Notes under the pieces: model-generated
The model's input: only the letters and a program-made list of their open reading frames with translations
Database searches by the model: none
What the model was told of the DNA's origin: nothing
Source: an uncultured Acidobacteriota bacterium
Lineage (GTDB): Bacteria; Acidobacteriota; Vicinamibacteria; Vicinamibacterales; UBA2999
Length of the DNA stretch: 64,000 bases
Assembly (NCBI GenBank): GCA_963846425.1
Contig: CAWJVW010000002.1
Location: 265,667-329,666, forward strand
Direction: 5' to 3'
Translations under genes and position numbers: made by a program
Part shown: piece by piece, positions 1 to 64,000 of the stretch
Layout: each line of letters starts with the position of its first letter
Position numbering within the stretch: position 1 is the stretch's first letter

Positions 1-13
1 GAGCATCGACCAC

Positions 14-694
14 ATGCATCGCGACGCGCTACTCGGGCGCGTGATGAGCCTCAGTTTTCTCAATCGTCATACTGAGGCCGTCGCGACGGCCACACGCATG
101 ATCGAGCTGGGCACGTGGCATGTCGGCGATGCCTATTACTGGCGCGCATGGAACCGGTATCACATCTACGCGCTCGAATCCGCGTGGGCCGACGTCGAAG
201 AAGGGACCAAGTTGCTATTGAACACGAGCGTCTACACGCTGGCCGGATTCATCGCCTTTGCCCGGAAGGAGCTCGAGATTGCTATCGATCGCTTCGATCG
301 CGCCTTTGCGCTCGACAAAACCAATTGCGAGGCCGTGTGGACGGAGGGTCTTGTGCATGTCGAAAAGGAAGCGTGGGCGCCAGCTGCGCCGAAGTTTTCG
401 ACGGCGATGAGTTGTTTCACAGCGGCCGCCGCTCAAGCCCGAGCCGACATCGAGGCTGCCCAGATCGCCAATTATGGAGAAGGTGTGAAGGCACGTCGGA
501 TTGCGGCGGCCGAAAAGCGTCTCGAAACCTCGGAGCATCGCAAGGCACAGGCTGCGTTCAATGCCGCGCAATGCTTCGTGCGGCTTGGGCAGAAGTCATC
601 GGCCCTCAACCACGTGGACGTTGCCGCCGAACACGTGCAGTTGAGGGAAAAAGCGACCACCTTGCGAATCACAATCGACCGGATGCCGCGGTAA
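14..694 (+). CDS. hypothetical protein with TPR-like helical repeats (frame is open to the window edge, so the N-terminus may lie upstream)
   Basis: 226-aa ORF. Helical-repeat-like sequence (GDAYYWRAWNRY, AIDRFDRAFALDKTN). No in-frame stop between base 2 and the ATG at 14. Confidence 0.45.
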   Translation: MHRDALLGRVMSLSFLNRHTEAVATATRMIELGTWHVGDAYYWRAWNRYHIYALESAWADVEEGTKLLLNTSVYTLAGFIAFARKELEIAIDRFDRAFALDKTNCEAVWTEGLVHVEKEAWAPAAPKFSTAMSCFTAAAAQARADIEAAQIANYGEGVKARRIAAAEKRLETSEHRKAQAAFNAAQCFVRLGQKSSALNHVDVAAEHVQLREKATTLRITIDRMPR

Positions 695-816
695 AGTAAA
701 CTCTTCCCGCTGGCAACCCGATAACGCTTGATTGCTGGCCTCCCCCCACTCGGCTCCCCGAGACGACTCGTTTTCGGCACGCTTCATTAACAACACCCGT
801 GTCTCTGGAGGTAAGG

Positions 817-1248
817 ATGAGAATGAACCGACTCGCTCTGATAGCGGCTTTCGTGGGCGTGGTTGTACTACCCACCACTATCGCCGCTGGCCCTGTCACG
901 ATGCTTGGCAGCGTGAAGATCGAAGCCGCCGACGCGAGCGACCTCACTGGCAAACTGGTGGGCGTTGCCGTTATCGGAAACCCCGGGCTGGAGAAGACGA
1001 TCTCGCAGCAGATTCCAAGCTTTACGCTGCCAGTGTTCGTGGATGGCGACAAGGCTGATGGGCCGAGACCGAGGCCATTTCTGAACCGCAGGCTCGACAC
1101 GACGATGCTGCTTACCAACACGCACACCAGCGCGCTGAACATCGTCGTCAAGCTGCGCGATGCCAGCGGCGCGCTTGTGAGCAGCACGCCATACTCAATT
1201 GATCCGGACGCGACGATCATTGTCAACGTCTCGGGGATCGTCCCGTAG
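817..1248 (+). CDS. small exported hypothetical protein
   Basis: In-frame ATG at 817 is preceded by GGAGG at 5-nt spacing (the track ORF starts at GTG 799). The N-terminus MRMNRLALIAAFVGVVVLPTTIAAG looks like a signal peptide. No recognisable family. Confidence 0.5.
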   Translation: MRMNRLALIAAFVGVVVLPTTIAAGPVTMLGSVKIEAADASDLTGKLVGVAVIGNPGLEKTISQQIPSFTLPVFVDGDKADGPRPRPFLNRRLDTTMLLTNTHTSALNIVVKLRDASGALVSSTPYSIDPDATIIVNVSGIVP

Positions 1249-1323
1249 TTGTGCTCGGAGGAGGGTGCGACAAGTGTGCCTCCCCCGGGACGGGAGCTAG
1301 CAGCCGGGGGGTTTCTCGGACGT

Positions 1324-1351
1324 AAAAAAAGCCCCGCCCTGAGGGCGGGGC
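1324..1351 (-). terminator. rho-independent terminator downstream of tRNA-Pro
   Basis: Perfect 9-bp GC stem GCCCCGCCC-tga-GGGCGGGGC (1331-1351). On the minus strand it is followed by a 7-nt U run (A run 1324-1330 on plus). Confidence 0.7.
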
Positions 1352-1427
1352 TTCCTTCAAACAATGCTCAGAGTTCGGTCAGCAGCTGAAGGTGCCGATA
1401 CGGGCCTAAGAAAACCCGAAGGAAAGG

Positions 1428-1504
1428 TGGTCGGGGCGATAGGATTTGAACCTACGACTTCTCGGTCCCGAACCGAGCGCTCTACCAAGCTGAGCCACGC
1501 CCCG
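1428..1504 (-). tRNA. tRNA-Pro (anticodon CGG), CCA encoded
   Basis: I folded the reverse complement by hand: CGGGGCG-TG-GCTC-AGCTTGGTA-GAGC-G-CTCGG-TTCGGGA-CCGAG-AAGTC-GTAGG-TTCAAAT-CCTAT-CGCCCCG-A-CCA. All four stems pair, a T-loop TTCAAAT is present, and the anticodon loop has CGG at 34-36. Confidence 0.93.
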
Positions 1505-1624
1505 ACGGAAATCCAAGTGTAACCCGAAACGACGGGCTGGCCTAACCAGCAATGAAATGGCACGGTCAGGAGCCAGGTTGGTCGTGATGATCTCGCGCGC
1601 CTCCGCGGTGTCCATATTCAGCCG

Positions 1625-2389
1625 TCAGCGCGCTTCACTCTCAGCGGGGAGCGGGAACTGTTCCAGTTCGTCGATCGCAGAATGGGCCGTAAGATCCGGG
1701 TGCAGCAAGGAGACGGAAACGTAGCCTTCCTTGACGGCGTGATAGTCGCTGCGGTCATGCGACGCCCATTCGTCAATGCCCTCTTCGATCCAGTAGTAGG
1801 GTTTGCCTCGTGGATCGAGTCGCTGCGTTATCTTGGTGATGTGATTCCGCTTCCCCTGGACAGTCCGCCGGAACCCTTTCGGCGTCCCTTTGGGAACATT
1901 GACATTCAGGAACGTTCGCTCGGGGAGCGGATTCTTCAGCACCAGATCGGTCAGCAGGGCCGCAGCCTCGGCCGACGGACCAAAGTCAAATCGATAGTCG
2001 CGGGTGCGCCGCAACGACACGGCAATCGCGGGAATTCCGAGCAACGCCGCTTCGAGAGCCCCTGCCACGGTCCCCGAGTACGTCACGTCATCACCCAAAT
2101 TCCAGCCCGTATTGATGCCAGAAACGACGATGTCCGGCAGTCCCCCTTTGAGGATGATGGCGACGCCAAGGTTCACGCAATCGGTGGGTGTACCGTCGAC
2201 CGCGTAAAAGCCCTCGCTCACTGTCTCAATCCGCAGCGGTCTCCGAAGAGTGAGTGCATGGCCAATCGCGCTGGATTCTTGAAAAGGGGCGACGACCGTG
2301 ACGTCGCCAAGCTGCTTGAGCACGGCGGCCAGCGCCCGAATCCCGTCGGAATGGACGCCATCATCATTAGTTACAAGGATTTGGGGCAT
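1625..2389 (-). CDS. surE: 5'/3'-nucleotidase SurE
   Basis: N-terminal MPQILVTNDDGVHSDGI is the SurE signature. The length fits. The track ORF starts 3 codons earlier at TTG 2398. Confidence 0.9.
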   Translation of the reverse strand: MPQILVTNDDGVHSDGIRALAAVLKQLGDVTVVAPFQESSAIGHALTLRRPLRIETVSEGFYAVDGTPTDCVNLGVAIILKGGLPDIVVSGINTGWNLGDDVTYSGTVAGALEAALLGIPAIAVSLRRTRDYRFDFGPSAEAAALLTDLVLKNPLPERTFLNVNVPKGTPKGFRRTVQGKRNHITKITQRLDPRGKPYYWIEEGIDEWASHDRSDYHAVKEGYVSVSLLHPDLTAHSAIDELEQFPLPAESEAR

Positions 2390-2469
2390 TGGAACCAATC
2401 ATCATAACAAACTGCCCTACCGACCCGACCCACGCCCCTGCTCACCCGCCCAATTCGCGACCAACGCGG

Positions 2470-2499
2470 CCCACCCGCCCCACCCGCCCCACCTGTCCC
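2470..2499 (-). other. G-quadruplex-forming motif (C-rich on plus strand), built partly from a CCCCACCCG nonamer repeated 3 times
   Basis: The plus strand reads CCCACCCGCCCCACCCGCCCCACCTGTCCC. The minus strand therefore has six G3-4 tracts separated by 1-4 nt. Confidence 0.5.
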
Positions 2500-2512
2500 A
2501 AACCAGCAGGAC

Positions 2513-2518
2513 TATAAT
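2513..2518 (+). promoter_or_regulatory. consensus -10 hexamer TATAAT 8 nt upstream of the nfeD ATG (possible leaderless or very short-leader transcript)
   Basis: Perfect TATAAT at 2513-2518 and ATG at 2527. No Shine-Dalgarno lies between them. No good -35. Confidence 0.3.
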
Positions 2519-2526
2519 TCGCGCGC

Positions 2527-2952
2527 ATGGAATGGTGGATGTGGCTCGCAGGAGGACTCGTCCTGCTGGTCATCGAATTGGCGACCCCCAGCGGCTTTTT
2601 CGTAATGTTCTTCGGGCTGGGGGCACTGACCGTTGGCGTCCTTGCACGGTTGGGTCTCGCAGAGGCGGCCTGGGCTCAGTGGTTGATTTTCACGGTCACC
2701 TCCGTCGCCTACTTGCTGTTCTTCCGAGGCCGCTTGCAGAAGAGCATGGACCACCCGCCGGCCAACGTGGATACGTTGATCGGCGAAACCGCCACGCCAC
2801 GCGAGCGGATCGAACCAGGGGCAATCGGACGCGCCGACCTGCGGGGTGCGCTGTGGAACGCCCGCAACGAGTCCGCAACGGTGATTGACGCCGGACAACG
2901 CTGTCGCGTGACGCGTGTCGACGGTCTTCTCGTTTACGTTCAGCCAGAGTGA
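2527..2952 (+). CDS. NfeD-family membrane protein
   Basis: N-terminal TM helices plus a C-terminal soluble domain. It ends 6 nt before an SPFH/stomatin gene, which is the canonical NfeD-SPFH pair. Confidence 0.8.
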   Translation: MEWWMWLAGGLVLLVIELATPSGFFVMFFGLGALTVGVLARLGLAEAAWAQWLIFTVTSVAYLLFFRGRLQKSMDHPPANVDTLIGETATPRERIEPGAIGRADLRGALWNARNESATVIDAGQRCRVTRVDGLLVYVQPE

Positions 2953-2958
2953 GGGTGC

Positions 2959-3891
2959 ATGGAAGGTGGACTGTTCGTCCTCGTGTTGCTCGCGATCATC
3001 GTCTTGATCGTGATCTGGAAGACCGCGGTCGTGGTGCCGCAGCAGAGCGCATATGTCATTGAAAGGCTAGGCCGCTATTCCGGCACCCTGGGCGCGGGAT
3101 TCCACATCCTCATCCCGTTCTTCGATGTCATCCGCTACCGGCATTCGCTCAAAGAAACCGCGGTGGACATTCCAGCACAGGTCTGCATCACGCGCGACAA
3201 CGTGCAGGTGCAGGTGGACGGCGTCTTGTATCTCAAAGTGCTGAACCCCGAGCGCGCCTCGTACGGCATTTCGGATTACCTCTTTGCGATCTCCCAGTTG
3301 GCACAGACGACGCTGCGCAGTGAGGTGGGCAAGATCGATTTGGACCGCACGTTCGAGGAGCGCACGAACATCAACACCTCGGTCGTGGCCGAGCTCGACA
3401 AGGCGTCCGAGCCGTGGGGGGTGAAAGTGCTGCGGTACGAGATCAAGAACATCACGCCTCCGCACGACATCCTCGCGGCGATGGAAAAGCAGATGCGCGC
3501 CGAGCGTGAGAAGCGCGCGGTCATTCTCACATCGGAAGGTCAACGCGACGCGGCCATCAACACGGCGGAAGGCACGAAGCAGGAAACGATCAAAGCATCC
3601 GAAGCGCGCCGGCAGCAGCAGATCAACGAAGCCGAGGGTCAGGCAGCCGCGATCCTGGCCGTGGCGACGGCAACCGCGGAAGGTCTACGCCGGGTTGCGG
3701 AGGCCACCACCGTGCCCGGGGGAACCGAGGCCGTCCAGTTGCGCGTCGCCGAGCAGTACATCGGCGAATTTGGTCGGGTGATCAACAACGCCGATACGAT
3801 CATCCTGCCCGCGAACGTCGCCGATGTGGCCTCGATGATCACGACTGCAATGCAGGTGATCGGTCAGAAGCCAGCAAGCCCGCGGCCGTAA
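2959..3891 (+). CDS. SPFH/band-7 (stomatin/paraslipin-like) protein
   Basis: N-terminal TM anchor, SPFH core (RDNVQVQVDGVLYLKV) and a coiled-coil tail (EKQMRAEREKRA). Confidence 0.88.
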   Translation: MEGGLFVLVLLAIIVLIVIWKTAVVVPQQSAYVIERLGRYSGTLGAGFHILIPFFDVIRYRHSLKETAVDIPAQVCITRDNVQVQVDGVLYLKVLNPERASYGISDYLFAISQLAQTTLRSEVGKIDLDRTFEERTNINTSVVAELDKASEPWGVKVLRYEIKNITPPHDILAAMEKQMRAEREKRAVILTSEGQRDAAINTAEGTKQETIKASEARRQQQINEAEGQAAAILAVATATAEGLRRVAEATTVPGGTEAVQLRVAEQYIGEFGRVINNADTIILPANVADVASMITTAMQVIGQKPASPRP

Positions 3892-5011
3892 TCGCAAGGC
3901 CGGCGCCGGTGAGAAACGCCGCAGCCGGTCCAAACGCGTCCCAGAGCGCGCCAAACACCAGGCTCGCGGCGAGTGCGCCAAAGCCCAGCACCGCGTTGTA
4001 CCAACCAAACGCGGTGCCCTGTGCGGCTGCGGGCGTCAGGTCTGCCACCAGAGCCTTCTCGCTGCCCTCGACGAGCGCAAAGTAGATCCCGTACGCGAAG
4101 AACCAGGCAAGCAGCGGCGCCAATGTCTCGCTCAAGGCAAAGCCTGCATAGACGACCGAGTAGACAACCCAGCCGCTGACAATCAGCCGTCGTCTACCAA
4201 ACCGATCAGACAAGGTTCCGCCGGCTGTCGAGAGCGCCGCTTTGACCACATGCAGGCCCGCCCACACGAGCGGCAAATAGATTGTTGTGAGACCGGCGTC
4301 TGAAAGGCGCAGCAGGAGAAACACATCCGTCGAGTTACCCAGCGTGAAGACGGTGAGGATGCCGAGGAAGCGCTTGAGGGGCTGGGGCAGGTGGCGCTGG
4401 TAGGGCTGGTGGGCCGGGTAGGGCGGGTGAGTCGACGCCCCAACTTCCGGCACCAACAACACCATCCCGACGGCAAGCGCACCTGGAATGAACGTCAGAG
4501 CGAAGAGCGTTCGGTACTGCTCTGGGAAGAACCACAGAAACAGTGCTGCCGCCAAGGGGCCGATAACTGCACCGGTGTGATCCATCGCGCGGTGAAAGCC
4601 AAACACACGGCCGCGCGCGTTTGCGGGCGCGAGGGCGCCAAGCATCGCATCCCGCGGCGCGCCTCGCAGGCCCTTTCCCACTCGATCGGCCAACCGGACG
4701 ACAAAAACGTGTTGCCAGTTCGCTGCTAACGCCACGAGCGGACGCACGAGCCACGCGATGGTGTAACCGGCAAGGACGAACGGTTTTCGTCGTCCGGTTC
4801 GATCGGAGGCCGCTCCGGCGGCGATCTTCAGGACGCTGCTGACGGCCTCGGCTGCCCCTTCGATGATGCCGAGCGACACGGCCGTGCCACCCAGAACCCG
4901 CGTGACGAAGATGGGAATGAGTGGATAGATCGCCTCGGTGGCTGCATCGGTGAAGAGGCTTGTCCAACCGAGGAGCTTGACCGGCCGTGGCAGAGGGGCC
5001 GGCGCGGTCAC
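3839..5011 (-). CDS. MFS transporter
   Basis: Polytopic membrane protein with MFS motif A in both halves (SDRTGRRKP, SDRFGRRRL). The GTG start overlaps the S46 peptidase stop (GTGA). Confidence 0.85.
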   Translation of the reverse strand: MTAPAPLPRPVKLLGWTSLFTDAATEAIYPLIPIFVTRVLGGTAVSLGIIEGAAEAVSSVLKIAAGAASDRTGRRKPFVLAGYTIAWLVRPLVALAANWQHVFVVRLADRVGKGLRGAPRDAMLGALAPANARGRVFGFHRAMDHTGAVIGPLAAALFLWFFPEQYRTLFALTFIPGALAVGMVLLVPEVGASTHPPYPAHQPYQRHLPQPLKRFLGILTVFTLGNSTDVFLLLRLSDAGLTTIYLPLVWAGLHVVKAALSTAGGTLSDRFGRRRLIVSGWVVYSVVYAGFALSETLAPLLAWFFAYGIYFALVEGSEKALVADLTPAAAQGTAFGWYNAVLGFGALAASLVFGALWDAFGPAAAFLTGAGLAITAAGLLASDRSPALQS

Positions 5012-7122
5012 CTACTCGCCGTTGGCGCTGTTACAGCAGAGAGAAGCTCGCTCACCAGCGCCTCCGCGCCGTAGACCTTGCGCAGCGCTTCGACCATCCC
5101 ACGCACGTCCACGGACACCGCGCGATTGACAGTCGCGTCGTAGACGAAATACGCCGGTAGCGATTGGATATTGCCGTCGAAGATCAACCCGACCAGTTCC
5201 CCGCGCGCGTTGATCACCGGCGAACCGCTGTTGCCGCCAACGATGTCGTTGGTGCTCACGAAGTTGTATGGTGTGTTCAGTGCGAGCGTGCTGCGCGCTT
5301 TGGCCCAGCTCGCCGGATATTTGTAGGGTGGCTTGTTCGCATGCTGATCGGCACGAACATACAACCCACGGAACTCTGTGGAGGACGGAATCGTCCTGCC
5401 GTCCTCCTGATACCCTTTCACCGCGCCATACGAGAGCCGCAGCGTGAATGTCCCATCTGGATACGCGGACTCGCCTTTCGTCGCAAACACCGCTTGCGCG
5501 ATCTTCGCGTACGCCTCGCGCTCGACAGCGATCAGCTCGTTGTCGTACTTGGCGCGCAGTTCCCGCGCGCGCGGCTCGATCGCCCGAGCGATCTCGATGA
5601 ATGGATCGGTTGACGTCTGTATCGCCCGCGCGCCACCCGCGAAGAGCTGCTTCCGAACCGCCTGATCGCCCAGCTTGGTTTTCTCCACGAGCTCGCTGGC
5701 ACGCACAGCCGCGGTCTTCCCCGCAAGAATCAGCTTCACGATGGCATGGTCCACGCCCAATTTGTCGCGCATGAGAGCCAACGACTCGGTCAGCTTTGCG
5801 TGTTCGAGACCGGGAGGAATGGACGCCACCGAACCAATCTGCCGTTCGATCGCGGGCTTGCGCGCGTCGGTGTATTCGGGCAGGCGCTCGCCGTTGGGTC
5901 GCTGGCTCTCGGCCGCCCAGCGGACGAGCGTGCGCGCCATCGTGAAGTAGTCGGAATAGAGAGCAAGCCCGCCCTCGATCATCACCCGCTCCAGGTTGTA
6001 GGACGGGAGTTGTCGCCGCGCGTTGGCGACGGCATCCCATGCGTCGGCGAAGCGGGCCTTGAGGTCGGGATTCGCCATGACCGCCGCGCGCAGCGCAGTC
6101 TCCGTCGCGACCTTCTTGTTCATGATGGCGGGGTCTTTCAAACCTTGCAGTTGGCCTTTCCACGACTTCAAGGAATTCTCGAGGCCAAAAAACAGATCCT
6201 GGGCTTCGCGTGCCTGCTCCGCGCCCCGCTTGCTGTACGCCTCGAGGGCGTTGCGAATACGCATATACATTTCGATATTGAGCGGCAGCGAGTGACCGCG
6301 AAGCTGCTCCAGATGCGCGACGGTGTTGAGCCGCTGCGTAACGGCTGGGTGACCTGAGGTGAACACGACTTCGCCGTCTTTGGTTCCGGCGGTCGACCAC
6401 GGAAGGAAATGCTTCACCGCAAGTGGCTTGCCGTTTTCATACACCCGGAACAGCGCCATGTCGAGTGCGTAGCGGGGGAACGTGAAATTGTCAGGGTCGC
6501 CACCGTAGAACGCGATATCGAACTCGGGCACGAACACCAGCCTGACGTCGGTGAATTTCTTGTATTGATAGAGGTGATACTGCGCACCTTGATACAGCGT
6601 TACCACGTCGCTTTGCAGGCCGGTCTTCGCCTCTGACCCCTCTTCGATTGCCGCAATTGATGCACGACGAGCCGCGAGCGCATCGGCCGATGACATCGCC
6701 GGCCGAACTGCCGCGTTCACCTGCGACGTCACATCCGCAATTGTTTGCAGCACGACGAGCTCGAGGTCCGGCGCCTTCAGCTCCTGTGCGCGATCTCTGG
6801 CGACGAATCCAGTCGTCACATAGTCGCGACCGGCTGTGCTCAACTTCTGGACGATATCCTGCACAACATGGTGGTTGGTGAGTACGAGCCCGTCAGCGGA
6901 GACAAACGAGCCCGACCCGCCCGGAAAGCGCACCGATGCCTGCTGCACGCGCTGCAACCACGCATCCGTCAGCTCGACACCATAGGCCTGCTTGATCGCC
7001 GCCTTCGGAATGCGATTGAACAGCCAGAACCCCTCGTCCGCCTGGACCGCGATCGGGATTGAAGCAACAAGTGCAAGGAGAACAATCGAGGCCCGGCTCC
7101 CGCACCGAACGACGTGCTTCAT
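5008..7122 (-). CDS. S46-family dipeptidyl-peptidase (DPP7/DPP11-like), exported
   Basis: Signal peptide followed by DEGFWLF. Catalytic motifs LVLTNHHV and GGNSGSPV. Start moved to ATG 7122 (MKHVVRCGS) ahead of the signal sequence. Confidence 0.88.
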   Translation of the reverse strand: MKHVVRCGSRASIVLLALVASIPIAVQADEGFWLFNRIPKAAIKQAYGVELTDAWLQRVQQASVRFPGGSGSFVSADGLVLTNHHVVQDIVQKLSTAGRDYVTTGFVARDRAQELKAPDLELVVLQTIADVTSQVNAAVRPAMSSADALAARRASIAAIEEGSEAKTGLQSDVVTLYQGAQYHLYQYKKFTDVRLVFVPEFDIAFYGGDPDNFTFPRYALDMALFRVYENGKPLAVKHFLPWSTAGTKDGEVVFTSGHPAVTQRLNTVAHLEQLRGHSLPLNIEMYMRIRNALEAYSKRGAEQAREAQDLFFGLENSLKSWKGQLQGLKDPAIMNKKVATETALRAAVMANPDLKARFADAWDAVANARRQLPSYNLERVMIEGGLALYSDYFTMARTLVRWAAESQRPNGERLPEYTDARKPAIERQIGSVASIPPGLEHAKLTESLALMRDKLGVDHAIVKLILAGKTAAVRASELVEKTKLGDQAVRKQLFAGGARAIQTSTDPFIEIARAIEPRARELRAKYDNELIAVEREAYAKIAQAVFATKGESAYPDGTFTLRLSYGAVKGYQEDGRTIPSSTEFRGLYVRADQHANKPPYKYPASWAKARSTLALNTPYNFVSTNDIVGGNSGSPVINARGELVGLIFDGNIQSLPAYFVYDATVNRAVSVDVRGMVEALRKVYGAEALVSELLSAVTAPTASR

Positions 7123-7170
7123 GATTCGATTGTAGCCGGAGCGTACTGAGACCGTCATGCGGCCGCGTTA

Positions 7171-7557
7171 TCACGGCACGTATGCAATACAGTCAATCTC
7201 GATTTTGAGGCCTTCTCCCGGCAGCCCAGCCGCCTGAATCGTCGTCCGCGCCGGACGGTGTTCGCCAAACATGCGCGAGTACACAGCGTTCATTTCCTGA
7301 AACTCACGCAAGTCGAGGAGGAACACGCCGCACCGCAGCACGTGCTGCAGACTCGATCCCGCGGCTTCGAGAATTGCCTCGACGTTCCGCAGGCATTGCT
7401 CGGTCTGCGCCGCGACGCTTGCTCCAGCCAGCTGACCGGTGGCGGGATCGGTTGCCCCCTGCCCGGAAACGAAGACGAGCCGATCGAATGCGACGCCCGG
7501 GGAGTATGGTCCGACGGGCTTGGGAAGGTTGGCAGCGTGAACAGGTCGATGAGTCAT
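7171..7557 (-). CDS. ridA: RidA/YjgF-family enamine/imine deaminase
   Basis: 128 aa with typical RidA length and sequence (PVGPYSPGV, VFVSGQ, IEIDCIA). Confidence 0.85.
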   Translation of the reverse strand: MTHRPVHAANLPKPVGPYSPGVAFDRLVFVSGQGATDPATGQLAGASVAAQTEQCLRNVEAILEAAGSSLQHVLRCGVFLLDLREFQEMNAVYSRMFGEHRPARTTIQAAGLPGEGLKIEIDCIAYVP

Positions 7558-7569
7558 GGTGAGATTGTA

Positions 7570-7706
7570 GAACTAAGAACGAAAAACGAAGAACGCGAAC
7601 CGGGAACGAGGAACAGGGAACGGAACTGCCGCAAACGCGTTGGTTGGTTCGGCGATGTCCGTTCCGTTCATTCGTTCTTCGTTCTTAGTTCTTCGTTCTT
7701 AGTTCG
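7570..7706. repeat. inverted pair of heptamer arrays: (GAACGAN)x8 at 7570-7626 and its reverse complement (NTCGTTC)x7 at 7657-7706
   Basis: I counted period 7 directly: gaactaa gaacgaa aaacgaa gaacgcg aaccggg aacgagg aacaggg aacggaa. The right arm reads ttcattcgttcttcgttcttagttcttcgttcttagttcg. It fills the 151-nt ridA/truA divergent spacer. Confidence 0.9.
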
Positions 7707-7708
7707 TT

Positions 7709-8527
7709 ATGATGCCCCCCGTGGCGCGGTTCAAGATCACGCTCGAGTATGCCGGTGGCCGTTACAGCGGCTGGCAGAAGCAGACCAATGCGCGGACGGT
7801 TCAGGGTGAAGTCGAGCGCGCGATTGCCGCAACCGTCGGCCATGGCGATTTCGAGTGTCAGGGCTCGGGCCGAACCGACGCAGGGGTCCATGCACTGATG
7901 CAGGTGGCCCACCTCGAGGTGCACTTGACCATGCCGCTGGAAAAGCTGCGTCGGCAGATCAACGACGAGCTGCCCTCGGACATCCATGTCCTCGCCATCA
8001 CGAAAGCGGTACACCGATTTCACGCCCGGCACGCCGCCGTCGGGCGGAGCTATCTCTATCAGGTTTCACGACGCCGGACGGCGTTCGCAAAGCCCTTCGT
8101 CTGGTGGGTCAAAGAGCCGCTCGACCTCGCGCTGATGACGGAGGCCGCCGCCCGGTTCTCCGGCATGCACGACTTCCGATCGTTCAGCGACGACGATCCG
8201 GACGACAAATCGACGGCAGTCCTTGTCGAGCAGGTGGCTCTCGCCGAAGAGGGCGATCTGATTCTGATTCGCGTCACCGGGTCGCACTTTCTGTGGAAGA
8301 TGGTCCGACGCATGGTCGGCGTGATCGTCGAGATCGGACGCGGGGGTCTGCCCGTTTCCGCGGTCGAGGATTTTCTCCGCAAGCCATCCGCGACTCCTGC
8401 GCGGCTGACGGCTCCCGCCTCGGGGCTGTTTCTCGAGCGAGTGTTTTACGAAGGCGACGACCGCGACTGGCCCCTGGTCTCCGCAATGCCGGTAGGCGTC
8501 GCGCCAGTGAAACGGCCAAGCAAGTAA
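7709..8527 (+). CDS. truA: tRNA pseudouridine(38-40) synthase TruA
   Basis: Catalytic motif GSGRTDAGVHA with typical TruA length and order. Confidence 0.9.
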   Translation: MMPPVARFKITLEYAGGRYSGWQKQTNARTVQGEVERAIAATVGHGDFECQGSGRTDAGVHALMQVAHLEVHLTMPLEKLRRQINDELPSDIHVLAITKAVHRFHARHAAVGRSYLYQVSRRRTAFAKPFVWWVKEPLDLALMTEAAARFSGMHDFRSFSDDDPDDKSTAVLVEQVALAEEGDLILIRVTGSHFLWKMVRRMVGVIVEIGRGGLPVSAVEDFLRKPSATPARLTAPASGLFLERVFYEGDDRDWPLVSAMPVGVAPVKRPSK

Positions 8528-8545
8528 GCTAGAGTTCGTCACGGG

Positions 8546-8584
8546 GGTTTCTTACGACGGTTCCTAACGAGGGTTCCACGATTC
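8546..8584. repeat. three degenerate ~13-nt tandem units with a GGTTCC core (ggtttcttacgac ggttcctaacgag ggttccacgattc)
   Basis: Read directly. The core resembles the GGTTCCACG units inside the 26243-26388 array. Confidence 0.5.
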
Positions 8585-8643
8585 CCGACACGGCCCCGGA
8601 GGGTCAGGGTGATCGTTCTGACTCGCTCTCCGACGATCGAGCT

Positions 8644-9213
8644 TTGCTGGCGCGCCTGCGCGCGGGCGACGAGGCCGCGTTCGAGACGCTGGTTCGCACC
8701 TATACGTCGCGTCTGCTCATCGTCGCGCGCCGCATCGTGGGCAACGAAGAGGATGCCCGCGACGTCATCCAGGACGCGTTTCTCTCGGCCTTCCGCAGCA
8801 TCGGCCGCTTTGCCGGCGACGCCCGGCTGTCGACCTGGCTGCATCGCATCGTCGTGAACACCGCGCTCATGAAGCTGCGCACACGGCGGCGAAAGCCAGA
8901 GGAATCGATTGAGCCGCTCCTGCCGGCCTTCCTGGCAGATGGCCATCATGCGGAACGGTTCACTGCGTGGACCGAGCGGGCCGATCAGGCGCTGGCGCGC
9001 AAGGAGACGCGAACTGCCGTCCGCCAGCACATCCAGGAGCTGCCGGAAGCCTTTCGTACCGTTTTGGTTCTCCGTGACATCGAAGGATTGAGCACCGAGG
9101 AAACTGCCCGCTTGCTTGAAACGACACCGAATGCGGTAAAGATTCGCCTACATCGCGCACGGCAGGCGCTGAGGACCCTTTTGGCGCCTCATTTTGCCAA
9201 GGGTGAACTGTGA
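8644..9213 (+). CDS. ECF-type RNA polymerase sigma factor
   Basis: Sigma-70 regions 2 and 4 (DARDVIQDAFLSAF; LSTEETARLLETTPNAVKIRLHRARQAL). TTG start. 4-nt overlap with the downstream anti-sigma gene. Confidence 0.88.
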   Translation: MLARLRAGDEAAFETLVRTYTSRLLIVARRIVGNEEDARDVIQDAFLSAFRSIGRFAGDARLSTWLHRIVVNTALMKLRTRRRKPEESIEPLLPAFLADGHHAERFTAWTERADQALARKETRTAVRQHIQELPEAFRTVLVLRDIEGLSTEETARLLETTPNAVKIRLHRARQALRTLLAPHFAKGEL

Positions 9214-9452
9214 ACTGTCGCGAGTGCGCCGAGTTTTTGGTCGACTACTGCTCCAGCGAGCTGGCCCCGGAGGTCCGTGCCACTTTCGAGCGGCATCTGA
9301 CGCTCTGCCCGAACTGCGTGACCTACGTAGAGCAGTATCGAGCGACCATCGAAGCGGGGAAAGCCGCGTTCGACGACGATGCAATTGAGGACTTTCCGGA
9401 GGAGTTGGTCCGCGCGATTCTTGCGGCGCGCCGCCACGAATCGCGGGACTAA
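9210..9452 (+). CDS. zinc-binding anti-sigma factor (ZAS-type, no TM segment)
   Basis: H-x3-C-x2-C motif (HLTLCPNC) plus an N-terminal Cys. Translationally coupled to the ECF sigma gene. Confidence 0.75.
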   Translation: MNCRECAEFLVDYCSSELAPEVRATFERHLTLCPNCVTYVEQYRATIEAGKAAFDDDAIEDFPEELVRAILAARRHESRD

Positions 9453-9465
9453 AGTCCCGCGATTC
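9438..9465. repeat. perfect 13-bp-stem palindrome GAATCGCGGGACT-aa-AGTCCCGCGATTC (REP-like, bidirectional terminator candidate)
   Basis: It contains the anti-sigma stop codon (TAA 9450-9452) and lies between convergent genes. A second imperfect copy is at 45337-45356. Confidence 0.6.
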
Positions 9466-9483
9466 AGTTTCGATTCATCCGGT

Positions 9484-10836
9484 CTACTGAATCGCTACGA
9501 GGTGCCCGCGGGTACGGAAAAACATCACGCCTTCCGAGATCGCTGGCGTCGCCATCGCCACTTCACCAAGCGGATTCACCGCCAGCTGCTCGAATGCGGT
9601 GCCCGCCTTCACGACGTAGACATCGCCTTCTTCGCTCGTGAAATAAATACGGCCGTTCGACGCAACGGGTGAAGCGCTGAAGCCGGTCCGCCCATCCGCC
9701 AGCCGGCTCTGATAGTGCCGCTGTCCCGTCTTCGCGTCGTAAACACTGAGGATGCCGTTGTCACGGCACACGTACAGCTCATCGCCATACACGAGTGGCG
9801 TTTGCATGTAGCCGCCATCTCGCGCATAGCTCCAGGCAATGTGCGCGTTGGAGGTTTCTCCTTCCTTCAAGGTGATGTCGCCTGTGGCCGTCGGTCGCAC
9901 GGCGTAGATCGGCGACATCTTGCCGTGCGCATTGGTGATGTAGATCAACCCATGCGCGGCGATTGGCGTCGGGACTGGAATGTCACCACCACCCGTCATC
10001 CGCCAGAGTTCCTTCCCGGTGGCGAGATCGTAGCCGCCGATGTGCTTCCACCCGTTGACGACGACCTGAGCCCGTCCGTCTGCGACATGAACCGCCGGTG
10101 TGCTCCACGTGGGGACATCGTTACGCGGAGTCCGCCACACTTCGCGGCCCGTGGCCACGTCGAACGCGGCCACGAACGATCCTTTTTGGACATCGACCTG
10201 AATGATGGCGCGATCCCCGTGAATCACGGGTGAACTGGCAAATCCCCACTGCGCGTCAGGCACCATGAAAAAGCCCGAGTCCAGAAGGCCGAGGTCTTTC
10301 TTCCACACTTCCTTACCGTTCATGTCATAGGCGTAGAGGCCTTCGGATCCAAAAAACGCGAGGATATAGCGACCGTCAGTCGCGAGTGTCGAGCTCGCAT
10401 GTGTTGACTTGGCGTGGCGTTTCACTTTTGGAACGCCAGTGTGTGCGGTCCGCTCCCACAGCTGCTTGCCGGTGTTCTTGTCGTAACACATCACGAGCCA
10501 GCGATGCGCCGTGCCGTCGATCACCGATGCAATGTCGCCGTAGAGGCCGACTTTCAACTGGGGATCGGGTTGTTCGCTGACCGAACTGGCCGTACACACG
10601 CGGTTTCCCCAGACGATAGGGCTCGAATGCGCAAGTCCGGGCACTGGCACACGCCACTTCAGATTCTTGTTGCTCGGGACGTTCCACGTCGTCGCCGTGG
10701 GAGGCCCCTCTGCCACGCCGCGTGCGGAGGGTCCGCGAAACGATGGCCAATCGATGCCAGGACGCGGGGTATCGCCAAACAACGCGACGCCCGACATCAG
10801 CCCAAGGGCGCAGAGCGACAGGGATAGCTTGACCAT
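9484..10836 (-). CDS. exported PQQ-like/BamB-like beta-propeller repeat protein
   Basis: Repeated propeller-blade pattern. Start moved to ATG 10836 (MVKLSLSLCALGLMSGVALFG signal peptide, GGTGAGG upstream). The longer track N-terminus has no homology-like features. Confidence 0.7.
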   Translation of the reverse strand: MVKLSLSLCALGLMSGVALFGDTPRPGIDWPSFRGPSARGVAEGPPTATTWNVPSNKNLKWRVPVPGLAHSSPIVWGNRVCTASSVSEQPDPQLKVGLYGDIASVIDGTAHRWLVMCYDKNTGKQLWERTAHTGVPKVKRHAKSTHASSTLATDGRYILAFFGSEGLYAYDMNGKEVWKKDLGLLDSGFFMVPDAQWGFASSPVIHGDRAIIQVDVQKGSFVAAFDVATGREVWRTPRNDVPTWSTPAVHVADGRAQVVVNGWKHIGGYDLATGKELWRMTGGGDIPVPTPIAAHGLIYITNAHGKMSPIYAVRPTATGDITLKEGETSNAHIAWSYARDGGYMQTPLVYGDELYVCRDNGILSVYDAKTGQRHYQSRLADGRTGFSASPVASNGRIYFTSEEGDVYVVKAGTAFEQLAVNPLGEVAMATPAISEGVMFFRTRGHLVAIQ

Positions 10837-10956
10837 TGCTACGACCTCACCATTAAGATTACGTGGAAACCGATTCTCCGCCGATTTCGCGGATGATGTC
10901 GATTTTATCTTGGGTCGAAACGAGTTTTTCAGGTGAGCCGAAGGGTGGAAGCGGGG

Positions 10957-11610
10957 ATGATTCCAGCGCGAGAGGCACTCGAACGATTGCGAGAAGGGAA
11001 TCGTCGCTTCGTGTCTGGCGTTCGGAGGAGCGAGATGTTCGCGAGCCACGCCAGACGCAGCGAGTTAACGGGCGGCCAGGAGCCTTTCGCCATCGTTCTC
11101 GGGTGTTCCGACTCACGGGTGCCCGCGGAGATTGTCTTCGACCAGGGACTGGGCGATCTGTTTGTCATTCGCGTTGCCGGCAACATCGTCGCGTCCTCCC
11201 AAATCGGCAGCGTTGAGTTTGCGGCAGAGCGGTTCGGCACGCCGCTGGTTGTGGTGCTGGGTCACTCTCGATGTGGGGCTGTTCTGGCCACACTGGAAGA
11301 GCTCATGCGCCCGCGGGAGGGTCAGTCGAGGAATCTCCGGTCGATCGTGGACCGCATTCGACCGTCAGTCGAGGCCTTGCTCTCGACCGAACTCAGGCAC
11401 GACTCGGAGGCTCTCGTGCGGCATGCCGTTCGCAGCAACGTGCGCGTTTCGGCAAACCATCTGCGACACGGGTCGGGAGTCCTCGAGCACTTGATCCACA
11501 GCGACGGACTCCTCGTGGTGGGCGCCGAGTATTCCCTCGAGACTGGGGTCGTTGACTTTTTCGACGGCGTTCCTGAGGTCGGATCCGCGGATACTCCCCT
11601 GTCCGCTTGA
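10957..11610 (+). CDS. beta-class carbonic anhydrase
   Basis: Zinc-ligand motifs LGCSDSRVP and VLGHSRCGAV. Alternative GTG start at 10933. Confidence 0.88.
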   Translation: MIPAREALERLREGNRRFVSGVRRSEMFASHARRSELTGGQEPFAIVLGCSDSRVPAEIVFDQGLGDLFVIRVAGNIVASSQIGSVEFAAERFGTPLVVVLGHSRCGAVLATLEELMRPREGQSRNLRSIVDRIRPSVEALLSTELRHDSEALVRHAVRSNVRVSANHLRHGSGVLEHLIHSDGLLVVGAEYSLETGVVDFFDGVPEVGSADTPLSA

Positions 11611-11629
11611 CCGTCCGGGACGCGGCCGC

Positions 11630-13135
11630 TCAGTTCGGAATCTGCAAATCCGGCATTGGCGGCGCGGCAAACAGCCGACGCGTTGGCGGTGCGAGCAGGC
11701 GAGCCCATTTCTCCGCGCGCGAGACGCGCGCACTGTCGGTCGCGATGCCCGTGTTGGCGTACATCTGACGATAGAGCTTGGAAATGAACACGAACGCCAA
11801 TCGAGACTTCAGCGACGGCGTACAGCTGGATCTCTTCCAGATATTCGGCAGGCTGTAGAACTGGTCCCACACAGCCTGTGTCCGATTACGGATCTCGTCA
11901 GGCGTCATGACGGGATGGGGTGAGTACACCTTGGGGCGTTGAGCCTGAGGGATGAGCCAGTGTCGCGTTATCGGGATGCCCGCAATGTATTTTTCCTCTT
12001 TCGACATGTGCTCTTCCCATCGATCGAAGTCGACGGTCCCAGGGAAGGGGGTGAGCATGACGAACTGCGCGAAAGTCACATCGGCGCGCTGCGCCAAAGC
12101 AGCCGTTGCCTCAAACGTTTCCGGACGGTCCGATGGCAATCCGAAAATGAAAGAACCGAGCACGTGGACACCGTGCTTTCGGAACTCCTGAAGCCGCTCG
12201 ACGAGTTCCTCGCCGGCGAAGTTGAAGTCCTTGTAGACATCCTTCAGGCCTTCCGGCGTCACGGATTCCACGCCGACAAGGGCGCCTTTGATGTTGGCCT
12301 TCTTCATCGCCTCGAGAAACTGCGGGTCTTCGGCCGCTTCCATGGTGATCTGCGTGAAGAACACCATGTCTCTCGGCAGTCTGGCGAGCCGTTCCATGAG
12401 CTCGAAGCGTTCGTCGCGAATCTGCTTCAGGTTGTTGAGCGTCGTCTTGTCCTCACGGCGATCCGCCATGCGCAGATCGTTGAGGGCGACGGGATAAAAA
12501 TTGTCGTCCGCGAGCGCGATGAATCGGAAGCCCTTGCGACGCAGTTCGACGATCTCCTCGATGACCGCGTCACTCGACCGGACGCGCGGCTTCTGGCCAT
12601 CGGTACGCCACACCGAGCAGAACGAGCAATGCTTGGGACAGCCCCGGACCGTTTGGACCGATGCCCACATGTAACGCTCGGGTGGCAGCAGATCCCAGCG
12701 GGCCTTCAGCAAGGATCCACCCTCGACGCGGCCGCCTTCGTAGATGCGCTCCGGGTTGCCATCGAGACACGCCTTGATCGTAAGTGGCCAGATGCGATCG
12801 CCGTCGCCTTTGACGACGGTATGGGCTTCACCGAGCTCCAGCGCCTCCTCCGGGTACAACGTTGCGTGGATGCCGCCGAAGATCACCTTGGCGCCCCGCT
12901 CCCGCGCGACGCGGCCAACCTCGTATCCCCTCAGAGCATTTCCGCTGTGAATGCCGATGCCGACGACATCGCCCGGGGAGATGGATTCGGGATCCAGTTG
13001 GACGAGCGTCTCGTCGACGATGGTCGGATCGCCGTACTCGGGGGGGGTGGCCGCCGCGAGCACATACAACCACCGTGGAGTAATGACCGCAACGCCAAAC
13101 GCGAGATGACTCGGATTGATGAGGTGAACACGCAC
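11630..13135 (-). CDS. B12-binding-domain radical SAM protein
   Basis: CxxxCxxC cluster motif CPKHCSFC preceded by a Rossmann-like B12-binding-type N-domain. GTG 13135 chosen because the upstream part of the 766-aa track ORF overlaps the TerC gene in another frame. Confidence 0.75.
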   Translation of the reverse strand: MRVHLINPSHLAFGVAVITPRWLYVLAAATPPEYGDPTIVDETLVQLDPESISPGDVVGIGIHSGNALRGYEVGRVARERGAKVIFGGIHATLYPEEALELGEAHTVVKGDGDRIWPLTIKACLDGNPERIYEGGRVEGGSLLKARWDLLPPERYMWASVQTVRGCPKHCSFCSVWRTDGQKPRVRSSDAVIEEIVELRRKGFRFIALADDNFYPVALNDLRMADRREDKTTLNNLKQIRDERFELMERLARLPRDMVFFTQITMEAAEDPQFLEAMKKANIKGALVGVESVTPEGLKDVYKDFNFAGEELVERLQEFRKHGVHVLGSFIFGLPSDRPETFEATAALAQRADVTFAQFVMLTPFPGTVDFDRWEEHMSKEEKYIAGIPITRHWLIPQAQRPKVYSPHPVMTPDEIRNRTQAVWDQFYSLPNIWKRSSCTPSLKSRLAFVFISKLYRQMYANTGIATDSARVSRAEKWARLLAPPTRRLFAAPPMPDLQIPN

Positions 13136-13161
13136 GCCGTAAGTGTAGTCGCTTTTGTGGT

Positions 13162-13917
13162 TTAGCGGGGAGGCTGGTCTTTCAGGAGTTCCGTTGCCGC
13201 ATCGTCGGTCTCTTGTGGGGGCCTCGGGCCAAGGCGTCGCGCATACCAGTACGCAATGCCAAATATCACCGCGATCAGACCCAGGGACAGCCACTTCGGG
13301 ATCTCGAAGGGCACCAGACCGATCGTGTGGAGATACTCGATCAGGAGCTTCACGCCTACCCACGCAATGATGACGAATGCTCCGTCCACCAGCGACGGAT
13401 AGCGCATGACCAGAGCGAGCAGCTGGCCAATTACCAGCCGCATCGCAATGATCCCGAGCACACCTCCGGTGATGATCACCCACAACTTGTTCGACATGGC
13501 GACCGCTACGAGGATCGAATCCACCGCAAAAACGATATCCGTGAGTTCGACTTTCGCCACGGTGCCCCAGAACGCGGAGAGGCCCAGCCAGGGCCGCGCT
13601 GGTTTGAAACTGCGTCGCTGTTCTACGTCCTCGTGACCCCAGAAATGCTGATACGACAAGTACAGCAAGTAGAGCGCACCAACGAGCTTCACCCAGGCAA
13701 CCTGGATCATGTACGCCGCAAACACCGTCGCTGTGATCCGGAACGCGAACGCGCCAAGGATGCCGTAGCGCAGTGCCTTTTGCTGCTGATGACGTGGGAG
13801 GCCGAGGACGAGGACTGCCAGCACCATCGCGTTGTCCGCACTCAGCAGGCCCTCGAGGGCGACGAGCAAGGCGATGGTGAGAAAATCTGTCGCGTGAACG
13901 TCGAGCACGTCGTTCAA
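13162..13917 (-). CDS. TerC-family integral membrane protein
   Basis: Polytopic protein of 251 aa with TerC-like sequence (LEGLLSADNAMVLAV). Confidence 0.8.
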   Translation of the reverse strand: MNDVLDVHATDFLTIALLVALEGLLSADNAMVLAVLVLGLPRHQQQKALRYGILGAFAFRITATVFAAYMIQVAWVKLVGALYLLYLSYQHFWGHEDVEQRRSFKPARPWLGLSAFWGTVAKVELTDIVFAVDSILVAVAMSNKLWVIITGGVLGIIAMRLVIGQLLALVMRYPSLVDGAFVIIAWVGVKLLIEYLHTIGLVPFEIPKWLSLGLIAVIFGIAYWYARRLGPRPPQETDDAATELLKDQPPR

Positions 13918-13932
13918 GTATATCCTTCACCC

Positions 13933-14613
13933 ATGAGCCCCGATGCGGTGCTCACCTGGCTGGCCCGCCGCGGCTCTCGCCGAAATCGCGACGGGATGGC
14001 GCGCTTCGGCATCCGCTCACCGAAAGCATTCGGCGTGTCGATGGCGACAATGCGTCCGCTCGTGCGCCGACTCGGGCGCGATCACGACCTCGCGCTGGCA
14101 CTGTGGAAGACCGGGTGGCTCGAGGCACGTGTCCTGGCTGCGTTGGTGGACGAGCCCGAGAAAGTCACGTCAGCACAAATGGACGCGTGGGCCGCGGCGT
14201 TCGACAACTGGGCCGTCTGCGACAGTATGTGCTTTCACCTGTTCGATCGTACGCCGCATGCGTGGAAGAAAGTCCGGGCATGGAGCCAGCGCAAGCCGGA
14301 ATTCACGCGCCGCGCGGCGTTTGCGACTCTTGCCGGCCTCGCTGTTCACCATCGCACGGCGACAGACGACGAGTTCAGGGCGATGCTGCCGCTCATCGAA
14401 CGGAGCGCAACTGACGATCGCAACTTCGTGAAGAAGGCGGTGAACTGGGCGCTGCGCCAGATTGGCAAGCGCAATCGACGGCTGCATCGTGCTGCTGTGC
14501 CCGTCGCGCGCCGCCTGGCGGCCTCGCCTGCCGCCGCGGCGCGATGGGTTGGCCGAGACGCCCTTCGCGAGCTGACCTCGGACGCTGTCCTCACGCGCGT
14601 TCGACGCCGGTGA
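13933..14613 (+). CDS. DNA alkylation repair protein (AlkD-like HEAT-repeat family)
   Basis: From in-frame ATG 13933 the sequence matches the family pattern (MRPLVRRLGRDHDLALALW, NWAVCD, RNFVKKAVNWALRQIGK). The upstream part of the track ORF is antisense to terC. Confidence 0.75.
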   Translation: MSPDAVLTWLARRGSRRNRDGMARFGIRSPKAFGVSMATMRPLVRRLGRDHDLALALWKTGWLEARVLAALVDEPEKVTSAQMDAWAAAFDNWAVCDSMCFHLFDRTPHAWKKVRAWSQRKPEFTRRAAFATLAGLAVHHRTATDDEFRAMLPLIERSATDDRNFVKKAVNWALRQIGKRNRRLHRAAVPVARRLAASPAAAARWVGRDALRELTSDAVLTRVRRR

Positions 14614-16513
14614 GCGCTTGCCGGATGCGCATCAGCTCGCCAAGCGACCACGCTTGAAACGGACACCCGCGCGGCGCATGGGGCGGGTCCCCATCCACGA
14701 TTTCAGAAACATGCCCCAGTCCTGCGTCCTCGAGATGGGCGATGAGCGGTCCGAGAAACCGCGTCCGCGCCTCCTCGATGAGGCCCGGCTCATCGCCATG
14801 CGTTCGGATCCAGGCGTCAACGAATGCGCCCATCAGCCATGGCCAGGCCGTCCCCTGATGGTAGGCGGCATCTCGACTCGAGGGATTGCCTTCATAGCGG
14901 CCGATGTACGCCGACGATTGCGGCGAAAGCGTCCGAAGCCCGAGCGGCGTCAACAGGTGCGACTCGACGGCGTCAACGACACGGCGCGCGCGGATGCCGT
15001 CGAGTACGGGAATCGGCAATCCCCCAACCGCGAAGATTTGATTTGGCCTGATGCTGTCATCAGTGGCGCCTGCGAGGTGATCCACGTCGATCACGTCCAA
15101 CAAACATCCGGTTGCTTCATTCCAGAAGCGCTCGTTGAACGATTGCCTGGCATGTTCCAGGATCGGCGGCCAACGCGACGACAACCGGGCGCCAACGGCG
15201 AGCGCGTTGATCCACAATGCCTGGATTTCCACGGGTTTCCCGATCCGCGGCGTGATGACGCGATCGCCGACACGCGCGTCCATCCACGTGAGTTGGACCC
15301 CGGCTACGCCACACGCCAGCAGTCCATCCGTGTCACACCGAATGCCATAGCGCGTGCCGCGGGCAAGGCCTTCGAGCACGCTGAGCATGACGGATTCGAG
15401 CCGCTGGCGGTCGTGTGCCGAGAGGATGTCGCCCGACGCGGTCAACGCGAGCAGTTCGCTCGACGCAATGATGTACCAGAGCGACGCATCGACCGCGTTG
15501 TACTCAGGAGGATCGGCACCGTCGGGAAACCGATTCGGCAACATCCCTTCCGAAACGGTGCTGGCCCACTCGAGCAAGATGTCACCCGCCTCCCTCCATC
15601 GGCGTGTGGTCAAGCAGAGACCGCGTAACGCGATGAACGTGTCGCGGCCCCAGTCCGTGAACCATGGATAGCCAGCCACGATTGTTTTGCCGACGCCACG
15701 CTGGACGAGATACGCATCGGCCCCGCGCGCCAGCGGATCAGCGAACTTACCGCGTCGACTGCGCTCGCCGCGAACGATGGTCTCAGCCTCCCCAAGAAGG
15801 TCGGTTGAAGCAGCGAGTGAAGAGACCGCAGGCTCGGTCCCCACTATCCAAACCGCTTGATCGCTGCTGAGGTCCCACCGCATCTTTCCTGGGCTCACAA
15901 GATCTTCGCGATCGTCGAGCCCGCGCGCCCGCTCGAGCGTGTAATGGAAATTGCGATACCAGCGCGGGTCGTCCACCCATTCGGCGTTGGTCGCATTACA
16001 GATCACGGGTAAATCTGGGTACGGATGCCACTGGAGCCCGCCATTTCTACGCCAAGTCGAGAGGTTGCAGGCGGCGTTCTCGTGTTGAAGCGAGTGGTAG
16101 TCGCGGCCCGAGATGAGAGGACGCACGTGCAGCGTGATACCGGCCTGACGTCGGGCAAGGGTCCACCGGAGGATAGTTCGCTGCGCCGGTGGCGTTGCCA
16201 GGACTTCGAGCGTCAGCGCATTGCCATCAGGCAAGGCGTATGTCCACGTCGGCCATGGCTCCCTGACGAACGCCGAGATTACGCGATGTCCCTCGGGGTA
16301 AATGACATTCCCGTCATAGCGCTGTGCAGTGAGGTCGATTCGGCCGTCAGGCGTTTCAAGCCAGCCGTCATGGCCATTCACGAGCATCACGCGGCCCGTC
16401 GGTGGCGTCGTCGCCACGAGCAACAAACCGTGATAGCGACGCGTCCGGATGGTGTTCACCGTTCCCGACGCGAACCCTCCCGTCCCATCGGCTTCGAGCC
16501 ATTCTGCTGTCAT
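14591..16513 (-). CDS. glycogen debranching enzyme family protein (amylo-alpha-1,6-glucosidase type)
   Basis: N-terminal EWLEADGTGGFASGTVNTIRTRRYHGLL plus a C-terminal (alpha/alpha)6 GDE_C-like region. ATG 16513 preferred over 16591. Confidence 0.8.
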   Translation of the reverse strand: MTAEWLEADGTGGFASGTVNTIRTRRYHGLLLVATTPPTGRVMLVNGHDGWLETPDGRIDLTAQRYDGNVIYPEGHRVISAFVREPWPTWTYALPDGNALTLEVLATPPAQRTILRWTLARRQAGITLHVRPLISGRDYHSLQHENAACNLSTWRRNGGLQWHPYPDLPVICNATNAEWVDDPRWYRNFHYTLERARGLDDREDLVSPGKMRWDLSSDQAVWIVGTEPAVSSLAASTDLLGEAETIVRGERSRRGKFADPLARGADAYLVQRGVGKTIVAGYPWFTDWGRDTFIALRGLCLTTRRWREAGDILLEWASTVSEGMLPNRFPDGADPPEYNAVDASLWYIIASSELLALTASGDILSAHDRQRLESVMLSVLEGLARGTRYGIRCDTDGLLACGVAGVQLTWMDARVGDRVITPRIGKPVEIQALWINALAVGARLSSRWPPILEHARQSFNERFWNEATGCLLDVIDVDHLAGATDDSIRPNQIFAVGGLPIPVLDGIRARRVVDAVESHLLTPLGLRTLSPQSSAYIGRYEGNPSSRDAAYHQGTAWPWLMGAFVDAWIRTHGDEPGLIEEARTRFLGPLIAHLEDAGLGHVSEIVDGDPPHAPRGCPFQAWSLGELMRIRQALTGVERA

Positions 16514-16726
16514 GTCAGAGAACACGAGTGAACCTTTCGTTGGGCCGGATTGATCCCTTAGCCGGGCCGCGTCAGCCCACGGCCAGGACAAATCACGACT
16601 AGCAATCCCTTGTCCAGCGACGCATCATCCCTCCGTTCCCCGCCTTTCGATGGCGGCGCTGAACGCCCGTTCCGCGAAACCGTTTCGGCGGGCTCGTGCA
16701 TCAGAGGCCACAACCGGAGGAGACAC

Positions 16727-19399
16727 TTGGACGCGACGGCAGAGGGGCGACGACTCGATGAGGACCGGGACCGCCAGCGACACTGGAAACGCTGGGGGCC
16801 GTATCTCAGCGAACGTGCGTGGGGCACTGTCCGCGAGGATTACAGCCCGTATGGTACGGCGTGGGACTACTTCCCCCATGACCATGCCCGGTCTCGAGCC
16901 TATCGATGGAACGAGGATGGCTTGGCCGGCATCTGCGACCGGCATCAGCGCATTTGCTTTGCCCTGGCGATGTGGAACGAACGAGATGCGATCATCAAGG
17001 AGCGGCTGTTTGGTCTGACGGGCAGCGAGGGCAACCACGGGGAAGACGTCAAGGAATACTACTTTTATCTGGATTCAACGCCGACGCACTCGTACATGCG
17101 GTGGCTCTATAAGTATCCACACGCTCCTTTCCCGTATGCCGATCTGGTGAACGAGAACCGTCGTCGAGGACGGCAGTCGCCGGAGTATGAGCTGTTCGAC
17201 ACAGGCGTCTTTGCCGAGAACCGCTACTTCGATGTCTTCGCTGAATACGCGAAAGCCGACCCGGACGACATCACAATCAAGGTTACCGTCATCAATCGCG
17301 GGCCCGATGCAGCGCGCCTACAGTTGTTACCAACCGTCTGGTTCCGCAATAGGTGGTCCTGGAATGACACTGTCGAGCGCCCGTCACTGGAACGGCACGA
17401 ACCGGTTGCGGGCGCGTCTGTTGTTGCGCTCGACGAACCGAAGTACGGCCGCATGTGGCTCTACTGTGATGGCCTGCCCGAATTGTTGTTCACCGAGAAC
17501 GACACCAACACCCGACGGCTTTTCGGCGCCGAGACGCGTGGCTTCTTCAAGGACGGTATCAACGATGCCGTTGTGAACGGGCACTCGAGCGCCGTATCGA
17601 CTGATGGGCGCGGCACCAAAGTCGCCGCAAGGTATCTCGCTGAAATCGACTCGGGCGAGACTGTCACTTTCCGTCTGAGACTCACCCACCGGTCGCCGTC
17701 ATCATTTCTCGACGGACCGTTCGACGCCGTGTTTGACGCGGTGTTCGTCGACCGCCGTGCCGAAGCCGACGAGTTCTATCAAACGGTGATTCCCGGCACG
17801 CTGGGACCCGATGCGCAGCTGGTGATGCGGCAGGCGTTCGCAGGCGTCCTCTGGTCCAAGCAGTACTACCACTACATCGTTCGAGACTGGCTGTCGGGCG
17901 ACCCGGCCCAGCCGGTGCCGCCACCCGAACGCAGAAATGGACGAAACCACGAGTGGGGTCACCTCTACAACGCGGATGTCATCTCGATGCCAGACAAGTG
18001 GGAGTACCCCTGGTATGCGGCATGGGACCTGGCATTCCACTGCGTGCCCCTGGCCCTCGTCGATGCGGAGTTTGCCAAGCACCAGCTCGTGCTGATGCTG
18101 CGCGAGTGGTACATGCATCCGAACGGGCAGTTGCCTGCGTACGAATGGGCGTTTGGCGATGTGAACCCTCCAGTGCACGCCTGGGCAGCCTGGCGCGTCT
18201 ACAAGATTGACAAGAAGCGGACCGGCGTTGGCGATCGCGTGTTCCTGGAACGGGTGTTTCAGAAACTTCTGCTGAATTTCACGTGGTGGATCAACCGCAA
18301 GGATGCCGAGGGCAACAACGTCTTCCAGGGCGGCTTCCTCGGGCTCGACAACATCGGCGTCTTCGATCGCTCGGCGGAACTGCCGACTGGCGGACGCCTC
18401 GAGCAGTCAGACGGCACCAGCTGGATGGCCATGTATTGCCTCAACATGCTCGCCATCGCGATGGAGCTGGCCCGCGAGAACACCGCGTATGAGGATCTCG
18501 CCAGCAAATTCTGGGAGCATTTCCTCTACATCGCACATGCAATGAACACGGGTGGCGACGATGGCAGCAGCCTGTGGGACGAGGGAGACGGGTTTTACTA
18601 CGACCTGCTTCATTTGCCTGACGGCTCGCGCCACCCGCTCAAAGTGCGGTCGATGGTCGGGCTCATTCCCCTGTTTGCCGTGGAAACACTGGAACCCGAT
18701 CTGCTCGATCAACTGCCGGATTTCAAGCGCCGGCTCGAGTGGTTTATCGTCAACCGCCCGGACCTGACGCAGCACGTCGCGTGCATGCGCACACCGGGCA
18801 GCGGCGAGCGGCGGCTGCTCGCTGTGGTCTGGCCCGATCGTCTCCGACAGGTCCTTCGCACGATGCTGGATGAAACAGAATTCCTCTCGCCGTATGGCAT
18901 TCGTGCGCTGTCGAAGCGCCACGAGCATGAGCCCTATGTCCTGTCGGTCAATGGCCACGATCATCGGGTGACCTATGAACCGGCCGAATCGTCGAGCGGC
19001 CTCTTCGGCGGCAACTCGAACTGGCGCGGTCCGATCTGGTTTCCGGTCAACTTCCTGCTGATCGAATCCTTACAGAAGTTTCATCACTACCTGGGCGACG
19101 ACTTTCGCGTCGAGTGCCCGACAGGGTCTGGCCACACGGCCTCGCTGGCCGAGGTCGCGACCCTGCTGTCGCTGCGGCTCTCCAACATCTTTCTGCGCGA
19201 CGGCGATGGACGCCGGCCTGTGCAGGGCGGGAACCGAGTGTTTCAGACGGACGACCACTGGCGTGATCTGGTGGCCTTCCATGAATACTTCCACGGGGAC
19301 ACGGGGACGGGCGTCGGCGCGAGTCACCAAACCGGATGGACTGCGCTGGTGGCCAAGCTCCTTCAACAGTCTGGCACGCGCAACCATTTCCAAACTTAA
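16727..19399 (+). CDS. GH63-like glucosidase (MGH1-like glycoside hydrolase)
   Basis: Conserved N-terminus [21 protein letters not shown] and a ~890-aa length. In-frame TTG 16727 has GGAGG 6 nt upstream. The track start at 16610 is also TTG but has no RBS. Confidence 0.8.
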
Positions 19400-19417
19400 C
19401 CTGAGCCGTATCCGCAT

Positions 19418-19460
19418 ATTGACATGAATCGTATCAAGCCCAATACTTGATCCGTATCAA
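19418..19460 (+). promoter_or_regulatory. sigma-70-type promoter (TTGACA 19419-19424, N17, AATACT 19442-19447) overlapped by HAIR-like inverted repeats
   Basis: aTTGAca-N7-taTCAAg at 19418-19438 and ATCAAG-N7-CTTGAT at 19433-19451. There are four alternating TTGA/TCAA half-sites immediately upstream of hspR. Confidence 0.55.
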
Positions 19461-19813
19461 TGCTGGGCCCAGGTATGCCGGAAGAGCTGATTTTTATTTC
19501 GACGGCGGCCAGGATGCTGGGCATGCACCCGCAGACGCTCAGAAAATACGAGCGCCTCGGGCTGGTGCAGCCGTCGCGCACGATCGGCAGCATGCGCCTC
19601 TACTCGCGCGACGAGATCGAGCGGTTGAGGTTCATCAAGCGGCTCGTGGACGACATGGGGATCAATCTCGCGGGTGTGCAGCAGCTGCTGGATATCGCCG
19701 AGGTCATGCGCCGGATCCAGCCGCTTCTCCGAGACGATCAGTTGAGGCGCAACGAAACGCGTCGACGGCTCGCACGCGAAATCGGGAAGTTGAATCAACT
19801 ATTGGGCATCTAG
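19460..19813 (+). CDS. hspR: MerR-family heat-shock repressor HspR
   Basis: MerR HTH ISTAARMLGMHPQTLRKYERLGLVQPSRT. It sits directly upstream of a J-protein gene and clpB. Alternative ATG at 19475. Confidence 0.8.
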   Translation: MLGPGMPEELIFISTAARMLGMHPQTLRKYERLGLVQPSRTIGSMRLYSRDEIERLRFIKRLVDDMGINLAGVQQLLDIAEVMRRIQPLLRDDQLRRNETRRRLAREIGKLNQLLGI

Positions 19814-19873
19814 GTGCTGCCATTGTTCGGGCGGCCTGGTAGGGCCGGCGGGCAGGCCAACGCACAACGCAGA

Positions 19874-20854
19874 ATGGACTTCAAGGATTATTACGCCACG
19901 CTTGGCGTCGCGAAGACGGCCTCCGACAAGGAAATCAAGCAGGCGTATCGCAAACTTGCGCGCAAGTATCACCCGGATGTGAATCCGGGAGACAAATCCG
20001 CTGAGGCTCGCTTCAAGGACATCAACGAAGCCAACGAGGTGCTCGGAGATCCCGAGAAGCGCAAGAAATACGACGAGCTCGGCGCGAACTGGCGCATGTA
20101 CGAACAAGCGCAAGCGCAAGGCGGCCGCCCAGGCAGTCCCTTCGGCGGTCAATGGACGTACGCGCCTGGCGGGGGCGGGTTCCGGCCGATGACCGAGGAC
20201 GACATGTCCGAGATGTTTGGCGGGGGCGACAGTCCGTTCTCGGATTTCTTCCGCACGTTTTTTGGCGGTGATGCAGAACCTTCGCGCGGGCGTCGGACAC
20301 GCACGCGCCCCCCACGCAATCGCAAGGGCCGTGACATCGAACACGAAATCGAGCTGGACCTCGCGAACGCTCTTCACGGATCGGTGCAGCGGCTGGGCAT
20401 CCAACATGACGGCGATGTGCGCAATGTCGAAGTGCGTATTCCAGCCGGTGTGATCGACGGTTCTCGCGTCCGGGTCGCTGGCGAAGGCGAACGCGGCACC
20501 GGTGCGCCAAGCGGCGACCTGTACCTGCGGATCAAGCTCCGACCTCATCCCCGCTTCGAGCGCAAAGGCCGGGATCTGTACACCAAAGTTCGCGTGCCAG
20601 TGACGACTGCCGTTCTTGGCGGTGAGGTCGAGGTACAAACCCTCTCCGGCAAATCACTGCGTCTCAAGGTTCCGCCGTTGACACAAAACGGCCAGGTCTT
20701 CCGACTACGCGGTCATGGGCTGCCGACGACCGGGAAGGACGGCACGGCCGGAGATTTGTATGCCACTGTAGACATTGCACTCCCACAGTCGTTGTCGGAT
20801 GAAGAGCGGATGCACTTCGAGGCGCTCGCGACGCTACAAAAGAGCGGGGAGTAA
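19874..20854 (+). CDS. cbpA: J-domain co-chaperone, CbpA/DnaJ class II type (no Zn-finger region)
   Basis: J domain with KYHPD (DYYATLGV...[11 protein letters not shown]), a G/F-rich linker and C-terminal DnaJ_C repeats. The Cys-rich domain is absent. ATG 19874 chosen. Confidence 0.85.
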
Positions 20855-20904
20855 GGCAAAAGGCCAAAGGCACAAGGCACAAGGCACAAGGCAAAAGGCG
20901 AAAG
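20853..20904. repeat. heptamer array (AAGGCAN)x7.5 filling the cbpA-clpB spacer
   Basis: aaggcaa aaggcca aaggcac aaggcac aaggcac aaggcaa aaggcga aag. It starts inside the cbpA stop codon and ends 3 nt before the clpB ATG. Confidence 0.92.
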
Positions 20905-20907
20905 TTC

Positions 20908-23517
20908 ATGAATCTCAACAAATTCACCGAAAAGGCCCAGGAAGCAGTTCTCGCCTCCCCGCAGCTCGCCACGGAGCTGAATCACGCGCAGGTCGAACCC
21001 GAACACCTGCTCGTGACGCTGCTCGAGCAGCCGGAGGGTGTGGTGCCGACGGTGCTGCAGAAACTCAACGCCGACCCAGCCGCTGTCGCGCGAAGCCTGC
21101 GCGATGGGCTCGGCCGGCAGCCAAAAGCTTACGGTGGCGCGGAGCCACACCTTTCACCGCGTTTGCGCGTCGTCCTCGACGCGGCACAGGCCGAAGCCCG
21201 CACCATGCAGGACGAGTACGTCAGCACCGAACACTTGCTGCTGGGAGTGCTGTCCGAGCCTGGTCGTGCGGCCTCGGTCGAGGCTCTGACGCAGCGCGGC
21301 GTCACTCGCGACAAAGTGCTGGAGGCGCTGACGTCCATCCGCGGCAATCAGCGCGTCACCGATCAGAATCCGGAAAACAAATATCAGGCCCTCGAGCGGT
21401 ACGGTCGTGACCTCACCGAGCTGGCGAGGCGCGGCAAGCTCGACCCGGTCATTGGACGCGACGAAGAAGTGCGGCGCGTCATTCAGGTGCTGTCCCGGCG
21501 GACGAAGAACAACCCCGTACTCATCGGCGAGCCAGGGGTTGGTAAGACCGCGATTGTCGAGGGGCTCGCGCAACGGATCGTGCGCGGAGACGTCCCCGAA
21601 GGGCTGAAGAACAAAAAAATCGTCGGCCTCGATATGGGTGCCCTGGTGGCCGGAGCCAAGTATCGCGGTGAATTCGAAGAACGCCTCAAGGCCGTCCTCA
21701 AAGAAATTGTCGAAGCTCAAGGCCAGGTCGTTCTCTTCATCGACGAGCTCCACACAGTGGTGGGCGCGGGCGCAGCCGAAGGGTCGCTCGACGCGTCGAA
21801 CATGTTGAAGCCCATGCTCGCGCGTGGCGAGCTGCACACGATTGGCGCCACCACACTCGACGAGTATCGCAAGCACATCGAGAAGGACGCGGCTCTCGAA
21901 CGGCGCTTCCAGCCCGTCATGGTTGGTGAACCCACGGTCGAGGACACGATCAGCATCCTGCGCGGCCTGCGCGAACGCTACGAGATCCACCACGGCGTGA
22001 AACTGAAGGACGCGGCCCTTGTGGCAGCGGCGGTGCTCTCCGACCGCTATATCGCCGACCGGTTCTTGCCCGACAAGGCCATCGATTTGGTCGACGAGGC
22101 GGCCTCGCGCCTGCGCATGGAAATCGATTCGATGCCGGCGGAGCTCGACGAAGTCCAGCGTCGGATCATGCAGCTCGAGATCGAGCGCGAGGCGTTGAGG
22201 AAGGAAAAGGACAAGCCGTCCAAGGAGCGTCTCGCAAAGCTCGAAAAAGAGCTGGCGGATCTCAAGGAGCAGCAGTCTCAATTGCGCGCACACTGGGAGC
22301 AGGAAAAGGAAGCGATCCAGAAGGGGCGCACGCTCAAAGAGGAGCTCGAGCAGGTCAAGCTCGAAGTCGAGCGCGCACAGCGGGCCGGCGACTATGCCAA
22401 GGCATCCGAACTGCAGTACGGTCGCGTGCCAGCACTTGAAGCGGAGATCAAGAAGCAGGAAGAGCGCCTTGCCGAACTGCAGAAGACGCAGCGAATGCTG
22501 AAGGAGGAAGTGGACGAAGAAGACATTGCCGAGGTCGTCGGCCGCTGGACCGGCATCCCTGTCAGCCGGCTGATGGAGGGCGAAATCCAGAAACTGCTCC
22601 GCATGGAGGCGCGGCTACACGAACGGGTGATAGGACAAGACGAGGCCATCGCCGCCGTGGCCAATGCCATCCGGCGCGCTCGCGCAGGGCTCCAGGATCC
22701 AAATCGACCGATGGGGTCGTTCATCTTCCTGGGACCGACAGGCGTCGGCAAAACGGAGCTCGCACGCGCGCTGGCCGAGTTCCTGTTCGACGACGATCAC
22801 GCGATGGTGCGAATCGATATGTCGGAATACCAGGACAAGCACACGGTGTCGCGGATGATCGGCGCGCCTCCCGGCTATGTCGGGTACGAGGAAGCCGGCC
22901 AGTTGACGGAGGCAGTCCGGCGCCGGCCCTACTCTGTCGTGCTCTTCGACGAGATCGAGAAGGCGCACCCTGAAGTGCTCAACGTGATGCTGCAGTTGCT
23001 GGACGACGGGCGCCTGACCGATGGAAAGGGCCGTACGGTGGACTTCAAGAACACCGTGGTCATCATGACGTCCAATATTGGCAGTCAGTTCATCGCGGAA
23101 GCCGCGATGACGTCGAACGAGGAGATCGCGGAGGGCGTCCGCCGGCAGGTCACTGAGGCGCTCCGACAGCATTTCAGGCCGGAGTTTCTCAATCGGGTTG
23201 ACGAGGTCATTTTCTTCCATGCGCTCACCCGTGAGCACATCAAGCAGATCATCGACATTCAGCTGCGCGGGCTCATGAAGCGTCTCGCGGATCGCAAGAT
23301 CAAGGTTGAGCTGACGGAGCGAGCCAAGGAATTCCTCGTGCAGGAAGGGTATGATCCGACCTATGGGGCCCGTCCGCTGAAGCGGGCGATTCAGCGGCGT
23401 GTGCTCGATCCGCTCGCCATGCGCGTGTTGGAGGGTGAATTCGCCGAAGGCGATCGCGTCGTCGTCGACGTGGGTCCTCAGGGGCTGACGTTTGCGAAGG
23501 ACGTCGTCGCTGTGTAG
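20908..23517 (+). CDS. clpB: ATP-dependent chaperone ClpB
   Basis: Clp N-domain, two AAA+ modules ([16 protein letters not shown]), a long middle coiled coil, 869 aa. Confidence 0.97.
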
Positions 23518-23537
23518 CGTAAATTTGAACGCAGGAC

Positions 23538-25448
23538 GTGGTCCCGCGTGACTGCCTTAACGAGGTTCTGTTGCCTAATCCGCTGTCCCCTTCTGGGCCG
23601 AACAAACGAACCGTGCCGGGACGCCCCACCGCCATCTGGTGGGTCCTCGGCGCTCTGGTCATTCTGGCTGTTGGACAGGCGTACCTGCTTTCCCCGACAG
23701 GCCGACCCGTTTCTTACAGCGAATTCAAAGGACTGGTGCGCTCGGGGCAGGTCGCAGAAGTTGTCGTTGGCGACACGACCATTCGCGGTGAGCTGAAAAA
23801 AGCAGACGGCCCGACTGCGTTTACGACAACCCGGATCGATGATGCCAAACTGGTAGAGGAGCTGGATCAGCACGGCGTGAAATACTCCGGCGAGGTCGTG
23901 AGCCGGTGGCTGCCGGAGGTTCTCAGTTGGCTGGTGCCCGTCCTACTGCTCGTCGCGCTGTGGTCATTTTTCTTCCGTCGCATCGGCGGCGCCGAGGGCG
24001 GCGTCATGTCGTTCGCCCGCAGCAAAGCCAAAATCTATGCGGAAGACGACGTCAAGGTGAGCTTCGCTGATGTCGCCGGGGTCGACGAAGCGGCGCAGGA
24101 GCTGCGCGAGATCGTCGAGTTCCTGAAAACACCCAAGAAGTACACGAGCCTCGGGGGCAGGATTCCCAAAGGCGTCCTGCTCGTCGGGCCTCCCGGAACC
24201 GGCAAGACGCTGCTCGCGCGAGCTGTCGCGGGCGAGGCCAAGGTTCCTTTCTTCAGCCTGAGCGGTTCGGAGTTCGTGGAGATGTTCGTCGGCGTCGGCG
24301 CGGCGCGCGTACGCGATCTATTTGCGCAGGCCGAAGCCAAGGCGCCGTGCATCGTGTTCATCGACGAGTTGGATGCGCTTGGCAAAGTGCGGGTCCAGAG
24401 CCCGATGGGGAGCCACGAAGAACGCGAACAGACGCTGAACCAGTTGCTGGCCGAGATGGACGGTTTCGACGCCCGCAAAGCCATCATCATCATGGGTGCC
24501 ACGAATCGGCCCGAAGTGCTGGACCCTGCGCTGCTCCGTCCGGGGCGCTTCGATCGCCAGGTACTCGTGGACAAGCCCGACATCAAAGGGCGCGAAGCGG
24601 TCCTGCGAATTCATGTCCGCAACGTCAAGCTGTCGCCCGATGTCGATCTGAAAAAAGTGGCCGCTCGCACGGCTGGCTTCGCCGGCGCAGATCTGGCGAA
24701 CCTGGTGAACGAAGCGGCGCTCCTGGCCGCGCGGCGGGACAAGACGCTTGTGGACATGCTCGATTTCGACGAGGCGATCGATCGGCTGATCGCAGGCCTC
24801 GAGAAGAAGCGTGTGATGAGTCAAAAGGAACGCGAGATCATCGCGTATCACGAGTCCGGCCACGCCATCGTGGCCACGACGCTGCCCGGCACCGATCCGG
24901 TCCACAAGATTTCAATCGTCGCGCGCGGCTTCGGGGCGCTCGGCTACACGATGCAGCTTCCGCTCGAAGATCGGTATTTGATGCAGCGGCGGGATCTGAT
25001 GAACCAGCTGACCGTACTGCTGGGGGGCCGCTCGGCCGAGGAGATCGCGCTTGGCGAAATCTCAACAGGGGCACAGAACGACCTGCAGCGGACGACTGAC
25101 ATCGCGCGCGCGATGGTCACCGAGTGGGGCATGAGCGAGCGGCTCGGCGCCGTGAATCATGATGCGGGACGCCGCAATCGCTTCCTCGATGCTTCGCAGG
25201 GGCCAGAACGGGGTGCGTATAGCGAAGAAACGGCCAGGGCGATCGACGAGGAAGTGAAGATGCTCATCAGCGAGGCGCACAACGACGCGCGCCGAATTCT
25301 TCTCGACAAGCGGGACCTGCTCGAAGAGGTGACGCGACGGCTGCTCGAGAAGGAAGTGATGGAGGGCGACGAGCTCCGGGCGATTCTCGCGGCGGACCAC
25401 AAAGGGGCTGAAGAGGGCTTGCAGCCGACCGGCACTACCCCGCAATAA
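23538..25448 (+). CDS. ftsH: ATP-dependent zinc metalloprotease FtsH
   Basis: N-terminal TM helices, Walker A GPPGTGKT, and protease motif HESGHAIV. Confidence 0.95.
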
Positions 25449-26214
25449 CCCACGCCACCACCGCGACCGCAGCGCCGGTCACGCAATCGACCACGTAGTG
25501 GTAGCGGCACACTGCAGCGGCAATCGCAATCAGCACGGCCATTATCAGAAGAACCGCCCCGGCGGTCGCGTTCACCGGCCAGACCGCCAGCGCGGCCGCA
25601 ACTGCACCGGCAACGTGGCCGCTCGGGAGCGTGTTGGCTTGAACACTGGCGCGATCGAGGATCGCGACATTCAGTCGCCGCAGTTGCGGCGCGCGGTCCG
25701 CGATGACGCCCGCGGCTTCGAGTGCGCGAGGCGGTCGCGAGCGAAGCCAGGGCAGCGCCGCGTAACAGGCAAGCTCCGCGGCCAGCACCAGCCCCCAGTA
25801 GTGCGTTACGGGCTCCAGACCCGCGAACCCGGCAATGATGGCGCCTGCGCCGACGACGACGTAATCGGCGGCGTAGCTCGCCTCCAGCACTTCGAGGACC
25901 CACATCGGCGCACGCCGGAGCGCAGGATTGATCCCAAGCGCATCGATCACCCGCGCATCGGAGTCGATCAGAAACCGTTCGAGCCATGGCTGTGGGGTGC
26001 GAAAGAAGAAGCCGGAGAGCCAGTAGCCACAGAGCAGAAGTGCACCTGGCACCAGGAGTTGAATCCAGAACCAGGAAGTCAGCGTGCCGGCGCCGAAGGC
26101 GATGAGCGAGTAGGCCGCGCACGCGGCCGCTGCGACGTGCCGCCTTGGAATCGAAAGGCTGATCGCAGCTCCCGCCAGTACCAGCCCATACACGCCCGCC
26201 ACGATGCCCCACAT
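25435..26214 (-). CDS. PAP2-superfamily membrane phosphatase
   Basis: Polytopic protein with PAP2 motifs LPSGH and RYHYVVD. ATG 26214 or GTG 26220. Confidence 0.65.
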   Translation of the reverse strand: MWGIVAGVYGLVLAGAAISLSIPRRHVAAAACAAYSLIAFGAGTLTSWFWIQLLVPGALLLCGYWLSGFFFRTPQPWLERFLIDSDARVIDALGINPALRRAPMWVLEVLEASYAADYVVVGAGAIIAGFAGLEPVTHYWGLVLAAELACYAALPWLRSRPPRALEAAGVIADRAPQLRRLNVAILDRASVQANTLPSGHVAGAVAAALAVWPVNATAGAVLLIMAVLIAIAAAVCRYHYVVDCVTGAAVAVVAWVIAG

Positions 26215-26242
26215 GGCCACGACAGATAATGTGCAGGAAACG

Positions 26243-26388
26243 GGTTCAGAGGTTCAGAGGTTCAGAGGTGCAGAGGTTCAGAGGTGCAGAGGTTCAGAGG
26301 TGCAGAGGTTCAGAGGTGCAGAGGTTCAGAGGTGCAGAGGTTCAGGGGTTCAGGGGTTCAGGGGTTCCACGGGTTCCACGGGTTCAGA
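26243..26388. repeat. octamer array, 18 units (GGTTCAGA, GGTGCAGA, GGTTCAGG, GGTTCCACG) with an alternating 16-nt super-repeat
   Basis: I counted unit by unit against the translated track ORF. The order is 3x ggttcaga, 4.5x (ggtgcaga ggttcaga), 3x ggttcagg, 2x ggttccacg, 1x ggttcaga. It lies in the PAP2/small-ORF divergent spacer. Confidence 0.95.
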
Positions 26389-26423
26389 CCAGCAGTCAAG
26401 GCTGTGCGTCTTACGTGAAGACC

Positions 26424-26831
26424 ATGAGACGACTCGCGGCTAGCCTTGTCGTCGTGTCAGCGCTCTCGTTCCAGCTATCGGCACAAGAGCGCAATCGCTC
26501 CCTGGAACGGATCGGCCTCGCGCTTCAGCAGCCGCCTCCAGTACCAAGTGGTGCCGACCGTCAAGAGGTACTCCGAGCCTCGACGCTACAGGCGCTCGGC
26601 GTGTCGATCTTCGAGCCGCTACCAGGCGCTGCGAAGCTCGGGCCGTTCACGCTGGGAGCTCCCCAGCTTAGGGGAGAGATAATCCGCCTCTCTCTGCCCG
26701 TCGGTGAGTATGTGTCACGCGTTGCTCGCGGGCTCGCCGCTGCGAATCGACGACGCCAGGAGGCGGCCGCGCGTCGAATGGTCGAAGCAGACCTCAAGGC
26801 GTTTGAGGAACGGCAGCCACCGCAGCAATAG
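26424..26831 (+). CDS. small exported hypothetical protein
   Basis: In-frame ATG 26424 gives MRRLAASLVVVSALSFQLSAQ (signal peptide). The upstream 65 codons of the track ORF are just the translated octamer array. Confidence 0.5.
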   Translation: MRRLAASLVVVSALSFQLSAQERNRSLERIGLALQQPPPVPSGADRQEVLRASTLQALGVSIFEPLPGAAKLGPFTLGAPQLRGEIIRLSLPVGEYVSRVARGLAAANRRRQEAAARRMVEADLKAFEERQPPQQ

Positions 26832-26878
26832 AGCGCCCCCAATCTCCGAAGGGCCACGATTTCTTCGATCGACCTGTT

Positions 26879-27907
26879 TCAGTCGGGCAGCGTGGCCATG
26901 ATCCGTTTCGGATCCAGTCGCCAGACGTTGGCCTGGCGTAAGTTCGACAGCCAGACCGATCCATGTCCGACACGAATCGCGTCGCCGCCCTCACCGTGGA
27001 ACTGCTGGGCCACCTTGTTGGTTGCTGGATCGATGCGTGTGATCGGGTATTCGAAGGACGTCACCCAGACCGAGCCCTCGCCAACTGAGATCTCTCCGCC
27101 CGGCCCCGGGATGCCGGCGGCGATTGTCGCGACAACCTTGTTGGTCTTCGCGTCCACCCGCGAGATCGTGCCGTCCCCCTGGTTGACAGTCCACACCGAC
27201 CCCTCGCCCACTGCGAGGAATCGCGGGCGCGGACCAACCGTAATCGTCTCTTCGATCACGTTGTTATGCGGATTGACGCGCGTGAGGATCCCGTTCTCGG
27301 TCCCGCTGACCCACACGGCGCCTTCACCGAACGCCACAGCAAACGATCCAGGCGCAACGTAGATCTCCGCCACGACTTTGTTGGTTGCCGGATCGATCCG
27401 CGCGAGCGTGCCCTTGGCATCGGTCATCATCCAGATGCTGCCGGCGCCAGTCGCCAGGCCGCCTTCGCTGTTGCCAATGGTGACGGGTAGGGTTTCGACG
27501 ACCTTGCCGGTCTTGAGGTCAACGCGAGACACGCTGGGATCGCCGCAGTTCGGGACCCACAAACTGCCAAAACCGGTGGTGAGTCCCGAGCACGGGTTCT
27601 TGCCGACGCCGATGGTCTCTACGATTTTGTTGGCCTTCGGATCGATGCGCGTCACGCTGTGCTTGGGGGAGTTCGACACCCAGACGTGATCGTCGATGGC
27701 AATCCAATCCGGCACACCGGGAATCTCGAAGACCTGATCAGGCTTGAGCCGGGTCATTGGAATTCGCAGGGCCGCTTCAGCGACACCTGGTCGCTTGGGC
27801 CGTGCCGGTGGCTCCTGATGGGCGAGCAACGGCGTGCAAATCGCGAGAAAAATGAGGAAACTCCGGCTTCGGTCCCTGATGGCTGGTCGCTGGCTCCTGT
27901 TACGCAC
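26879..27907 (-). CDS. exported beta-propeller repeat protein (Vgb/YVTN/NHL-like)
   Basis: About 40-aa repeats of the type GSVWVxNxxxxxVxRIDPxTNKVV. GTG 27907 precedes the hydrophobic FLIFLAICTPLLA segment. The longer track N-terminus runs through a heptamer array. Confidence 0.65.
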   Translation of the reverse strand: MRNRSQRPAIRDRSRSFLIFLAICTPLLAHQEPPARPKRPGVAEAALRIPMTRLKPDQVFEIPGVPDWIAIDDHVWVSNSPKHSVTRIDPKANKIVETIGVGKNPCSGLTTGFGSLWVPNCGDPSVSRVDLKTGKVVETLPVTIGNSEGGLATGAGSIWMMTDAKGTLARIDPATNKVVAEIYVAPGSFAVAFGEGAVWVSGTENGILTRVNPHNNVIEETITVGPRPRFLAVGEGSVWTVNQGDGTISRVDAKTNKVVATIAAGIPGPGGEISVGEGSVWVTSFEYPITRIDPATNKVAQQFHGEGGDAIRVGHGSVWLSNLRQANVWRLDPKRIMATLPD

Positions 27908-27922
27908 GGTGGCATAATACGT

Positions 27923-27958
27923 CGGTCGCCGGTCGGCCGGTCGCCGGTCGCCGGTAAC
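27923..27958. repeat. heptamer array (CGGTCGC)x5, reverse complement of the ACCGGNG family
   Basis: cggtcgc cggtcggc cggtcgc cggtcgc cggtaac, in the divergent spacer upstream of the PSCyt gene. Confidence 0.85.
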
Positions 27959-27975
27959 GAGGTTCTCTGGCAAAT

Positions 27976-30900
27976 ATGCGAGCAGCTATACACGCGCGAA
28001 CACTCCTTGCCGGCGCGGCTGCGCTCCTGATGACGACAACGATGTGGGCCGCGCGTGAGACGCAGGCCCCGGCCAGTTCTCCGCAGCCCATCGAGCCACC
28101 TTCGGCCAAGGCGATTGAATTCTTCGAAGCGAATGTGCGCCCCGTTTTCGTCGAGTCGTGTTTCATGTGTCACACGAAGTCGGAAGCGGGCGGGCTGCGC
28201 GTCGATTCGCGGGAGGCGCTGCTGAAAGGCGGCAACTCGGGTCCGGCTGTTGTCCCCGGCAATCCCGACGAGAGCTACCTGCTGCAGGCCATTCGGCATG
28301 CGCCCAATGCTCCGAAGATGCCCAAAAATGGGGCGAAGCTCTCGGACGCACAAATCGGGGCGTTGACACAGTGGATTCGCGATGGCGCGCCGTGGCCGGC
28401 TGCAGCGGGCGCCGCCGCGCCTGCGATGGCGACATCTCGCGAGAAGGTGATCACCGACGAGCAGCGCGCGTTCTGGTCGTTTCAGCCGCTGCGGAAAGTC
28501 GAGGCCCCCGCCGTCAGCCGGGCCGATTGGGCGACGTCCTCCATCGACCGATTCATCCTGGCCCGACTCGAAAAGGACGGACTCACGCCCGCGCGGGCGG
28601 CCGACAAGCTGACGCTCATTCGCCGCGCAACACTCGACCTCACCGGTCTGCCACCGACGCCAGACGAGATCGAGGCATTCGAGAAGGACACGTCTCCCGA
28701 CGCGTTTGAAAAGGTCGTCGATCGCCTGCTCGCGTCGCCGCAATACGGTGAAGCCTGGGGCCGCATGTGGCTCGACGTCGCTCGCTATGCGGAGGACGAT
28801 CCCCGCAGTCTCGACCCGATGGGCCGTGGCTATGCCCCGTATCCGAACGCGTATTTGTATCGCGACTGGATCGTCAAGGCATTCAACGACGACCTGCCGT
28901 ACGAGCAGTTCGTCAAGGCACAGATTGCGGGCGACCTGCTCGACGAGCAGACGCGTGCCCGGACCTTGCCCGCCCTCGGCCTGCTGGGTCTCGGCCCGTG
29001 GTACTACGACAACGGCGCCATCGAAATCACGAAAGCCGACGAGCGGCACGATCGCGTGGACGTCGTGTCACGCGGGTTCCTGGGGCTGACCGTCGCCTGC
29101 GCGCGTTGCCACGATCACAAGTACGACCCCATCCCGACCAAGGACTACTACTCGCTTGCCGGCGTGTTCCTCAACACGACCTATCACGAATACCCGCTTG
29201 CGCCGAAGTCGGAGGTGGACGAGTTCAAAGGCCTCGAGAAGAAGATCGAGCAGAAACAGAAACTGCTGAACGAATTTCTCGAAGTCGAAAGCCGGCAGCT
29301 CGGCGAGACGCTCGCCTTGCACACTGCGAAGTATTTGCAGGCTGCATGGCGAGTGACGGGTGAGCCGAAAGATCCGATGGGCCGCGTTGCAGACCAGGAG
29401 AAGCTGGACTACGAGCTGTTCGATCGCTGGGTCGCCTTTCTCGCCAAGCCTCCACGCTTCTACCCGTACCTCAAGGACTGGCAGGAGATGATCAAGCGCG
29501 GCGGCACTGCGGACGAAGCCAAGAAGCTGGCCGACGCTTTCCAGACGCTGCTCCTCGAGGTGATGTTTGCCAAGAAGGAGATTGACGAGGAAAACGAGAT
29601 CATCCGCGCGAAGGCCCTGCCCGGCACGAAGAAAAAGAAGCCGGCCAATCTGCCGAGCGAGTTCATCACCAACGACGACTTCTGTCCTGGCTGCGGGCTC
29701 GAGCTCAAGAGCCTGGAAACCGATCAGATGCAGTTGTGGACCGACGTGTTTCGCCGTGACCTGGCGGACGGCTTCGACCCGGCCTTTGCCTTCGACTACA
29801 TCAAACCCGGTGTCCTCAATTTCCGCGGTTGGGGTCTCGAGCGGCAGTTGAGCGGCGATCGTCGTGCGCACGTCGAGGCGCTTCGAAACGACATCAAGAA
29901 GCTGCAAAGCGACTTGCCGGCCAAGTATGCGTATGTGCACGGCGTACGGGATGCCGACAAGCCGGCGGTGATGCAAGTGAATGTCCGGGGCAACCCCACT
30001 CGTCTTGGGGAAGAAGTGCCCCGGCGGTTCCTCAGCGTGCTGAGCGCTGCGGCGCCATCGCCGTTCGAGAAAGGCAGCGGCCGCCTCGAGCTGGCTGAAA
30101 CGATCGCCCGCCATCCTTTGGCCGCGCGCGTCATCGTCAATCGCGTCTGGAAGGGACATTTCGGGACGGGCATCGTGGACACGCCCAGCAACTTTGGCTT
30201 CAATGGTGAGCGACCCACACATCCGGAATTGCTCGAATATCTGGCCAGCTCGTTTGTCGCGAATGGGATGTCCATCAAGAAACTGCATCGCGAGATCATG
30301 CTGAGCCAGGTCTATCAGCTGAGCGCGGAGAGCATCGCCACAAATGCCGCCAAGGACTCCGGGAACCGTCTGTATTGGCGTGCGAGCCGTCGACGCATGA
30401 CCGCCGAGCAGCTTCGCGATTCGATTCTGTCGGTCTCAGGAGCGCTCGAAGCCAAGATGGGTGGCCCGGCTGAGACCCTGACACCGTTCTACAATCGCCG
30501 GACGCTGTACGGCAAAGTCAGCCGGTATCGCATCGATCCTTTCCTGCAGCTGTTCGACTTCCCGGCGCCGACGATTTCGGCCGAGCAGCGATTTGCGACC
30601 AACGTGCCGTTGCAGCGCCTGTTCTTGATGAACAGTGATTTCATGCAGCAGCAAAGCGAGCTGATCGCGCGACGCGTGGAGTCGGAGCCGGACACACGCG
30701 CGCGCATTCGCAAGCTTTATTCAGTGATCTTTGGCCGCGCGCCGAACGACGCCGAGCTCAGCGCGGGACTCCAGTACGTCACGCAGGAACCTCTGCGTTC
30801 ATACGAGGAACGAAAGGCCGAAGCCGCGAAGAAGCAGCTCGAGGACGAAAAGAAGGCTCCGGGGATGAAACCCCAGGCCTCAGGCAGCCCTCAGACGTCA

Positions 30901-31071
30901 GACGGTCCTACACCGAAACCTGATCCCGCCATGATGGACGGCATGATGGCCGGTGTGCTCGGTCCAGGCGACAAGAAGGCTGGCGAGACCAAAAAGCTAT
31001 TGCCGGTGACCGCCTTCGGCCGATACGTCAAGGTGCTCTTGAGCTCGAACGAGTTCTTGTTCGTGAACTGA
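27976..31071 (+). CDS. PSCyt1/DUF1549(PSCyt2)/DUF1553(PSD1) domain protein, exported
   Basis: Signal peptide, heme-binding CFMCH in the N-terminal PSCyt1-like domain, 1031 aa, followed by a DUF1501 gene (the canonical pair). Confidence 0.85.
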   Translation: MRAAIHARTLLAGAAALLMTTTMWAARETQAPASSPQPIEPPSAKAIEFFEANVRPVFVESCFMCHTKSEAGGLRVDSREALLKGGNSGPAVVPGNPDESYLLQAIRHAPNAPKMPKNGAKLSDAQIGALTQWIRDGAPWPAAAGAAAPAMATSREKVITDEQRAFWSFQPLRKVEAPAVSRADWATSSIDRFILARLEKDGLTPARAADKLTLIRRATLDLTGLPPTPDEIEAFEKDTSPDAFEKVVDRLLASPQYGEAWGRMWLDVARYAEDDPRSLDPMGRGYAPYPNAYLYRDWIVKAFNDDLPYEQFVKAQIAGDLLDEQTRARTLPALGLLGLGPWYYDNGAIEITKADERHDRVDVVSRGFLGLTVACARCHDHKYDPIPTKDYYSLAGVFLNTTYHEYPLAPKSEVDEFKGLEKKIEQKQKLLNEFLEVESRQLGETLALHTAKYLQAAWRVTGEPKDPMGRVADQEKLDYELFDRWVAFLAKPPRFYPYLKDWQEMIKRGGTADEAKKLADAFQTLLLEVMFAKKEIDEENEIIRAKALPGTKKKKPANLPSEFITNDDFCPGCGLELKSLETDQMQLWTDVFRRDLADGFDPAFAFDYIKPGVLNFRGWGLERQLSGDRRAHVEALRNDIKKLQSDLPAKYAYVHGVRDADKPAVMQVNVRGNPTRLGEEVPRRFLSVLSAAAPSPFEKGSGRLELAETIARHPLAARVIVNRVWKGHFGTGIVDTPSNFGFNGERPTHPELLEYLASSFVANGMSIKKLHREIMLSQVYQLSAESIATNAAKDSGNRLYWRASRRRMTAEQLRDSILSVSGALEAKMGGPAETLTPFYNRRTLYGKVSRYRIDPFLQLFDFPAPTISAEQRFATNVPLQRLFLMNSDFMQQQSELIARRVESEPDTRARIRKLYSVIFGRAPNDAELSAGLQYVTQEPLRSYEERKAEAAKKQLEDEKKAPGMKPQASGSPQTSDGPTPKPDPAMMDGMMAGVLGPGDKKAGETKKLLPVTAFGRYVKVLLSSNEFLFVN

Positions 31072-31112
31072 CCGGCAACCGGAGACCGGGGACTGGAGAC
31101 TGGCGACCGATA
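31071..31112. repeat. heptamer array (ACCGGNG)x6 filling the PSCyt-DUF1501 spacer
   Basis: accggca accggag accgggg actggag actggcg accgata. It runs from the last base of the stop codon to the first base of the next ATG. Confidence 0.88.
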
Positions 31113-32576
31113 TGAGCCACAAATCACCACAGCCCGTCACGCGACGCGATGCGCTGTGCCGCATCGGCAACGGCTTTGGCATGCTCGCGTTTGCCGGCCT
31201 GGTTAGCGAGTCGCTGACGACGGCGAGCCTGTTTGCGGCTCAGGATCCGAAGGTGCGCGCAACCGGCGGGCTGCATCACCCGGCGCGGGCCAAGCACGTC
31301 ATCTTTCTGTTCATGAACGGCGGTCTTTCGCAGGTGGACAGTTTCGACCCCAAGCCCGCGCTCGAGAAGTACCACGGCCAGCCGCTGCCCGGCGGCAGCA
31401 TTGCCACCGAACGTAAAACGGGGTCGCTGATGCGCTCGCCGTTCTCGTTCAAGAAATACGGCAAGTCGGGGATGGACGTCAGCGATCTCTTCCCGCACAT
31501 TGGCGAGTGCGCGGATGACATCTGCTTCGTGCGCTCGGTCTATACCGACATCCCGAACCACGAGCCCTCCATACTGATGATGAATACGGGGCACAGCCAG
31601 GTGGGGCGTCCCTCGCTGGGTGCGTGGCTGACTTACGGGCTCGGCACCGATAACAAGAACCTCCCCGGCTACGTCGTCCTGTGTCCGGACCTGCCGACGA
31701 CGGTTGGACCTCCGCTGTGGAACAGCGCGTTTCTTCCAGGCGTCCACCAGGGCACATTTATTTCGGACAAGGTTGAAAAGCCCGATCAAATTGTCGGCAA
31801 GGACTTCGATCCGAAAAAGCTCGTGTCGTTCATCCACAACGAGAAGTTCACGCTGCCCGAGCAGCGGCGGGAGCTGGATTTGCTGGCGCAGTTGGACAAG
31901 CTGCGCGTCGAGCGTGAGCAGATCCAGGATCCGCAGCTGGACGCCGCCATTCAATCGATGGAAGTCGCGTATCGGATGCAGACCGAGGCGCCCGAGGTGT
32001 TCGATATTCGCAAGGAGAGCGAGGCGACGCTGAAGTTATACGGCCCTGGCAGCACGGCGCGCGGATGTTTGATGGCCTGTACGTCTCGTCCAGCGCGGCG
32101 TGCGGATGGTGCAGGTCTACTACGCCAAGGGCGATCCATGGGACGCTCACGCGGATATTCAGGCACACCGCAAGAACGCGAAGGATTCGGATCAGCCCTA
32201 CGCAGCTGTGATCAAGGATCTGAAGTCGCGCGGGCTCTTGAACGAAACCCTTGTCGTATGCGGCTCGGAGTTTGGCCGCACGCCGGTATGTGAAATTGGC
32301 GGCGGAGCCGGCACCGTGCAGAACGGCCGCGACCACAATCCTTTTGGCTTCACGATGTGGCTCGCCGGCGGCGGCATCAAGGGTGGCACCATTCACGGCG
32401 CGACCGACGACTTCGGCTTCAAAGCGGTCGACAAGCCGGTTCACGTGCACGATCTGCATGCAACGATCCTGCACCTCCTCGGGATCGATCACACGAAGCT
32501 CACCTACCGTTACAGCGGTCGCGATTTTCGCCTGACCGATGTCTCCGGGAACGTGATTCACGACATCCTGGCGTAA
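31112..32576 (+). pseudogene. DUF1501 (sulfatase-like) protein with Tat-type N-terminus, interrupted by a +1 frame change near 32078-32081
   Basis: Frame 1 (31112..) carries RRDALCRIGNGFGMLAF and the DUF1501 N-half. The C-half ([23 protein letters not shown]...) continues in the next frame from 32082. Removing one base of tgta (32078-32081) restores ...[13 protein letters not shown]... Confidence 0.8.
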
Positions 32577-32589
32577 CTCCACCGCGAGC

Positions 32590-32901
32590 GTGCTAAGCTC
32601 ATCCGACTTCAGCGCGATGACCGACGGTCGACGAGAGTTCACGCTTGCTGGACGCGTTGTGCGGGTGCGCCCTCGCGACGATGGCGGCTGGCGCGTCCGC
32701 CTCACCGACACCGGTGGTGCGCTAGCCGCCGCCGAAATTCGTCCCTCGAATCCACTGCGCCCGCCCCGTGTTGGTACACAGATTCTCCTGCGGGGCTTCG
32801 TCCGCTACGACGACGAGCACGGGTGGTACGTGATCGACCCGGTGCAGGCGTGGTCGGAGGAACACCCCACGGCCGCACCCGCACCAGGCCGTCGTCACTA
32901 G
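32590..32901 (+). CDS. hypothetical protein
   Basis: 103-aa ORF (GTG 32590, alternative ATG 32617) with GC and codon pattern like its neighbours. No recognisable motif. Confidence 0.4.
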   Translation: MLSSSDFSAMTDGRREFTLAGRVVRVRPRDDGGWRVRLTDTGGALAAAEIRPSNPLRPPRVGTQILLRGFVRYDDEHGWYVIDPVQAWSEEHPTAAPAPGRRH

Positions 32902-32918
32902 TCGAGAGCGCCCTTCGC

Positions 32919-33518
32919 TCAGGCGCCCTTTCGGACGGGTGCTGGCTCCGCTTCACGCTGCGCCGAGCGCGACCGTCGGCGCGCAGTCAGCGTGACGTTA
33001 TTCTGCACGTCATTGACCGTTGGGATGGCCCACGCGATCTCGCCGATGTCACGCTTCAGCCACTTCTGCGACACGCTGCCGGACAGAGTGATGCGACTGC
33101 CCTCGCACTTGACTTCGACATCGCCGGTACCCGAGAGCAGATCGAGCGCATCGTAGACGAAGTCTTCGCACTCCTGATCGTTGGTCGGGCCCATTGGTTG
33201 ACCGCGGCGTATCGCGACCGCTGCCAGCAGGGTCCGATGCGTCCATCCGGCCGTGGTTTCGGGCGTGACGAATCCGTGAAGCGCACCAGCGAAACCGACG
33301 GGGTTGGTGAAACCAAATGGCTCCGCCGTCCCAATGGGCTGAGGCGCCTGGGAGGCCGTGAGACCAGCCGCCGCAGGAGCAGCGAACTGAGGCCCATTGA
33401 AGGGTGTGCCGCTGGCACCGACCGTCCACTGAGGGATAGGGACAGCTGCCTGCGGCCAAACCGACATTGGCGGCCCAGGCCACGTGGGCGAAGCAGATCC
33501 ATAGAGAGGTTCGATCAT
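32919..33518 (-). CDS. low-complexity (P/G/A/F-rich) N-region plus C-terminal BON domain protein
   Basis: AAGGAG lies 7 nt upstream of ATG 33518. The C-terminus DVEVKCEGSRITLSGSVSQKWLKRDIGEIAWAIPTVNDVQNNVTL fits the BON pattern. No signal peptide. Confidence 0.7.
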   Translation of the reverse strand: MIEPLYGSASPTWPGPPMSVWPQAAVPIPQWTVGASGTPFNGPQFAAPAAAGLTASQAPQPIGTAEPFGFTNPVGFAGALHGFVTPETTAGWTHRTLLAAVAIRRGQPMGPTNDQECEDFVYDALDLLSGTGDVEVKCEGSRITLSGSVSQKWLKRDIGEIAWAIPTVNDVQNNVTLTARRRSRSAQREAEPAPVRKGA

Positions 33519-33618
33519 CTGAAACTCCTTCCAAAAAGTGCGTTCTTGCTCTACACGGCTCCGCAGATCGGCGGCAAACGGTCGATGATCGGCCGCAAGC
33601 CGCCGATCCGGACGAGGT

Positions 33619-34074
33619 TTACATCACGCTAGCCTGCTGGCCCGTGTATGGAGTACTGAGGGGTGTGTTGGTCAAGAAGGGTGCGCCGAACGGCTGTGAC
33701 ATGATCGCACCCGTCCCGGCGGGTGAGGCGCCCGCGAATGGCTGGTGGGTCTGCAATTGCTGCTGGATTTGCTGCAGCTGGTGCAGCTGTTGTGGGATGA
33801 CCTGAAGGATCTGCTGAAGCTGCTGGAGCTGGTACGGAACGAGTTGGAGCAACTGATGGACTTGCTGCTGCTGAACCGATCCAAGCTGTTGCAGCTGCTG
33901 CAGCTGGTATGGAACGAACTGCAGCGTCTGAATGATCTGCTGCAGCTGTTGCGGGGATGCGAGCGGCCCCTGCGGATAGGCCCCGATGCCGTGACTGCTA
34001 AAGGGCGAGATTCCCCACGGAGCGTTTGAGCCAGGATACTGGCCGAATGATCCGATGCCAAATGTCGTTCCCAT
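33619..34074 (-). CDS. glutamine/leucine-repeat protein (Q-rich predicted coiled-coil core flanked by G/P/F/S-rich ends)
   Basis: AGGAGG lies 5 nt upstream of ATG 34074. The core contains VPYQLQQLQQ twice and runs such as QQLQQIIQTLQ and QQLHQLQQIQQQLQ. About a quarter of the 152 residues are Q. Confidence 0.7.
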   Translation of the reverse strand: MGTTFGIGSFGQYPGSNAPWGISPFSSHGIGAYPQGPLASPQQLQQIIQTLQFVPYQLQQLQQLGSVQQQQVHQLLQLVPYQLQQLQQILQVIPQQLHQLQQIQQQLQTHQPFAGASPAGTGAIMSQPFGAPFLTNTPLSTPYTGQQASVM

Positions 34075-34343
34075 TAGACCTCCTTGTTGGATGTTGGGAA
34101 ACACGAAGTGGCAACGAGTCGCAACGCACGTACCAAACAACCGAGCCGCGAGTGTGGGAGTTAACGGCAGGGGCCCACGGGATTCAGCGAGCAAGCGTGA
34201 ACTTTGTACGTAGCATCTCGCATCACGAGCGTTAGCGACGCCGGTGCGACGTCGCTTGCGCGTCGCACGAGTGTCACGAGGCTGACACGCTGGCGAGCTC
34301 TGGCGTGACCGCGGAACCCCGATTGCATAGCTTCGAGTCGTGT

Positions 34344-34390
34344 TTGACAGTGCCTGCAATGTAGACATAGAATGACTGCATTGTAGACAT
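34344..34390 (+). promoter_or_regulatory. PadR promoter candidate (TTGACA 34344-34349, N18, TAGAAT 34368-34373) with two copies of TGCAWTGTAGACAT
   Basis: Direct repeat at 34356-34368 and 34377-34390, 21 nt apart. Each copy contains the palindrome (A/T)TGT-AG-ACAT. The first copy overlaps the spacer and -10. Confidence 0.5.
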
Positions 34391-34441
34391 TCGTCGCTCG
34401 AGCATGGAATTACTGAGGTTGAAGTGTTTGCCCCGGAATAT

Positions 34442-34768
34442 ATGAGAGTCGTATATCTCGGCGAGTTCGAGTACGGCGTCTTGCTGGCCATTCTCCAGCT
34501 GCAGGACGCCTATGCGGTTCCGATTCGCGCCCTGCTGGAGGAGCGGACCGGCCGGGCCGTGGCCCGTGGTGCCTTGTACACCGCGCTCGAGCGCCTGGAA
34601 ACTAAAGGCTGTCTGCGATCGCGCATGGGAGATCCAACCAACGAGCGCGGCGGCAAACCACGACGCTACTTCACCGTGACTGCCGCCGGGCTTCGCGCGC
34701 TGAAGGCAACCCACGGCGCGTTCGCGAACCTGACGCGCGGGCTCGAAACGATTCTCGACCAGCCATGA
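34442..34768 (+). CDS. PadR-family transcriptional regulator
   Basis: Winged-helix pattern EFEYGVLLAILQL...PIRALLEERTGRAVARGALYTALERLETKGCL. It precedes an ADOP permease. GTG 34424 is an alternative start. Confidence 0.85.
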   Translation: MRVVYLGEFEYGVLLAILQLQDAYAVPIRALLEERTGRAVARGALYTALERLETKGCLRSRMGDPTNERGGKPRRYFTVTAAGLRALKATHGAFANLTRGLETILDQP

Positions 34769-34817
34769 CCCATTCGACTCGCGTCTGTGCGGTCGCTCGC
34801 TCGGGGCAGGCCGCCAC

Positions 34818-37496
34818 ATGAGGCCGCCACGCATTGCGGAGCGTCTCCTTGCCGCCAGCGTGCGAGACGAGGCGTGGCGCGACAGCATTCTCGGCGATTT
34901 GCGAGAGGAGTACATCGTGACGCGGAGGCATCACGGCCCCAGCAAGGCTCGGCGCTGGTACTGGTCCCAGGCCTTTGCCATTGGGGCTCGCGGCGTGCTC
35001 GCCCGCGTCGGCGCGCGCCGGTCGCCTGGCGGACTGCTTCGGAGTGCCGAGCTTGAAACTGGCAGCGGCTGGCGCACAGGCTTCTCGCGCGACCTTCGAC
35101 ATGCCTGGCGCACGGTGGTTCGCCGGCCAGGCACCAGCGCCGTCATCATCGCAACGCTCGCGCTGGCCCTGGCAACCAACAGCACGAGCTACGCGATTCT
35201 CGACGCGCTCGTCCTGCGACCCTTCCGCTTCCCTCAGGTCGACCGCCTCGTCATGATCGTGTCGAGCGATCCTCGACAGGGCTTGCTCGATCGCGAGTCG
35301 GTGTCCGCCGGCGATTATCGTGACTGGCGGCGTGAGGCGCGGACCCTGACACACGTGTCTGCTGCCGAATGGTGGGATGCCAATCTCTCGGGAATCGAAA
35401 ACCCCGAGCAAGTGGCAGGGTTCAAGGTCACGGCCGACTTTTTCGATGCACTCGGCGCCAGGCCGGTGATCGGACGCCCATTTGTGATCGAGGAAGAGAC
35501 CCCAGGAAATCACCGCCGCGCGATTCTCGGGCATGCGCTGTGGTCGCGGCTCTACGGTGGCGACCCTTCCGTCGTGGGAAAGACGGTGCGGTTGGATGGG
35601 GAGCCATACGAGGTCGTGGGTGTCGCCCCTCCCGACTTTGCAATTCCCGACGGCGCCCAGGTCTGGTCGCCCCTCGCCTACTCCCCTGAGGGATGGACCG
35701 ATCGGCGCAATCACTATTTGCAGGTGATCGCACGGCTCGCCGACGGAGCCTCGATTGCGGATGCACGCGCGGAGCTGGGTGGGCTGGCCGAACGCCAGCG
35801 CCGTGACTACGCCGAAACCAACGCCGCGCTGCCGAATGGTGTTGTGCCATTCCTCACGGGCATGCGCGATCCGGGTGGGGAGCCCTTCGTGGGAACACTG
35901 CAGGCGGCCAGCATCCTGCTGCTCCTCATCGCGTGCGCCAACATCGCAAATCTCCTTCTGGCGCGGGGCGGCGAGCGCACCCAGGAATTTGCGATGCGAC
36001 TAGCCCTCGGGGCGAGTCGGGCCCGACTCGGCTTCCAGCTGATGCTCGAAGCAGCCCTCCTCTCAGGGATCGCAATCGTGCTGGCGATTCCTCTGACGTG
36101 GGTGGGGTTGGGGCTCACTCGCGCATCTATTCCTGCATCGGTAATCCGTTTCATTCCGGGGTGGCGGTACCTTGACATCTCGCCGGCCGTCTTCTGGTCG
36201 GCAGCCGTTCTTGGGGTCGTGGCGACGATTGTGTTTGCGCTCATTCCGGCGTGGCAGACCGTTCGCACAGACGTCACTGAATCACTCCGGCAAGGTTCAC
36301 GGTCGACGACGGCGCCGCGGCAACGTCACTGGTTGCGCAATTCGCTGGCTGCTGCGCAAGTGGCCATTACACTCGCGCTCCTGTTCGGGTCCGGGTTGAT
36401 GCTGACCGCGGCATCTGGCGCCGTCGACGGCGCCTTTGGCTTCGACAAGCGCAACGTGCTCGTTGCGCGACTGACGCTTCCGGAGCGTCCGTACACTGAT
36501 GACGAGCGTCGTCGCGCGTTCATCAATGGCGTGCTCGATCGCGTGCGCACGATTCCGGCCGTGGAGAGCGCGTCGATGGTCAGCAATCTGCCATATAGCG
36601 GGGGCAATGCGTCACGCGAGTTCTGGATCGATGGGATGACCCTGCAGCCCGGCGAGGTCCGCCGTGTGGACTACCGCCGGATCACACCCGAGTATTTCGG
36701 GACCATGCGGATTCCACTTCTCGCGGGACGCACGCTGAACGACGGCGACCGTCTGGATACGCAGGCGGTGGCCGTGGTGAGCAGGAGTGTCGTGACGCGC
36801 TACTGGAACAACGAGGATCCGATCGGCCGGCAGTTTCGGCTTACGCAGGACGGCGCCCCGATTACCGTGGTCGGTATGGTTGACGATGTTCTGCACGACT
36901 GGTTCCAGCAACGCCGCGCTCCCACCGTCTACCGTCCGCTGGCACAGGAGGCGCCGTTCGGGCATGCGTACGTGATACGAACAATCGGAGATCCCATGAG
37001 CGTTGCCGGCGATTTGCGTCGGGCGGTGGCCGCCGTGGATGCCGACCAGCCGATCCTGACGCTCGAGAGCATGGAAAGCTTGATCGTCGAACGGACAGCC
37101 GGTCTGACCTTCATCGCGAGATCCCTCAGCGTCATGGCTCTGATCGCGCTTCTGTTGGCAGTGATGGGCCTCTACAGCCTGATGGCCTTCATGGTGAGCC
37201 GCCGCACGCAGGAGTTTGGAGTCCGGCTGGCGCTGGGCGCGACGCGGTGGCAAATCATAGGTCTGACGACGCGTCAGGGCCTGCGGATCACCATCGCCGG
37301 GTTGATTGTGGGGGGCGCGGCGGCGGTTGGACTGGGCCGGTTGATGGAGTCGATCTTGTACGGGATCGTCGCGACGAGCGCCTGGCAGCTTGCAATGCTT
37401 GTCGTCCTGATCGCAGCCGTCTCCGTGCTGGCCACTTATATCCCTGCGCGTCGGACGGCGGGGCTGGATCCGACGATCGCGCTGCGCGCGGAATGA
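34818..37496 (+). CDS. ADOP-family duplicated FtsX/MacB-type ABC permease
   Basis: 892 aa with two FtsX-like 4-TM modules and large periplasmic loops. The N-terminus PRIAERLLAASVRDEAWRDSILGDLREEY is typical of the PadR-linked acidobacterial duplicated orphan permeases. Confidence 0.88.
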   Translation: MRPPRIAERLLAASVRDEAWRDSILGDLREEYIVTRRHHGPSKARRWYWSQAFAIGARGVLARVGARRSPGGLLRSAELETGSGWRTGFSRDLRHAWRTVVRRPGTSAVIIATLALALATNSTSYAILDALVLRPFRFPQVDRLVMIVSSDPRQGLLDRESVSAGDYRDWRREARTLTHVSAAEWWDANLSGIENPEQVAGFKVTADFFDALGARPVIGRPFVIEEETPGNHRRAILGHALWSRLYGGDPSVVGKTVRLDGEPYEVVGVAPPDFAIPDGAQVWSPLAYSPEGWTDRRNHYLQVIARLADGASIADARAELGGLAERQRRDYAETNAALPNGVVPFLTGMRDPGGEPFVGTLQAASILLLLIACANIANLLLARGGERTQEFAMRLALGASRARLGFQLMLEAALLSGIAIVLAIPLTWVGLGLTRASIPASVIRFIPGWRYLDISPAVFWSAAVLGVVATIVFALIPAWQTVRTDVTESLRQGSRSTTAPRQRHWLRNSLAAAQVAITLALLFGSGLMLTAASGAVDGAFGFDKRNVLVARLTLPERPYTDDERRRAFINGVLDRVRTIPAVESASMVSNLPYSGGNASREFWIDGMTLQPGEVRRVDYRRITPEYFGTMRIPLLAGRTLNDGDRLDTQAVAVVSRSVVTRYWNNEDPIGRQFRLTQDGAPITVVGMVDDVLHDWFQQRRAPTVYRPLAQEAPFGHAYVIRTIGDPMSVAGDLRRAVAAVDADQPILTLESMESLIVERTAGLTFIARSLSVMALIALLLAVMGLYSLMAFMVSRRTQEFGVRLALGATRWQIIGLTTRQGLRITIAGLIVGGAAAVGLGRLMESILYGIVATSAWQLAMLVVLIAAVSVLATYIPARRTAGLDPTIALRAE

Positions 37497-37553
37497 ACAC
37501 GCGCATCGCCCTGACATTGGGTTCCTTACATCAGTTCACCCCTCGTCAGGAAC

Positions 37554-37790
37554 CTATGTCTGATCAGCCGCGCGATCCTTTGCGTCCGGCCCGAGCGCTG
37601 CTTCAGCCGCCTGGAATCCAATCTTCGAATGCGTTCCGTCGCAAAAGGGCTTGGTCGTCGAGTGTCCGCAACGACAGAGTGCAAAAGGACGCTTGGGAAT
37701 CGCGTACTCGTTCCCGTTCCAGTCGATCAGTTTCACGTCGTCGCCATCGACGAGATACGAGCCGTTTTGTCGCACCTTGATTGTCGCCAC
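37554..37790 (-). CDS. CDGSH iron-sulfur domain protein
   Basis: CRCGHSTTKPFCDGTH matches the C-x-C-x2-S-x3-P-x-C-D-G-(S/T)-H signature. 78 aa. Confidence 0.85.
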   Translation of the reverse strand: MATIKVRQNGSYLVDGDDVKLIDWNGNEYAIPKRPFALCRCGHSTTKPFCDGTHSKIGFQAAEAALGPDAKDRAADQT

Positions 37791-37807
37791 GGTTGGTTCT
37801 CCACTGC

Positions 37808-39178
37808 TTAGGACATCTTCTGCATCGCCGACAGGAACTCTGCGTTGTTCTTCGTCTTGCCCATCTTGTCGAGCAGCAGCTCCATCGCCTCGACGGGCGA
37901 GAGCGGGTTGAGCACTTTGCGGAGTACCCAGATGCGATTGAGATCTTCGCGCGGAATCAGGAGCTCCTCTTTACGCGTGCCACTCTTCAGCATGTCGATC
38001 GACGGGAAGACGCGCTTGTCAGTCAGCTTCCGGTCGAGATGAATCTCCATATTGCCGGTGCCCTTGAACTCCTCGAAGATCACGTCGTCCATTCGCGAGC
38101 CGGTATCGACCAGCGCGGTTGCGATGATCGTCAGGGAGCCGCCTTCTTCGATGTTGCGGGCGGCGCCAAAGAATCGCTTTGGCTTCTGCAGCGCGTTGCT
38201 GTCGAGACCTCCCGAAAGGACTTTGCCGGACGGCGGAATGACGGTGTTATAGGCTCGCGCGAGACGCGTCACCGAATCGAGGAGGATGAGCACATCTTTT
38301 TTGTGCTCGACCAGACGCTTGGCTTTTTCGATGACCATCTCAGCAACCTGAACATGGCGCTGAGCCGGTTCGTCGAATGTGGACGAGATGACCTCACCGT
38401 CGACCGACCGCTGCATGTCGGTGACCTCTTCGGGCCGCTCGTCGATGAGCAACACGATCAAATAGACTTCGGGGTGGTTCCTCGCGACTGACTGCGCGAT
38501 GTTCTGCAGCAGCATCGTTTTGCCCGTGCGCGGCGGTGCGACGATGAGCCCCCGCTGGCCCTTGCCGATTGGCGTCATCAGGTCCATGACGCGCGCCGAA
38601 AGATTTTCCGTCTCGGTTTCGAGCTTGATTCGCTCTTGCGGATAGAGCGGCGTCAGGTTCTCAAAGAACAGCTTGTCGCGCGCTTGTTCGGGCGCCTCGA
38701 AGTTGACGGCCTCGACCTTGATCAGCGCGAAGTAACGCTCGCCTTCCTTCGGCGGTCGGATTTGTCCGGAGACGGTATCGCCAGTCTGCAGATCGAACTT
38801 GCGAATCTGTGACGGTGACACGTAGATGTCGTCCGGGCCGGGCAGGTAGTTGTAGTCGGGAGCGCGGAGAAAGCCGAAGCCGTCGGGCAGCACCTCGAGC
38901 ACACCCTCCGAGAAAATGAACCCGCTCTGCTCAGTCTGAGCCTTCAGGATCTGGAAAATGAGCTCTTGTTTGCGCATTCCGGTGGCGCCGGGCACGTTGA
39001 GCTCTTTGGCGACCTGGGTGAGCTTCTGAATGCTCATCTCCTTCAGTTCGCCGATATTGAGCCCTGCGCGGCGGCCTTCGGCAGTGGCGACGGCCGTTTC
39101 GGTTTCTTGTGCTACGTCGGCCTGGGGGGCCTGGTGACCGCCACGTCCGGAACCTTGACGCTTGTGGGAATTCGGCAT
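37808..39178 (-). CDS. rho: transcription termination factor Rho
   Basis: Rho N-terminal and OB RNA-binding region, Walker A APPRTGKT, full C-terminal ATPase. About a 40-aa basic/acidic N-terminal extension. Confidence 0.96.
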
Positions 39179-39309
39179 GGGTGCTGACCTATCGAAGATT
39201 GTGACTCTGGGGATTTAACGTTCGAACCGTGATGTTCGGACAATCGGGACCGGGATGATCGGTCCGCGCTGAATGACCAGGGAGGCTGATGTGTTTTTGG
39301 CAGTATAGC

Positions 39310-39678
39310 TCAAAATCTCGATGGGCTCATCCCAATTCCCACGATGCTGCATGCCTGAACAGGCCGCAGCCCGAGCGCCTCAGCCCGTTCGATGAGTGCC
39401 GGGGATGCCGCTCCCGGATTGAACCACACCTCGATGATGCCCTTGGCCGCCAGCCCCTCGAGCAGTTGTTCACCAATTTCGGGGGGGACATAGACAGTTG
39501 CCAAGTCGATCACTCCCGGGAAATCCAGCACAGTTGGGTACGCCCGCTGTCCTTCAACCTCGTCGTGCGTCGGCGTGATCGGAATCGTCTGATAGCCCGC
39601 TTCGGTGAACGCGCGCAGCGCCTTGTTCCCAAACTTTCGCCGATCGGTGGAGGCGCCAATGACTGCAACGGTCTTCAT
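39310..39678 (-). CDS. CoA-binding domain protein (YccU/YneT-like)
   Basis: MKTVAVIGASTDRRKFGNKA Rossmann start. 122 aa from ATG 39678. Confidence 0.8.
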   Translation of the reverse strand: MKTVAVIGASTDRRKFGNKALRAFTEAGYQTIPITPTHDEVEGQRAYPTVLDFPGVIDLATVYVPPEIGEQLLEGLAAKGIIEVWFNPGAASPALIERAEALGLRPVQACSIVGIGMSPSRF

Positions 39679-39707
39679 TGAGCTGAGTATATGGCGTGAT
39701 CGACCAG

Positions 39708-39779
39708 CCCACGGCCCACGGTCCACGATTCATCACGCAGATCCTGGCGTTGTATCCGTAGGCCGTAGACCGTGGACCG
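39708..39779. repeat. inverted pair of heptamer arrays: (CCCACGG)x3 at 39708-39728 and (CCGTRGR)x3 at 39756-39779
   Basis: cccacgg cccacgg tccacga ... ccgtagg ccgtaga ccgtgga ccg. The right arm overlaps the GTG 39772 track start of the GT39 gene. Confidence 0.8.
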
Positions 39780-41505
39780 AATCCCGTGCCGGCCAGCGAA
39801 GTTCTGCGGCACGGTACAATCGTCGTCTGTGCGTCGTTCGACCATCCCTGTAGTACTGCTCGCCGCGCTCTCCTTCCTGACCGGGCTCGGCCGTGGTGCT
39901 ATCGCCGACACCGACGAAGCGTTCTATGCGGAGTCGGCCCGTGAAATGGTCGAGTCTGGTGACTGGCTCACGCCTCAGTTCAATTACGAACCGAGGTTCC
40001 AAAAGCCGGCGCTCTACTACTGGCTGACCGCTGCGGTCTACGTCGTGACCGGACCGAGTGAGTTTGGTGCGCGTCTGTGGTCGGGTCTGGCCGGTGTGGG
40101 GCTTGTGATCATCACGGCGGCGGTTGGCCGACGATGGCTTGACGAATCAGCGGGTCTGGTCGCAGGCGCGATTACTGCCACAGGTTTTGGCTACTTCGCG
40201 CTTGCGCGCATGTCGCTGCCCGACCTGCCACTGGCGTTCTGCATCACGCTCGCGATTTGGGCCGCGTTTGTCGCGGCACTCGAACGTGAGCGCCATCCCC
40301 GGCGATGGCTGCTGCTGGCGGCGGCGGCCGCGGCGCTGGGCTTTCTGATGAAAGGCCCGCTCGCAATCGTCATCCCCGCACTGGTCGTCCTGCCGATCCT
40401 GTTGATCGAGCGGCGCTCCTTCAACATCAAACCTGTCGACGTTCTGGTGGCCGCGATTGTGTTTCTCTCGGTGGCGTCACCCTGGTACATCGCCATGTGG
40501 CTGCGGCACGGAAGCGATTATCTCCAGGGCTTCTTCGTCGGCGACAACTTCGAGCGGTTCGCGACGTCACGCTTCAACGATCCGCGCCCCTGGTGGTTCT
40601 ACCTGCCGGTGCTGGCTGGCGGACTGCTGCCATGGACGCCGGTTGCGCTCGTCTGGGTCAGACCCGTGTCGGATTTCCTAAAGCGGCGACGTGATGTGGG
40701 AACTGTCGAACTCAGGTTGCTGCTCTGGACGGTGCTTCCGCTCGTCTTCTTCACGTTGTCGGTTGGCAAACAGCCGCGCTACGTGCTGCCGGTGCTCCCG
40801 CCGATGGCGTTGCTGCTCGCGAGCGCCATCATTGCCCGGACCAGTGAGTGGCATAGCCGGGGCGGCATGCGCGTCAGGCCGCGCCCCAATCTCACCGTGG
40901 TAGCGGGCTGTGTGCTTGCAGGACTGTTCCTAATCGCACTGGCCGTAATGCTGTACCGCGCGAAGCCGCTCTTCTTGAACGTTCCTGAATTAGCCACCCT
41001 CATCGTCGTCATTCTCACTGCAGGGGCGGGCACTGCCGTAGTCGCGGTCAGCTTGACGAGTGCGTGGCGTGCGGCGCCCGCCGTGCTCGCGCTCGGAGCG
41101 GCGGTGACCTTTGCCGCGCTGCCGTACGGCACCTTACCAGCCGCACACGTTTCTGCCGTCTCCGAGATGGCGCGTCTGGTCCGCGATGCGCGAACCGGCG
41201 GCGAGGCGATTGGCACTTACAAAGTCTTTGTTCGCAATCTGGTGTTCTACACCCGCACCAAGCACACCGATCTGATTCACGACGAGCACATCCTGGATTG
41301 GCTGGGCAAGAATCCACGCGCGCTGATCGTGTTGCCGACCTCCGAGGCCGAACGCCTTGAACGCGACCACGGCCTCAAACTGGATCGCGTGGCAGAGCGG
41401 CTGTACTTTGACGACGGCGGAATTCGCCCGCGGATGCTGCTCTGGCCAGATCCGCAGCGCGATCTGCAACGGGTCGCATTGGTAAGAGCCTTACGGGTTC
41501 AGTAG
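39772..41505 (+). CDS. GT39/ArnT-like glycosyltransferase (dolichyl-phosphate-mannose-protein mannosyltransferase family)
   Basis: Polytopic protein with the DTDEAFYAESAREMVESGDWLTPQFNYEPRFQKPALYYWL loop motif. The true start may be GTG 39829, because 39772 lies inside a repeat array. Confidence 0.8.
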   Translation: MDRIPCRPAKFCGTVQSSSVRRSTIPVVLLAALSFLTGLGRGAIADTDEAFYAESAREMVESGDWLTPQFNYEPRFQKPALYYWLTAAVYVVTGPSEFGARLWSGLAGVGLVIITAAVGRRWLDESAGLVAGAITATGFGYFALARMSLPDLPLAFCITLAIWAAFVAALERERHPRRWLLLAAAAAALGFLMKGPLAIVIPALVVLPILLIERRSFNIKPVDVLVAAIVFLSVASPWYIAMWLRHGSDYLQGFFVGDNFERFATSRFNDPRPWWFYLPVLAGGLLPWTPVALVWVRPVSDFLKRRRDVGTVELRLLLWTVLPLVFFTLSVGKQPRYVLPVLPPMALLLASAIIARTSEWHSRGGMRVRPRPNLTVVAGCVLAGLFLIALAVMLYRAKPLFLNVPELATLIVVILTAGAGTAVVAVSLTSAWRAAPAVLALGAAVTFAALPYGTLPAAHVSAVSEMARLVRDARTGGEAIGTYKVFVRNLVFYTRTKHTDLIHDEHILDWLGKNPRALIVLPTSEAERLERDHGLKLDRVAERLYFDDGGIRPRMLLWPDPQRDLQRVALVRALRVQ

Positions 41506-41633
41506 TTCAGAGGTTCAGAGGTTCAGGGGTTCGGTTCGAATGCCAAAGTTCGAGGATCTCTGTCGAGCCTCCTGAACCTTCTGAACCTCCTGAACCTCTG
41601 AACCTCTGAACCCCTGAACCTCTGAACCTCAGG
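41495..41633. repeat. inverted pair of GGTTCAGR octamer arrays (4.5 units at 41495-41535, 7 reverse-complement units at 41568-41628), candidate bidirectional terminator
   Basis: gggttcag tagttcag aggttcag aggttcag gggttcgg ... cctgaacc ttctgaacc tcctgaacc tctgaacc tctgaacc cctgaacc tctgaacc. It spans exactly stop codon to stop codon of two convergent genes. Confidence 0.92.
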
Positions 41634-43050
41634 CCTGCCGGTAATCCCAGAGCTTGCCGGGATTCAGAATCTGGTTCGGATCGAAGGCAAGCTTGACGCG
41701 CTTCATCAACGCGATCACATCGGGCGAGAGCTCGAGCCCCAGGTACGGGGCTTTTGCGAAGCCAATCCCGTGTTCGCCGCTGATGGATCCCTCCAGCGCG
41801 ACGACCCCTGCGAAGAGCGCGTGCTCCGCGGCCTTCGCACGCCGCATTTCGTCGGCGTTTGCGGGATCGCACATCACGTTGACGTGAATGTTGCCGTCTC
41901 CAGCGTGGCCGAAGCACGGAATCAGCAGACGGTATTCGCGGCGGAGTCGATCGACCAGATCGAACAACTGCGGGACGCGCCCGCGCGGGACGACCACGTC
42001 GTGGTTGATTTTGCGCGGAGCCAGCGCACGCAGCGCGAAGGAGAGCTCGCGGCGCGCCTCCCAGATGGCGTCACGCTCGGCTCCCGTGTTTGCCCGCTGA
42101 ACGGTGAGAGCGCCGGCGTGCCGACAAGCGCTGAGCACATGCGCCGACTCGTCCTCGACGCCACCGGCGTTGCCATCGACCTCGACGATGAGCAAAGCGC
42201 CGGTCTCCCTGGGAGCGAGGATTCGGCCGATGTGCTTCTCGACCGCGGACAGCGATTCGCGGTCAACGAGCTCGATGGTGGCGGGCAGCACACGTGCTGC
42301 CAACAACAGTGAAACGGCCGCGACGGCTCCACCCACATCGGCAAATGTCGCCTGCATGGTCGACTGAACCAGGGGCTTGGGCACCAGCCGCAGGGTAATT
42401 TCCGTGATGATTGCCAGCGTTCCTTCCGAACCGACGAGCAGCTGCGTGAGGTCATAGCCGACGACGTTCTTCACCGCCTTCGATCCCGTCCGGACGATCT
42501 CTCCCGTCGGAAGTACCGCTTCGAGCGCCAGGACGTACCGCTTGGTCGTGCCGTACTTCACCGCGCGTGGTCCGCCGGCGCATTCCGCGACGTTGCCGCC
42601 GATCGATGACTGGCGCAGGCTTGCGGGGTCTGGCGGATAGAACAGGCCCCGGCGCTCGACAGCGTCTTGCAAGTCTCCGGTGATGACATTCGGCTGTGTA
42701 ACGACGAGCAGGTTCTCGTCATCGATTTCGATGATGCGGTCGAGCCGTTCCATGGAGAGCACGACTCCGCCTCGAACGGGGACCGCTCCGCCCGTGTAGC
42801 CGGTACCTGCGCCGCGAACGACGAGTGGCACGCGATGCTCGTTGCACGTACGGGCGATGTCCGCAATTTCGGTCGTGCGTGCGGGACGCAGCACGAGGTC
42901 GGCCGCATGACCGATCTGAAGCGCGTCGCGCCCGTAGTCGGTGAGCGCCTCGGCGTCAGTCAGGACGTGTGCGGGCCCAACAATGGAGATAAACGCGCGA
43001 ACAAGGTCTGGCGTCACAAACGTCTGGTCGGCAGGGTGGGCGGTCCGCAA
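41629..43050 (-). CDS. FAD-linked oxidase (GlcD/D-lactate dehydrogenase family)
   Basis: FAD_binding_4 N-domain (PLVVRGAGTGYTGGAVP) and C-terminal GEHGIG motif. 473 aa. Confidence 0.85.
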   Translation of the reverse strand: MRTAHPADQTFVTPDLVRAFISIVGPAHVLTDAEALTDYGRDALQIGHAADLVLRPARTTEIADIARTCNEHRVPLVVRGAGTGYTGGAVPVRGGVVLSMERLDRIIEIDDENLLVVTQPNVITGDLQDAVERRGLFYPPDPASLRQSSIGGNVAECAGGPRAVKYGTTKRYVLALEAVLPTGEIVRTGSKAVKNVVGYDLTQLLVGSEGTLAIITEITLRLVPKPLVQSTMQATFADVGGAVAAVSLLLAARVLPATIELVDRESLSAVEKHIGRILAPRETGALLIVEVDGNAGGVEDESAHVLSACRHAGALTVQRANTGAERDAIWEARRELSFALRALAPRKINHDVVVPRGRVPQLFDLVDRLRREYRLLIPCFGHAGDGNIHVNVMCDPANADEMRRAKAAEHALFAGVVALEGSISGEHGIGFAKAPYLGLELSPDVIALMKRVKLAFDPNQILNPGKLWDYRQA

Positions 43051-43059
43051 ACCGACGGT

Positions 43060-44259
43060 TCAGACGGCGACGCCGCCCCGCTCTCGTCGATGCACGAATT
43101 CGTGAATACGACTGACCCCCTCCCGCAATTGGTCGAGTGAAGTCGCGTAGGAGATCCGAAAGAATCCAGGGGCGTCGAACCCTTCGCCTGCCGTCACGGC
43201 GACGTGAGCGTTCTCGAGGAGCGCTTCGGCAAACTCCGCCGTCGTCCGAACGCCGGCGGGCTCGAGGGCATCGACCGCGTACGGGAACAGGTAGAAGGCT
43301 CCTCGAGGCTTGACGCAGGTGAACCGATCGTCCTCGGTCAGCCATTCCCAGACGCGATCCCGGCGCGTGCGGTACTCGTCGAGCATGGTTTGGACGCTTT
43401 CCTGAGGACCTGTGAGCGCTGCAACCGCAGCCTTTTGCGTGATCGACGTGACGTTCGAGGTCGTGTGCCCCTGGATCGCGTTGAATGCGGCGGTTGCTTT
43501 CGCAGGCGCGATCGCCCAGCCACACCGCCACCCGGTCATGGCGTACGCCTTGGACGCCGCGCTGCAAATGACCGTACGATCGCGCAATCGTTCCGCCAGC
43601 ACCCGGACGAGATTGTGCGCAACCGGATCGTAGAGCAGTTTCTCGTAAGTGACATCGGCCACGATCCAGAGACCGCGCGTGGCAGCCGCATCGGCGATTG
43701 CCGCAAGCGCTTCTTCCGAAATCAGGGCACCGGTTGGATTGCAGGGCGAGTTGATGACAATGCCTTTCGTCCGCGCGGTGATGGCATTCACGATGGGCTC
43801 CGCGTGAATCGCAAAGCCGTCCTCGGCATGTGTCTGCACGATCACGGGCGTAGCGCCGGCAAGTTTGATTTGCTCAGGGATCGTCGGCCAGTAAGGTGCG
43901 TGCGTGATTACCTCGTCGCCGTCGTCGAACAGCACCATCGCGGCGTTGTACAGAGCCTGCTTGGCGCCGGCCGTGATGATGACTTCGTCAGGTCGATACT
44001 CGACGCCGTAATCCTGCCGGTAGCGACTGCACACCGCCTCGCGGAGCTCCATGATGCCTGCCGAAGGCGTGTACTTTGTGAAATTGGCGTCGATGGCCGC
44101 GCGCGCAGCTGCCTTGATGTGCTCCGGCGTTGGAAAGTCGGGCTCTCCGGCGCCAAGATCGACGACATCGACGCCCTGCCGGCGAAGTCGATCTGCTTCT
44201 GCCGTGACGCGGAGAGTTGGCGAGGGCGCGACGCGAGACATCCGAGTACTGAACATCAT
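43060..44259 (-). CDS. class I PLP-dependent aminotransferase (aspartate aminotransferase-like)
   Basis: SPCNPTG and the PLP-lysine region SASKAYAMTGWRCGW. 399 aa. Confidence 0.88.
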   Translation of the reverse strand: MMFSTRMSRVAPSPTLRVTAEADRLRRQGVDVVDLGAGEPDFPTPEHIKAAARAAIDANFTKYTPSAGIMELREAVCSRYRQDYGVEYRPDEVIITAGAKQALYNAAMVLFDDGDEVITHAPYWPTIPEQIKLAGATPVIVQTHAEDGFAIHAEPIVNAITARTKGIVINSPCNPTGALISEEALAAIADAAATRGLWIVADVTYEKLLYDPVAHNLVRVLAERLRDRTVICSAASKAYAMTGWRCGWAIAPAKATAAFNAIQGHTTSNVTSITQKAAVAALTGPQESVQTMLDEYRTRRDRVWEWLTEDDRFTCVKPRGAFYLFPYAVDALEPAGVRTTAEFAEALLENAHVAVTAGEGFDAPGFFRISYATSLDQLREGVSRIHEFVHRRERGGVAV

Positions 44260-44792
44260 GCTTTCCGATCGCGGGGCGGCCGGCCCTGCAAACTGGCCTG
44301 TTTCTGACGCAACCGTTGCTCGACGACAGGGGGGACGAGGCCGCCGACTTCGCCACCCAGCCGGAACACTTCCTTGATCAACCGAGAGCTCGTATAGGTG
44401 TACTGCTCCGCCGGCATCAGAAAGACCGTCTCCAGCTCATGATTCAGCCGGCGGTTCATGAGAGCCATCTGGAACTCATACTCGAAATCCGAGATCGCCC
44501 GCAGCCCTCGAATGATGGCATGCGCACGCTTACGACGGGCGTACTCGACCAGCAGACCGTGGAAGGTATCGATCTCCACGTTGGGCCGGTCGCGGAAGAC
44601 GTCGCGAAGCATCGAGACGCGCTCGTCAACGGTGAAGAGGGGTGTCTTGTCGGCGTTGACGAGGACAGCTATCACCACGTGATCAAAAATCGCGCAGCCA
44701 CGCTCGATGATGTCGACGTGTCCGTTGGTCAGCGGATCGAACGATCCCGGGCACACAGCAACGTGGGACGCGTTGGTAATCGGGCTGCTCAT
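44256..44792 (-). CDS. coaD: pantetheine-phosphate adenylyltransferase
   Basis: AVCPGSFDPLTNGHVDII signature. 4-nt overlaps with both neighbours. Confidence 0.93.
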   Translation of the reverse strand: MSSPITNASHVAVCPGSFDPLTNGHVDIIERGCAIFDHVVIAVLVNADKTPLFTVDERVSMLRDVFRDRPNVEIDTFHGLLVEYARRKRAHAIIRGLRAISDFEYEFQMALMNRRLNHELETVFLMPAEQYTYTSSRLIKEVFRLGGEVGGLVPPVVEQRLRQKQASLQGRPPRDRKA

Positions 44793-45328
44793 CGTGCCTC
44801 GAACATCGTGAGGGCGCTGTCGCCCGAGCGGACGGTTCGGATCGCATGCGTGCGATTCACGCTCGGCGGAGTCCGGCGCGACGCATGCTCCAGAATCAAG
44901 AGGCCTCCAGCCGCGAGATGCGCGGCTGCAGCGTCAAGGATGTCCGCGAGTGCAGCGAGCTCGTACGGCGGATCGAGCATGACCAAGTGAAATGGGTCGC
45001 CGTCGATTTCTTTCTGAAGCGCATGGCCCGCGGCGTCGCGGATGATAGCACAGCGGTCGCGCACGCCGCAGGCGACGGCGTTCTCCTCGATCAGCGCGAC
45101 CGCGCGGCGATCCTGCTCGATGAAGACGGCGCGGGCCGCGCCGCGGCTGAGTGCCTCGAGACCCAGTGCGCCCGAGCCAGCGAACACGTCAAGGACACGC
45201 GCGTCCGCCACGCGTGTGGCGATGATATTGAAGAGCGTCTCACGCAGCTTATCCGACGTCGGCCGCAGTCCATCCCATGTGGGCGCCTTCAATCGTCGTC
45301 CTTTGTTCGAACCGGCGATAATTCGCAT
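44789..45328 (-). CDS. rsmD: 16S rRNA (guanine966-N2)-methyltransferase RsmD
   Basis: MRIIAGSNKGRRL start, SAM motif LDVFAGSGALGLEA, DPPY motif, conserved rsmD-coaD order. Confidence 0.9.
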   Translation of the reverse strand: MRIIAGSNKGRRLKAPTWDGLRPTSDKLRETLFNIIATRVADARVLDVFAGSGALGLEALSRGAARAVFIEQDRRAVALIEENAVACGVRDRCAIIRDAAGHALQKEIDGDPFHLVMLDPPYELAALADILDAAAAHLAAGGLLILEHASRRTPPSVNRTHAIRTVRSGDSALTMFEAR

Positions 45329-45336
45329 CGAGTGTT

Positions 45337-45356
45337 CGCGGGACTAAAGTCCGGCG
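45337..45356. repeat. second (imperfect) copy of the CGCGGGACT-aa-AGTCCSGCG palindrome
   Basis: cgcgggactaaagtccggcg, flanked by direct GTTCGCG repeats, in the recG-rsmD spacer. Confidence 0.55.
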
Positions 45357-45383
45357 TTCGCGAGACGTTTGCTGAGCCGTAAA

Positions 45384-45423
45384 TCGGAGACGGAGTCCGA
45401 CCGGAGACCGGAGACCGGAGACC
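45384..45423. repeat. heptamer array of the ACCGGAG family (3 perfect CCGGAGA units at 45401-45421 plus degenerate units)
   Basis: tcggaga cggagt ccga ccggaga ccggaga ccggaga cc, abutting the recG stop codon (45424-45426). Confidence 0.85.
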
Positions 45424-47526
45424 TCATCCAACGGTAATCAGGCCAAATTGCCGCTGCCACACATTCTGGACGTAACGCTGCTCGGCATCGGTGAGCGTGC
45501 GCGCATCCACGCGTTTGCGCGCCTCGTTGAAAGCCAACTCGAGCAGCTCCACATCGCGGGTCAGGTCGCCCGCACGCAGCTGCGGTAGTCCATGCTGGCG
45601 GGTGCCAAAAAAATCCCCGGGACCTCGAAGTTGCAGGTCGCGTTCCGCAATCACAAATCCGTCGTTGGTGTCAGCCATGGCCTTGAGCCGCTCGCGCGCC
45701 TCTTCGGACCAGGGCGCCTGATACAGCAGCACACAGACCGATTCGCTGCTGCCTCGCCCGACCCGCCCGCGCAGCTGATGAAGCTGCGACAGGCCAAATC
45801 GCTCGGCATGTTCGACAACCATGATCGTGGCGTTTGGTACGTCAACACCGACCTCAACCACGGTCGTGGCGACCAGGATGTCCAGCCTGCCTGCCGAAAA
45901 CTCGCGCATCACCGAGGTCTTGTCGTCGGCCTTCATGCGACCGTGTACGAGTGCCACTGTCAGCTCCGGAAAGACGTCGCGCGCGAGGTGTTCAGCCATC
46001 GCAGTTGCGGCCTTGAGGTCGACTTTTTCGGACTCTTCGACGAGCGGATAGACCACATACGCCTGCCGACCCGACCGAATCTCCTGTCGCACCAGATCGT
46101 AAACATCCTCTCGACGCGAGTCGGGCTTGACGAGCGTGCGTACGGGCCTTCGCCCCGGAGGCAGCCCGCGAATGACTGAGATTTCCATGTCACCGCATTC
46201 CGTTAACGCCAGCGTCCGCGGAATCGGGGTCGCTGTCATGACCAGGACGTCAGGGTTGAGGCCCTTCCCCGCAAGAGTCGCGCGTTGCAGAACCCCGAAA
46301 CGATGCTGCTCGTCGACAACCGCCAGGGCGAGCGCGCGGAATTTGACGTGCTCCTGCACGAGTGCGTGGGTGCCGACGACGAGATGAACGTCGCCGCGTT
46401 CAATAGCCGGCAACAGCGTCCGCCGTTCTGCTGGCGTGATTCTGCCGGTCAGCAGCGCGACACGGTAACGTGTGGCGGCCAGCCAGGTTGAAAGCGTTGC
46501 CAGATGTTGTTCGGCGAGAATTTCCGTCGGCGCCATGAACGCCACCTGAAATCCGTTCTCCATGGCGACAATCGCCGCCAGCAAGGCAACGATGGTCTTA
46601 CCGGCACCGACGTCGCCTTGCAGGAGTCGCTGCATCGGCCACGGCTTCTGCATGTCGGCGACGATTTCGGCGAGCGCCTGTCGTTGTCCTTCCGTCAGCT
46701 TGAACGGAAGCACTGCCCGCGCCGCCTGCCGCACCCGGTCGTCAACCGAGCACACCAGCGCCTTGCGCACCTCGGCGTTCTGCTGACGACGGAGGGCCAG
46801 CCCCGTTTGAAAAACGAAGAAGTCCTCGAAAATCAACCGCCGCTGGGCGAGAGTGCGGAAAGCATTGAGTGCCTCCACCGAGGTGCTGGCATCAGGAAAA
46901 TGCGCTTGCACGAGCGCCTCGCGACGTGCCGGCCATCGCTCTCGCTCCCGCACATCAGCGGGGACGGGATCGAAGAGGACCTCCGGAAGTTGTTCGAGCG
47001 CTTGCCACACGAAGCGCCGCTGCATGTTCGTCGTGACACTGCCCGTCCGCTCGTAGACGGGTACGATGCGTCCCGTGTGCAGGGTCGAAGGCTCATCGTT
47101 TTCGGTGTCTCGGATGATCTCGAATTCCGGGTCCGTCAGCTGCAAGCCTCGTGATCCCCAGTGTTCAGCCTTGCCGTACAACACGACGTGCTGGTGTGGG
47201 CGAATCACATCTTTCAAAAAGGCCTGATTGGGCCACACCGCTTGGATCTGGCCGCTTGGGTCCTGCAGCAGCGCTGTGAAGAGGCGAAACCCCGCGCGCC
47301 GGGTCGTCTGCAGGCTTGCATGCAGCACTTCCCCACTGACGGCGACGGTTTGGCCCGGCCGGATCGAAACGATCGGCTGCAGCCGGCTGCGGTCTTCATA
47401 GCGAAGTGGAAATCGAAAGAGCAGATCTTCGACCGTTACAAGGCCCGCCTTCTTCAAATCCATGGCCTTGCGCGGGCCGACGCCCTTTAAAAACTGCAGC
47501 GGGAGTTGCAGGACGTCATCGTCCAC
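45424..47526 (-). CDS. recG: ATP-dependent DNA helicase RecG
   Basis: Wedge/OB N-domain, helicase motifs GDVGAGKT and VDEQHRFG, 700 aa, GTG start. Confidence 0.95.
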   Translation of the reverse strand: MDDDVLQLPLQFLKGVGPRKAMDLKKAGLVTVEDLLFRFPLRYEDRSRLQPIVSIRPGQTVAVSGEVLHASLQTTRRAGFRLFTALLQDPSGQIQAVWPNQAFLKDVIRPHQHVVLYGKAEHWGSRGLQLTDPEFEIIRDTENDEPSTLHTGRIVPVYERTGSVTTNMQRRFVWQALEQLPEVLFDPVPADVRERERWPARREALVQAHFPDASTSVEALNAFRTLAQRRLIFEDFFVFQTGLALRRQQNAEVRKALVCSVDDRVRQAARAVLPFKLTEGQRQALAEIVADMQKPWPMQRLLQGDVGAGKTIVALLAAIVAMENGFQVAFMAPTEILAEQHLATLSTWLAATRYRVALLTGRITPAERRTLLPAIERGDVHLVVGTHALVQEHVKFRALALAVVDEQHRFGVLQRATLAGKGLNPDVLVMTATPIPRTLALTECGDMEISVIRGLPPGRRPVRTLVKPDSRREDVYDLVRQEIRSGRQAYVVYPLVEESEKVDLKAATAMAEHLARDVFPELTVALVHGRMKADDKTSVMREFSAGRLDILVATTVVEVGVDVPNATIMVVEHAERFGLSQLHQLRGRVGRGSSESVCVLLYQAPWSEEARERLKAMADTNDGFVIAERDLQLRGPGDFFGTRQHGLPQLRAGDLTRDVELLELAFNEARKRVDARTLTDAEQRYVQNVWQRQFGLITVG

Positions 47527-47551
47527 ACAGCGATGTTACTGCACCAAAATA

Positions 47552-47604
47552 GGTTCAGAGGTTCAGCAGTTCAGAGGTTCAGTAGTTCAGGGGTTCCGTC
47601 AGGG
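47552..47604. repeat. octamer array (GGTTCAGN)x6
   Basis: ggttcaga ggttcagc agttcaga ggttcagt agttcagg ggttccgt caggg, 25 nt upstream of the recG start on the opposite strand. Confidence 0.9.
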
Positions 47605-47659
47605 TGCCGCCGGGAAAAGAGCGGCTTACAAAGTGAGTTCGGCCTGCCAAAGGCTCCCT

Positions 47660-47911
47660 ATGACCACGCGAGTTGTCTACAACGGCGCCGAGATGGTCGA
47701 GGGTTGGCCGGAGCGGATCCAGGAGGCCCAAAAGGTTCTCGAGTACTCCATCGCGATAGGATGCGACTGTGAGGTTAGGGGGCGCTTTGGTTGCGACACC
47801 CTACTGCTGGCTTACGGTCTTAGCGCCGCTCCGCTCTTCACCGTGGCGTTCTACGTGCTTTCAGGTATTGCCCGGCTGATTATTCATCTCGCCAGACGAT
47901 TCTCACCTTAA
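47660..47911 (+). CDS. small hypothetical protein with C-terminal hydrophobic helix (weakly supported)
   Basis: 83 codons from ATG 47660. GC is visibly lower than in the flanking genes. No RBS and no family features. Confidence 0.3.
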   Translation: MTTRVVYNGAEMVEGWPERIQEAQKVLEYSIAIGCDCEVRGRFGCDTLLLAYGLSAAPLFTVAFYVLSGIARLIIHLARRFSP

Positions 47912-47963
47912 CTAGAGTGATCGCTTGTGCCAAGACCAGCCGCAACAGCTTCAACTGAGCCGC

Positions 47964-48548
47964 TTACTGAACAACGATCGCTCGTCCCTTGTCGACGGCA
48001 ATGCTCCGGATCTCAGCGGGGAGTGCGAAGGGGTCGTCGATATTGATCCCACGCGGATTGTCATCCGTGCGCGTGTAGAACGAGACGATCTCCTGCAAGA
48101 AGGTCTTGGGAATGGGAATGCCGCTGACTTCAGCAGTTTCGAGGACGAAACGGCCCTGGCCGTCCTTGGTGTGCAAGACGCCGCTCGCCGTCACCGGCAG
48201 ACGGCCTGTGAGATAGCTCGTGGGATCGAACCAGCCGCCGCTGCTCTTTTTCTCGCGGATGACATCGAGATCGACAACCGCGCGTCCATTGAGCCGGCCC
48301 TGTCCCTGGATCCCGATGGAAGGGTCAGTGACGCCTACCGGTAGCTGCGAGCCTGCTCTGAAGCGAAGATAGGAATTCACCTCGCCCTCGGTGAGAATGG
48401 TCTGCCGCTCGCGATCGCTTGTCGATTCGGCGTGCCGGACGATCTGGGTGAGTTTTTGCTGGAAGGCGTCGGCCTGCTGCTGGGAAACGTTCGTGGGAGC
48501 GGCGCCCATGACCACGACTCCCGACAGATACAGTGCGAGGGCTTTCAT
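47964..48548 (-). CDS. exported hypothetical protein (last gene of the ECF envelope-stress operon)
   Basis: Signal-like N-terminus MKALALYLSGVVVMGAAP. It follows the LTXXQ protein gene after 21 nt. Confidence 0.55.
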   Translation of the reverse strand: MKALALYLSGVVVMGAAPTNVSQQQADAFQQKLTQIVRHAESTSDRERQTILTEGEVNSYLRFRAGSQLPVGVTDPSIGIQGQGRLNGRAVVDLDVIREKKSSGGWFDPTSYLTGRLPVTASGVLHTKDGQGRFVLETAEVSGIPIPKTFLQEIVSFYTRTDDNPRGINIDDPFALPAEIRSIAVDKGRAIVVQ

Positions 48549-48569
48549 CCTTCTATCTTAAGACGAGGA

Positions 48570-49121
48570 TCAGCCCCCTGGCGGTTTGCGAGGTGAGTTT
48601 TGGCGATTCGGGTTGGCCTGCCGTGCCCGCCCGATGAGCTCGAGCTTGCGGCGCTCGATCTGCTCCTCGAACACACGAAAGCGCGCCTGCTGACGCACGT
48701 CGAGGACTTCGTCGATTCCCTCGTAGGCCCGCCGCAGTTCGGCGGCTGACCGAGCTTCGAGTTCCTGCAACGCGACGAGACGCTCCTTGAGGTCGCTGTC
48801 CGGCACATTTGGGCGAACGACTCGGGGATTGGTCAGCCGCTGGAGCTCGGCGATCAGTCGATTCCGCTCTTGGAGATTACGTCGCCGCGTGTCCTGAAGC
48901 ACGCGTAGCCGAGTCAGGAATCGCGCATATTGCTGCTCAGTGAGCGACAGGGCTTCCTGCGCTTGCATCACCAGCATCGCGTCGAATAGTTGCTGAACCT
49001 GGCCGGGCCTCATGTCCACGGGCTGGTCCGGCAGACCTTGGGCGGAGGGCTGGGCAACCGCGCCGGAGTGCACGGAGACCAGCACGGCCACGAGCAGAAG
49101 ACGCGACGTCATCGAGGCCAT
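48570..49121 (-). CDS. periplasmic LTXXQ-motif (Spy/CpxP-like) protein
   Basis: Signal peptide MASMTSRLLLVAVLVSVHSGAVAQ, LSLTEQQ motif, helical and R/Q/E-rich. The start is 1 nt after the anti-sigma stop. Confidence 0.65.
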   Translation of the reverse strand: MASMTSRLLLVAVLVSVHSGAVAQPSAQGLPDQPVDMRPGQVQQLFDAMLVMQAQEALSLTEQQYARFLTRLRVLQDTRRRNLQERNRLIAELQRLTNPRVVRPNVPDSDLKERLVALQELEARSAAELRRAYEGIDEVLDVRQQARFRVFEEQIERRKLELIGRARQANPNRQNSPRKPPGG

Positions 49122-49122
49122 T

Positions 49123-49680
49123 CTATCCGCCTGGTTGCTGCAGCTCTTGACGCAACAGGCGCACAAGCTCCTCCCGCTCGGAGGCAGTCATCAGCAGTAC
49201 CGCTTCTTCGGCAGCCCCGGGAGAGGCGGCGATGCCGGCCTGCTGCGCTGTCTCGACATCAAGTGGTCCGACGAGATCAGAAAGAAATGCCCATGCAGAA
49301 TCCGGCGCCCCTTCCAATGCAATCTGAGTGACGGCGGCCTCGTCACCGGAGTCCTGTGGCAGGACTGCGGACACCAGTGCGAGCACGAGGACGGCAAGAC
49401 CGGTAAACGGCACGAGCACGGGCCATCGCCACCCTCGAATCCCGCGCCACGACTCTCTCTGGTCGGCAGCGACCGCTTCCCGGACACGATCCGAGAGCCG
49501 GTCCCAGAATAGCGGGGACGGCTCGGGCACCTCGGCCTGCCGCGCGATGCTCAACGCAGCCGTGAGCTGCGCGGCCGTGGCGCGACACTCCGCGCACGAT
49601 CCCAGGTGCGCACGTTCGGTCTCCGTGAGCGATGTTTGCTCGACGACGTTGAGGATCTGATCAGGCGTGAGATGCCTCAC
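49123..49680 (-). CDS. membrane-anchored zinc-finger anti-sigma factor
   Basis: N-terminal HLGSCAECRATAAQL (H-x3-C-x2-C) and a central TM segment WRWPVLVPFTGLAVLVLALVSAV. 4-nt overlap with the sigma gene. Confidence 0.75.
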   Translation of the reverse strand: MRHLTPDQILNVVEQTSLTETERAHLGSCAECRATAAQLTAALSIARQAEVPEPSPLFWDRLSDRVREAVAADQRESWRGIRGWRWPVLVPFTGLAVLVLALVSAVLPQDSGDEAAVTQIALEGAPDSAWAFLSDLVGPLDVETAQQAGIAASPGAAEEAVLLMTASEREELVRLLRQELQQPGG

Positions 49681-50360
49681 GGCTCGCTCCCAAGGGTCTT
49701 CTTCAAATTCTTCAATGCGTGAAAAAAGTTGGCCTTCACGGCGCCAACCGAACTACCGAGGATCTCCGCGATCTGCTTATGCGACAACTCCTGATACACG
49801 CGCAAAATCAGTGTTGCCCGCTGCCTCTCGGGAAGTTCCGCAATCGCGCGACGCACCGCCAGCGCGCGCTCGCCCCGAATCAAGTCCGCGCCCGGCGCTT
49901 CGGCATATTGATCGACCAAGCGATCTGCCTCGAGCGGCTCCATCTCTGGCCTTTTCACGTTCGCACGGTTGAGGCACGCGTTGACCGTGATCCGGTACAG
50001 CCACGTGGCCAGGGCCGACTCCCCTTTAAAGGTTTTCAGACCTCGCCACGCCCTGACAAACGCCTCTTGCGACAAGTCGCTGGCGTCTTCGTGGTTGCCG
50101 GCAAAGCGATAACAGACCTGATAAACCGTGCGTCGATGACGCGCCACGATCACATCAAACGCCGCCCTCTCGCCCTCCAGACACGCGGCGACGAGCGAGG
50201 CGTCGTCAAGATCGTCGAACGACCCGCCCTGGCCAAGGCTCCGGCGGTCAGGCGCGGAAGATGCGGCGGCCCGCGCGTCAGGCTCGACCACTCTTACCGT
50301 CCACCTTCGAGGTCCTGCGATCGCCAGAGACCAGGTGCCAACTGCGGATCCATCTGCCAT
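49677..50360 (-). CDS. ECF-type RNA polymerase sigma factor
   Basis: Regions 2 and 4 (DASDLSQEAFVRAW; LSHKQIAEILGSSVGAVKANFFHALKNLK). The N-terminal ~45 aa are uncertain and the start may be further downstream. Confidence 0.85.
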   Translation of the reverse strand: MADGSAVGTWSLAIAGPRRWTVRVVEPDARAAASSAPDRRSLGQGGSFDDLDDASLVAACLEGERAAFDVIVARHRRTVYQVCYRFAGNHEDASDLSQEAFVRAWRGLKTFKGESALATWLYRITVNACLNRANVKRPEMEPLEADRLVDQYAEAPGADLIRGERALAVRRAIAELPERQRATLILRVYQELSHKQIAEILGSSVGAVKANFFHALKNLKKTLGSEP

Positions 50361-50428
50361 GTCGCGGCGACTCTTCGTTGAATTAGACCTCTCTCCGCGA
50401 GCAAGGTTGTATTAGTAGCAGAGAATTG

Positions 50429-50457
50429 TTGACTTTCGCCTTTTGTTTGTTTACTCT
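50429..50457 (+). promoter_or_regulatory. candidate lexA promoter (TTGACT, N17, TACTCT) in an AT-richer patch
   Basis: Hexamers read directly, about 75 nt upstream of the lexA GTG. Confidence 0.3.
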
Positions 50458-50531
50458 CCGGCTGACCTGTGGCTTTGAGGTTTCTTCGCCCAGGAAGCTC
50501 GACGTTAAAACGGTCTTTCGAAGGAGGAGCC

Positions 50532-51140
50532 GTGCAGCCGCTCACCAAACGTCAACGCGAGATTCTCGACTACCTCAACGAGTTCATCCAGCAGCACGGC
50601 TACGCACCCAGTCTGGAAGAGATTGGCCGCAAGTTCACGCTGTCGTCTCTTGCCACGGTTCACAAGCACCTCACCAACCTGCAAGAGAAGGGTTTCATTC
50701 GCCGGGCTTGGAATCGGAGCCGCTCGGTGGAACTGCTGCCTAGCCGTGCCGCCGGACGTGCGGTCGAAGTCCCACTGCTTGGCTACGTCGCAGCCGGCAT
50801 GCCGATCGAAGCCGTCGCAGGTACGGAGAGCATCGCGATTCCTGAATCGCTTCTGAGCGGCAAGCGCGATACCTATGTGCTCCGCGTTCGGGGCGATTCG
50901 ATGATTGACGAGCAAATCCGGGATGGTGACTGGGTCGTGGTGGAAGACCGGAAGTCGGCCGACAACGGCGAGATGGTGATTGCGCTGGTTGGCGGGCAGG
51001 ACGCCACGCTCAAAAAGTTTTACAAGGAGAATGGCCGCATTCGATTGCAACCCGCCAATCCGGCGATGCAGCCAATCTTCGCGGACCTGGACAACGTGCA
51101 GATACAAGGAGTCGTCGTCGGAGTGATGCGCAAGTACTGA
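50532..51140 (+). CDS. lexA: LexA repressor
   Basis: N-terminal winged helix LTKRQREILDYLNEFIQQHGYAPSLEEIG and S24 peptidase motifs GDSM and TLKKF. In-frame GTG 50532 has AGGAGG 5 nt upstream and gives a typical ~200-aa LexA. Confidence 0.93.
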   Translation: MQPLTKRQREILDYLNEFIQQHGYAPSLEEIGRKFTLSSLATVHKHLTNLQEKGFIRRAWNRSRSVELLPSRAAGRAVEVPLLGYVAAGMPIEAVAGTESIAIPESLLSGKRDTYVLRVRGDSMIDEQIRDGDWVVVEDRKSADNGEMVIALVGGQDATLKKFYKENGRIRLQPANPAMQPIFADLDNVQIQGVVVGVMRKY

Positions 51141-51154
51141 CGTACACTTGCGTC

Positions 51155-51481
51155 ATGTCAGAGCGCAAGCAAATCAACTTCACTATCGTGCCCGATGACA
51201 ATGGGTCGGGCCCGGAACGGGTGTACGCCAACTTCTGCGGTGTCGCCCACACGCCGTTCGACTTTACGCTGACCTTCTGCGAGGTCATGCCGCTCTCCGA
51301 AAAGGAGATTCGCGAGGCCGAAGCAGACCACACGGTCCGCGCGCCCGTGAAAGCACGCATCGTGATGCCCGTCCAGTTCGTGCCCACCCTCGTGGCGGCG
51401 TTGCAGGAAAACCTGCGGATTTTTTCGGAATCCCACGCACCGCAGCAAGCGCCGGCCCCCGGCAAAGGCCCCGTTCACTAG
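51155..51481 (+). CDS. DUF3467-family protein
   Basis: 108 aa with YANFCGVAHTPFDFTLTF, characteristic of DUF3467. 14 nt downstream of lexA. Confidence 0.7.
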   Translation: MSERKQINFTIVPDDNGSGPERVYANFCGVAHTPFDFTLTFCEVMPLSEKEIREAEADHTVRAPVKARIVMPVQFVPTLVAALQENLRIFSESHAPQQAPAPGKGPVH

Positions 51482-51559
51482 CGAAGCTCCGCCCCGAACC
51501 GCCGACCCAAGGCTCCGCTTCGCTCATCCAGTGTTGTTTTGCCCCGCTCCGCGGGGCGA

Positions 51560-51623
51560 GACATCTTCTAAGGCCCGGCGAAAACTTGCTTTAATTGTCA
51601 CTACTATGACCTTAGAAGATGTC
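51560..51623 (+). promoter_or_regulatory. 14-bp perfect inverted repeat GACATCTTCTAAGG (51560-51573) / CCTTAGAAGATGTC (51610-51623) enclosing the nth start codon
   Basis: The right arm contains ATG 51619-51621. The 36-nt spacer is AT-richer than its surroundings. Confidence 0.6.
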
Positions 51624-52380
51624 TAAGGGAATCGTGAAGTCGCGTCAGGTCGCGCGCCGCGTTTTCGCCGCGCTCGAGCGGCATTATCCAGACGCCGACA
51701 CCGAGCTGAATTACCGCACGCCGTTCGAGTTGCTGGTAGCCACGATCTTGTCGGCCCAGTCCACGGATCAGCGCGTGAATCTCGTGACACCTGATTTGTT
51801 CGCGCGTTACCCCGATGCCGATCGAATGGCGTGTGCCAATCCCGAAGATCTGGAGCCGATCATCATGTCCACCGGCTTCTTTCGTCAGAAGTCGCGCTCC
51901 CTCGTGGGGATGGCAGCGGCTCTCGTCGAGCATCACGCGGGACAGGTGCCCGCGGACATGGACGCGCTCGTCAAGCTGCCTGGAGTTGGACGAAAAACAG
52001 CCAACGTCGTCCTGGGTCATGCGCTCGGTGTTCCCGGCTTTCCGGTCGATCGGCACGTCTTGCGCGTGACCAATCGTCTCGGGCTGGTCCACAGTGAAGA
52101 CCCCGAGAAAGTCGAATCGGCGCTATGCGCGTACTTGTCGCCAGAGCGTTGGACGAAAGCCTCCGACACGCTGATCCTTCACGGACGCCGCATTTGTCGT
52201 CCGACCCCGCTTTGCGAGCGATGTAACGCGCGGAAGGATTGTGACTTCTATCTGCGCGGAGGAATGGTGGTCCGGGCAGGAACTGGAAAGGCACAAGGTA
52301 CAAGGCAGAAGGCAGGCACAAGGCAGAAGGCACAAACCACGAGGCAGAAGGCACCAGGCAAGAGGCCCAGCAAGCGATGA
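51619..52380 (+). CDS. nth: endonuclease III (Nth) with a repeat-encoded basic C-terminal tail
   Basis: HhH motif LPGVGRKTANVVL and [4Fe-4S] motif CRPTPLCERCNARKDC. The last ~35 codons ([33 protein letters not shown]) are the translated AAGGCAN array. Confidence 0.9.
   Translation: MSKGIVKSRQVARRVFAALERHYPDADTELNYRTPFELLVATILSAQSTDQRVNLVTPDLFARYPDADRMACANPEDLEPIIMSTGFFRQKSRSLVGMAAALVEHHAGQVPADMDALVKLPGVGRKTANVVLGHALGVPGFPVDRHVLRVTNRLGLVHSEDPEKVESALCAYLSPERWTKASDTLILHGRRICRPTPLCERCNARKDCDFYLRGGMVVRAGTGKAQGTRQKAGTRQKAQTTRQKAPGKRPSKR
52288..52368. repeat. heptamer array (AAGGCAN)x11, lying inside the 3' end of the nth ORF
   Basis: aaggcac aaggtac aaggcag aaggcag gcac aaggcag aaggcac aaaccac gaggcag aaggcac caggcaa gaggccc. 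Confidence 0.9.
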
Positions 52381-52788
52381 CGCGAGAGCGGTTCAGGGAG
52401 TTGGTCCAGCAAGCCATCGACACCATTCCGCGACGCTTTGCCCGCGAGATTCGCAATGTCGCAATCGTGATCGAAGATCGGCCGTCGCCTGAACTCCTCG
52501 CCGACATGGAGATGGGACCCGACGAAATCCTGCTCGGGCTTTATCAAGGTGTGCCTCTGACAGAGAGGCCTTGGGGGCACGGCAACGCAGCTGCCCGACC
52601 GCATCACTTTGTTTCAGCGCGAGATTGAAGAGGATTGCGAGGACGACGACGAGGAAATTGTCGCGGCCGTCGGGGAAACGTTGATCCACGAGCTGGGCCA
52701 CTACTTTGGCTTGAGCGAAGAAGAGATCATGGACATCGAAGAGCGATACTGGCGCGGCGACGCATTCGAAGGCGAGCCGTCCTCGTGA
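52377..52788 (+). pseudogene. zincin-like (DUF1025-type) metallopeptidase, reading frame broken by +1 shift between 52561 and 52626
   Basis: The N-part (MTRERFRELVQQAIDTIPRRFAREIRNVAIVIEDRPS...GLYQGVPLTER) is in frame 0. The C-part (QLPDRITLFQREIE...TLIHELGHYFGLSEEEIMDIEERYW) is in frame +1 ending at TGA 52786-52788. A G5 run at 52573-52577 is the likely indel site. Confidence 0.8.
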
Positions 52789-53588
52789 AGCCGCGGAAGC
52801 GCTTCGGCCAGCACTTTCTCGAACCCATGTGGGTCGCCAAGCTTGTCGCCGCAATCGCCCCTTCGCCCACTGACCGCTTTCTCGAGATTGGCCCAGGCCA
52901 TGGAGCAATTACCGGTCCTCTGGCTGAGAGGGTCGCCAAACTGCTCGCGGTGGAAGTCGATCGCGATCTGGCAACGGCCCTCCAACGACGCGCCCTTCCC
53001 AATGTGACAGTCATTGAGGCCGATGTGCTCGACGCGGACCTCGGCGAACTCGTGAGACGCGAATTGGACGCGACATCTGAGAGTACAGTCCGTGTCGCGG
53101 GCAATCTCCCCTACAACATCTCATCGCCGATTCTCTTCCGCCTGCTCGATGCCGCTACCACCGGCCTCCTGCGGGATGCGACGCTCATGCTGCAGAAAGA
53201 GGTTGCGGACCGACTCCTGGCGCGGCCCTCGACGCGCGAGTACGGCGTGCTGACGCTGATGACGGCGTTGGGCGCAGACGTGAAACGACTGCTCGAATTA
53301 CCGCCCGGCGCGTTCCGCCCGCCGCCCAAGGTTCGCTCCGCTGTCGTTGGGCTCTCGTTCCGGCCAGCGCCCGCGGATGTTCACCACCCCCAACTCGTCA
53401 TTGAGATCGTGAGGAGCATCTTTACCCAGCGGCGGAAGATGTTGTCGAATGCGTTGGCGCCGCTTGCGACTCGTCGGGGGACTACGGCTCAGGAGGCGCT
53501 GGACCGGGCTGGGCTGGATTCCCGCCGACGCCCGGAAACGCTCGAGCTATCCGAGGTCGCGCGTCTGGCTGATGTGTTTGCACGCTAA
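52785..53588 (+). CDS. rsmA: 16S rRNA (adenine1518/1519-N6)-dimethyltransferase RsmA/KsgA
   Basis: VKPRKRFGQHFL start motif, SAM motif EIGPGHGAIT. GTG 52785 overlaps the upstream stop (GTGA). The longer track N-terminus is an out-of-frame read of the peptidase gene. Confidence 0.9.
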   Translation: MKPRKRFGQHFLEPMWVAKLVAAIAPSPTDRFLEIGPGHGAITGPLAERVAKLLAVEVDRDLATALQRRALPNVTVIEADVLDADLGELVRRELDATSESTVRVAGNLPYNISSPILFRLLDAATTGLLRDATLMLQKEVADRLLARPSTREYGVLTLMTALGADVKRLLELPPGAFRPPPKVRSAVVGLSFRPAPADVHHPQLVIEIVRSIFTQRRKMLSNALAPLATRRGTTAQEALDRAGLDSRRRPETLELSEVARLADVFAR

Positions 53589-53746
53589 ACGCTTGGCCAT
53601 GCTATAGTTTCGGGCCAACCCGCCCCGTTTTTTCCAGGCTTTCCCAGCAGCCTGAAGCAGCCAGTTTCATTTGACGCTCGAGGTCTGTCCGCAGGGCGCT
53701 GACGCTGGTTTTTCGGTCCAGGCATGTCGCCTGGCTGGGACTTGCG

Positions 53747-55447
53747 ATGAGTGTGTCGATGGACGCCGCGGCTTCGCCCGGCGCTTCCGCCGTGGATGTG
53801 GTGCCGCTGGGCGGTTTAGGCGAGTTCGGCCTCAATTCGATGGCCATCTCGTGTGGAGATACCACTGTCGTCATCGACGCCGGCTCGATGTTTCCCGAGC
53901 CGGACCTGCCTGGCGTGGATCTCATCGTTCCCGACCTGACGTACCTCGAAGCGCGTCGCGGCCAGGTCAAAGCGCTCATCCTGACGCACGGGCACGAGGA
54001 CCACATTGGCGGCGTGCCTTATCTGCTGCCGATCGTCGATGGCCCGCTCTACGGCACTCCGCTGGCGCTGGCGCTCGTCGAACCGAAGCTGGAAGAGCAT
54101 GGCGTTCGGACGCCGCATGGCATCAAGGCCGTCAAGCCAGGCGATGTGCTCGACATCGGGCCCTTTCAAATCGAATTCATTCGCGTCACCCACAGCATGC
54201 CCGACTGCGTCGCTGTCGTCGTACGCACCCCGCACGGGGTGCTGCTCCACACGGGCGATTTCAAAATCGATCAGACGCCGCTCGCCGGGGAGCCATTCGA
54301 CCTCCACCGCTTTGCGCAGCTGGGAGCGGAAGGCGTAGCCGTGATGTTCGGGGACAGCACGAACATCGATCGCCGCGGATATACGGGCTCAGAGCTCGAC
54401 GTCGAACCGGCCTTCGAAGAGATCTTTACGAGCACTGAGGGAAAGCTGGTGGTCGCGACGTTTGCGTCGAGCCTCTATCGGCTGCAGATCCTGACGAATC
54501 TGGCGGTTCAATTCGATCGGAAGGTCGCGTTCGTTGGGCGCGGCATGAACGAGAACTCCCAGATCGCACAGAAGCTCGGGCACCTACGAGTGCCGGCGGG
54601 TACGCTGATTCGTGACAGCGACGTGCCGAGCCATCCGTCTCAAGACGTGCTGTGCCTCGTCACCGGTTCGCAGGGCGAGGCCAATGCCGCGCTCTCGCGA
54701 ATTGCGATTGACGATCATCGGTTCGTCAAGCTTGCGCCCCTGGATCGCGTGGTCATCTCCGCGCGCGCGATCCCCGGCAATGAGAAGGCGATCGGCCGCG
54801 TGATGAATCACGTCGCCCGCCGCGGCGTGGACGTCGTGACCGAGGCGACCAAGCACGTCCATGTGTCGGGGCACGGCGCCGAAGAAGAGCTGAAGCTCCT
54901 GCTCGCGCTCGTGCGACCGAAATACTTTGTACCGATTCACGGCGAGTATCGGCAGCTGGCGCGGCATGCCCGTGTAGCCGAGCTGGTGCTCGGAGGATTG
55001 CCAACCTCAGTGGACGTCATTACGGCTGAGAACGGCGATGTGATTCGCGTCGATCACGACGGTGCCCGCATCGCCGACAAGGCGCCGACGGGCCGAGTGC
55101 TCATCGATGGAACCCGCGTAGGGGAAGTGGGCGACGAAGTGCTTCGAGATCGGCGTCATTTGGCCGCGGACGGCGTCATGGTACCGGTGGTCGCGATCAA
55201 CCGGCAGACGGGCGCGATCGATACGGTCCCGGAGATCATCGCGCGCGGATTCGTCACCGACGACGACTCGGACGCCCTGCTGGCAGAAGGTGCGCGTCAC
55301 ATTTCTCAGGTCATCGCCGAGGCCTCTGTCGAAGAGCGCACGGACCCCGGCCTCATCCACGAAAAGATTCGAACCGAATTGCGGCGGTTCATCCGCAAAC
55401 GGACTGGCCGGCGGCCGATGGTCTTGCCGGTTGTGATGGAGATCTGA
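53747..55447 (+). CDS. rnj: ribonuclease J
   Basis: Metallo-beta-lactamase motif LTHGHEDHIGG, beta-CASP and C-terminal domain, 566 aa. Confidence 0.9.
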   Translation: MSVSMDAAASPGASAVDVVPLGGLGEFGLNSMAISCGDTTVVIDAGSMFPEPDLPGVDLIVPDLTYLEARRGQVKALILTHGHEDHIGGVPYLLPIVDGPLYGTPLALALVEPKLEEHGVRTPHGIKAVKPGDVLDIGPFQIEFIRVTHSMPDCVAVVVRTPHGVLLHTGDFKIDQTPLAGEPFDLHRFAQLGAEGVAVMFGDSTNIDRRGYTGSELDVEPAFEEIFTSTEGKLVVATFASSLYRLQILTNLAVQFDRKVAFVGRGMNENSQIAQKLGHLRVPAGTLIRDSDVPSHPSQDVLCLVTGSQGEANAALSRIAIDDHRFVKLAPLDRVVISARAIPGNEKAIGRVMNHVARRGVDVVTEATKHVHVSGHGAEEELKLLLALVRPKYFVPIHGEYRQLARHARVAELVLGGLPTSVDVITAENGDVIRVDHDGARIADKAPTGRVLIDGTRVGEVGDEVLRDRRHLAADGVMVPVVAINRQTGAIDTVPEIIARGFVTDDDSDALLAEGARHISQVIAEASVEERTDPGLIHEKIRTELRRFIRKRTGRRPMVLPVVMEI

Positions 55448-55450
55448 CAC

Positions 55451-57805
55451 ATGGGTGCAGCGGGATCAGCCCTGTCGCGACGACTGAGCGAAGTGGTCGG
55501 CGTTGCGCTCTTTGCAGCCGCTTTGATCTGGCTCATCGCCCTGGCGAGTTACGAGCCGAGGGACCCGGTATGGTTTTTCAGCACCGAGGCAGGTGCGCCG
55601 GCCAACTTCGTCGGTCGCGTAGGCGCGTTTCTCGCCGAGCTGTCGTTTCAGGTGCTCGGGTACGGCTCCTACCTCCTGCCAGGCGTGATTGCTGTGGCGG
55701 GCTGGCAATATTTCTGGTGCCGCCGGATGGAGGCGGTTTACACCAAGATCACGGGTGCTGTGCTCGTCCTGGCGTGCACGAGCGCGTTTCTGAGCCTGGC
55801 GCTTGGCAGTGTCGACCTTGGCGATCGACAGCTTCGCGCCGGGGGCTATGCAGGTGAGTTCATTGCCGGTTTCACGGCCGACTATTTGAGCCGCACGGGA
55901 TCGCTGATCGTCATCCTCACGCTCCTGTTCGTCGCCGTCATTCTCGCGACGCAGTTCTCATTCGGACGGTTTTTCAGCTCGGTCTTCCGCCTCGTGGCCG
56001 GCGCCGTGCAGTCCGCGTGGGTCGACTTTCGTCAGCGCGCCGAAGAGCGCCGCAAGACGCAGCAGCGGCTCGACGTGATCGCCAAGCATGTGAGGAAGGG
56101 GACCGCGCCGCCGGAACTGTTGAAGGCGGCTGTGGAACGCGCCGCGCGTCCGGAGCCGCCTGTGCGTGCAAAGGTATCGCCGCGAGTGGCTGAGGGTGAC
56201 GAGGACGAGGCTGCTCCGCGCGCCGGTACTGCCGCTGCGCGAATAACGCCGCCGGTCGTTCAGAAGCGAGCCAAAGCACCGGTCGCTTCGCCGTTGCCCC
56301 TCACCGATCCCGAGCCTATCAGCCGAGGACCCGCCGAACGACGACTGAGCGGCTACACGTTGCCACCTGCGGCACTGCTCGATCCGCCGAGAGCGGAGCG
56401 CAAGGTCGACGAGCGCGAGCTCATGGAGGCGGCGCGGTTGCTCGAAGAAAAATGCCGCGAGTTTGCCGTCGAGGGAGCGGTCGTTCAGATTCATCCTGGA
56501 CCCGTTGTCACGACCTTCGAGTTCAAACCCGATGCCGGGGTGAAGTACAGCAAGGTCACCAGCCTCGCCGACGATTTGTGCCTGGCGATGCAAGCCGAGT
56601 CGGTGCTGATCGAGCGCATCCCTGGCAAGTCCACAGTGGGCATCCAGATCCCGAATCCCAATCGCGAAGCCATTTCGCTCCGCGAGCTGCTCGAATCGGA
56701 CATTTATCAGCGGACGCCATCCAAGCTCACCGTCGCGCTGGGCAAGACAATCCACGGCGAGCCCTTCATGGCAGACCTGGCGACGATGCCCCACCTGTTG
56801 ATCGCGGGCTCGACCGGCACGGGCAAGTCCGTCGGCCTGAATGCCATGCTGACGAGCATTCTGTTTCGCGCAACGCCCGACGATGTGCGGCTGATCCTGA
56901 TCGATCCGAAGCGCCTGGAGCTCGGGATGTACGACGACATTCCACACTTGATGACGCCGGTCGTTGTCGATCCGAAAAAGGCCTCGAACGCGCTTCGCTG
57001 GGCCGTTCGCGAGATGGAGGAGCGGTACAAGACGCTCGCGGCGTTTGGCGTCCGCAATATCGAGCAGTACAACCGCAACATCCGGCAGATCATCGAGAGC
57101 AAAGAGGTGCCCGAGGGCGCGGAGCCCCCTCGTCCCCTGGCGTTCATCGTAGTTGTGGTCGACGAGCTTGCCGACTTGATGATGGTGGCCGGCAACGAGG
57201 TCGAGGAATCGATTGCGCGGCTGGCGCAAATGGCCCGCGCCGTTGGCATTCACCTCATTCTCGCCACACAGCGGCCGTCGGTGGATGTGATCACGGGATT
57301 GATCAAAGCCAATTTCCCGGCGCGCATCTCGTTCCGCGTGTCGTCGAAGATCGACTCGCGCACCATCCTCGACGGCAACGGCGCCGAGCAGCTGCTAGGC
57401 AAGGGCGACATGCTCTTTCTCCCGCCGGCCTCCTCACAGAAGCTGCGTCTCCATGGTCCGTACATCTCTGAACAGGAATCGGCGCGTCTTGCGAGCTTCT
57501 TGCGCAAACAAGGAAGGCCGGTTTACGACGAGACAATCACCGCCGAGGATAAGGCGAGCGGACCTGAAGGCATCGAGCTCGAGAAGGACGATCTCTACGA
57601 TGAGGCGGCTCGTATCGTGGTCGAGAGTGGGCAGGTCTCGATCTCGTACTTACAGCGAAAGATGCGGATTGGTTTCAGTCGGGCCGCGCGGCTCGTCGAC
57701 ATGATGGAAGCCGAGGGCCTGGTGTCCCCGGCCGTGGGCGGCAAGCCGCGCGAGGTGCTGGTTGGCCGCGAGTATTTCGAAGAAGTGGACGCGCAGCTGC
57801 GATAG
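55451..57805 (+). CDS. ftsK: DNA translocase FtsK
   Basis: Four N-terminal TM helices, a P/A-rich linker, motor domain with GSTGTGKS, and a gamma winged helix ISYLQRKMRIGFSRAARLVDMME. Confidence 0.95.
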   Translation: MGAAGSALSRRLSEVVGVALFAAALIWLIALASYEPRDPVWFFSTEAGAPANFVGRVGAFLAELSFQVLGYGSYLLPGVIAVAGWQYFWCRRMEAVYTKITGAVLVLACTSAFLSLALGSVDLGDRQLRAGGYAGEFIAGFTADYLSRTGSLIVILTLLFVAVILATQFSFGRFFSSVFRLVAGAVQSAWVDFRQRAEERRKTQQRLDVIAKHVRKGTAPPELLKAAVERAARPEPPVRAKVSPRVAEGDEDEAAPRAGTAAARITPPVVQKRAKAPVASPLPLTDPEPISRGPAERRLSGYTLPPAALLDPPRAERKVDERELMEAARLLEEKCREFAVEGAVVQIHPGPVVTTFEFKPDAGVKYSKVTSLADDLCLAMQAESVLIERIPGKSTVGIQIPNPNREAISLRELLESDIYQRTPSKLTVALGKTIHGEPFMADLATMPHLLIAGSTGTGKSVGLNAMLTSILFRATPDDVRLILIDPKRLELGMYDDIPHLMTPVVVDPKKASNALRWAVREMEERYKTLAAFGVRNIEQYNRNIRQIIESKEVPEGAEPPRPLAFIVVVVDELADLMMVAGNEVEESIARLAQMARAVGIHLILATQRPSVDVITGLIKANFPARISFRVSSKIDSRTILDGNGAEQLLGKGDMLFLPPASSQKLRLHGPYISEQESARLASFLRKQGRPVYDETITAEDKASGPEGIELEKDDLYDEAARIVVESGQVSISYLQRKMRIGFSRAARLVDMMEAEGLVSPAVGGKPREVLVGREYFEEVDAQLR

Positions 57806-57815
57806 CGGAGCACGA

Positions 57816-59573
57816 ATGATGACCGCGAGATTGACTCGGCTTGCCGGCGTGACAGCGCTCGGTGCGGTGCTCGGAGCGCTGATCCCCGCCGCGGCGCACG
57901 CGCAGACCGCGCGTACGCGCTATGAATCGGCGCAGGAACGCGACCAGAAGGCGCGCGCATTGCTTGACGGCGCCTCTGCGGACGCGGAAACGCGGGCGCA
58001 AATTCGAAAGGACGTTCGTGGGGTGATTGCCGCCTACGACGCGCTCGTGCGCCGCTACCCAATCAGCGGGTATTCGGACAACGCGCTGGCCAATGCGGCG
58101 GACCTTGCCGCGTTGTTGCACGAACGGTTTGGCGAGCCCGACGATCGCGAGACGGCGATCAGGTTCTATGAGAGGCTCGCCGCCGAGTATCCCGCGAGCT
58201 CGGTGCTCACGCGGACCGCGCCGGTGCTTGCGCGACTACGCGCGGCGGAGCCGTCGAATCCTCCCGCGCCACCGGCCTCATCCTCACGGGCGCGGCTGAC
58301 GGCGATCGAGCGCACAGTTCTGCCCGACGCCGTACGGATCACGCTGGCACTCGATCGCGAAGTGGCTTACCGCGAGGAAACGTTGTCGGGCCCCGCGCGT
58401 GTGTTCTTCGATTTGAAGGGTGTCGAGGCCGCGCCGGATCTGGTCGATGCCGTCCTTCGCTACCCGTCGGATGCCGTGCGCCAGATTCGGGTGGGACGCC
58501 ATCCGAACAGCACGGTGCGCGTGGTGCTCGATCTCGAGGGTGTGACGCGCCATAGCGCGTACGCCCTCTACAACCCTTTCCGCGTCGTCATTGACTGCGA
58601 ACCGGCGGTCGCTTCTGTCGCGAGAGCAGTCGCGCCACAACCCACGGTCGCTCCCGTCGAGAAAGCGATCGCACCACTGCCGGTTGCTCCGCTTGTCGAG
58701 CGGGCCGTTCGGCGTGAGCCCGAGCGCGAAGCCCCGCGACCAGCTCCGCGAGACAATCCGCCGCCCGCCTCGCCGGTCGAGGCACGACCGACGACACCTG
58801 TCGGTGCCGCGTCACCTCCGCCCGAGGGCGCAAACGCCAACAGCGCGGGAGGATTTTCGCTTGCTCGTCAACTTGGCCTCGGCGTTTCACGCATCGTCAT
58901 CGATCCGGGGCATGGCGGACATGATCCCGGTGCCCAAGTGAAGGGGCTCGATGAAGCGGATCTGACTCTGGACGTCGCACTTCGACTCGAAACACTGCTG
59001 CAGAACGAGCCGGGGGTTGAGGTGGTGTTGACACGTCGGACCAACGTCTACATTCCGCTCGAAGAACGGACCGCCATCGCCAATCGCGAAGGGGCCGATT
59101 TGTTCTTGTCGATTCATGCCAACGCCAGCCGCAACGCGTCGGCCCGTGGGGTTGAGACTTACTTCCTGAGCTTTGCTGCGACGCCCGAAGCCGAGGCTGT
59201 CGCAGCACGCGAGAACTCTGCACACGCAGGTGAAATGCACAAGCTGCCAGACATTATCAAGGCCATCGCACTCAATACGAAACTCGATGAGTCGAGGGAC
59301 CTTGCCGGGATGGTCCAGGAAGCGCTCGTGACCCGGCTTCGGCGATCGAATAAGAACGTGAGGAGCCTGGGCGTCAAGAAAGCGCCTTTCGTGGTGCTCA
59401 TCGGCGCCGGCATGCCCAGTGTCCTGGCCGAAGTGTCGTTCCTGACGAACAAGCAGGAGTTGCAGCTGCTCAAGAGCACGAGCTACAAGCAACGCATTGC
59501 CGAAGCGCTACATGCCGCGGTGATGCGCTACCGGCGGTCGCTGAAGGGACAAGGCACGATAGCGGCCCATTGA
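57816..59573 (+). CDS. N-acetylmuramoyl-L-alanine amidase (Amidase_3, AmiC-like), exported
   Basis: Signal peptide MMTARLTRLAGVTALGAVLGALIPAAAHA, AMIN-like middle region, catalytic domain VIDPGHGGHDPGA...SIHANA. Confidence 0.88.
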   Translation: MMTARLTRLAGVTALGAVLGALIPAAAHAQTARTRYESAQERDQKARALLDGASADAETRAQIRKDVRGVIAAYDALVRRYPISGYSDNALANAADLAALLHERFGEPDDRETAIRFYERLAAEYPASSVLTRTAPVLARLRAAEPSNPPAPPASSSRARLTAIERTVLPDAVRITLALDREVAYREETLSGPARVFFDLKGVEAAPDLVDAVLRYPSDAVRQIRVGRHPNSTVRVVLDLEGVTRHSAYALYNPFRVVIDCEPAVASVARAVAPQPTVAPVEKAIAPLPVAPLVERAVRREPEREAPRPAPRDNPPPASPVEARPTTPVGAASPPPEGANANSAGGFSLARQLGLGVSRIVIDPGHGGHDPGAQVKGLDEADLTLDVALRLETLLQNEPGVEVVLTRRTNVYIPLEERTAIANREGADLFLSIHANASRNASARGVETYFLSFAATPEAEAVAARENSAHAGEMHKLPDIIKAIALNTKLDESRDLAGMVQEALVTRLRRSNKNVRSLGVKKAPFVVLIGAGMPSVLAEVSFLTNKQELQLLKSTSYKQRIAEALHAAVMRYRRSLKGQGTIAAH

Positions 59574-59582
59574 CGGCGTCAG

Positions 59583-59822
59583 CTACTTGGCTCTGAAGAG
59601 ATTGTGTTCGCCGCCACGGGCTTCGATCGTCGTGGCGGGACGCCGGCGGCGGTACCAGATGAAGATCGCGCCGGCGGCAAAGCCGGCGATGATGGCCGCG
59701 GCCATGATGACGCCCGTCAGGCCGAACGCGGCGACGGCCACCTGAATCATATCGATACTGGACGCCGGTTCCTTGACCACCTCGATGATGGTGATCGGCT
59801 GCGCGGGGGTGGCATTCTGCAT
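59583..59822 (-). CDS. small single-pass membrane protein, hypothetical
   Basis: 79 aa with one TM helix followed by YRRRR. Its ATG overlaps the pepA stop (TAATG). Confidence 0.5.
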   Translation of the reverse strand: MQNATPAQPITIIEVVKEPASSIDMIQVAVAAFGLTGVIMAAAIIAGFAAGAIFIWYRRRRPATTIEARGGEHNLFRAK

Positions 59823-61315
59823 TACGGCCAGTTCTTACCCGCAGTCCTCGCAACTTCGACAAGCGTTCGAATCATCACCCCCGTGGCGCCCTTGGGTGTC
59901 CACGGCCGTGCCTCGTCGGCCCACGCGGTCCCGGCAATGTCCAGATGCGCCCACGGCGTCGTCCCCACGAACTCCTTGAGGAACATCGCTGCCGTAATCG
60001 CGCCCGCAGGGCGGCCAGGACTGTTCAGCATGTCCGCGATCTCGCTTTTCAACGATTCCTTGTAATCGTCGAACAGGGGCATGGGCCAGACGCGCTCACC
60101 AGCGCGATCCGCGGCCGCGCGAACGATCTCGACCCATGCATCGCTCCCAAACAGACCTGTTGCGACCTTGCCGAGGGCCACCACACAGGCTCCGGTGAGT
60201 GTGGCGACGTCAACCATATGCGTCGCACCAAGATGTTGTGCGTACCAGAGAGCGTCGCCGAGAATCAGCCGTCCCTCGGCGTCGGTGTTATTGACTTCAA
60301 CGGTTAGTCCGGAGGCGCCGCGAAGGACATCCCCCGGCTTGATCGCACGACCGCCCGGCATGTTCTCGGTCGACGGCACGATCGCCATGGCGCGAATCGG
60401 AAGACGTTCGAGGGCGATGGCGCGCAATGCGGCCATCACCGTGGCACCGCCGGCCATGTCGTCCTTCATTCGCTCCATGCCATCGGCCGGCTTGAGCGAA
60501 ATGCCTCCGGTGTCGAACGTGATGCCTTTCCCGATGAGGCCGAGCACAGGAGCGACGGGGGCGCCCACAGGCTCGTAGCGGGCGACGAGCAGCCTCGGCG
60601 GCTCGTCGCTCCCACGCGCGACGCCCAGGAGCAGCCCCATTCCGAGCTCCTCCATCCGGTGTTCGTCGAGGACTTCTGTCGTGACACCTGGTACTGCGAG
60701 CAGAGACTGGCCGCGATCGGCAAACTCGCGTGGCGTGAGCCGATTGCCCGGCTCGTTGATGAGGACGCGGGCGGCATTGATTGCTTCGCCCACTCGCCCA
60801 CCTCGGTGGACCGTCGTGCCCGCGTCCGCAGCAGGAGTCGAGACTTCCACGGCGCTCACGAAGAACCGGGGATCGTCGCGGGTCTTGTAATGCCCGTTGT
60901 CGTAATTCGCGAGCGTGACGCCCTCGACCAGCGCTTCAATCCACGGGCCGGACCACGACTTGTCCAACGCAAACGCGATCCGCGCGTGGCGATGCTGGCG
61001 CGCCGCGAGGCCGACGCAGGCGCCCGCGCGCCGGATCCGCTCGATTGTGACTTCGGCGCGAGGTCCCATGCCCACGGCGAGAAACCGGCGACGTCCGTTC
61101 CCGCCAACGACGGAGGCGATCCAGATCTCGCATACCTTGCCGTTGAACTCCCCGCGTTGAAAGGCAGAATTGAGCTCCCCGCCCGTCGCATCGTTGAGCC
61201 AGCCGAACTCGCCGTTATGGTCCTGTGGAACTGCGATCGCAACCAGATCGGCATCGATCTGTGTCGCCGCGACGCGGCTCGTGGTGAATTGAGGAATCTC
61301 GTACGCCGGATGCAT
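59822..61315 (-). CDS. pepA: leucyl aminopeptidase (M17)
   Basis: NTDAEGRLILGDAL signature and metal ligands. ATG 61315 preferred. The track ORF extends to TTG 61372. Confidence 0.92.
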   Translation of the reverse strand: MHPAYEIPQFTTSRVAATQIDADLVAIAVPQDHNGEFGWLNDATGGELNSAFQRGEFNGKVCEIWIASVVGGNGRRRFLAVGMGPRAEVTIERIRRAGACVGLAARQHRHARIAFALDKSWSGPWIEALVEGVTLANYDNGHYKTRDDPRFFVSAVEVSTPAADAGTTVHRGGRVGEAINAARVLINEPGNRLTPREFADRGQSLLAVPGVTTEVLDEHRMEELGMGLLLGVARGSDEPPRLLVARYEPVGAPVAPVLGLIGKGITFDTGGISLKPADGMERMKDDMAGGATVMAALRAIALERLPIRAMAIVPSTENMPGGRAIKPGDVLRGASGLTVEVNNTDAEGRLILGDALWYAQHLGATHMVDVATLTGACVVALGKVATGLFGSDAWVEIVRAAADRAGERVWPMPLFDDYKESLKSEIADMLNSPGRPAGAITAAMFLKEFVGTTPWAHLDIAGTAWADEARPWTPKGATGVMIRTLVEVARTAGKNWP

Positions 61316-61411
61316 CTCTCCCCGCTGGAGCAAAGGTAGCAACGGCCGCTCGCGCGAGCGCGCGACGGCCAAACGATTAAGTGTAGCAGGGGAAAGACGG
61401 TGTCCTGAAGC

Positions 61412-62467
61412 CTAACCGGCCACTTGGACAATTCCCGTCTGAGGGACGGGGGGGACCGGCGGGGGCGACGTGGACCAACGCCCGAAGCCTGTCATCAACG
61501 TCGCGCCCAGACCGATCGTCCACACGATGAATTCGATCAGGGCGCCCGTAAGCAGCACCGCCCACGCGCCAAATCGCAATGGATCCGGCGCGAGACCAAT
61601 CAAGCGTGACGCAAAGGTCGGCCCAATGACGAGCATCAGACCAATGGCGGTGGCAAGAAATGCGCTGTGGCCGCGCCATCCAAGGCGGTCCTCAACCCAT
61701 TCGCCGAGACGGCACGCGATGCCCGTGAATCCCAGGATCAGCGCCGCAAAGATGGTCAGAAACGCCACCGGCACGAGAAGCGCGACCAGCGGAATGCCGA
61801 TGATGGTCACGATGAGACCAATGCTGGCGATGATGAGGGCCGGAAGAAAGAGGATTTCGGTGGCCAGTCCCAGAAGAAAGGCGCGCCCTGGTTCGGCAGC
61901 CGCGGCCCTCCCCACACGCGCGACCGGAGCGCGGGCGACGATGAGGACCAATGCCATCAGAATGGCCAGCAGCGAAATACGGAACAACGCGCCGAACAGG
62001 CTGATCCATCGGCTGAAGTCACCGAAGTCCACCACTGGGAGGTAGAAGCCACCCCAGGACCACGACCCCCAATCTCCGAAACTGACATCGCTGACGCTCC
62101 CGCGCAATTGCGCTCCGTCAGCGCGCGAAAGGCGGCCGCCGACCAGGACCACGTCGCCGCGCACGTCGGATTCAGGGCCAAGCTCCACGTTGCCGCCCAC
62201 CACGACCACGCCATCACGCACGCGTCCATCAACGCGCAGCGAACCGCCAATGACAACAACGGCGTCAGTTACCTCTTCGTCGCGCGAGATCTGAATGCTG
62301 CGCCCAATCGCCACCCGCGACCCGGTGGTGCGATAGACCCGAGGCTGCTCCGGGGGCTGGCTCGTAGGGCTCGTCGTGCTTTGCGCCTGAGCGTTGGGGA
62401 TTGCGGCAGCGACTAGAAGCGCAAGCGCACTGACGTATAGGCCCGACCTGCTCGATACAGTGCGCAC
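61412..62467 (-). CDS. membrane protein with exported bactofilin-like beta-helix repeat domain and C-terminal polytopic region
   Basis: GTG 62467 has GGGAGG 4 nt upstream and is followed by a signal peptide (LYVSALALLVAAAIPNAQAQ). It has repeats of the GDVVLVGG / GVVVVGGNV type, then about 6 TM helices. Confidence 0.65.
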   Translation of the reverse strand: MRTVSSRSGLYVSALALLVAAAIPNAQAQSTTSPTSQPPEQPRVYRTTGSRVAIGRSIQISRDEEVTDAVVVIGGSLRVDGRVRDGVVVVGGNVELGPESDVRGDVVLVGGRLSRADGAQLRGSVSDVSFGDWGSWSWGGFYLPVVDFGDFSRWISLFGALFRISLLAILMALVLIVARAPVARVGRAAAAEPGRAFLLGLATEILFLPALIIASIGLIVTIIGIPLVALLVPVAFLTIFAALILGFTGIACRLGEWVEDRLGWRGHSAFLATAIGLMLVIGPTFASRLIGLAPDPLRFGAWAVLLTGALIEFIVWTIGLGATLMTGFGRWSTSPPPVPPVPQTGIVQVAG

Positions 62468-62483
62468 AATCCCTCCCAAACCT

Positions 62484-62587
62484 GAAGGCAAAGGCAGAAG
62501 ACGAAAGGCAAAATTCAACGCTCGCGACAGGGCCGACGCTTTAGGTTTTGCCTTCTGCCTTCTGCCTTCTGCCTTGTACCCTATGCC
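62484..62587. repeat. inverted pair of AAGGCAN heptamer arrays (62484-62513 and reverse complement 62546-62587)
   Basis: gaaggca aaggcag aagacga aaggcaa aa ... ttttgcc ttctgcc ttctgcc ttctgcc ttgtacc ctatgcc, between the JAMM stop and the next gene's RBS. Confidence 0.9.
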
Positions 62588-62601
62588 CGGCTTGCTTGCC
62601 C

Positions 62602-62997
62602 TTATGTGACACGGACGAGAGGCAGCGCGGCGAAGTTCCCGTCCGCCCATGTCCAAGCAGAGATCTCTGGAGGCTCGGTTGCGAGCCCGACGATGAGAAA
62701 GATGAAGTGGGTGAAGCCTTCGGCCGCGTCCGTCGCGGAGGGTGTGGCCGACGAGTGCGGATGCGAGTGGTAGACACCGATGACCTGGAGCGACCTCCGT
62801 CGCGCACGTCGGATGATGTCGAAGTATGCGTTCGGGTCTACGAGATAGCGCCGCTGAGGGCTTTCGGCGGCATTCGGCGTCGGGACGGCTTCGAGAATCT
62901 CCAGCTCATTGCCTAGCAGCAGGCCGCAGCATTCTGCCGGGTGGTCCTGCCGGGCGTGCGCGATGATGGCCGCCTCGACGTCTGTTGGCAACCTCAC
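62602..62997 (-). CDS. JAMM/MPN+ (Mov34) metalloprotease
   Basis: E...[14 protein letters not shown] matches the JAMM motif (E, HxHx7Sx2D). 4-nt overlap with the upstream thiolase gene. Confidence 0.85.
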
Positions 62998-64000
62998 ACT
63001 TCAATCACCATTGCGATGCCCATACCGCCGCCGATGCACAAACTGGCGACGCCGCGGCCGCCGCCACGCTTCTTCAACGCGTAGATCAAAGTTGTCAACA
63101 CGCGGGCCCCACTCGCCCCAATTGGGTGGCCGAGCGCAATCGCGCCGCCGTGCACGTTGACTTTCCGTGGGTCAAGACCCAGCTCGCGCACGACGGCGAG
63201 CGACTGCGCGGCGAAAGCTTCGTTGAGCTCGAACAGGTCGACGGCAGCCGAGTCGAGACCGGCGCGCTCGAGGGCCTTTCGAACTGCTGACACCGGGCCA
63301 ATGCCCATCACCATTGGCTCAACCGCCGTGATTGCATACGAGAGAATGCGCGCAAGTCCGGCTCCACCAAGCGAGTCTGATCTCGCGAGTGACGTTACGA
63401 TCAATGCAGCAGCGCCGTCGTTGATGCCCGACGCATTGCCTGCCGTCACGCCGCCTTCCTTCTTGAACGCGGCCCGGAGAGCCGCGAGCTTGTCGGCGGT
63501 CGTACCCGCCCGCGGATACTCGTCGGTGTCGAACGAAAGCGGATCGCCTTTCTTCTGTGGCACCGGTACGGCAACGATCTCATCTCTGAAGGCTCCGGAC
63601 GCGATGGCCTCTGCGGCGCGGCGTTGACTCTCCGCCGCAAATCGGTCCTGCTCCTCGCGAGAAATTTGATACCGAGCCGCGACCTCCTCAGCGGTGAGGC
63701 CCATGTGACACAGGTGCATCGCGTCGGTCAGACCATCCAGAATCATCGTGTCAACAGTCTCCGAGTGACCCATGCGATAACCCCAGCGCGCACCCTTCAG
63801 CGCATACGGGGCGTTGGACATCGACTCGGTTCCCCCTGCCACGATGCAGTCGACAAATCCCATGCGGACGCCTTCAACGGCGTGCACGACCGCTTGCAGG
63901 CCCGATCCGCAAACACGGTTGACGGTCTCGGCCGGAACACTGACCGGGACACCGGCCTTGATGGACGCCTGACGCGCCACGTTCATTCCGGCGGCCCCCT
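62994..64000 (-). CDS. acetyl-CoA C-acetyltransferase (thiolase II), N-terminus beyond window edge
   Basis: Thiolase C-terminal signatures [17 protein letters not shown] and [10 protein letters not shown]. The ORF is open to base 64000. Confidence 0.9.

Follow-up and report, generated by a model that had tools for sequence, protein, structure and literature searches.

Inverted octamer arrays between convergent GT39 and oxidase genes of an uncultured Vicinamibacterales bacterium: a probable copy of a lineage-wide class of intergenic repeat hairpins

The spacer between the convergent genes of a GT39/PMT-family glycosyltransferase and an FAD-linked oxidase in an uncultured Acidobacteriota bacterium (Vicinamibacterales) is filled, from stop codon to stop codon, by two inverted arrays of an octameric unit. 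On balance we favour the view that this element belongs to a lineage-wide class of intergenic hairpins built from 7-8-nt simple sequence repeats (SSRs), which would grow by slippage within the bounds set by the open reading frames and whose REP-like effect would be a by-product. The window referred to below is the whole stretch of DNA analysed, 64,000 nucleotides in length.

Structure of the junction element

The genes and the parts of the element are as follows (window coordinates).

39772–41505, + strand: GT39/PMT-family glycosyltransferase gene (ORF list; Pfam PMT_2, 5e-20, and PMT, 8e-19)
41495–41532, + strand: left arm, G-form units of GGTTCAGA, unit 2 being the variant TAGTTCAG
41503–41505, + strand: GT39 stop codon TAG, made by the variant unit, inside unit 2 of the left arm
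41533–41571, unstranded: centre of 39 nt with degenerate units (GGTTCGA, AGTTCGAG), partly self-paired and part of the apical hairpin
41572–41630, − strand: right arm, CTGAACCT on the + strand and thus GGTTCAG-type when read on the − strand; the arm's final base falls within the oxidase stop codon
41629–43050, − strand: FAD-linked oxidase (GlcD-like) gene (ORF list; Pfam FAD_binding_4 and FAD-oxidase_C)

Both arms together fill the 123-nt spacer from the GT39 stop to the oxidase stop; the stop-to-stop arrangement, already described in an earlier note on this DNA, was confirmed by the letters, by TRF and by the ORF ends. The left arm reads GGGTTCAG TAGTTCAG AGGTTCAG AGGTTCAG GGGTTC and corresponds to ~4.6 units of GGTTCAGA (TRF: period 8, 4.6 copies), a minor correction to the three units counted previously. 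The right arm reads CTGAACCT TCTGAACCT CCTGAACC TCTGAACC TCTGAACC CCTGAACC TCTGAACC T and corresponds to ~7.1 units of CTGAACCT (TRF: period 8, 7.1 copies), in agreement with the seven units given before. The TRF match rate of both arms was 86–90%. The window contains 33 occurrences of GGTTCAG, where 7.1 would be expected.

The G-form unit carries no stop codon in any frame and the C-form unit carries TGA in all three. The final four codons of GT39, CGG GTT CAG TAG (R V Q stop; 41494–41505), are repeat units, and without the TAG the frame would stay open for 32 more codons, until the right arm supplies a TGA (41599–41601). The proposal that the repeat itself supplies these codons was upheld by a comparison of C-termini, in which the tails of array-free GT39 orthologues are unrelated past the conserved ...VLVR; the original C-terminus has been overwritten. 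The oxidase, whose stop codon TGA is the complement of 41629–41631, ends in ...WDYRQA, similar to the C-termini of its orthologues.

Folding and slipped registers

The arms are complementary in several registers spaced 8 nt apart; complementarity is 89% over 37 nt, 94% over 32 nt and 100% over 23 nt. Folding of 41480–41645 as RNA gave −89.3 kcal/mol (z −8.9) for the + strand and −89.8 kcal/mol (z −8.8) for the − strand, energies matched by 0 of 200 shuffles; as DNA the element folds at −46.6 kcal/mol (z −9.6). Eight base pairs into the stem, an internal loop of 2 nt contains the GT39 TAG. In the Boltzmann ensemble 85–91% of the population adopts the main register and 9–15% a register slipped by one unit. 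Forcing registers 0, −8 and −16 resulted in −89.3, −87.4 and −84.3 kcal/mol, slipped registers costing 2–5 kcal/mol relative to the best fold. The long hairpin predicted in the earlier note for either transcript, its multiple pairing registers and the slipped alternatives are all borne out by these calculations.

No U-tract was found 3' of the stem on either strand, by reading of the sequence and by a terminator-consensus scan, as had also been stated before; the stem is followed by TCAGGCCTGCC on the + strand and by GTAAGGCTCTT on the − strand. A canonical terminator was rejected on this ground and for want of a consensus match at the element.

The sequence GGTTCGAAT within the hairpin centre looks like a tRNA T-loop, a likeness that we regard as coincidence. 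ARAGORN detected no tRNA-like element at the hairpin, the one tRNA match of the window lying elsewhere, and a search of Rfam 15 gave no match at gathering score, returning only sub-threshold matches to miRNA-precursor-like hairpins. With nothing at threshold in either search, a known RNA family or tRNA-like identity was discarded.

The same junction in relatives

The earlier note had interpreted the element as an atypical bidirectional terminator or 3'-end stabiliser, i.e. a device selected for ending or protecting both convergent mRNAs without a U-tract. The hairpin, its registers and the missing U-tract, on which that interpretation was built, stand; a device dedicated to this gene pair we consider unlikely. 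In its favour are the great stability of the stem on both strands and its placement exactly at both stop codons, but the absence of a U-tract counts against it, and so does the comparison of relatives. In ~28 of the 37 relatives that share the junction, the GT39/oxidase spacing is −41 to +40 nt and hairpin-free, so that in most of them the junction is too short for any hairpin; in L002 (78% identical) the overlap of the two genes amounts to 40 nt. Only part of the lineage gained the element.

In L203, whose GT39 is 81% identical, an orthologous hairpin is present with the same GTT CAG TAG stop and degenerate arms (−73.8 / −87.2 kcal/mol). Position, length and folding energy of the hairpin are thus kept between two genomes whose flanking proteins are ~19% different, and this retention, which could reflect selection for the structure, speaks for the terminator reading. 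So do L026 and L079, where the corresponding convergent spacer is taken up by inverted arrays that are independent of this one. Arrays of other units were found at this junction in L202, L204, L205, L026, L079 and L014.

The source is a long-read metagenome contig, and the short-read contig of the relative L202 breaks inside such an array, as might be expected from an assembly or sequencing artefact at a low-complexity site. Because an orthologous element is present in the independent short-read assembly of L203, this reading was rejected; similar pairs also occur in MEGAHIT, SPAdes and long-read assemblies of many studies, and we attach practically no weight to an artefact.

Further arrays in the window

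Arrays of period 7–8 number 13 in the window; 30 shuffles gave 0.5 on average. Three spacers contain GGTTCAG arrays and two contain GACCGGA arrays, while AAGGCA arrays occupy 4 sites spread over 3 spacers. Four further members of the class are as follows.

7568–7705, unstranded: inverted AGAACGA / CGTTCTT arrays filling the divergent, start-to-start ridA/truA spacer (7558–7708)
26243–26385, + strand: array of ~16 units of GGTTCAGA alternating with GGTGCAGA, in a divergent spacer
47551–47596, + strand: GGTTCAG array of 5.8 units including the TAGTTCAG variant, 24 nt upstream of the recG start
62485–62575, unstranded: inverted pair AAGGCA / TGCCTTC in a co-directional spacer, folding at −45 / −54 kcal/mol (z ~−4)

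The arrays of the ridA/truA spacer fold at −65.6 / −63.4 kcal/mol (z −6.4 / −8.0). As at the GT39 stop, arrays intrude on other ORF ends, for example the Nth-like tail (52288–52360) and the recG stop (45424).

None of the other convergent spacers of the window contains a strong hairpin (z ~−2.2 to +0.6). A general hairpin requirement at convergent junctions was discarded for this reason, and the observation also tells against a dedicated terminator. Canonical hairpin-plus-U terminators show no excess in the window, occurring at shuffle level, and unusual 3'-end signals may hence operate. Taken with the Rho gene encoded nearby, this makes trimming to a stable hairpin plausible, a point on the side of the terminator.

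The repeat class across related genomes

A census was made of 80 related loci and the window, covering ~1.1 Mb of related genomes. It returned 107 intergenic arrays versus 19 in coding cores, and of 100 array edges directed at the 3' end of a gene, 38 are no more than 10 nt from the stop. Adjacent related arrays are inverted in 78 cases and direct in 23. Throughout this ~1.1 Mb, 7-8-nt arrays and inverted pairs are distributed over convergent, divergent and tandem spacers at background proportions (inverted pairs: 20 tandem, 9 convergent, 6 divergent), and no enrichment at convergent spacers was found. The same architecture in divergent and co-directional spacers weighs against a device for this gene pair. 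Nor was a sense-strand stability bias (G-U vs C-A) seen in co-directional spacers, where the hairpins are equally stable sense and antisense; with a mean difference of −0.8 kcal/mol and 11 versus 9 cases, there is no RNA-level strand-bias signal.

In all pairs the GGTTCAG array comes first and the CTGAACC array second (18 to 0). This configuration is strand-symmetric and helix thermodynamics does not account for it. Several loci of one lake metagenome share composite nested hairpins that agree in their centre (GGTT-GG/CC-AACC) and in the junction between inner and outer parts (TGAACCAA|CCCC). Arrays of GGTTCAGA were present on at least 120 metagenome contigs of 34–70% GC, a figure that stands without a control-octamer baseline. 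In the literature searched we found no reports of such arrays in Acidobacteriota (Vicinamibacterales).

Slippage alone is insufficient for the recurrence of units at many loci and for the 18-to-0 order. A rather improbable proposal is that the repeat hairpins of Vicinamibacterales (and of other mid/low-GC lineages) arise from an undescribed polar process, either a tandem-repeat-armed mobile hairpin or 3'-end-directed synthesis or fold-back repair. Such a process would explain the one-way order of GGTTCAG units, the few unit families common to many loci and genomes, the recurring composite nested hairpins with identical centres and the filling of spacers up to the ORF borders.

Its two forms can be considered separately. 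If the element were a non-autonomous mobile hairpin (REPIN- or MITE-like), a transposase acting in trans would copy entire hairpins into new intergenic positions, and slippage would afterwards make their arms diverge. The repetition of unit families at many loci, the fixed array configuration, the lake-metagenome loci with identical centre and junction, and the different unit families of close relatives at the same junction are all compatible with this, as is the definition of REPINs as inverted REP doublets that fold into hairpins (PMC3116915, PMC3337134). However, there is no target-site duplication, the GGTAA on both sides lying in conserved codons that are also present in L203; arm length and centre vary greatly, and the arms are plain tandem units rather than REP-type imperfect palindromes. 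A MITE was rejected, since the combination of terminal inverted repeats and a target-site duplication is lacking and no direct repeat flanks the element. No transposase was identified within these 64 kb, a scope too small to be informative for a genome of 3.3 Mb or more. We rate the mobile hairpin as rather improbable.

Alternatively, the arrays may be the footprint of polar DNA synthesis or repair, in which the G-form unit is repeatedly added to 3' ends, leaving (unit)n followed by (reverse-complement unit)m; the addition might take place, for example, on either side of a break between genes or through strand-specific fold-back synthesis. The strand-symmetric 18-to-0 order beyond helix thermodynamics, the unequal copy numbers of the arms (4.6 vs 7.1), and arrays that adjoin coding borders and erode non-essential gene ends would fit, and Xanthomonas pairs are reported to be always convergent too (PMC4692102). 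On the other hand, several unit families in one genome would not be expected from a single templated enzyme, the constant hairpin centre at several loci is at odds with random end joining, we know of no candidate enzyme and the explanation is purely inferential, so that we hold it to be highly improbable.

Comparison with known systems

The closest precedent is provided by the GGGAATC arrays of Xanthomonas, which together with the GGGGA(C/T)T arrays of Nostoc/Anabaena form intergenic heptamer arrays (Rehm et al., 2015; PMC4692102); the excess of long-unit SSRs was first noted by Mrazek et al. (2007), as cited in PMC4692102. In Xanthomonas 89–93% of the arrays are intergenic, lying near or over stop codons, and each genome contains 70–75 convergent inverted GGGAATC pairs (PMC4692102). 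The arrays described here share with those of Xanthomonas and Nostoc the tandem 7-8-nt units, the overwhelmingly intergenic location, the use of one unit at many loci, the position near or over stop codons and the frequent inverted (convergent) pairs capable of forming stem-loops. In both, length and sequence vary between close relatives and roles are only putative. The junction element belongs to this class, which is marked by head-to-tail units of 6-9 nt in at least three copies, by its octamers in 4.6 and 7.1 copies, their recurrence at many intergenic loci far above chance, the proximity to stop codons and the inverted pairing. It is a member of the general class and not of the G4 subclass, as GGG G-quadruplex tracts are missing: the GGTTCAGA octamer contains only GG runs and is therefore not a GGG quadruplex motif. 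Further differences are the octamer unit, the several unrelated unit families in one genome, the Acidobacteriota host (Vicinamibacterales) and pairs that often fill the entire spacer.

Like the REP/BIME/REPIN elements of Proteobacteria, the hairpins are extragenic, dispersed, inverted doublets, often between convergent genes, with halves in fixed relative orientation, and by analogy they could plausibly form a 3'-exonuclease barrier. REP elements reportedly stabilise upstream mRNA and influence translation near stop codons (Newbury, 1987; Liang and Deutscher, 2015). The extragenic inverted hairpin doublet is common to both, but the 20-40-nt imperfect palindrome with 5' GTAG is not found here, GTAG occurring only in the variant unit; the arms consist instead of head-to-tail 7-8-nt units of variable copy number with no conserved spacer. 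We know of no RAYT gene for tandem-unit repeat hairpins, in contrast to REP/REPIN.

Like intrinsic or bidirectional terminators, the element places a stable stem-loop immediately behind the stops of two converging genes. It differs in that the stem measures ~45–50 bp instead of 5–20 bp and is not the short GC-rich stem-loop with U-tract, no A-tract or U-tract flanks it, the stop codons are inside the stem or at its base, and the class is not limited to 3' ends.

TAACTGA direct repeats occur in Beggiatoaceae and cyanobacteria (MacGregor, 2015; PMC4679880). These and the cyanobacterial STRR heptamers likewise form abundant intergenic arrays adjoining ORF ends, and how deep an array can reach into an ORF is limited by the stop codons that its unit contains. 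Those arrays, unlike the ones described here, are almost all direct (one indirect repeat was reported), are mostly oriented towards start codons and have 2–6 copies.

Proposed origin and consequences

Our preferred reading, that the element is a copy of the intergenic SSR hairpin class, can be set out as follows. In Vicinamibacterales the arrays very often exist as inverted pairs, with a few unit families common to many loci. One such copy would have been gained in a spacer once ~0–20 nt long, no later than the common ancestor with the relative whose GT39 is 81% identical. Arm length would then shift by replication slippage; the arms would remain complementary owing to their common origin, with template switching within the hairpin as a probable second cause. 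The stop-to-stop extent suggests that array growth ends only where either ORF would be damaged. On the GT39 side, the last few codons were presumably dispensable and could be overwritten, the variant unit with its TAG providing the stop.

As both genes transcribe into the element, each mRNA would carry the same stem-loop of ~−89 kcal/mol, with its start at or close to the stop codon of the gene concerned. A REP-like effect would be the most likely result, with 3'-to-5' exonucleases blocked after Rho-dependent or run-off termination, and the stem-loop may partly obstruct read-through polymerases and terminating ribosomes. By analogy with REP elements such an effect on the mRNA 3' ends is plausible, and we regard it as a by-product rather than the cause of the element's existence.

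Significance

A striking junction sequence can in this manner be explained without a special regulatory device, and the junction shows how a gene can have its final codons and its stop rewritten by repeats. Vicinamibacterales are abundant in soil and rarely cultured. From the ~1.1 Mb examined, their intergenic DNA appears to be heavily colonised by 7-8-nt repeat hairpins. The arrays are likely to break short-read assemblies and can lead gene callers astray, with ORF tails extended and start codons misplaced. Through them, promoters as well as 5' and 3' ends also come to contain hairpins of great stability, both as RNA and as DNA. That the pairs are configured strictly one way, and that unit families are shared, could hint at a new mechanism of repeat genesis or mobility.

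Structure of the element

The inverted octamer arrays between the convergent GT39 and oxidase genes are arranged as follows.

The element and its flanking genes (window positions)
39772–41505, + strand: GT39 ORF, a PMT_2/PMT (GT39-type) glycosyltransferase; TAG stop at 41503–41505
From 41495: left arm, units GGGTTCAG TAGTTCAG AGGTTCAG AGGTTCAG GGGTTC; period 8, 4.6 copies (Tandem Repeats Finder)
Between the arms: centre, 39 nt
To 41630: right arm, units CTGAACCT TCTGAACCT CCTGAACC TCTGAACC TCTGAACC CCTGAACC TCTGAACC T; period 8, 7.1 copies (Tandem Repeats Finder)
41629–43050, − strand: oxidase ORF, a FAD_binding_4 + FAD-oxidase_C protein; stop at 41629–41631

The sequence of 41495–41630 is as the earlier note described it, with inverted arrays reaching from stop to stop, and both stop codons that it had placed match the ORF positions. 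Set against the array coordinates, these positions show that the 123-nt spacer is wholly taken up by arrays; the left arm overlaps 11 nt of the GT39 3′ end. Several registers, at steps of 8 nt, bring the arms into complementarity (e.g. 37 nt at 89%, 23 nt at 100%). The long hairpin proposed for either transcript was borne out by folding energies computed on both strands: RNA of 41480–41645 folds at −89.3 kcal/mol (+ strand) and −89.8 kcal/mol (− strand), with z-scores of −8.9 and −8.8 and no equal among 200 shuffles, and the DNA fold of the element is −46.6 kcal/mol (z −9.6). The alternative slipped registers were recovered as well, the main register accounting for 85–91% and a one-unit slipped register for 9–15% of the Boltzmann ensemble; forced registers 0, −8 and −16 gave −89.3, −87.4 and −84.3 kcal/mol. 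Also as noted earlier, both strands lack a U-tract after the stem; the terminator scan had no match at the element.

Neither Rfam nor ARAGORN detected a known RNA family or tRNA at the element. The stretch GGTTCGAAT in the hairpin centre (41528–41545) matches the tRNA T-arm/T-loop consensus, which is probably a coincidence; neither program found a tRNA-like gene there. The sole RNA gene detected in the window is a tRNA-Pro (CGG) at 1428–1504, minus strand.

Comparison with orthologous C-termini upheld the claim that the repeat supplies the last GT39 codons (RVQ-stop). The conserved part of GT39 stops at ...VLVR, beyond which the tails of orthologues are unrelated and 1–15 residues long; the repeat encodes part of the tail in the window, ALRVQ-stop. 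For the oxidase, the tail (...WDYRQA) is similar to that of orthologues. None of the three frames of the GGTTCAGA form contains a stop codon, and its complement carries TGA in all three; were the TAG variant unit absent, the GT39 reading frame would extend by 32 codons and end at a right-arm TGA.

History of the GT39/oxidase junction

A GT39 gene followed by a convergent oxidase gene is a conserved arrangement among relatives. Since the spacer is only −41 to +40 nt in about 28 of the 37 relatives sharing it, the hairpin at the junction is a gain. In three relatives (L002, which is 78% identical and has an overlap of 40 nt, L007 and L015) the two ORFs overlap by 40–41 nt, and both C-terminal tails are coded on opposite strands of one DNA stretch.

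The nearest relatives show persistence as well as turnover. The orthologous element is present in L203 (GT39 81% identical; an independent short-read assembly), with a 119-nt spacer, the same GTT CAG TAG ending, more degenerate GGTTCAG arms and a hairpin of −73.8/−87.2 kcal/mol (z about −8.5). In L202 (88%) an AGAACGA/AGAACTA array stands there instead and encodes the GT39 tail, the contig breaking within the array; in L204 (78%) CGTTCTT units enter the oxidase end, and L205 (73%) has inverted arrays containing GATC. The more distant L026 (CGGTGAA/CACCGTG) and L079 (GTTCACG/TGAACCC) carry independent inverted pairs that take up the convergent spacer and leave no more than a few bases before either stop, and five loci (L014, L022, L025, L050, L069) have other repeats directly 3′ of the GT39 stop. 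Tandem units of about 38 nt (...tatgtagtgtccggctttagccggaccgcgatcggctc...) lie 3′ of this stop in L009 (7684–7840), each copy with one small REP-like hairpin.

The repeat class in the window and in relatives

The window, part of a 3.33-Mb metagenome contig, holds 13 tandem arrays of period 7–8 with at least 3 copies, against a mean of 0.5 and a maximum of 2 in 30 dinucleotide-preserving shuffles.

Arrays of the class in the window
26243–26385 (about 16 units), 41495–41630 and 47551–47596: GGTTCAGA arrays
20853–20904, 52288–52360 and 62485–62512: AAGGCA(A/C) arrays; inverted TGCCTTC partner at 62549–62575
31070–31109 and 45399–45423: GACCGGA arrays
7568–7705: AGAACGA/CGTTCTT inverted pair
7171–7557 (− strand), ridA, and 7709–8527 (+ strand), truA: genes flanking the AGAACGA.../...CGTTCTT heptamer arrays

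The divergent ridA/truA spacer (7558–7708) is array-filled from start codon to start codon, its pair folding to −65.6/−63.4 kcal/mol (z −6.4/−8.0); the co-directional dnaJ-clpB spacer and the convergent spacer bounded by the recG stop are likewise filled, and the genes flanking these spacers are real. The pairs at 7560–7708 and 62470–62590 also form long hairpins (z −3.9 to −8.0). The unit family of the ridA/truA spacer is the one that stands in for GGTTCAG at the GT39 junction of L202 and L204. The GACCGGA array from 45399 (×3.6) ends exactly at the recG stop (complement of 45424–45426), and the same unit fills a 40-nt spacer at 31072–31111. The longest array, 26243–26385, lies in a divergent spacer adjoining a PAP2-family gene; its roughly 16 octamers are GGTTCAGA and GGTGCAGA in regular alternation (16-nt super-period), followed by the variants GGTTCAGG and GGGTTCCAC. 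An endonuclease III-like ORF (51619–52380) reads on past its Fe-S motif through the AAGGCA(C) array at 52288–52360, gaining a tail of some 35 residues rich in Lys, Arg and Gln; its native C-terminus seems to have been lengthened or replaced by the array.

The arrays were counted in the window and 80 loci orthologous for the GT39 gene, all from Acidobacteriota and mostly labelled Vicinamibacterales (about 1.1 Mb in total). Here, 107 arrays were intergenic and 19 within ORF cores. Spacer types (−− 41, −+ 28, +− 21, ++ 17) track the background (257, 153, 164, 147), so there is no preference for convergent spacers. A stop codon lies within 10 nt of 38 of the 100 array edges facing a gene 3′ end; extension as far as the stop codon is thus characteristic of the class. 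Where neighbouring arrays had related units, they were inverted rather than direct in about 24 cases versus 3 in relatives; for all unit families in the window and L002–L205, the relatives and metagenome contigs compared with it, the counts were 78 and 23.

Predicted effect on 3′ ends

Canonical hairpin-plus-U sites occur at shuffle level in the 60 kb scanned (18, 17 and 21 found versus 15.7, 15.3 and 16.0 expected), and almost all of these sites lie inside genes; dependence of the organism on classical intrinsic terminators is therefore improbable. It encodes Rho, and there is scope for hairpins to set 3′ ends following Rho-dependent termination. By analogy with REP elements, the hairpin would very probably influence the 3′ ends of the two mRNAs and, with both stop codons inside the stem or at its foot, may hinder terminating ribosomes.

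The other convergent spacers of the window contain no strong hairpins (z −2.2 to +0.6). In the array census the class showed no preference for 3′ ends, inverted pairs in contigs of GC ≥0.58 occupying 20 co-directional, 9 convergent and 6 divergent spacers, as in the background. Co-directional spacers showed no stability bias towards the transcribed strand (mean difference −0.8 kcal/mol, 11 versus 9 cases). The earlier reading as an atypical bidirectional terminator or stabiliser is supported in part. The structure is real; the absence of 3′-end preference and of sense-strand bias speaks against a dedicated device. We conclude that the predicted 3′-end effect follows from the site at which one copy of the class arrived and expanded.

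Relation to known repeats

The closest published case is that of the GGGAATC heptamers of Xanthomonas and GGGGA(C/T)T of Nostoc (PMC4692102). Those arrays use one unit genome-wide, are strongly biased to adjoin or overlap stop codons and are mostly transcribed; in Xanthomonas 89–93% are intergenic, with 70–75 pairs per genome "with convergent orientation" (PMC4692102). In contrast, the octamer unit of the element is incapable of forming a GGG quadruplex, and several unit families occur side by side per genome in this lineage. The TAACTGA repeats of Beggiatoaceae (PMC4679880) are related, as are satellites derived from heptamers in several bacteria (PMC6749651). REPINs, too, are extragenic inverted doublets that fold into hairpins, but each half is a defined palindromic REP that RAYTs mobilise (PMC3116915, PMC3337134). 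In the papers searched we found no account of such arrays from Acidobacteriota or Vicinamibacterales; the element is thus of a known type in a new lineage.

Order, spread and nesting of the repeat hairpins

Among arrays with at least 3 GTTCA/TGAAC cores each and no more than 150 nt apart (window and L002–L205), a GTTCA-core array precedes a TGAAC-core array in 18 cases and the reverse order occurs in none. This order is its own reverse complement and either order would give the same helix; neither strand choice nor thermodynamics explains the bias. A metagenome scan for three GGTTCAGA units, the one octamer scanned, returned at least 120 contigs of GC 34–70% (L082–L201); the unit is accordingly not confined to Acidobacteriota. 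Among the matches listed, inverted partners are found mostly in high-GC contigs. Two contigs, L114 and L129, have long telomere-like arrays of TTTAGGG type beside the GGTTCAGA arrays; both are probably of eukaryotic origin.

High-GC contigs of one lake metagenome (Ga0194127) carry composite nested hairpins at several loci.

Nested-hairpin sites in Ga0194127 contigs
L102: 1–130 and 2290–2410
L112: 680–820
L132: 1–190
L144: 620–730 and 5330–5440
L160: 2245–2360

Their outer arms are of GGGGCTC/GGGGAT type and their inner arms GGTTCAG; the centre (GGTT-GG-AACC or its complement) is near-constant at 5 of the 7 sites, and the right junction TGAACCAA|CCCC is common to three. This shared centre and junction suggest that whole hairpins are copied. 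One-way order, metagenome spread and nesting together keep in play a mobile-hairpin or polar-synthesis mechanism, which we consider, both taken jointly, improbable. The significance of the element lies in phenomena of the class and not in the GT39/oxidase locus.

Follow-up and report, generated by a model that had tools for sequence, protein, structure and literature searches.

Results

An nth gene whose 3′ end reads through a heptamer array

The window, which is the whole 64-kb stretch of DNA analysed here, carries an endonuclease III gene (nth) whose 3′ end runs through a tandem array of the heptamer AAGGCAN and overlaps a downstream Zincin_1 gene. The features of this locus are:

51619 to 52380, plus strand: nth (endonuclease III) coding sequence including the tail, 253 amino acids (ORF list, Pfam, PDB matches, orthologues).
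52195 to 52242, plus strand: [4Fe-4S] ligand motif CRPTPLCERCNARKDC, C193 to C208, C-x5-C-x2-C-x5-C (sequence, alignment).
52243 to 52281, plus strand: clade-conserved start of the tail, DFYLRGGMVVRAG, residues 209-221 (pattern DF[YF]xxGGxVV[KR]A in most of 122 orthologues).
52288 to 52368, plus strand: degenerate AAGGCAN array, about 11 units and one 4-nt partial unit, encoding K224 to P250 (Tandem Repeats Finder, exact cores, alleles, codon usage).
52369 to 52380, plus strand: ancestral end of the tail, S-K-R-stop, with the ATGA stop/start overlap at 52377-52380 (four alleles, the array-less relative L205, related loci).
52377 to 52788, plus strand: Zincin_1 (PF06262) gene, translationally overlapping nth (Pfam matches to both halves).

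Residues 40-169 of the nth product match the HhH-GPD domain (PF00730; E 1e-21, 77.6 bits against a cutoff of 26.2), the HHH motif (PF00633) is also matched, and the sequence GVGRKTA is invariant in a 40-sequence alignment. Endonuclease III structures in the PDB match over most of the protein (1P59 and 1ORN, residues 9-204, E 3e-42; E. coli 2ABK, residues 15-210, E 2.5e-35), and orthologues range from 94% down to 66% identity. Judged by these matches, the ORF at 51619 to 52380 is an endonuclease III of the HhH-GPD superfamily. Its four ligand cysteines (C193, C199, C202 and C208) are invariant among 40 aligned orthologues; their x5-x2-x5 spacing, which the initial annotation had misread as C-x6-C-x2-C-x5-C, is one residue shorter than in E. 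coli, and x6 occurs in some relatives.

After C208, the last cysteine of the cluster, the ORF continues for 45 further residues and ends AAG CGA TGA. Compared with E. coli Nth, which has 211 amino acids and aligns with residues 15-210, the excess is about 37 codons. The reading of this gene as one that runs past its cluster and through the array is upheld, as is the ATGA overlap with the next gene: the zincin ATG lies at 52377, without any intergenic spacer. In the window, an extra A at 52589, which the relatives L001, L082 and L083 (below) all lack, splits the Zincin_1 gene; the genes of L082 and L083 are intact.

An AlphaFold2 model of Nth, built with the 40-sequence alignment, has a mean pLDDT of 74.4 and a pTM of 0.62 overall, with moderate-to-high confidence in the core. 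Residues 208-243 fall below a pLDDT of 50, block means for the last residues are about 49, and secondary structure is absent throughout the tail; the model is consistent with an intrinsically disordered tail. No other plausible gene scanned in the 64-kb window has a comparably basic C-terminus, so the tail of Nth is not a proteome-wide artefact.

A 15-nt perfect inverted repeat overlaps the nth start codon. It was rejected as a conserved structure, as its changes in L082 and L083 are uncompensated and covariation support is lacking. At Rfam gathering thresholds nothing was detected near nth, and the whole window yielded one tRNA only. A promoter/terminator scan of the window was uninformative.

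Structure and coding properties of the array

Tandem Repeats Finder reports the array at 52288-52360 (period 7, 10.9 copies, 69% matches), reports it again with a period of 21 (score 90), and detects an 18-nt duplication within it (52296-52332, 94%). Aligned in register, the array shows the exact AAGGCA core six times; five more units deviate from it at one or two positions, and a further one is truncated to 4 nt. The 11 units counted initially are thus found if up to two mismatches per unit are allowed, but they do not keep a single register, which the truncated unit breaks. Nor is the encoded peptide uniformly periodic at seven residues, as had been proposed: because of the 18-nt duplication, successive periods are 6, 6, 7 and 7 residues. 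Both strands of the window together hold 41 AAGGCA cores, against 23 ± 5 expected from shuffles, and six of them lie inside a single 66-nt stretch in nth, a clustering far beyond chance. The repeat also sets the codon usage of the tail (AGG, 4 in the tail vs. 0 in the core; GCA, 5 vs. 1; GC3, 0.59 vs. 0.71). As RNA, the array is less structured than its shuffles (z +1.6), with a centroid that is nearly unpaired.

The coding properties of the unit are unusual. The sole stop that AAGGCAN can form is TAA, which needs N = T; with any other N, all six frames are open and each forward frame specifies K, A, G, R, Q and T. As 7 is coprime with 3, every forward frame encodes one heptapeptide, K-A-x-G-x-R-x. 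The check for stops in the other frames of the nth array, proposed at the outset, showed all six to be clear of them, and the zincin ATG is read in frame +2.

The same heptamer elsewhere in the window and in metagenomes

Two further loci in the window carry the unit:

20853 to 20904, plus strand: intergenic AAGGCAN array, 7.4 copies, occupying the whole gap from a cbpA/dnaJ-like gene to clpB.
62485 to 62575: inverted pair of AAGGCAN arrays (62485-62510 on the plus strand, 62549-62575 on the minus strand) within a spacer that has a minus-strand gene on either side.

The TAA stop of the cbpA/dnaJ-like gene consists of a T and the start of the first unit of the 20853-20904 array, and read-through of this array would yield an 18-amino acid basic tail with an ATGA overlap on clpB. 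The inverted pair is predicted to form an RNA hairpin (-55 kcal/mol, z -2.9). At least 120 metagenome contigs contain AAGGCAN arrays of at least four units; among the matches listed, GC content of these contigs spans 0.33 to 0.70, many of the arrays are inverted pairs, and in 10 of 139 the N is a T, which introduces stops. AAGGCAN therefore constitutes a dispersed heptameric SSR family, tandem beyond chance at multiple unrelated loci and in multiple genomes, with a copy number that varies between strains. In the literature, searched otherwise than by the sequence itself, we met no published description of this unit. The initial view of the nth array as one of intergenic type is borne out insofar as the unit forms intergenic arrays at 20853-20904 and 62485-62575, but not insofar as it made the array the source of the stop and the tail (see below).

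A search with the peptide (KAxGxRx)n returned 314 matches from cyanobacteria, Burkholderia, Acidobacteriota and others, nearly all of them domainless ‘hypothetical proteins’ of 56-146 amino acids. Nearly all of these are ORF calls over intergenic arrays, which makes it unusual for an array to be translated as part of a well-established conserved enzyme. We also screened 120 metagenome loci for arrays that form the C-terminal tails of real proteins, taking a long upstream stop-to-stop ORF as the mark of a candidate; almost all of the 20 candidates proved to be GC-rich shadow ORFs and were discarded, leaving as genuine-looking, predicted cases only L144 (Asd-like) and perhaps L180.

Strain alleles differ in array length and stay in frame

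Four independently assembled alleles could be compared: that of the window, L001 (ENA), L083 (JGI) and L082 (Logan), the latter three with 94-96% protein identity to the window Nth and forming one species-level cluster with it. The samples behind these three are ERZ1823574, JGI 3300037630 and SRR22013237. Their Nth proteins have 240, 247, 247 and 253 amino acids. In the DNA alignment, the array of L083 is the most regular of the four, L082 is short by exactly 21 nt (three units, seven residues), and the window allele has 18 nt extra in the form of an imperfect duplication, between flanks that are identical in all four. The frame is intact in every allele, and the SKR-stop/ATGA junction is the same. 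The suggestion that array length might vary between strains by multiples of three units is thus realized in the 21-nt difference but not in the 18-nt one, which keeps the frame by an imperfect duplication. More generally, alleles that differ by 21 nt and 18 nt while retaining frame and junction agree with the second of the two origins initially proposed, an array that took shape at its present site while constrained to remain open.

Length change in frame only is consistent with selection for the K/R terminus and for the coupled downstream start, four alleles being a weak test of this. An exact-match metagenome scan for the nth/zincin junction gave no match, so the comparison rests on these four sequences. 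Alleles whose lengths differ by other than a multiple of 3, as would mark phase variation, are absent from this small sample. Gene finders would also be apt to overlook frameshifted alleles or to call them wrongly. The extra A at 52589 shows that the window assembly has one or more indels, so its 18-nt duplication could be an assembly artefact. A sequencing error that hides an earlier stop, considered initially, is excluded, since L001, L082 and L083 read through in the same frame and no frame of the array contains a stop.

A basic tail is common to the orthologues

A tail after the last cysteine, 13-77 amino acids long with a median of 37, is present in all of the 122 closest orthologues, proteins of Vicinamibacterales and other Acidobacteriota with 66-94% identity. 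These tails contain 30% K+R and 4% D+E, have a median net charge of +10, and terminate in nearly all cases in a K/R cluster. In their variable part, K accounts for 15.9%, R for 21.8% and D+E for 1.7% of residues, whereas base composition predicts 1.9%, 13.1% and 6.2%, respectively, for a neutral sequence; K is thus 8-fold over- and D+E 3.6-fold underrepresented, and hydrophobic residues are nearly absent. Set against the core and the neutral expectation, the 122 tails conserve composition without conserving sequence. The 45 genome loci examined show the same pattern. In outgroups (Gemmatimonadota, Planctomycetota, Spirochaetota and others), Nth ends 4-22 amino acids past the cluster and the end is not basic.

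The position of the stop is conserved as well. At 38 of 46 Acidobacteriota loci the nth stop shares 4 nt, NTGA, with the start of a Zincin_1 (PF06262) gene, and at six loci with a 7-94-nt spacer between the two genes the tails are still basic. An array-less relative, L205 (P0003), which is 83% identical, ends in AGCAAGCGATGACGCGAGAGCG and has its last codons and the junction in common with the window; just upstream of this common terminus, L205 carries one AAGGCGA unit, made of K-A codons, from which slippage could plausibly have started. Because tails occur in all orthologues, the NTGA overlap is conserved and the terminus is common to L205, tail and stop codon are ancestral, and the array is a species-level expansion or insertion in the hypervariable middle of the tail. 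Alignment with orthologues, the way initially proposed to locate the ancestral stop, placed it at the present NTGA junction, with tails in 122 of 122. Repeat-free orthologues whose basic tails match in length, named at the outset as grounds for rejecting a captured stop, do exist.

Within the tail, the array follows the conserved DFYxxGGxVV(K/R)AG stem and precedes the K/R terminus. The sister lineage L204 (P0002) has a different translated insert at the same position, a 21-nt repeat of 2.8 copies flanked by palindromes, and further orthologues have 9-nt or 12-nt repeats in the tail. Among the 122, a clear internal peptide repeat is found outside the species cluster of the window only in P0002, P0077, P0086 and P0107. 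The Nth tail looks like a permissive site for repetitive DNA. Over about 300 kb of sequence retrieved from other Vicinamibacterales loci, AAGGCNN never occurs three or more times in a row, and the array in nth would, on this distribution, be recent.

Discussion

Proposed origin and role of the tail

We favor, with a probability of roughly 0.72, the reading that Nth in this lineage bears an ancestral, lineage-typical, disordered polycationic tail with a role in DNA affinity, and that the array is a species-level SSR in the middle of this tail, held to in-frame change. The tail would be common to Vicinamibacterales and related Acidobacteriota, with its stop locked in the 4-nt overlap with Zincin_1, and the hypervariable middle of its coding region would in this species have come to be occupied by AAGGCAN, the unit that also makes up intergenic arrays of this genome. 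The array probably grew by replication slippage from pre-existing Lys-Ala codons (AAG GCN), and it could be accommodated as every frame gives a heptapeptide rich in K, A, G, R, Q and T that would suit the compositional requirement of the tail. The sequences fit slippage from a seed and gene conversion or insertion from another array equally.

In complexes of endonuclease III with DNA, the Fe-S cluster loop touches the DNA backbone. The tail is expected to leave C208 beside this DNA-contacting loop, which would place a polycationic chain next to the DNA; by analogy with tailed proteins of known behavior, its role is likely to be non-specific electrostatic DNA binding, and the added affinity may tune lesion search or product release and turnover. 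In ROS1, a glycosylase with the Nth fold, a lysine-rich domain mediates non-specific DNA binding (PMC3045615), and the tails of eukaryotic glycosylases have been linked to processivity (PMC9266487). The PAKKA tails of mycobacterial Ku and Hlp are a further analogue (PMC3553676). In Mycobacterium smegmatis Ku, DNA affinity went up when the lysine-rich tail was removed (PMC3553676), which makes the direction of any effect of the Nth tail unpredictable.

Alternative explanations

The array might instead act as nucleic acid, either as an unstructured, purine-rich leader or standby site for coupled translation of Zincin_1 or as a binding site for some factor, the peptide being a tolerated by-product. 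Its placement directly 5′ of the zincin ATG, the low structure of its RNA and the similar abutment of the cbpA-clpB array on a start codon all speak for such a role, as does the proposal that heptamer repeats just 5′ of start codons in Beggiatoaceae are post-transcriptional regulatory sites (PMC4679880). The arrays at 62485-62575, however, occur in opposite orientations and pair into a hairpin instead of leaving a leader open, and the length of the nth array varies between strains. Array-less relatives keep the overlap and the same coupling, so the data can be accounted for without a nucleic-acid role, and to our knowledge no cognate factor has been described. We consider this reading unlikely, if the strongest of the alternatives.

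A broader reading would combine several of these properties. AAGGCAN would be a frame-neutral, stop-free, hypermutable module that, at the 3′ end of a gene, can give rise to a K/R-rich peptide whichever frame is translated; in nth it would serve as a cassette that tunes the length of a DNA-binding tail, and slippage by a single unit would toggle between separate Nth and Zincin_1 proteins and a fusion of the two. The clade-wide coupling of a tailed Nth with this small metalloprotease might then mark a functional pair, in which the zincin would, for example, remove by proteolysis Nth that is held covalently on DNA in a Schiff-base adduct, much like SprT/Wss1-type proteases. We regard this as a long shot.

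Slightly less probable again is that the tail, array included, is a drifting, low-complexity appendix that is tolerated and has no function. The middle of the tail has no sequence conservation, tail length can be put at 5-77 amino acids, and the translated repeats differ by lineage (21 nt with palindromes in L204, 9 nt and 12 nt in others), all as drift would produce. Drift is contradicted, however, by a strong and uniform composition bias over more than 120 orthologues, including those at loci without gene overlap, and by the conservation of the K/R-rich terminus.

We give little credence to a contingency locus, in which 7-nt slippage would switch nth among three states: a tailed Nth with a separate zincin, an Nth-zincin fusion (+7 nt), and an Nth extended by 37 amino acids over the zincin start (-7 nt). 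All frames of the array are open, frame +2 leads into the zincin, and heptamer SSRs are slippage-prone (PMC4692102; PMC4679880, citing Mrazek 2007). A search with an artificial Nth+zincin fusion also retrieved about ten fused ORFs from the databases (P0123-P0131; also L038). Most of these (P0123, P0126, P0128, P0130), however, have frameshifted stretches inside the Nth core, as would arise from assembly errors in long contigs; we therefore read the database fusions as assembly errors or pseudogenes and not as signs of a programmed fusion. Against switching there are also the four of four alleles in frame, albeit a small sample, the degeneracy of the array (69% matches), which lowers slippage rates, and the nature of nth as a housekeeping repair gene, an unlikely target of phase variation.

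The least probable account, the first of the two initially proposed for this gene and by now all but refuted, is that an intergenic AAGGCAN array behind a short ancestral nth was absorbed on loss of the stop and created the tail de novo: intergenic arrays do exist in this genome, the one at 20853-20904 begins at a TAA and offers an exact template for such a read-through, and the metagenomic Asd-like gene L144 appears to run into an array, yet a basic tail is already present in every orthologue, array-less ones with similar tails included, the stop is fixed in the NTGA overlap over the clade (38/46 loci), the terminal codons are homologous with those of the array-less L205, and between nth and the zincin gene there is no spacer in which the array could have sat.

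Relation to known systems

The nearest bacterial parallels to an ancestral basic tail on Nth are mycobacterial Ku and Hlp/HupB (PAKKA repeats), in which the C-terminus of a repair or DNA-binding protein is likewise extended by basic, repetitive sequence of low complexity, an extension that only some lineages possess. There the tail contacts DNA and modulates activity (PMC3553676). These proteins belong to other families, however, and PAKKA repeats are codon-based, in contrast to the 7-nt DNA unit in nth; the Nth tail, moreover, is rich in R, K, A, S and T and is non-repetitive in most orthologues.

Non-catalytic basic or disordered extensions on a glycosylase core are also found in hNTH1 (N-terminal tail), NEIL1 (C-terminal tail), UNG2 (N-terminal tail) and ROS1 (lysine-rich N-terminal domain), of which hNTH1 and ROS1 have the Nth fold in common with the present enzyme. 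Such extensions have been shown or proposed to serve in non-specific DNA binding, processivity and turnover (PMC9266487, PMC3045615). They differ in being eukaryotic and mostly N-terminal and in also carrying localisation signals, modification sites and partner-binding sites. According to a review, long glycosylase tails are mainly eukaryotic, and bacterial Ung and Mug have little beyond the catalytic domain (PMC9266487); in the literature searched, we found no clade-wide tail on a bacterial Nth.

Intergenic heptameric SSRs have been described in Xanthomonas (GGGAATC), Nostoc (GGGGAYT), cyanobacteria (STRR), Beggiatoaceae (TAACTGA) and Geobacter (heptanucleotide elements) (PMC4692102, PMC4679880, PMC2700814). 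Like AAGGCAN, they are dispersed 7-nt tandem arrays, mostly intergenic and often adjoining starts or stops, at times in inverted pairs, and their length differs between close strains. What differs here is the unit itself and the translation of one copy of the array in frame within a conserved enzyme; units of the TAACTGA type contain stops and hence cannot be translated. Phase-variable loci of Haemophilus, Neisseria and Helicobacter also have a repeat unit of non-multiple-of-three length inside an ORF. In contrast to these, nth shows no out-of-frame allele among four, its array is degenerate and lies at the extreme 3′ end, where a frameshift alters the tail and not the enzyme, and it is a housekeeping repair gene rather than a surface or restriction-modification gene.

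Taken as a whole, the case is one of a basic low-complexity tail and a heptameric SSR newly combined in one gene; each of the two was known before, which keeps the significance of the case moderate. The usual view takes bacterial DNA glycosylases to be bare catalytic cores and long disordered tails to be a eukaryotic elaboration; here an entire clade of soil bacteria carries a polycationic tail on endonuclease III. One species illustrates how such a tail may evolve, with a slippage-prone 7-nt repeat that is tolerated because every frame encodes suitable residues. Its natural alleles of 240, 247 and 253 amino acids offer a simple system in which to relate tail length and charge to lesion search. 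For annotation, the matches described above counsel caution, as most ORFs over AAGGCAN arrays elsewhere are spurious ‘hypothetical proteins’.

Nth-Zincin_1 gene pair

A 4-nt NTGA overlap joins nth, the endonuclease III gene, to a downstream gene encoding a small metalloprotease with the Zincin_1 signature (PF06262) in 38 of 46 Acidobacteriota loci (position 52377 in the window; fetched loci L002-L046, assemblies L082 and L083 of the same species-level cluster, and L204 of a sister lineage). This signature was absent from the ~3-kb flanks fetched around nth in 33 other scanned loci (L047-L081, excluding L062 and L079, both of which are Acidobacteriota), nearly all of them from other phyla. The basic Nth tail and this small metalloprotease are thus found together in a single clade. 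That tailed Nth and Zincin_1 might be functionally tied, for example through the clearing of DNA-trapped Nth, is pure speculation.

One inserted nucleotide, an extra A at 52589, breaks the Zincin_1 gene of the window (52377-52788) into a pair of ORFs when it is compared with three close relatives, in which an unbroken gene encodes 136 amino acids. The insertion is either an assembly indel or the mark of a recent pseudogene; whichever its cause, it means that the window may contain further indel errors. Several metagenome-assembled genomes with long contigs hold fused Nth-Zincin_1 ORFs (locus L038, from 3001; proteins P0123-P0131 and P0133). Most of these contain frameshifted stretches within the Nth core, which makes assembly errors or pseudogenes the probable explanation; the Fe-S motif is intact in P0124, P0125 and P0131, and these three could be genuine fusions.

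Gene order is largely shared within the lineage: lexA, DUF3467, nth, Zincin_1, rsmA/ksgA and then RNase J in the window (50469-53588), DUF3467-nth-Zincin_1-RrnaAD in L082, and lexA-DUF3467-nth-Zincin_1 in L204. This order places nth just downstream of the SOS repressor gene lexA, with DUF3467 between them. The 3' arm of a 15-nt perfect inverted repeat (51559-51573 / 51610-51624) spans the start codon of nth. The changes that L082 and L083 show here do not compensate one another, so covariation lends no support to a conserved RNA structure at this site.

Repetitive DNA in the nth tail and elsewhere

The Nth tail of the sister lineage (P0002, 80% identical) bears a translated insert of a different kind (L204, 1850-1995), consisting of 2.8 copies of a 21-nt repeat flanked by the palindromes GACCGGGCTAAAGCCCGGTC and CCCGGGCTTTAGCCCGGG, which suggests that the tail-coding region of nth is permissive to the arrival of repetitive DNA. 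Outside nth, the window carries the following arrays.

Short tandem arrays in the window outside nth
20853-20904: AAGGCAN array, 7.4 copies, occupying the entire interval that separates clpB from a cbpA/dnaJ-like gene
62485-62510 (+) and 62549-62575 (-): inverted AAGGCAN array pair, flanked by a JAB/MPN-like gene and, downstream of it, a minus-strand gene
26243-26385, 41496-41532, 41572-41630 and 47551-47596; 7665-7705: further dispersed short tandem arrays

The TAA stop upstream of the 20853-20904 array is formed by a T and the first AAGGCAN unit; read-through would add 18 residues, finishing in an ATGA overlap with clpB. A metagenome ORF in L144 seems to run into a four-unit AAGGCAN array (2853-2880), gaining RRKAEGKRQKAEVGAG, and may be a second case of such read-through; its C-terminus (…NAVQIAELLV) resembles aspartate-semialdehyde dehydrogenase. 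For the inverted pair at 62485-62575, a hairpin is predicted (-55 kcal/mol, z -2.9). Comparable inverted AAGGCAN pairs occur in several metagenome contigs, including L097, L110, L157, L191 and L202.

The further dispersed arrays of the window comprise GGTTCAGA octamers in up to 15.6 copies, one pair of them inverted, and a CGTTCTT heptamer array; SSRs with units of 7-8 nt seem to be abundant in this genome.
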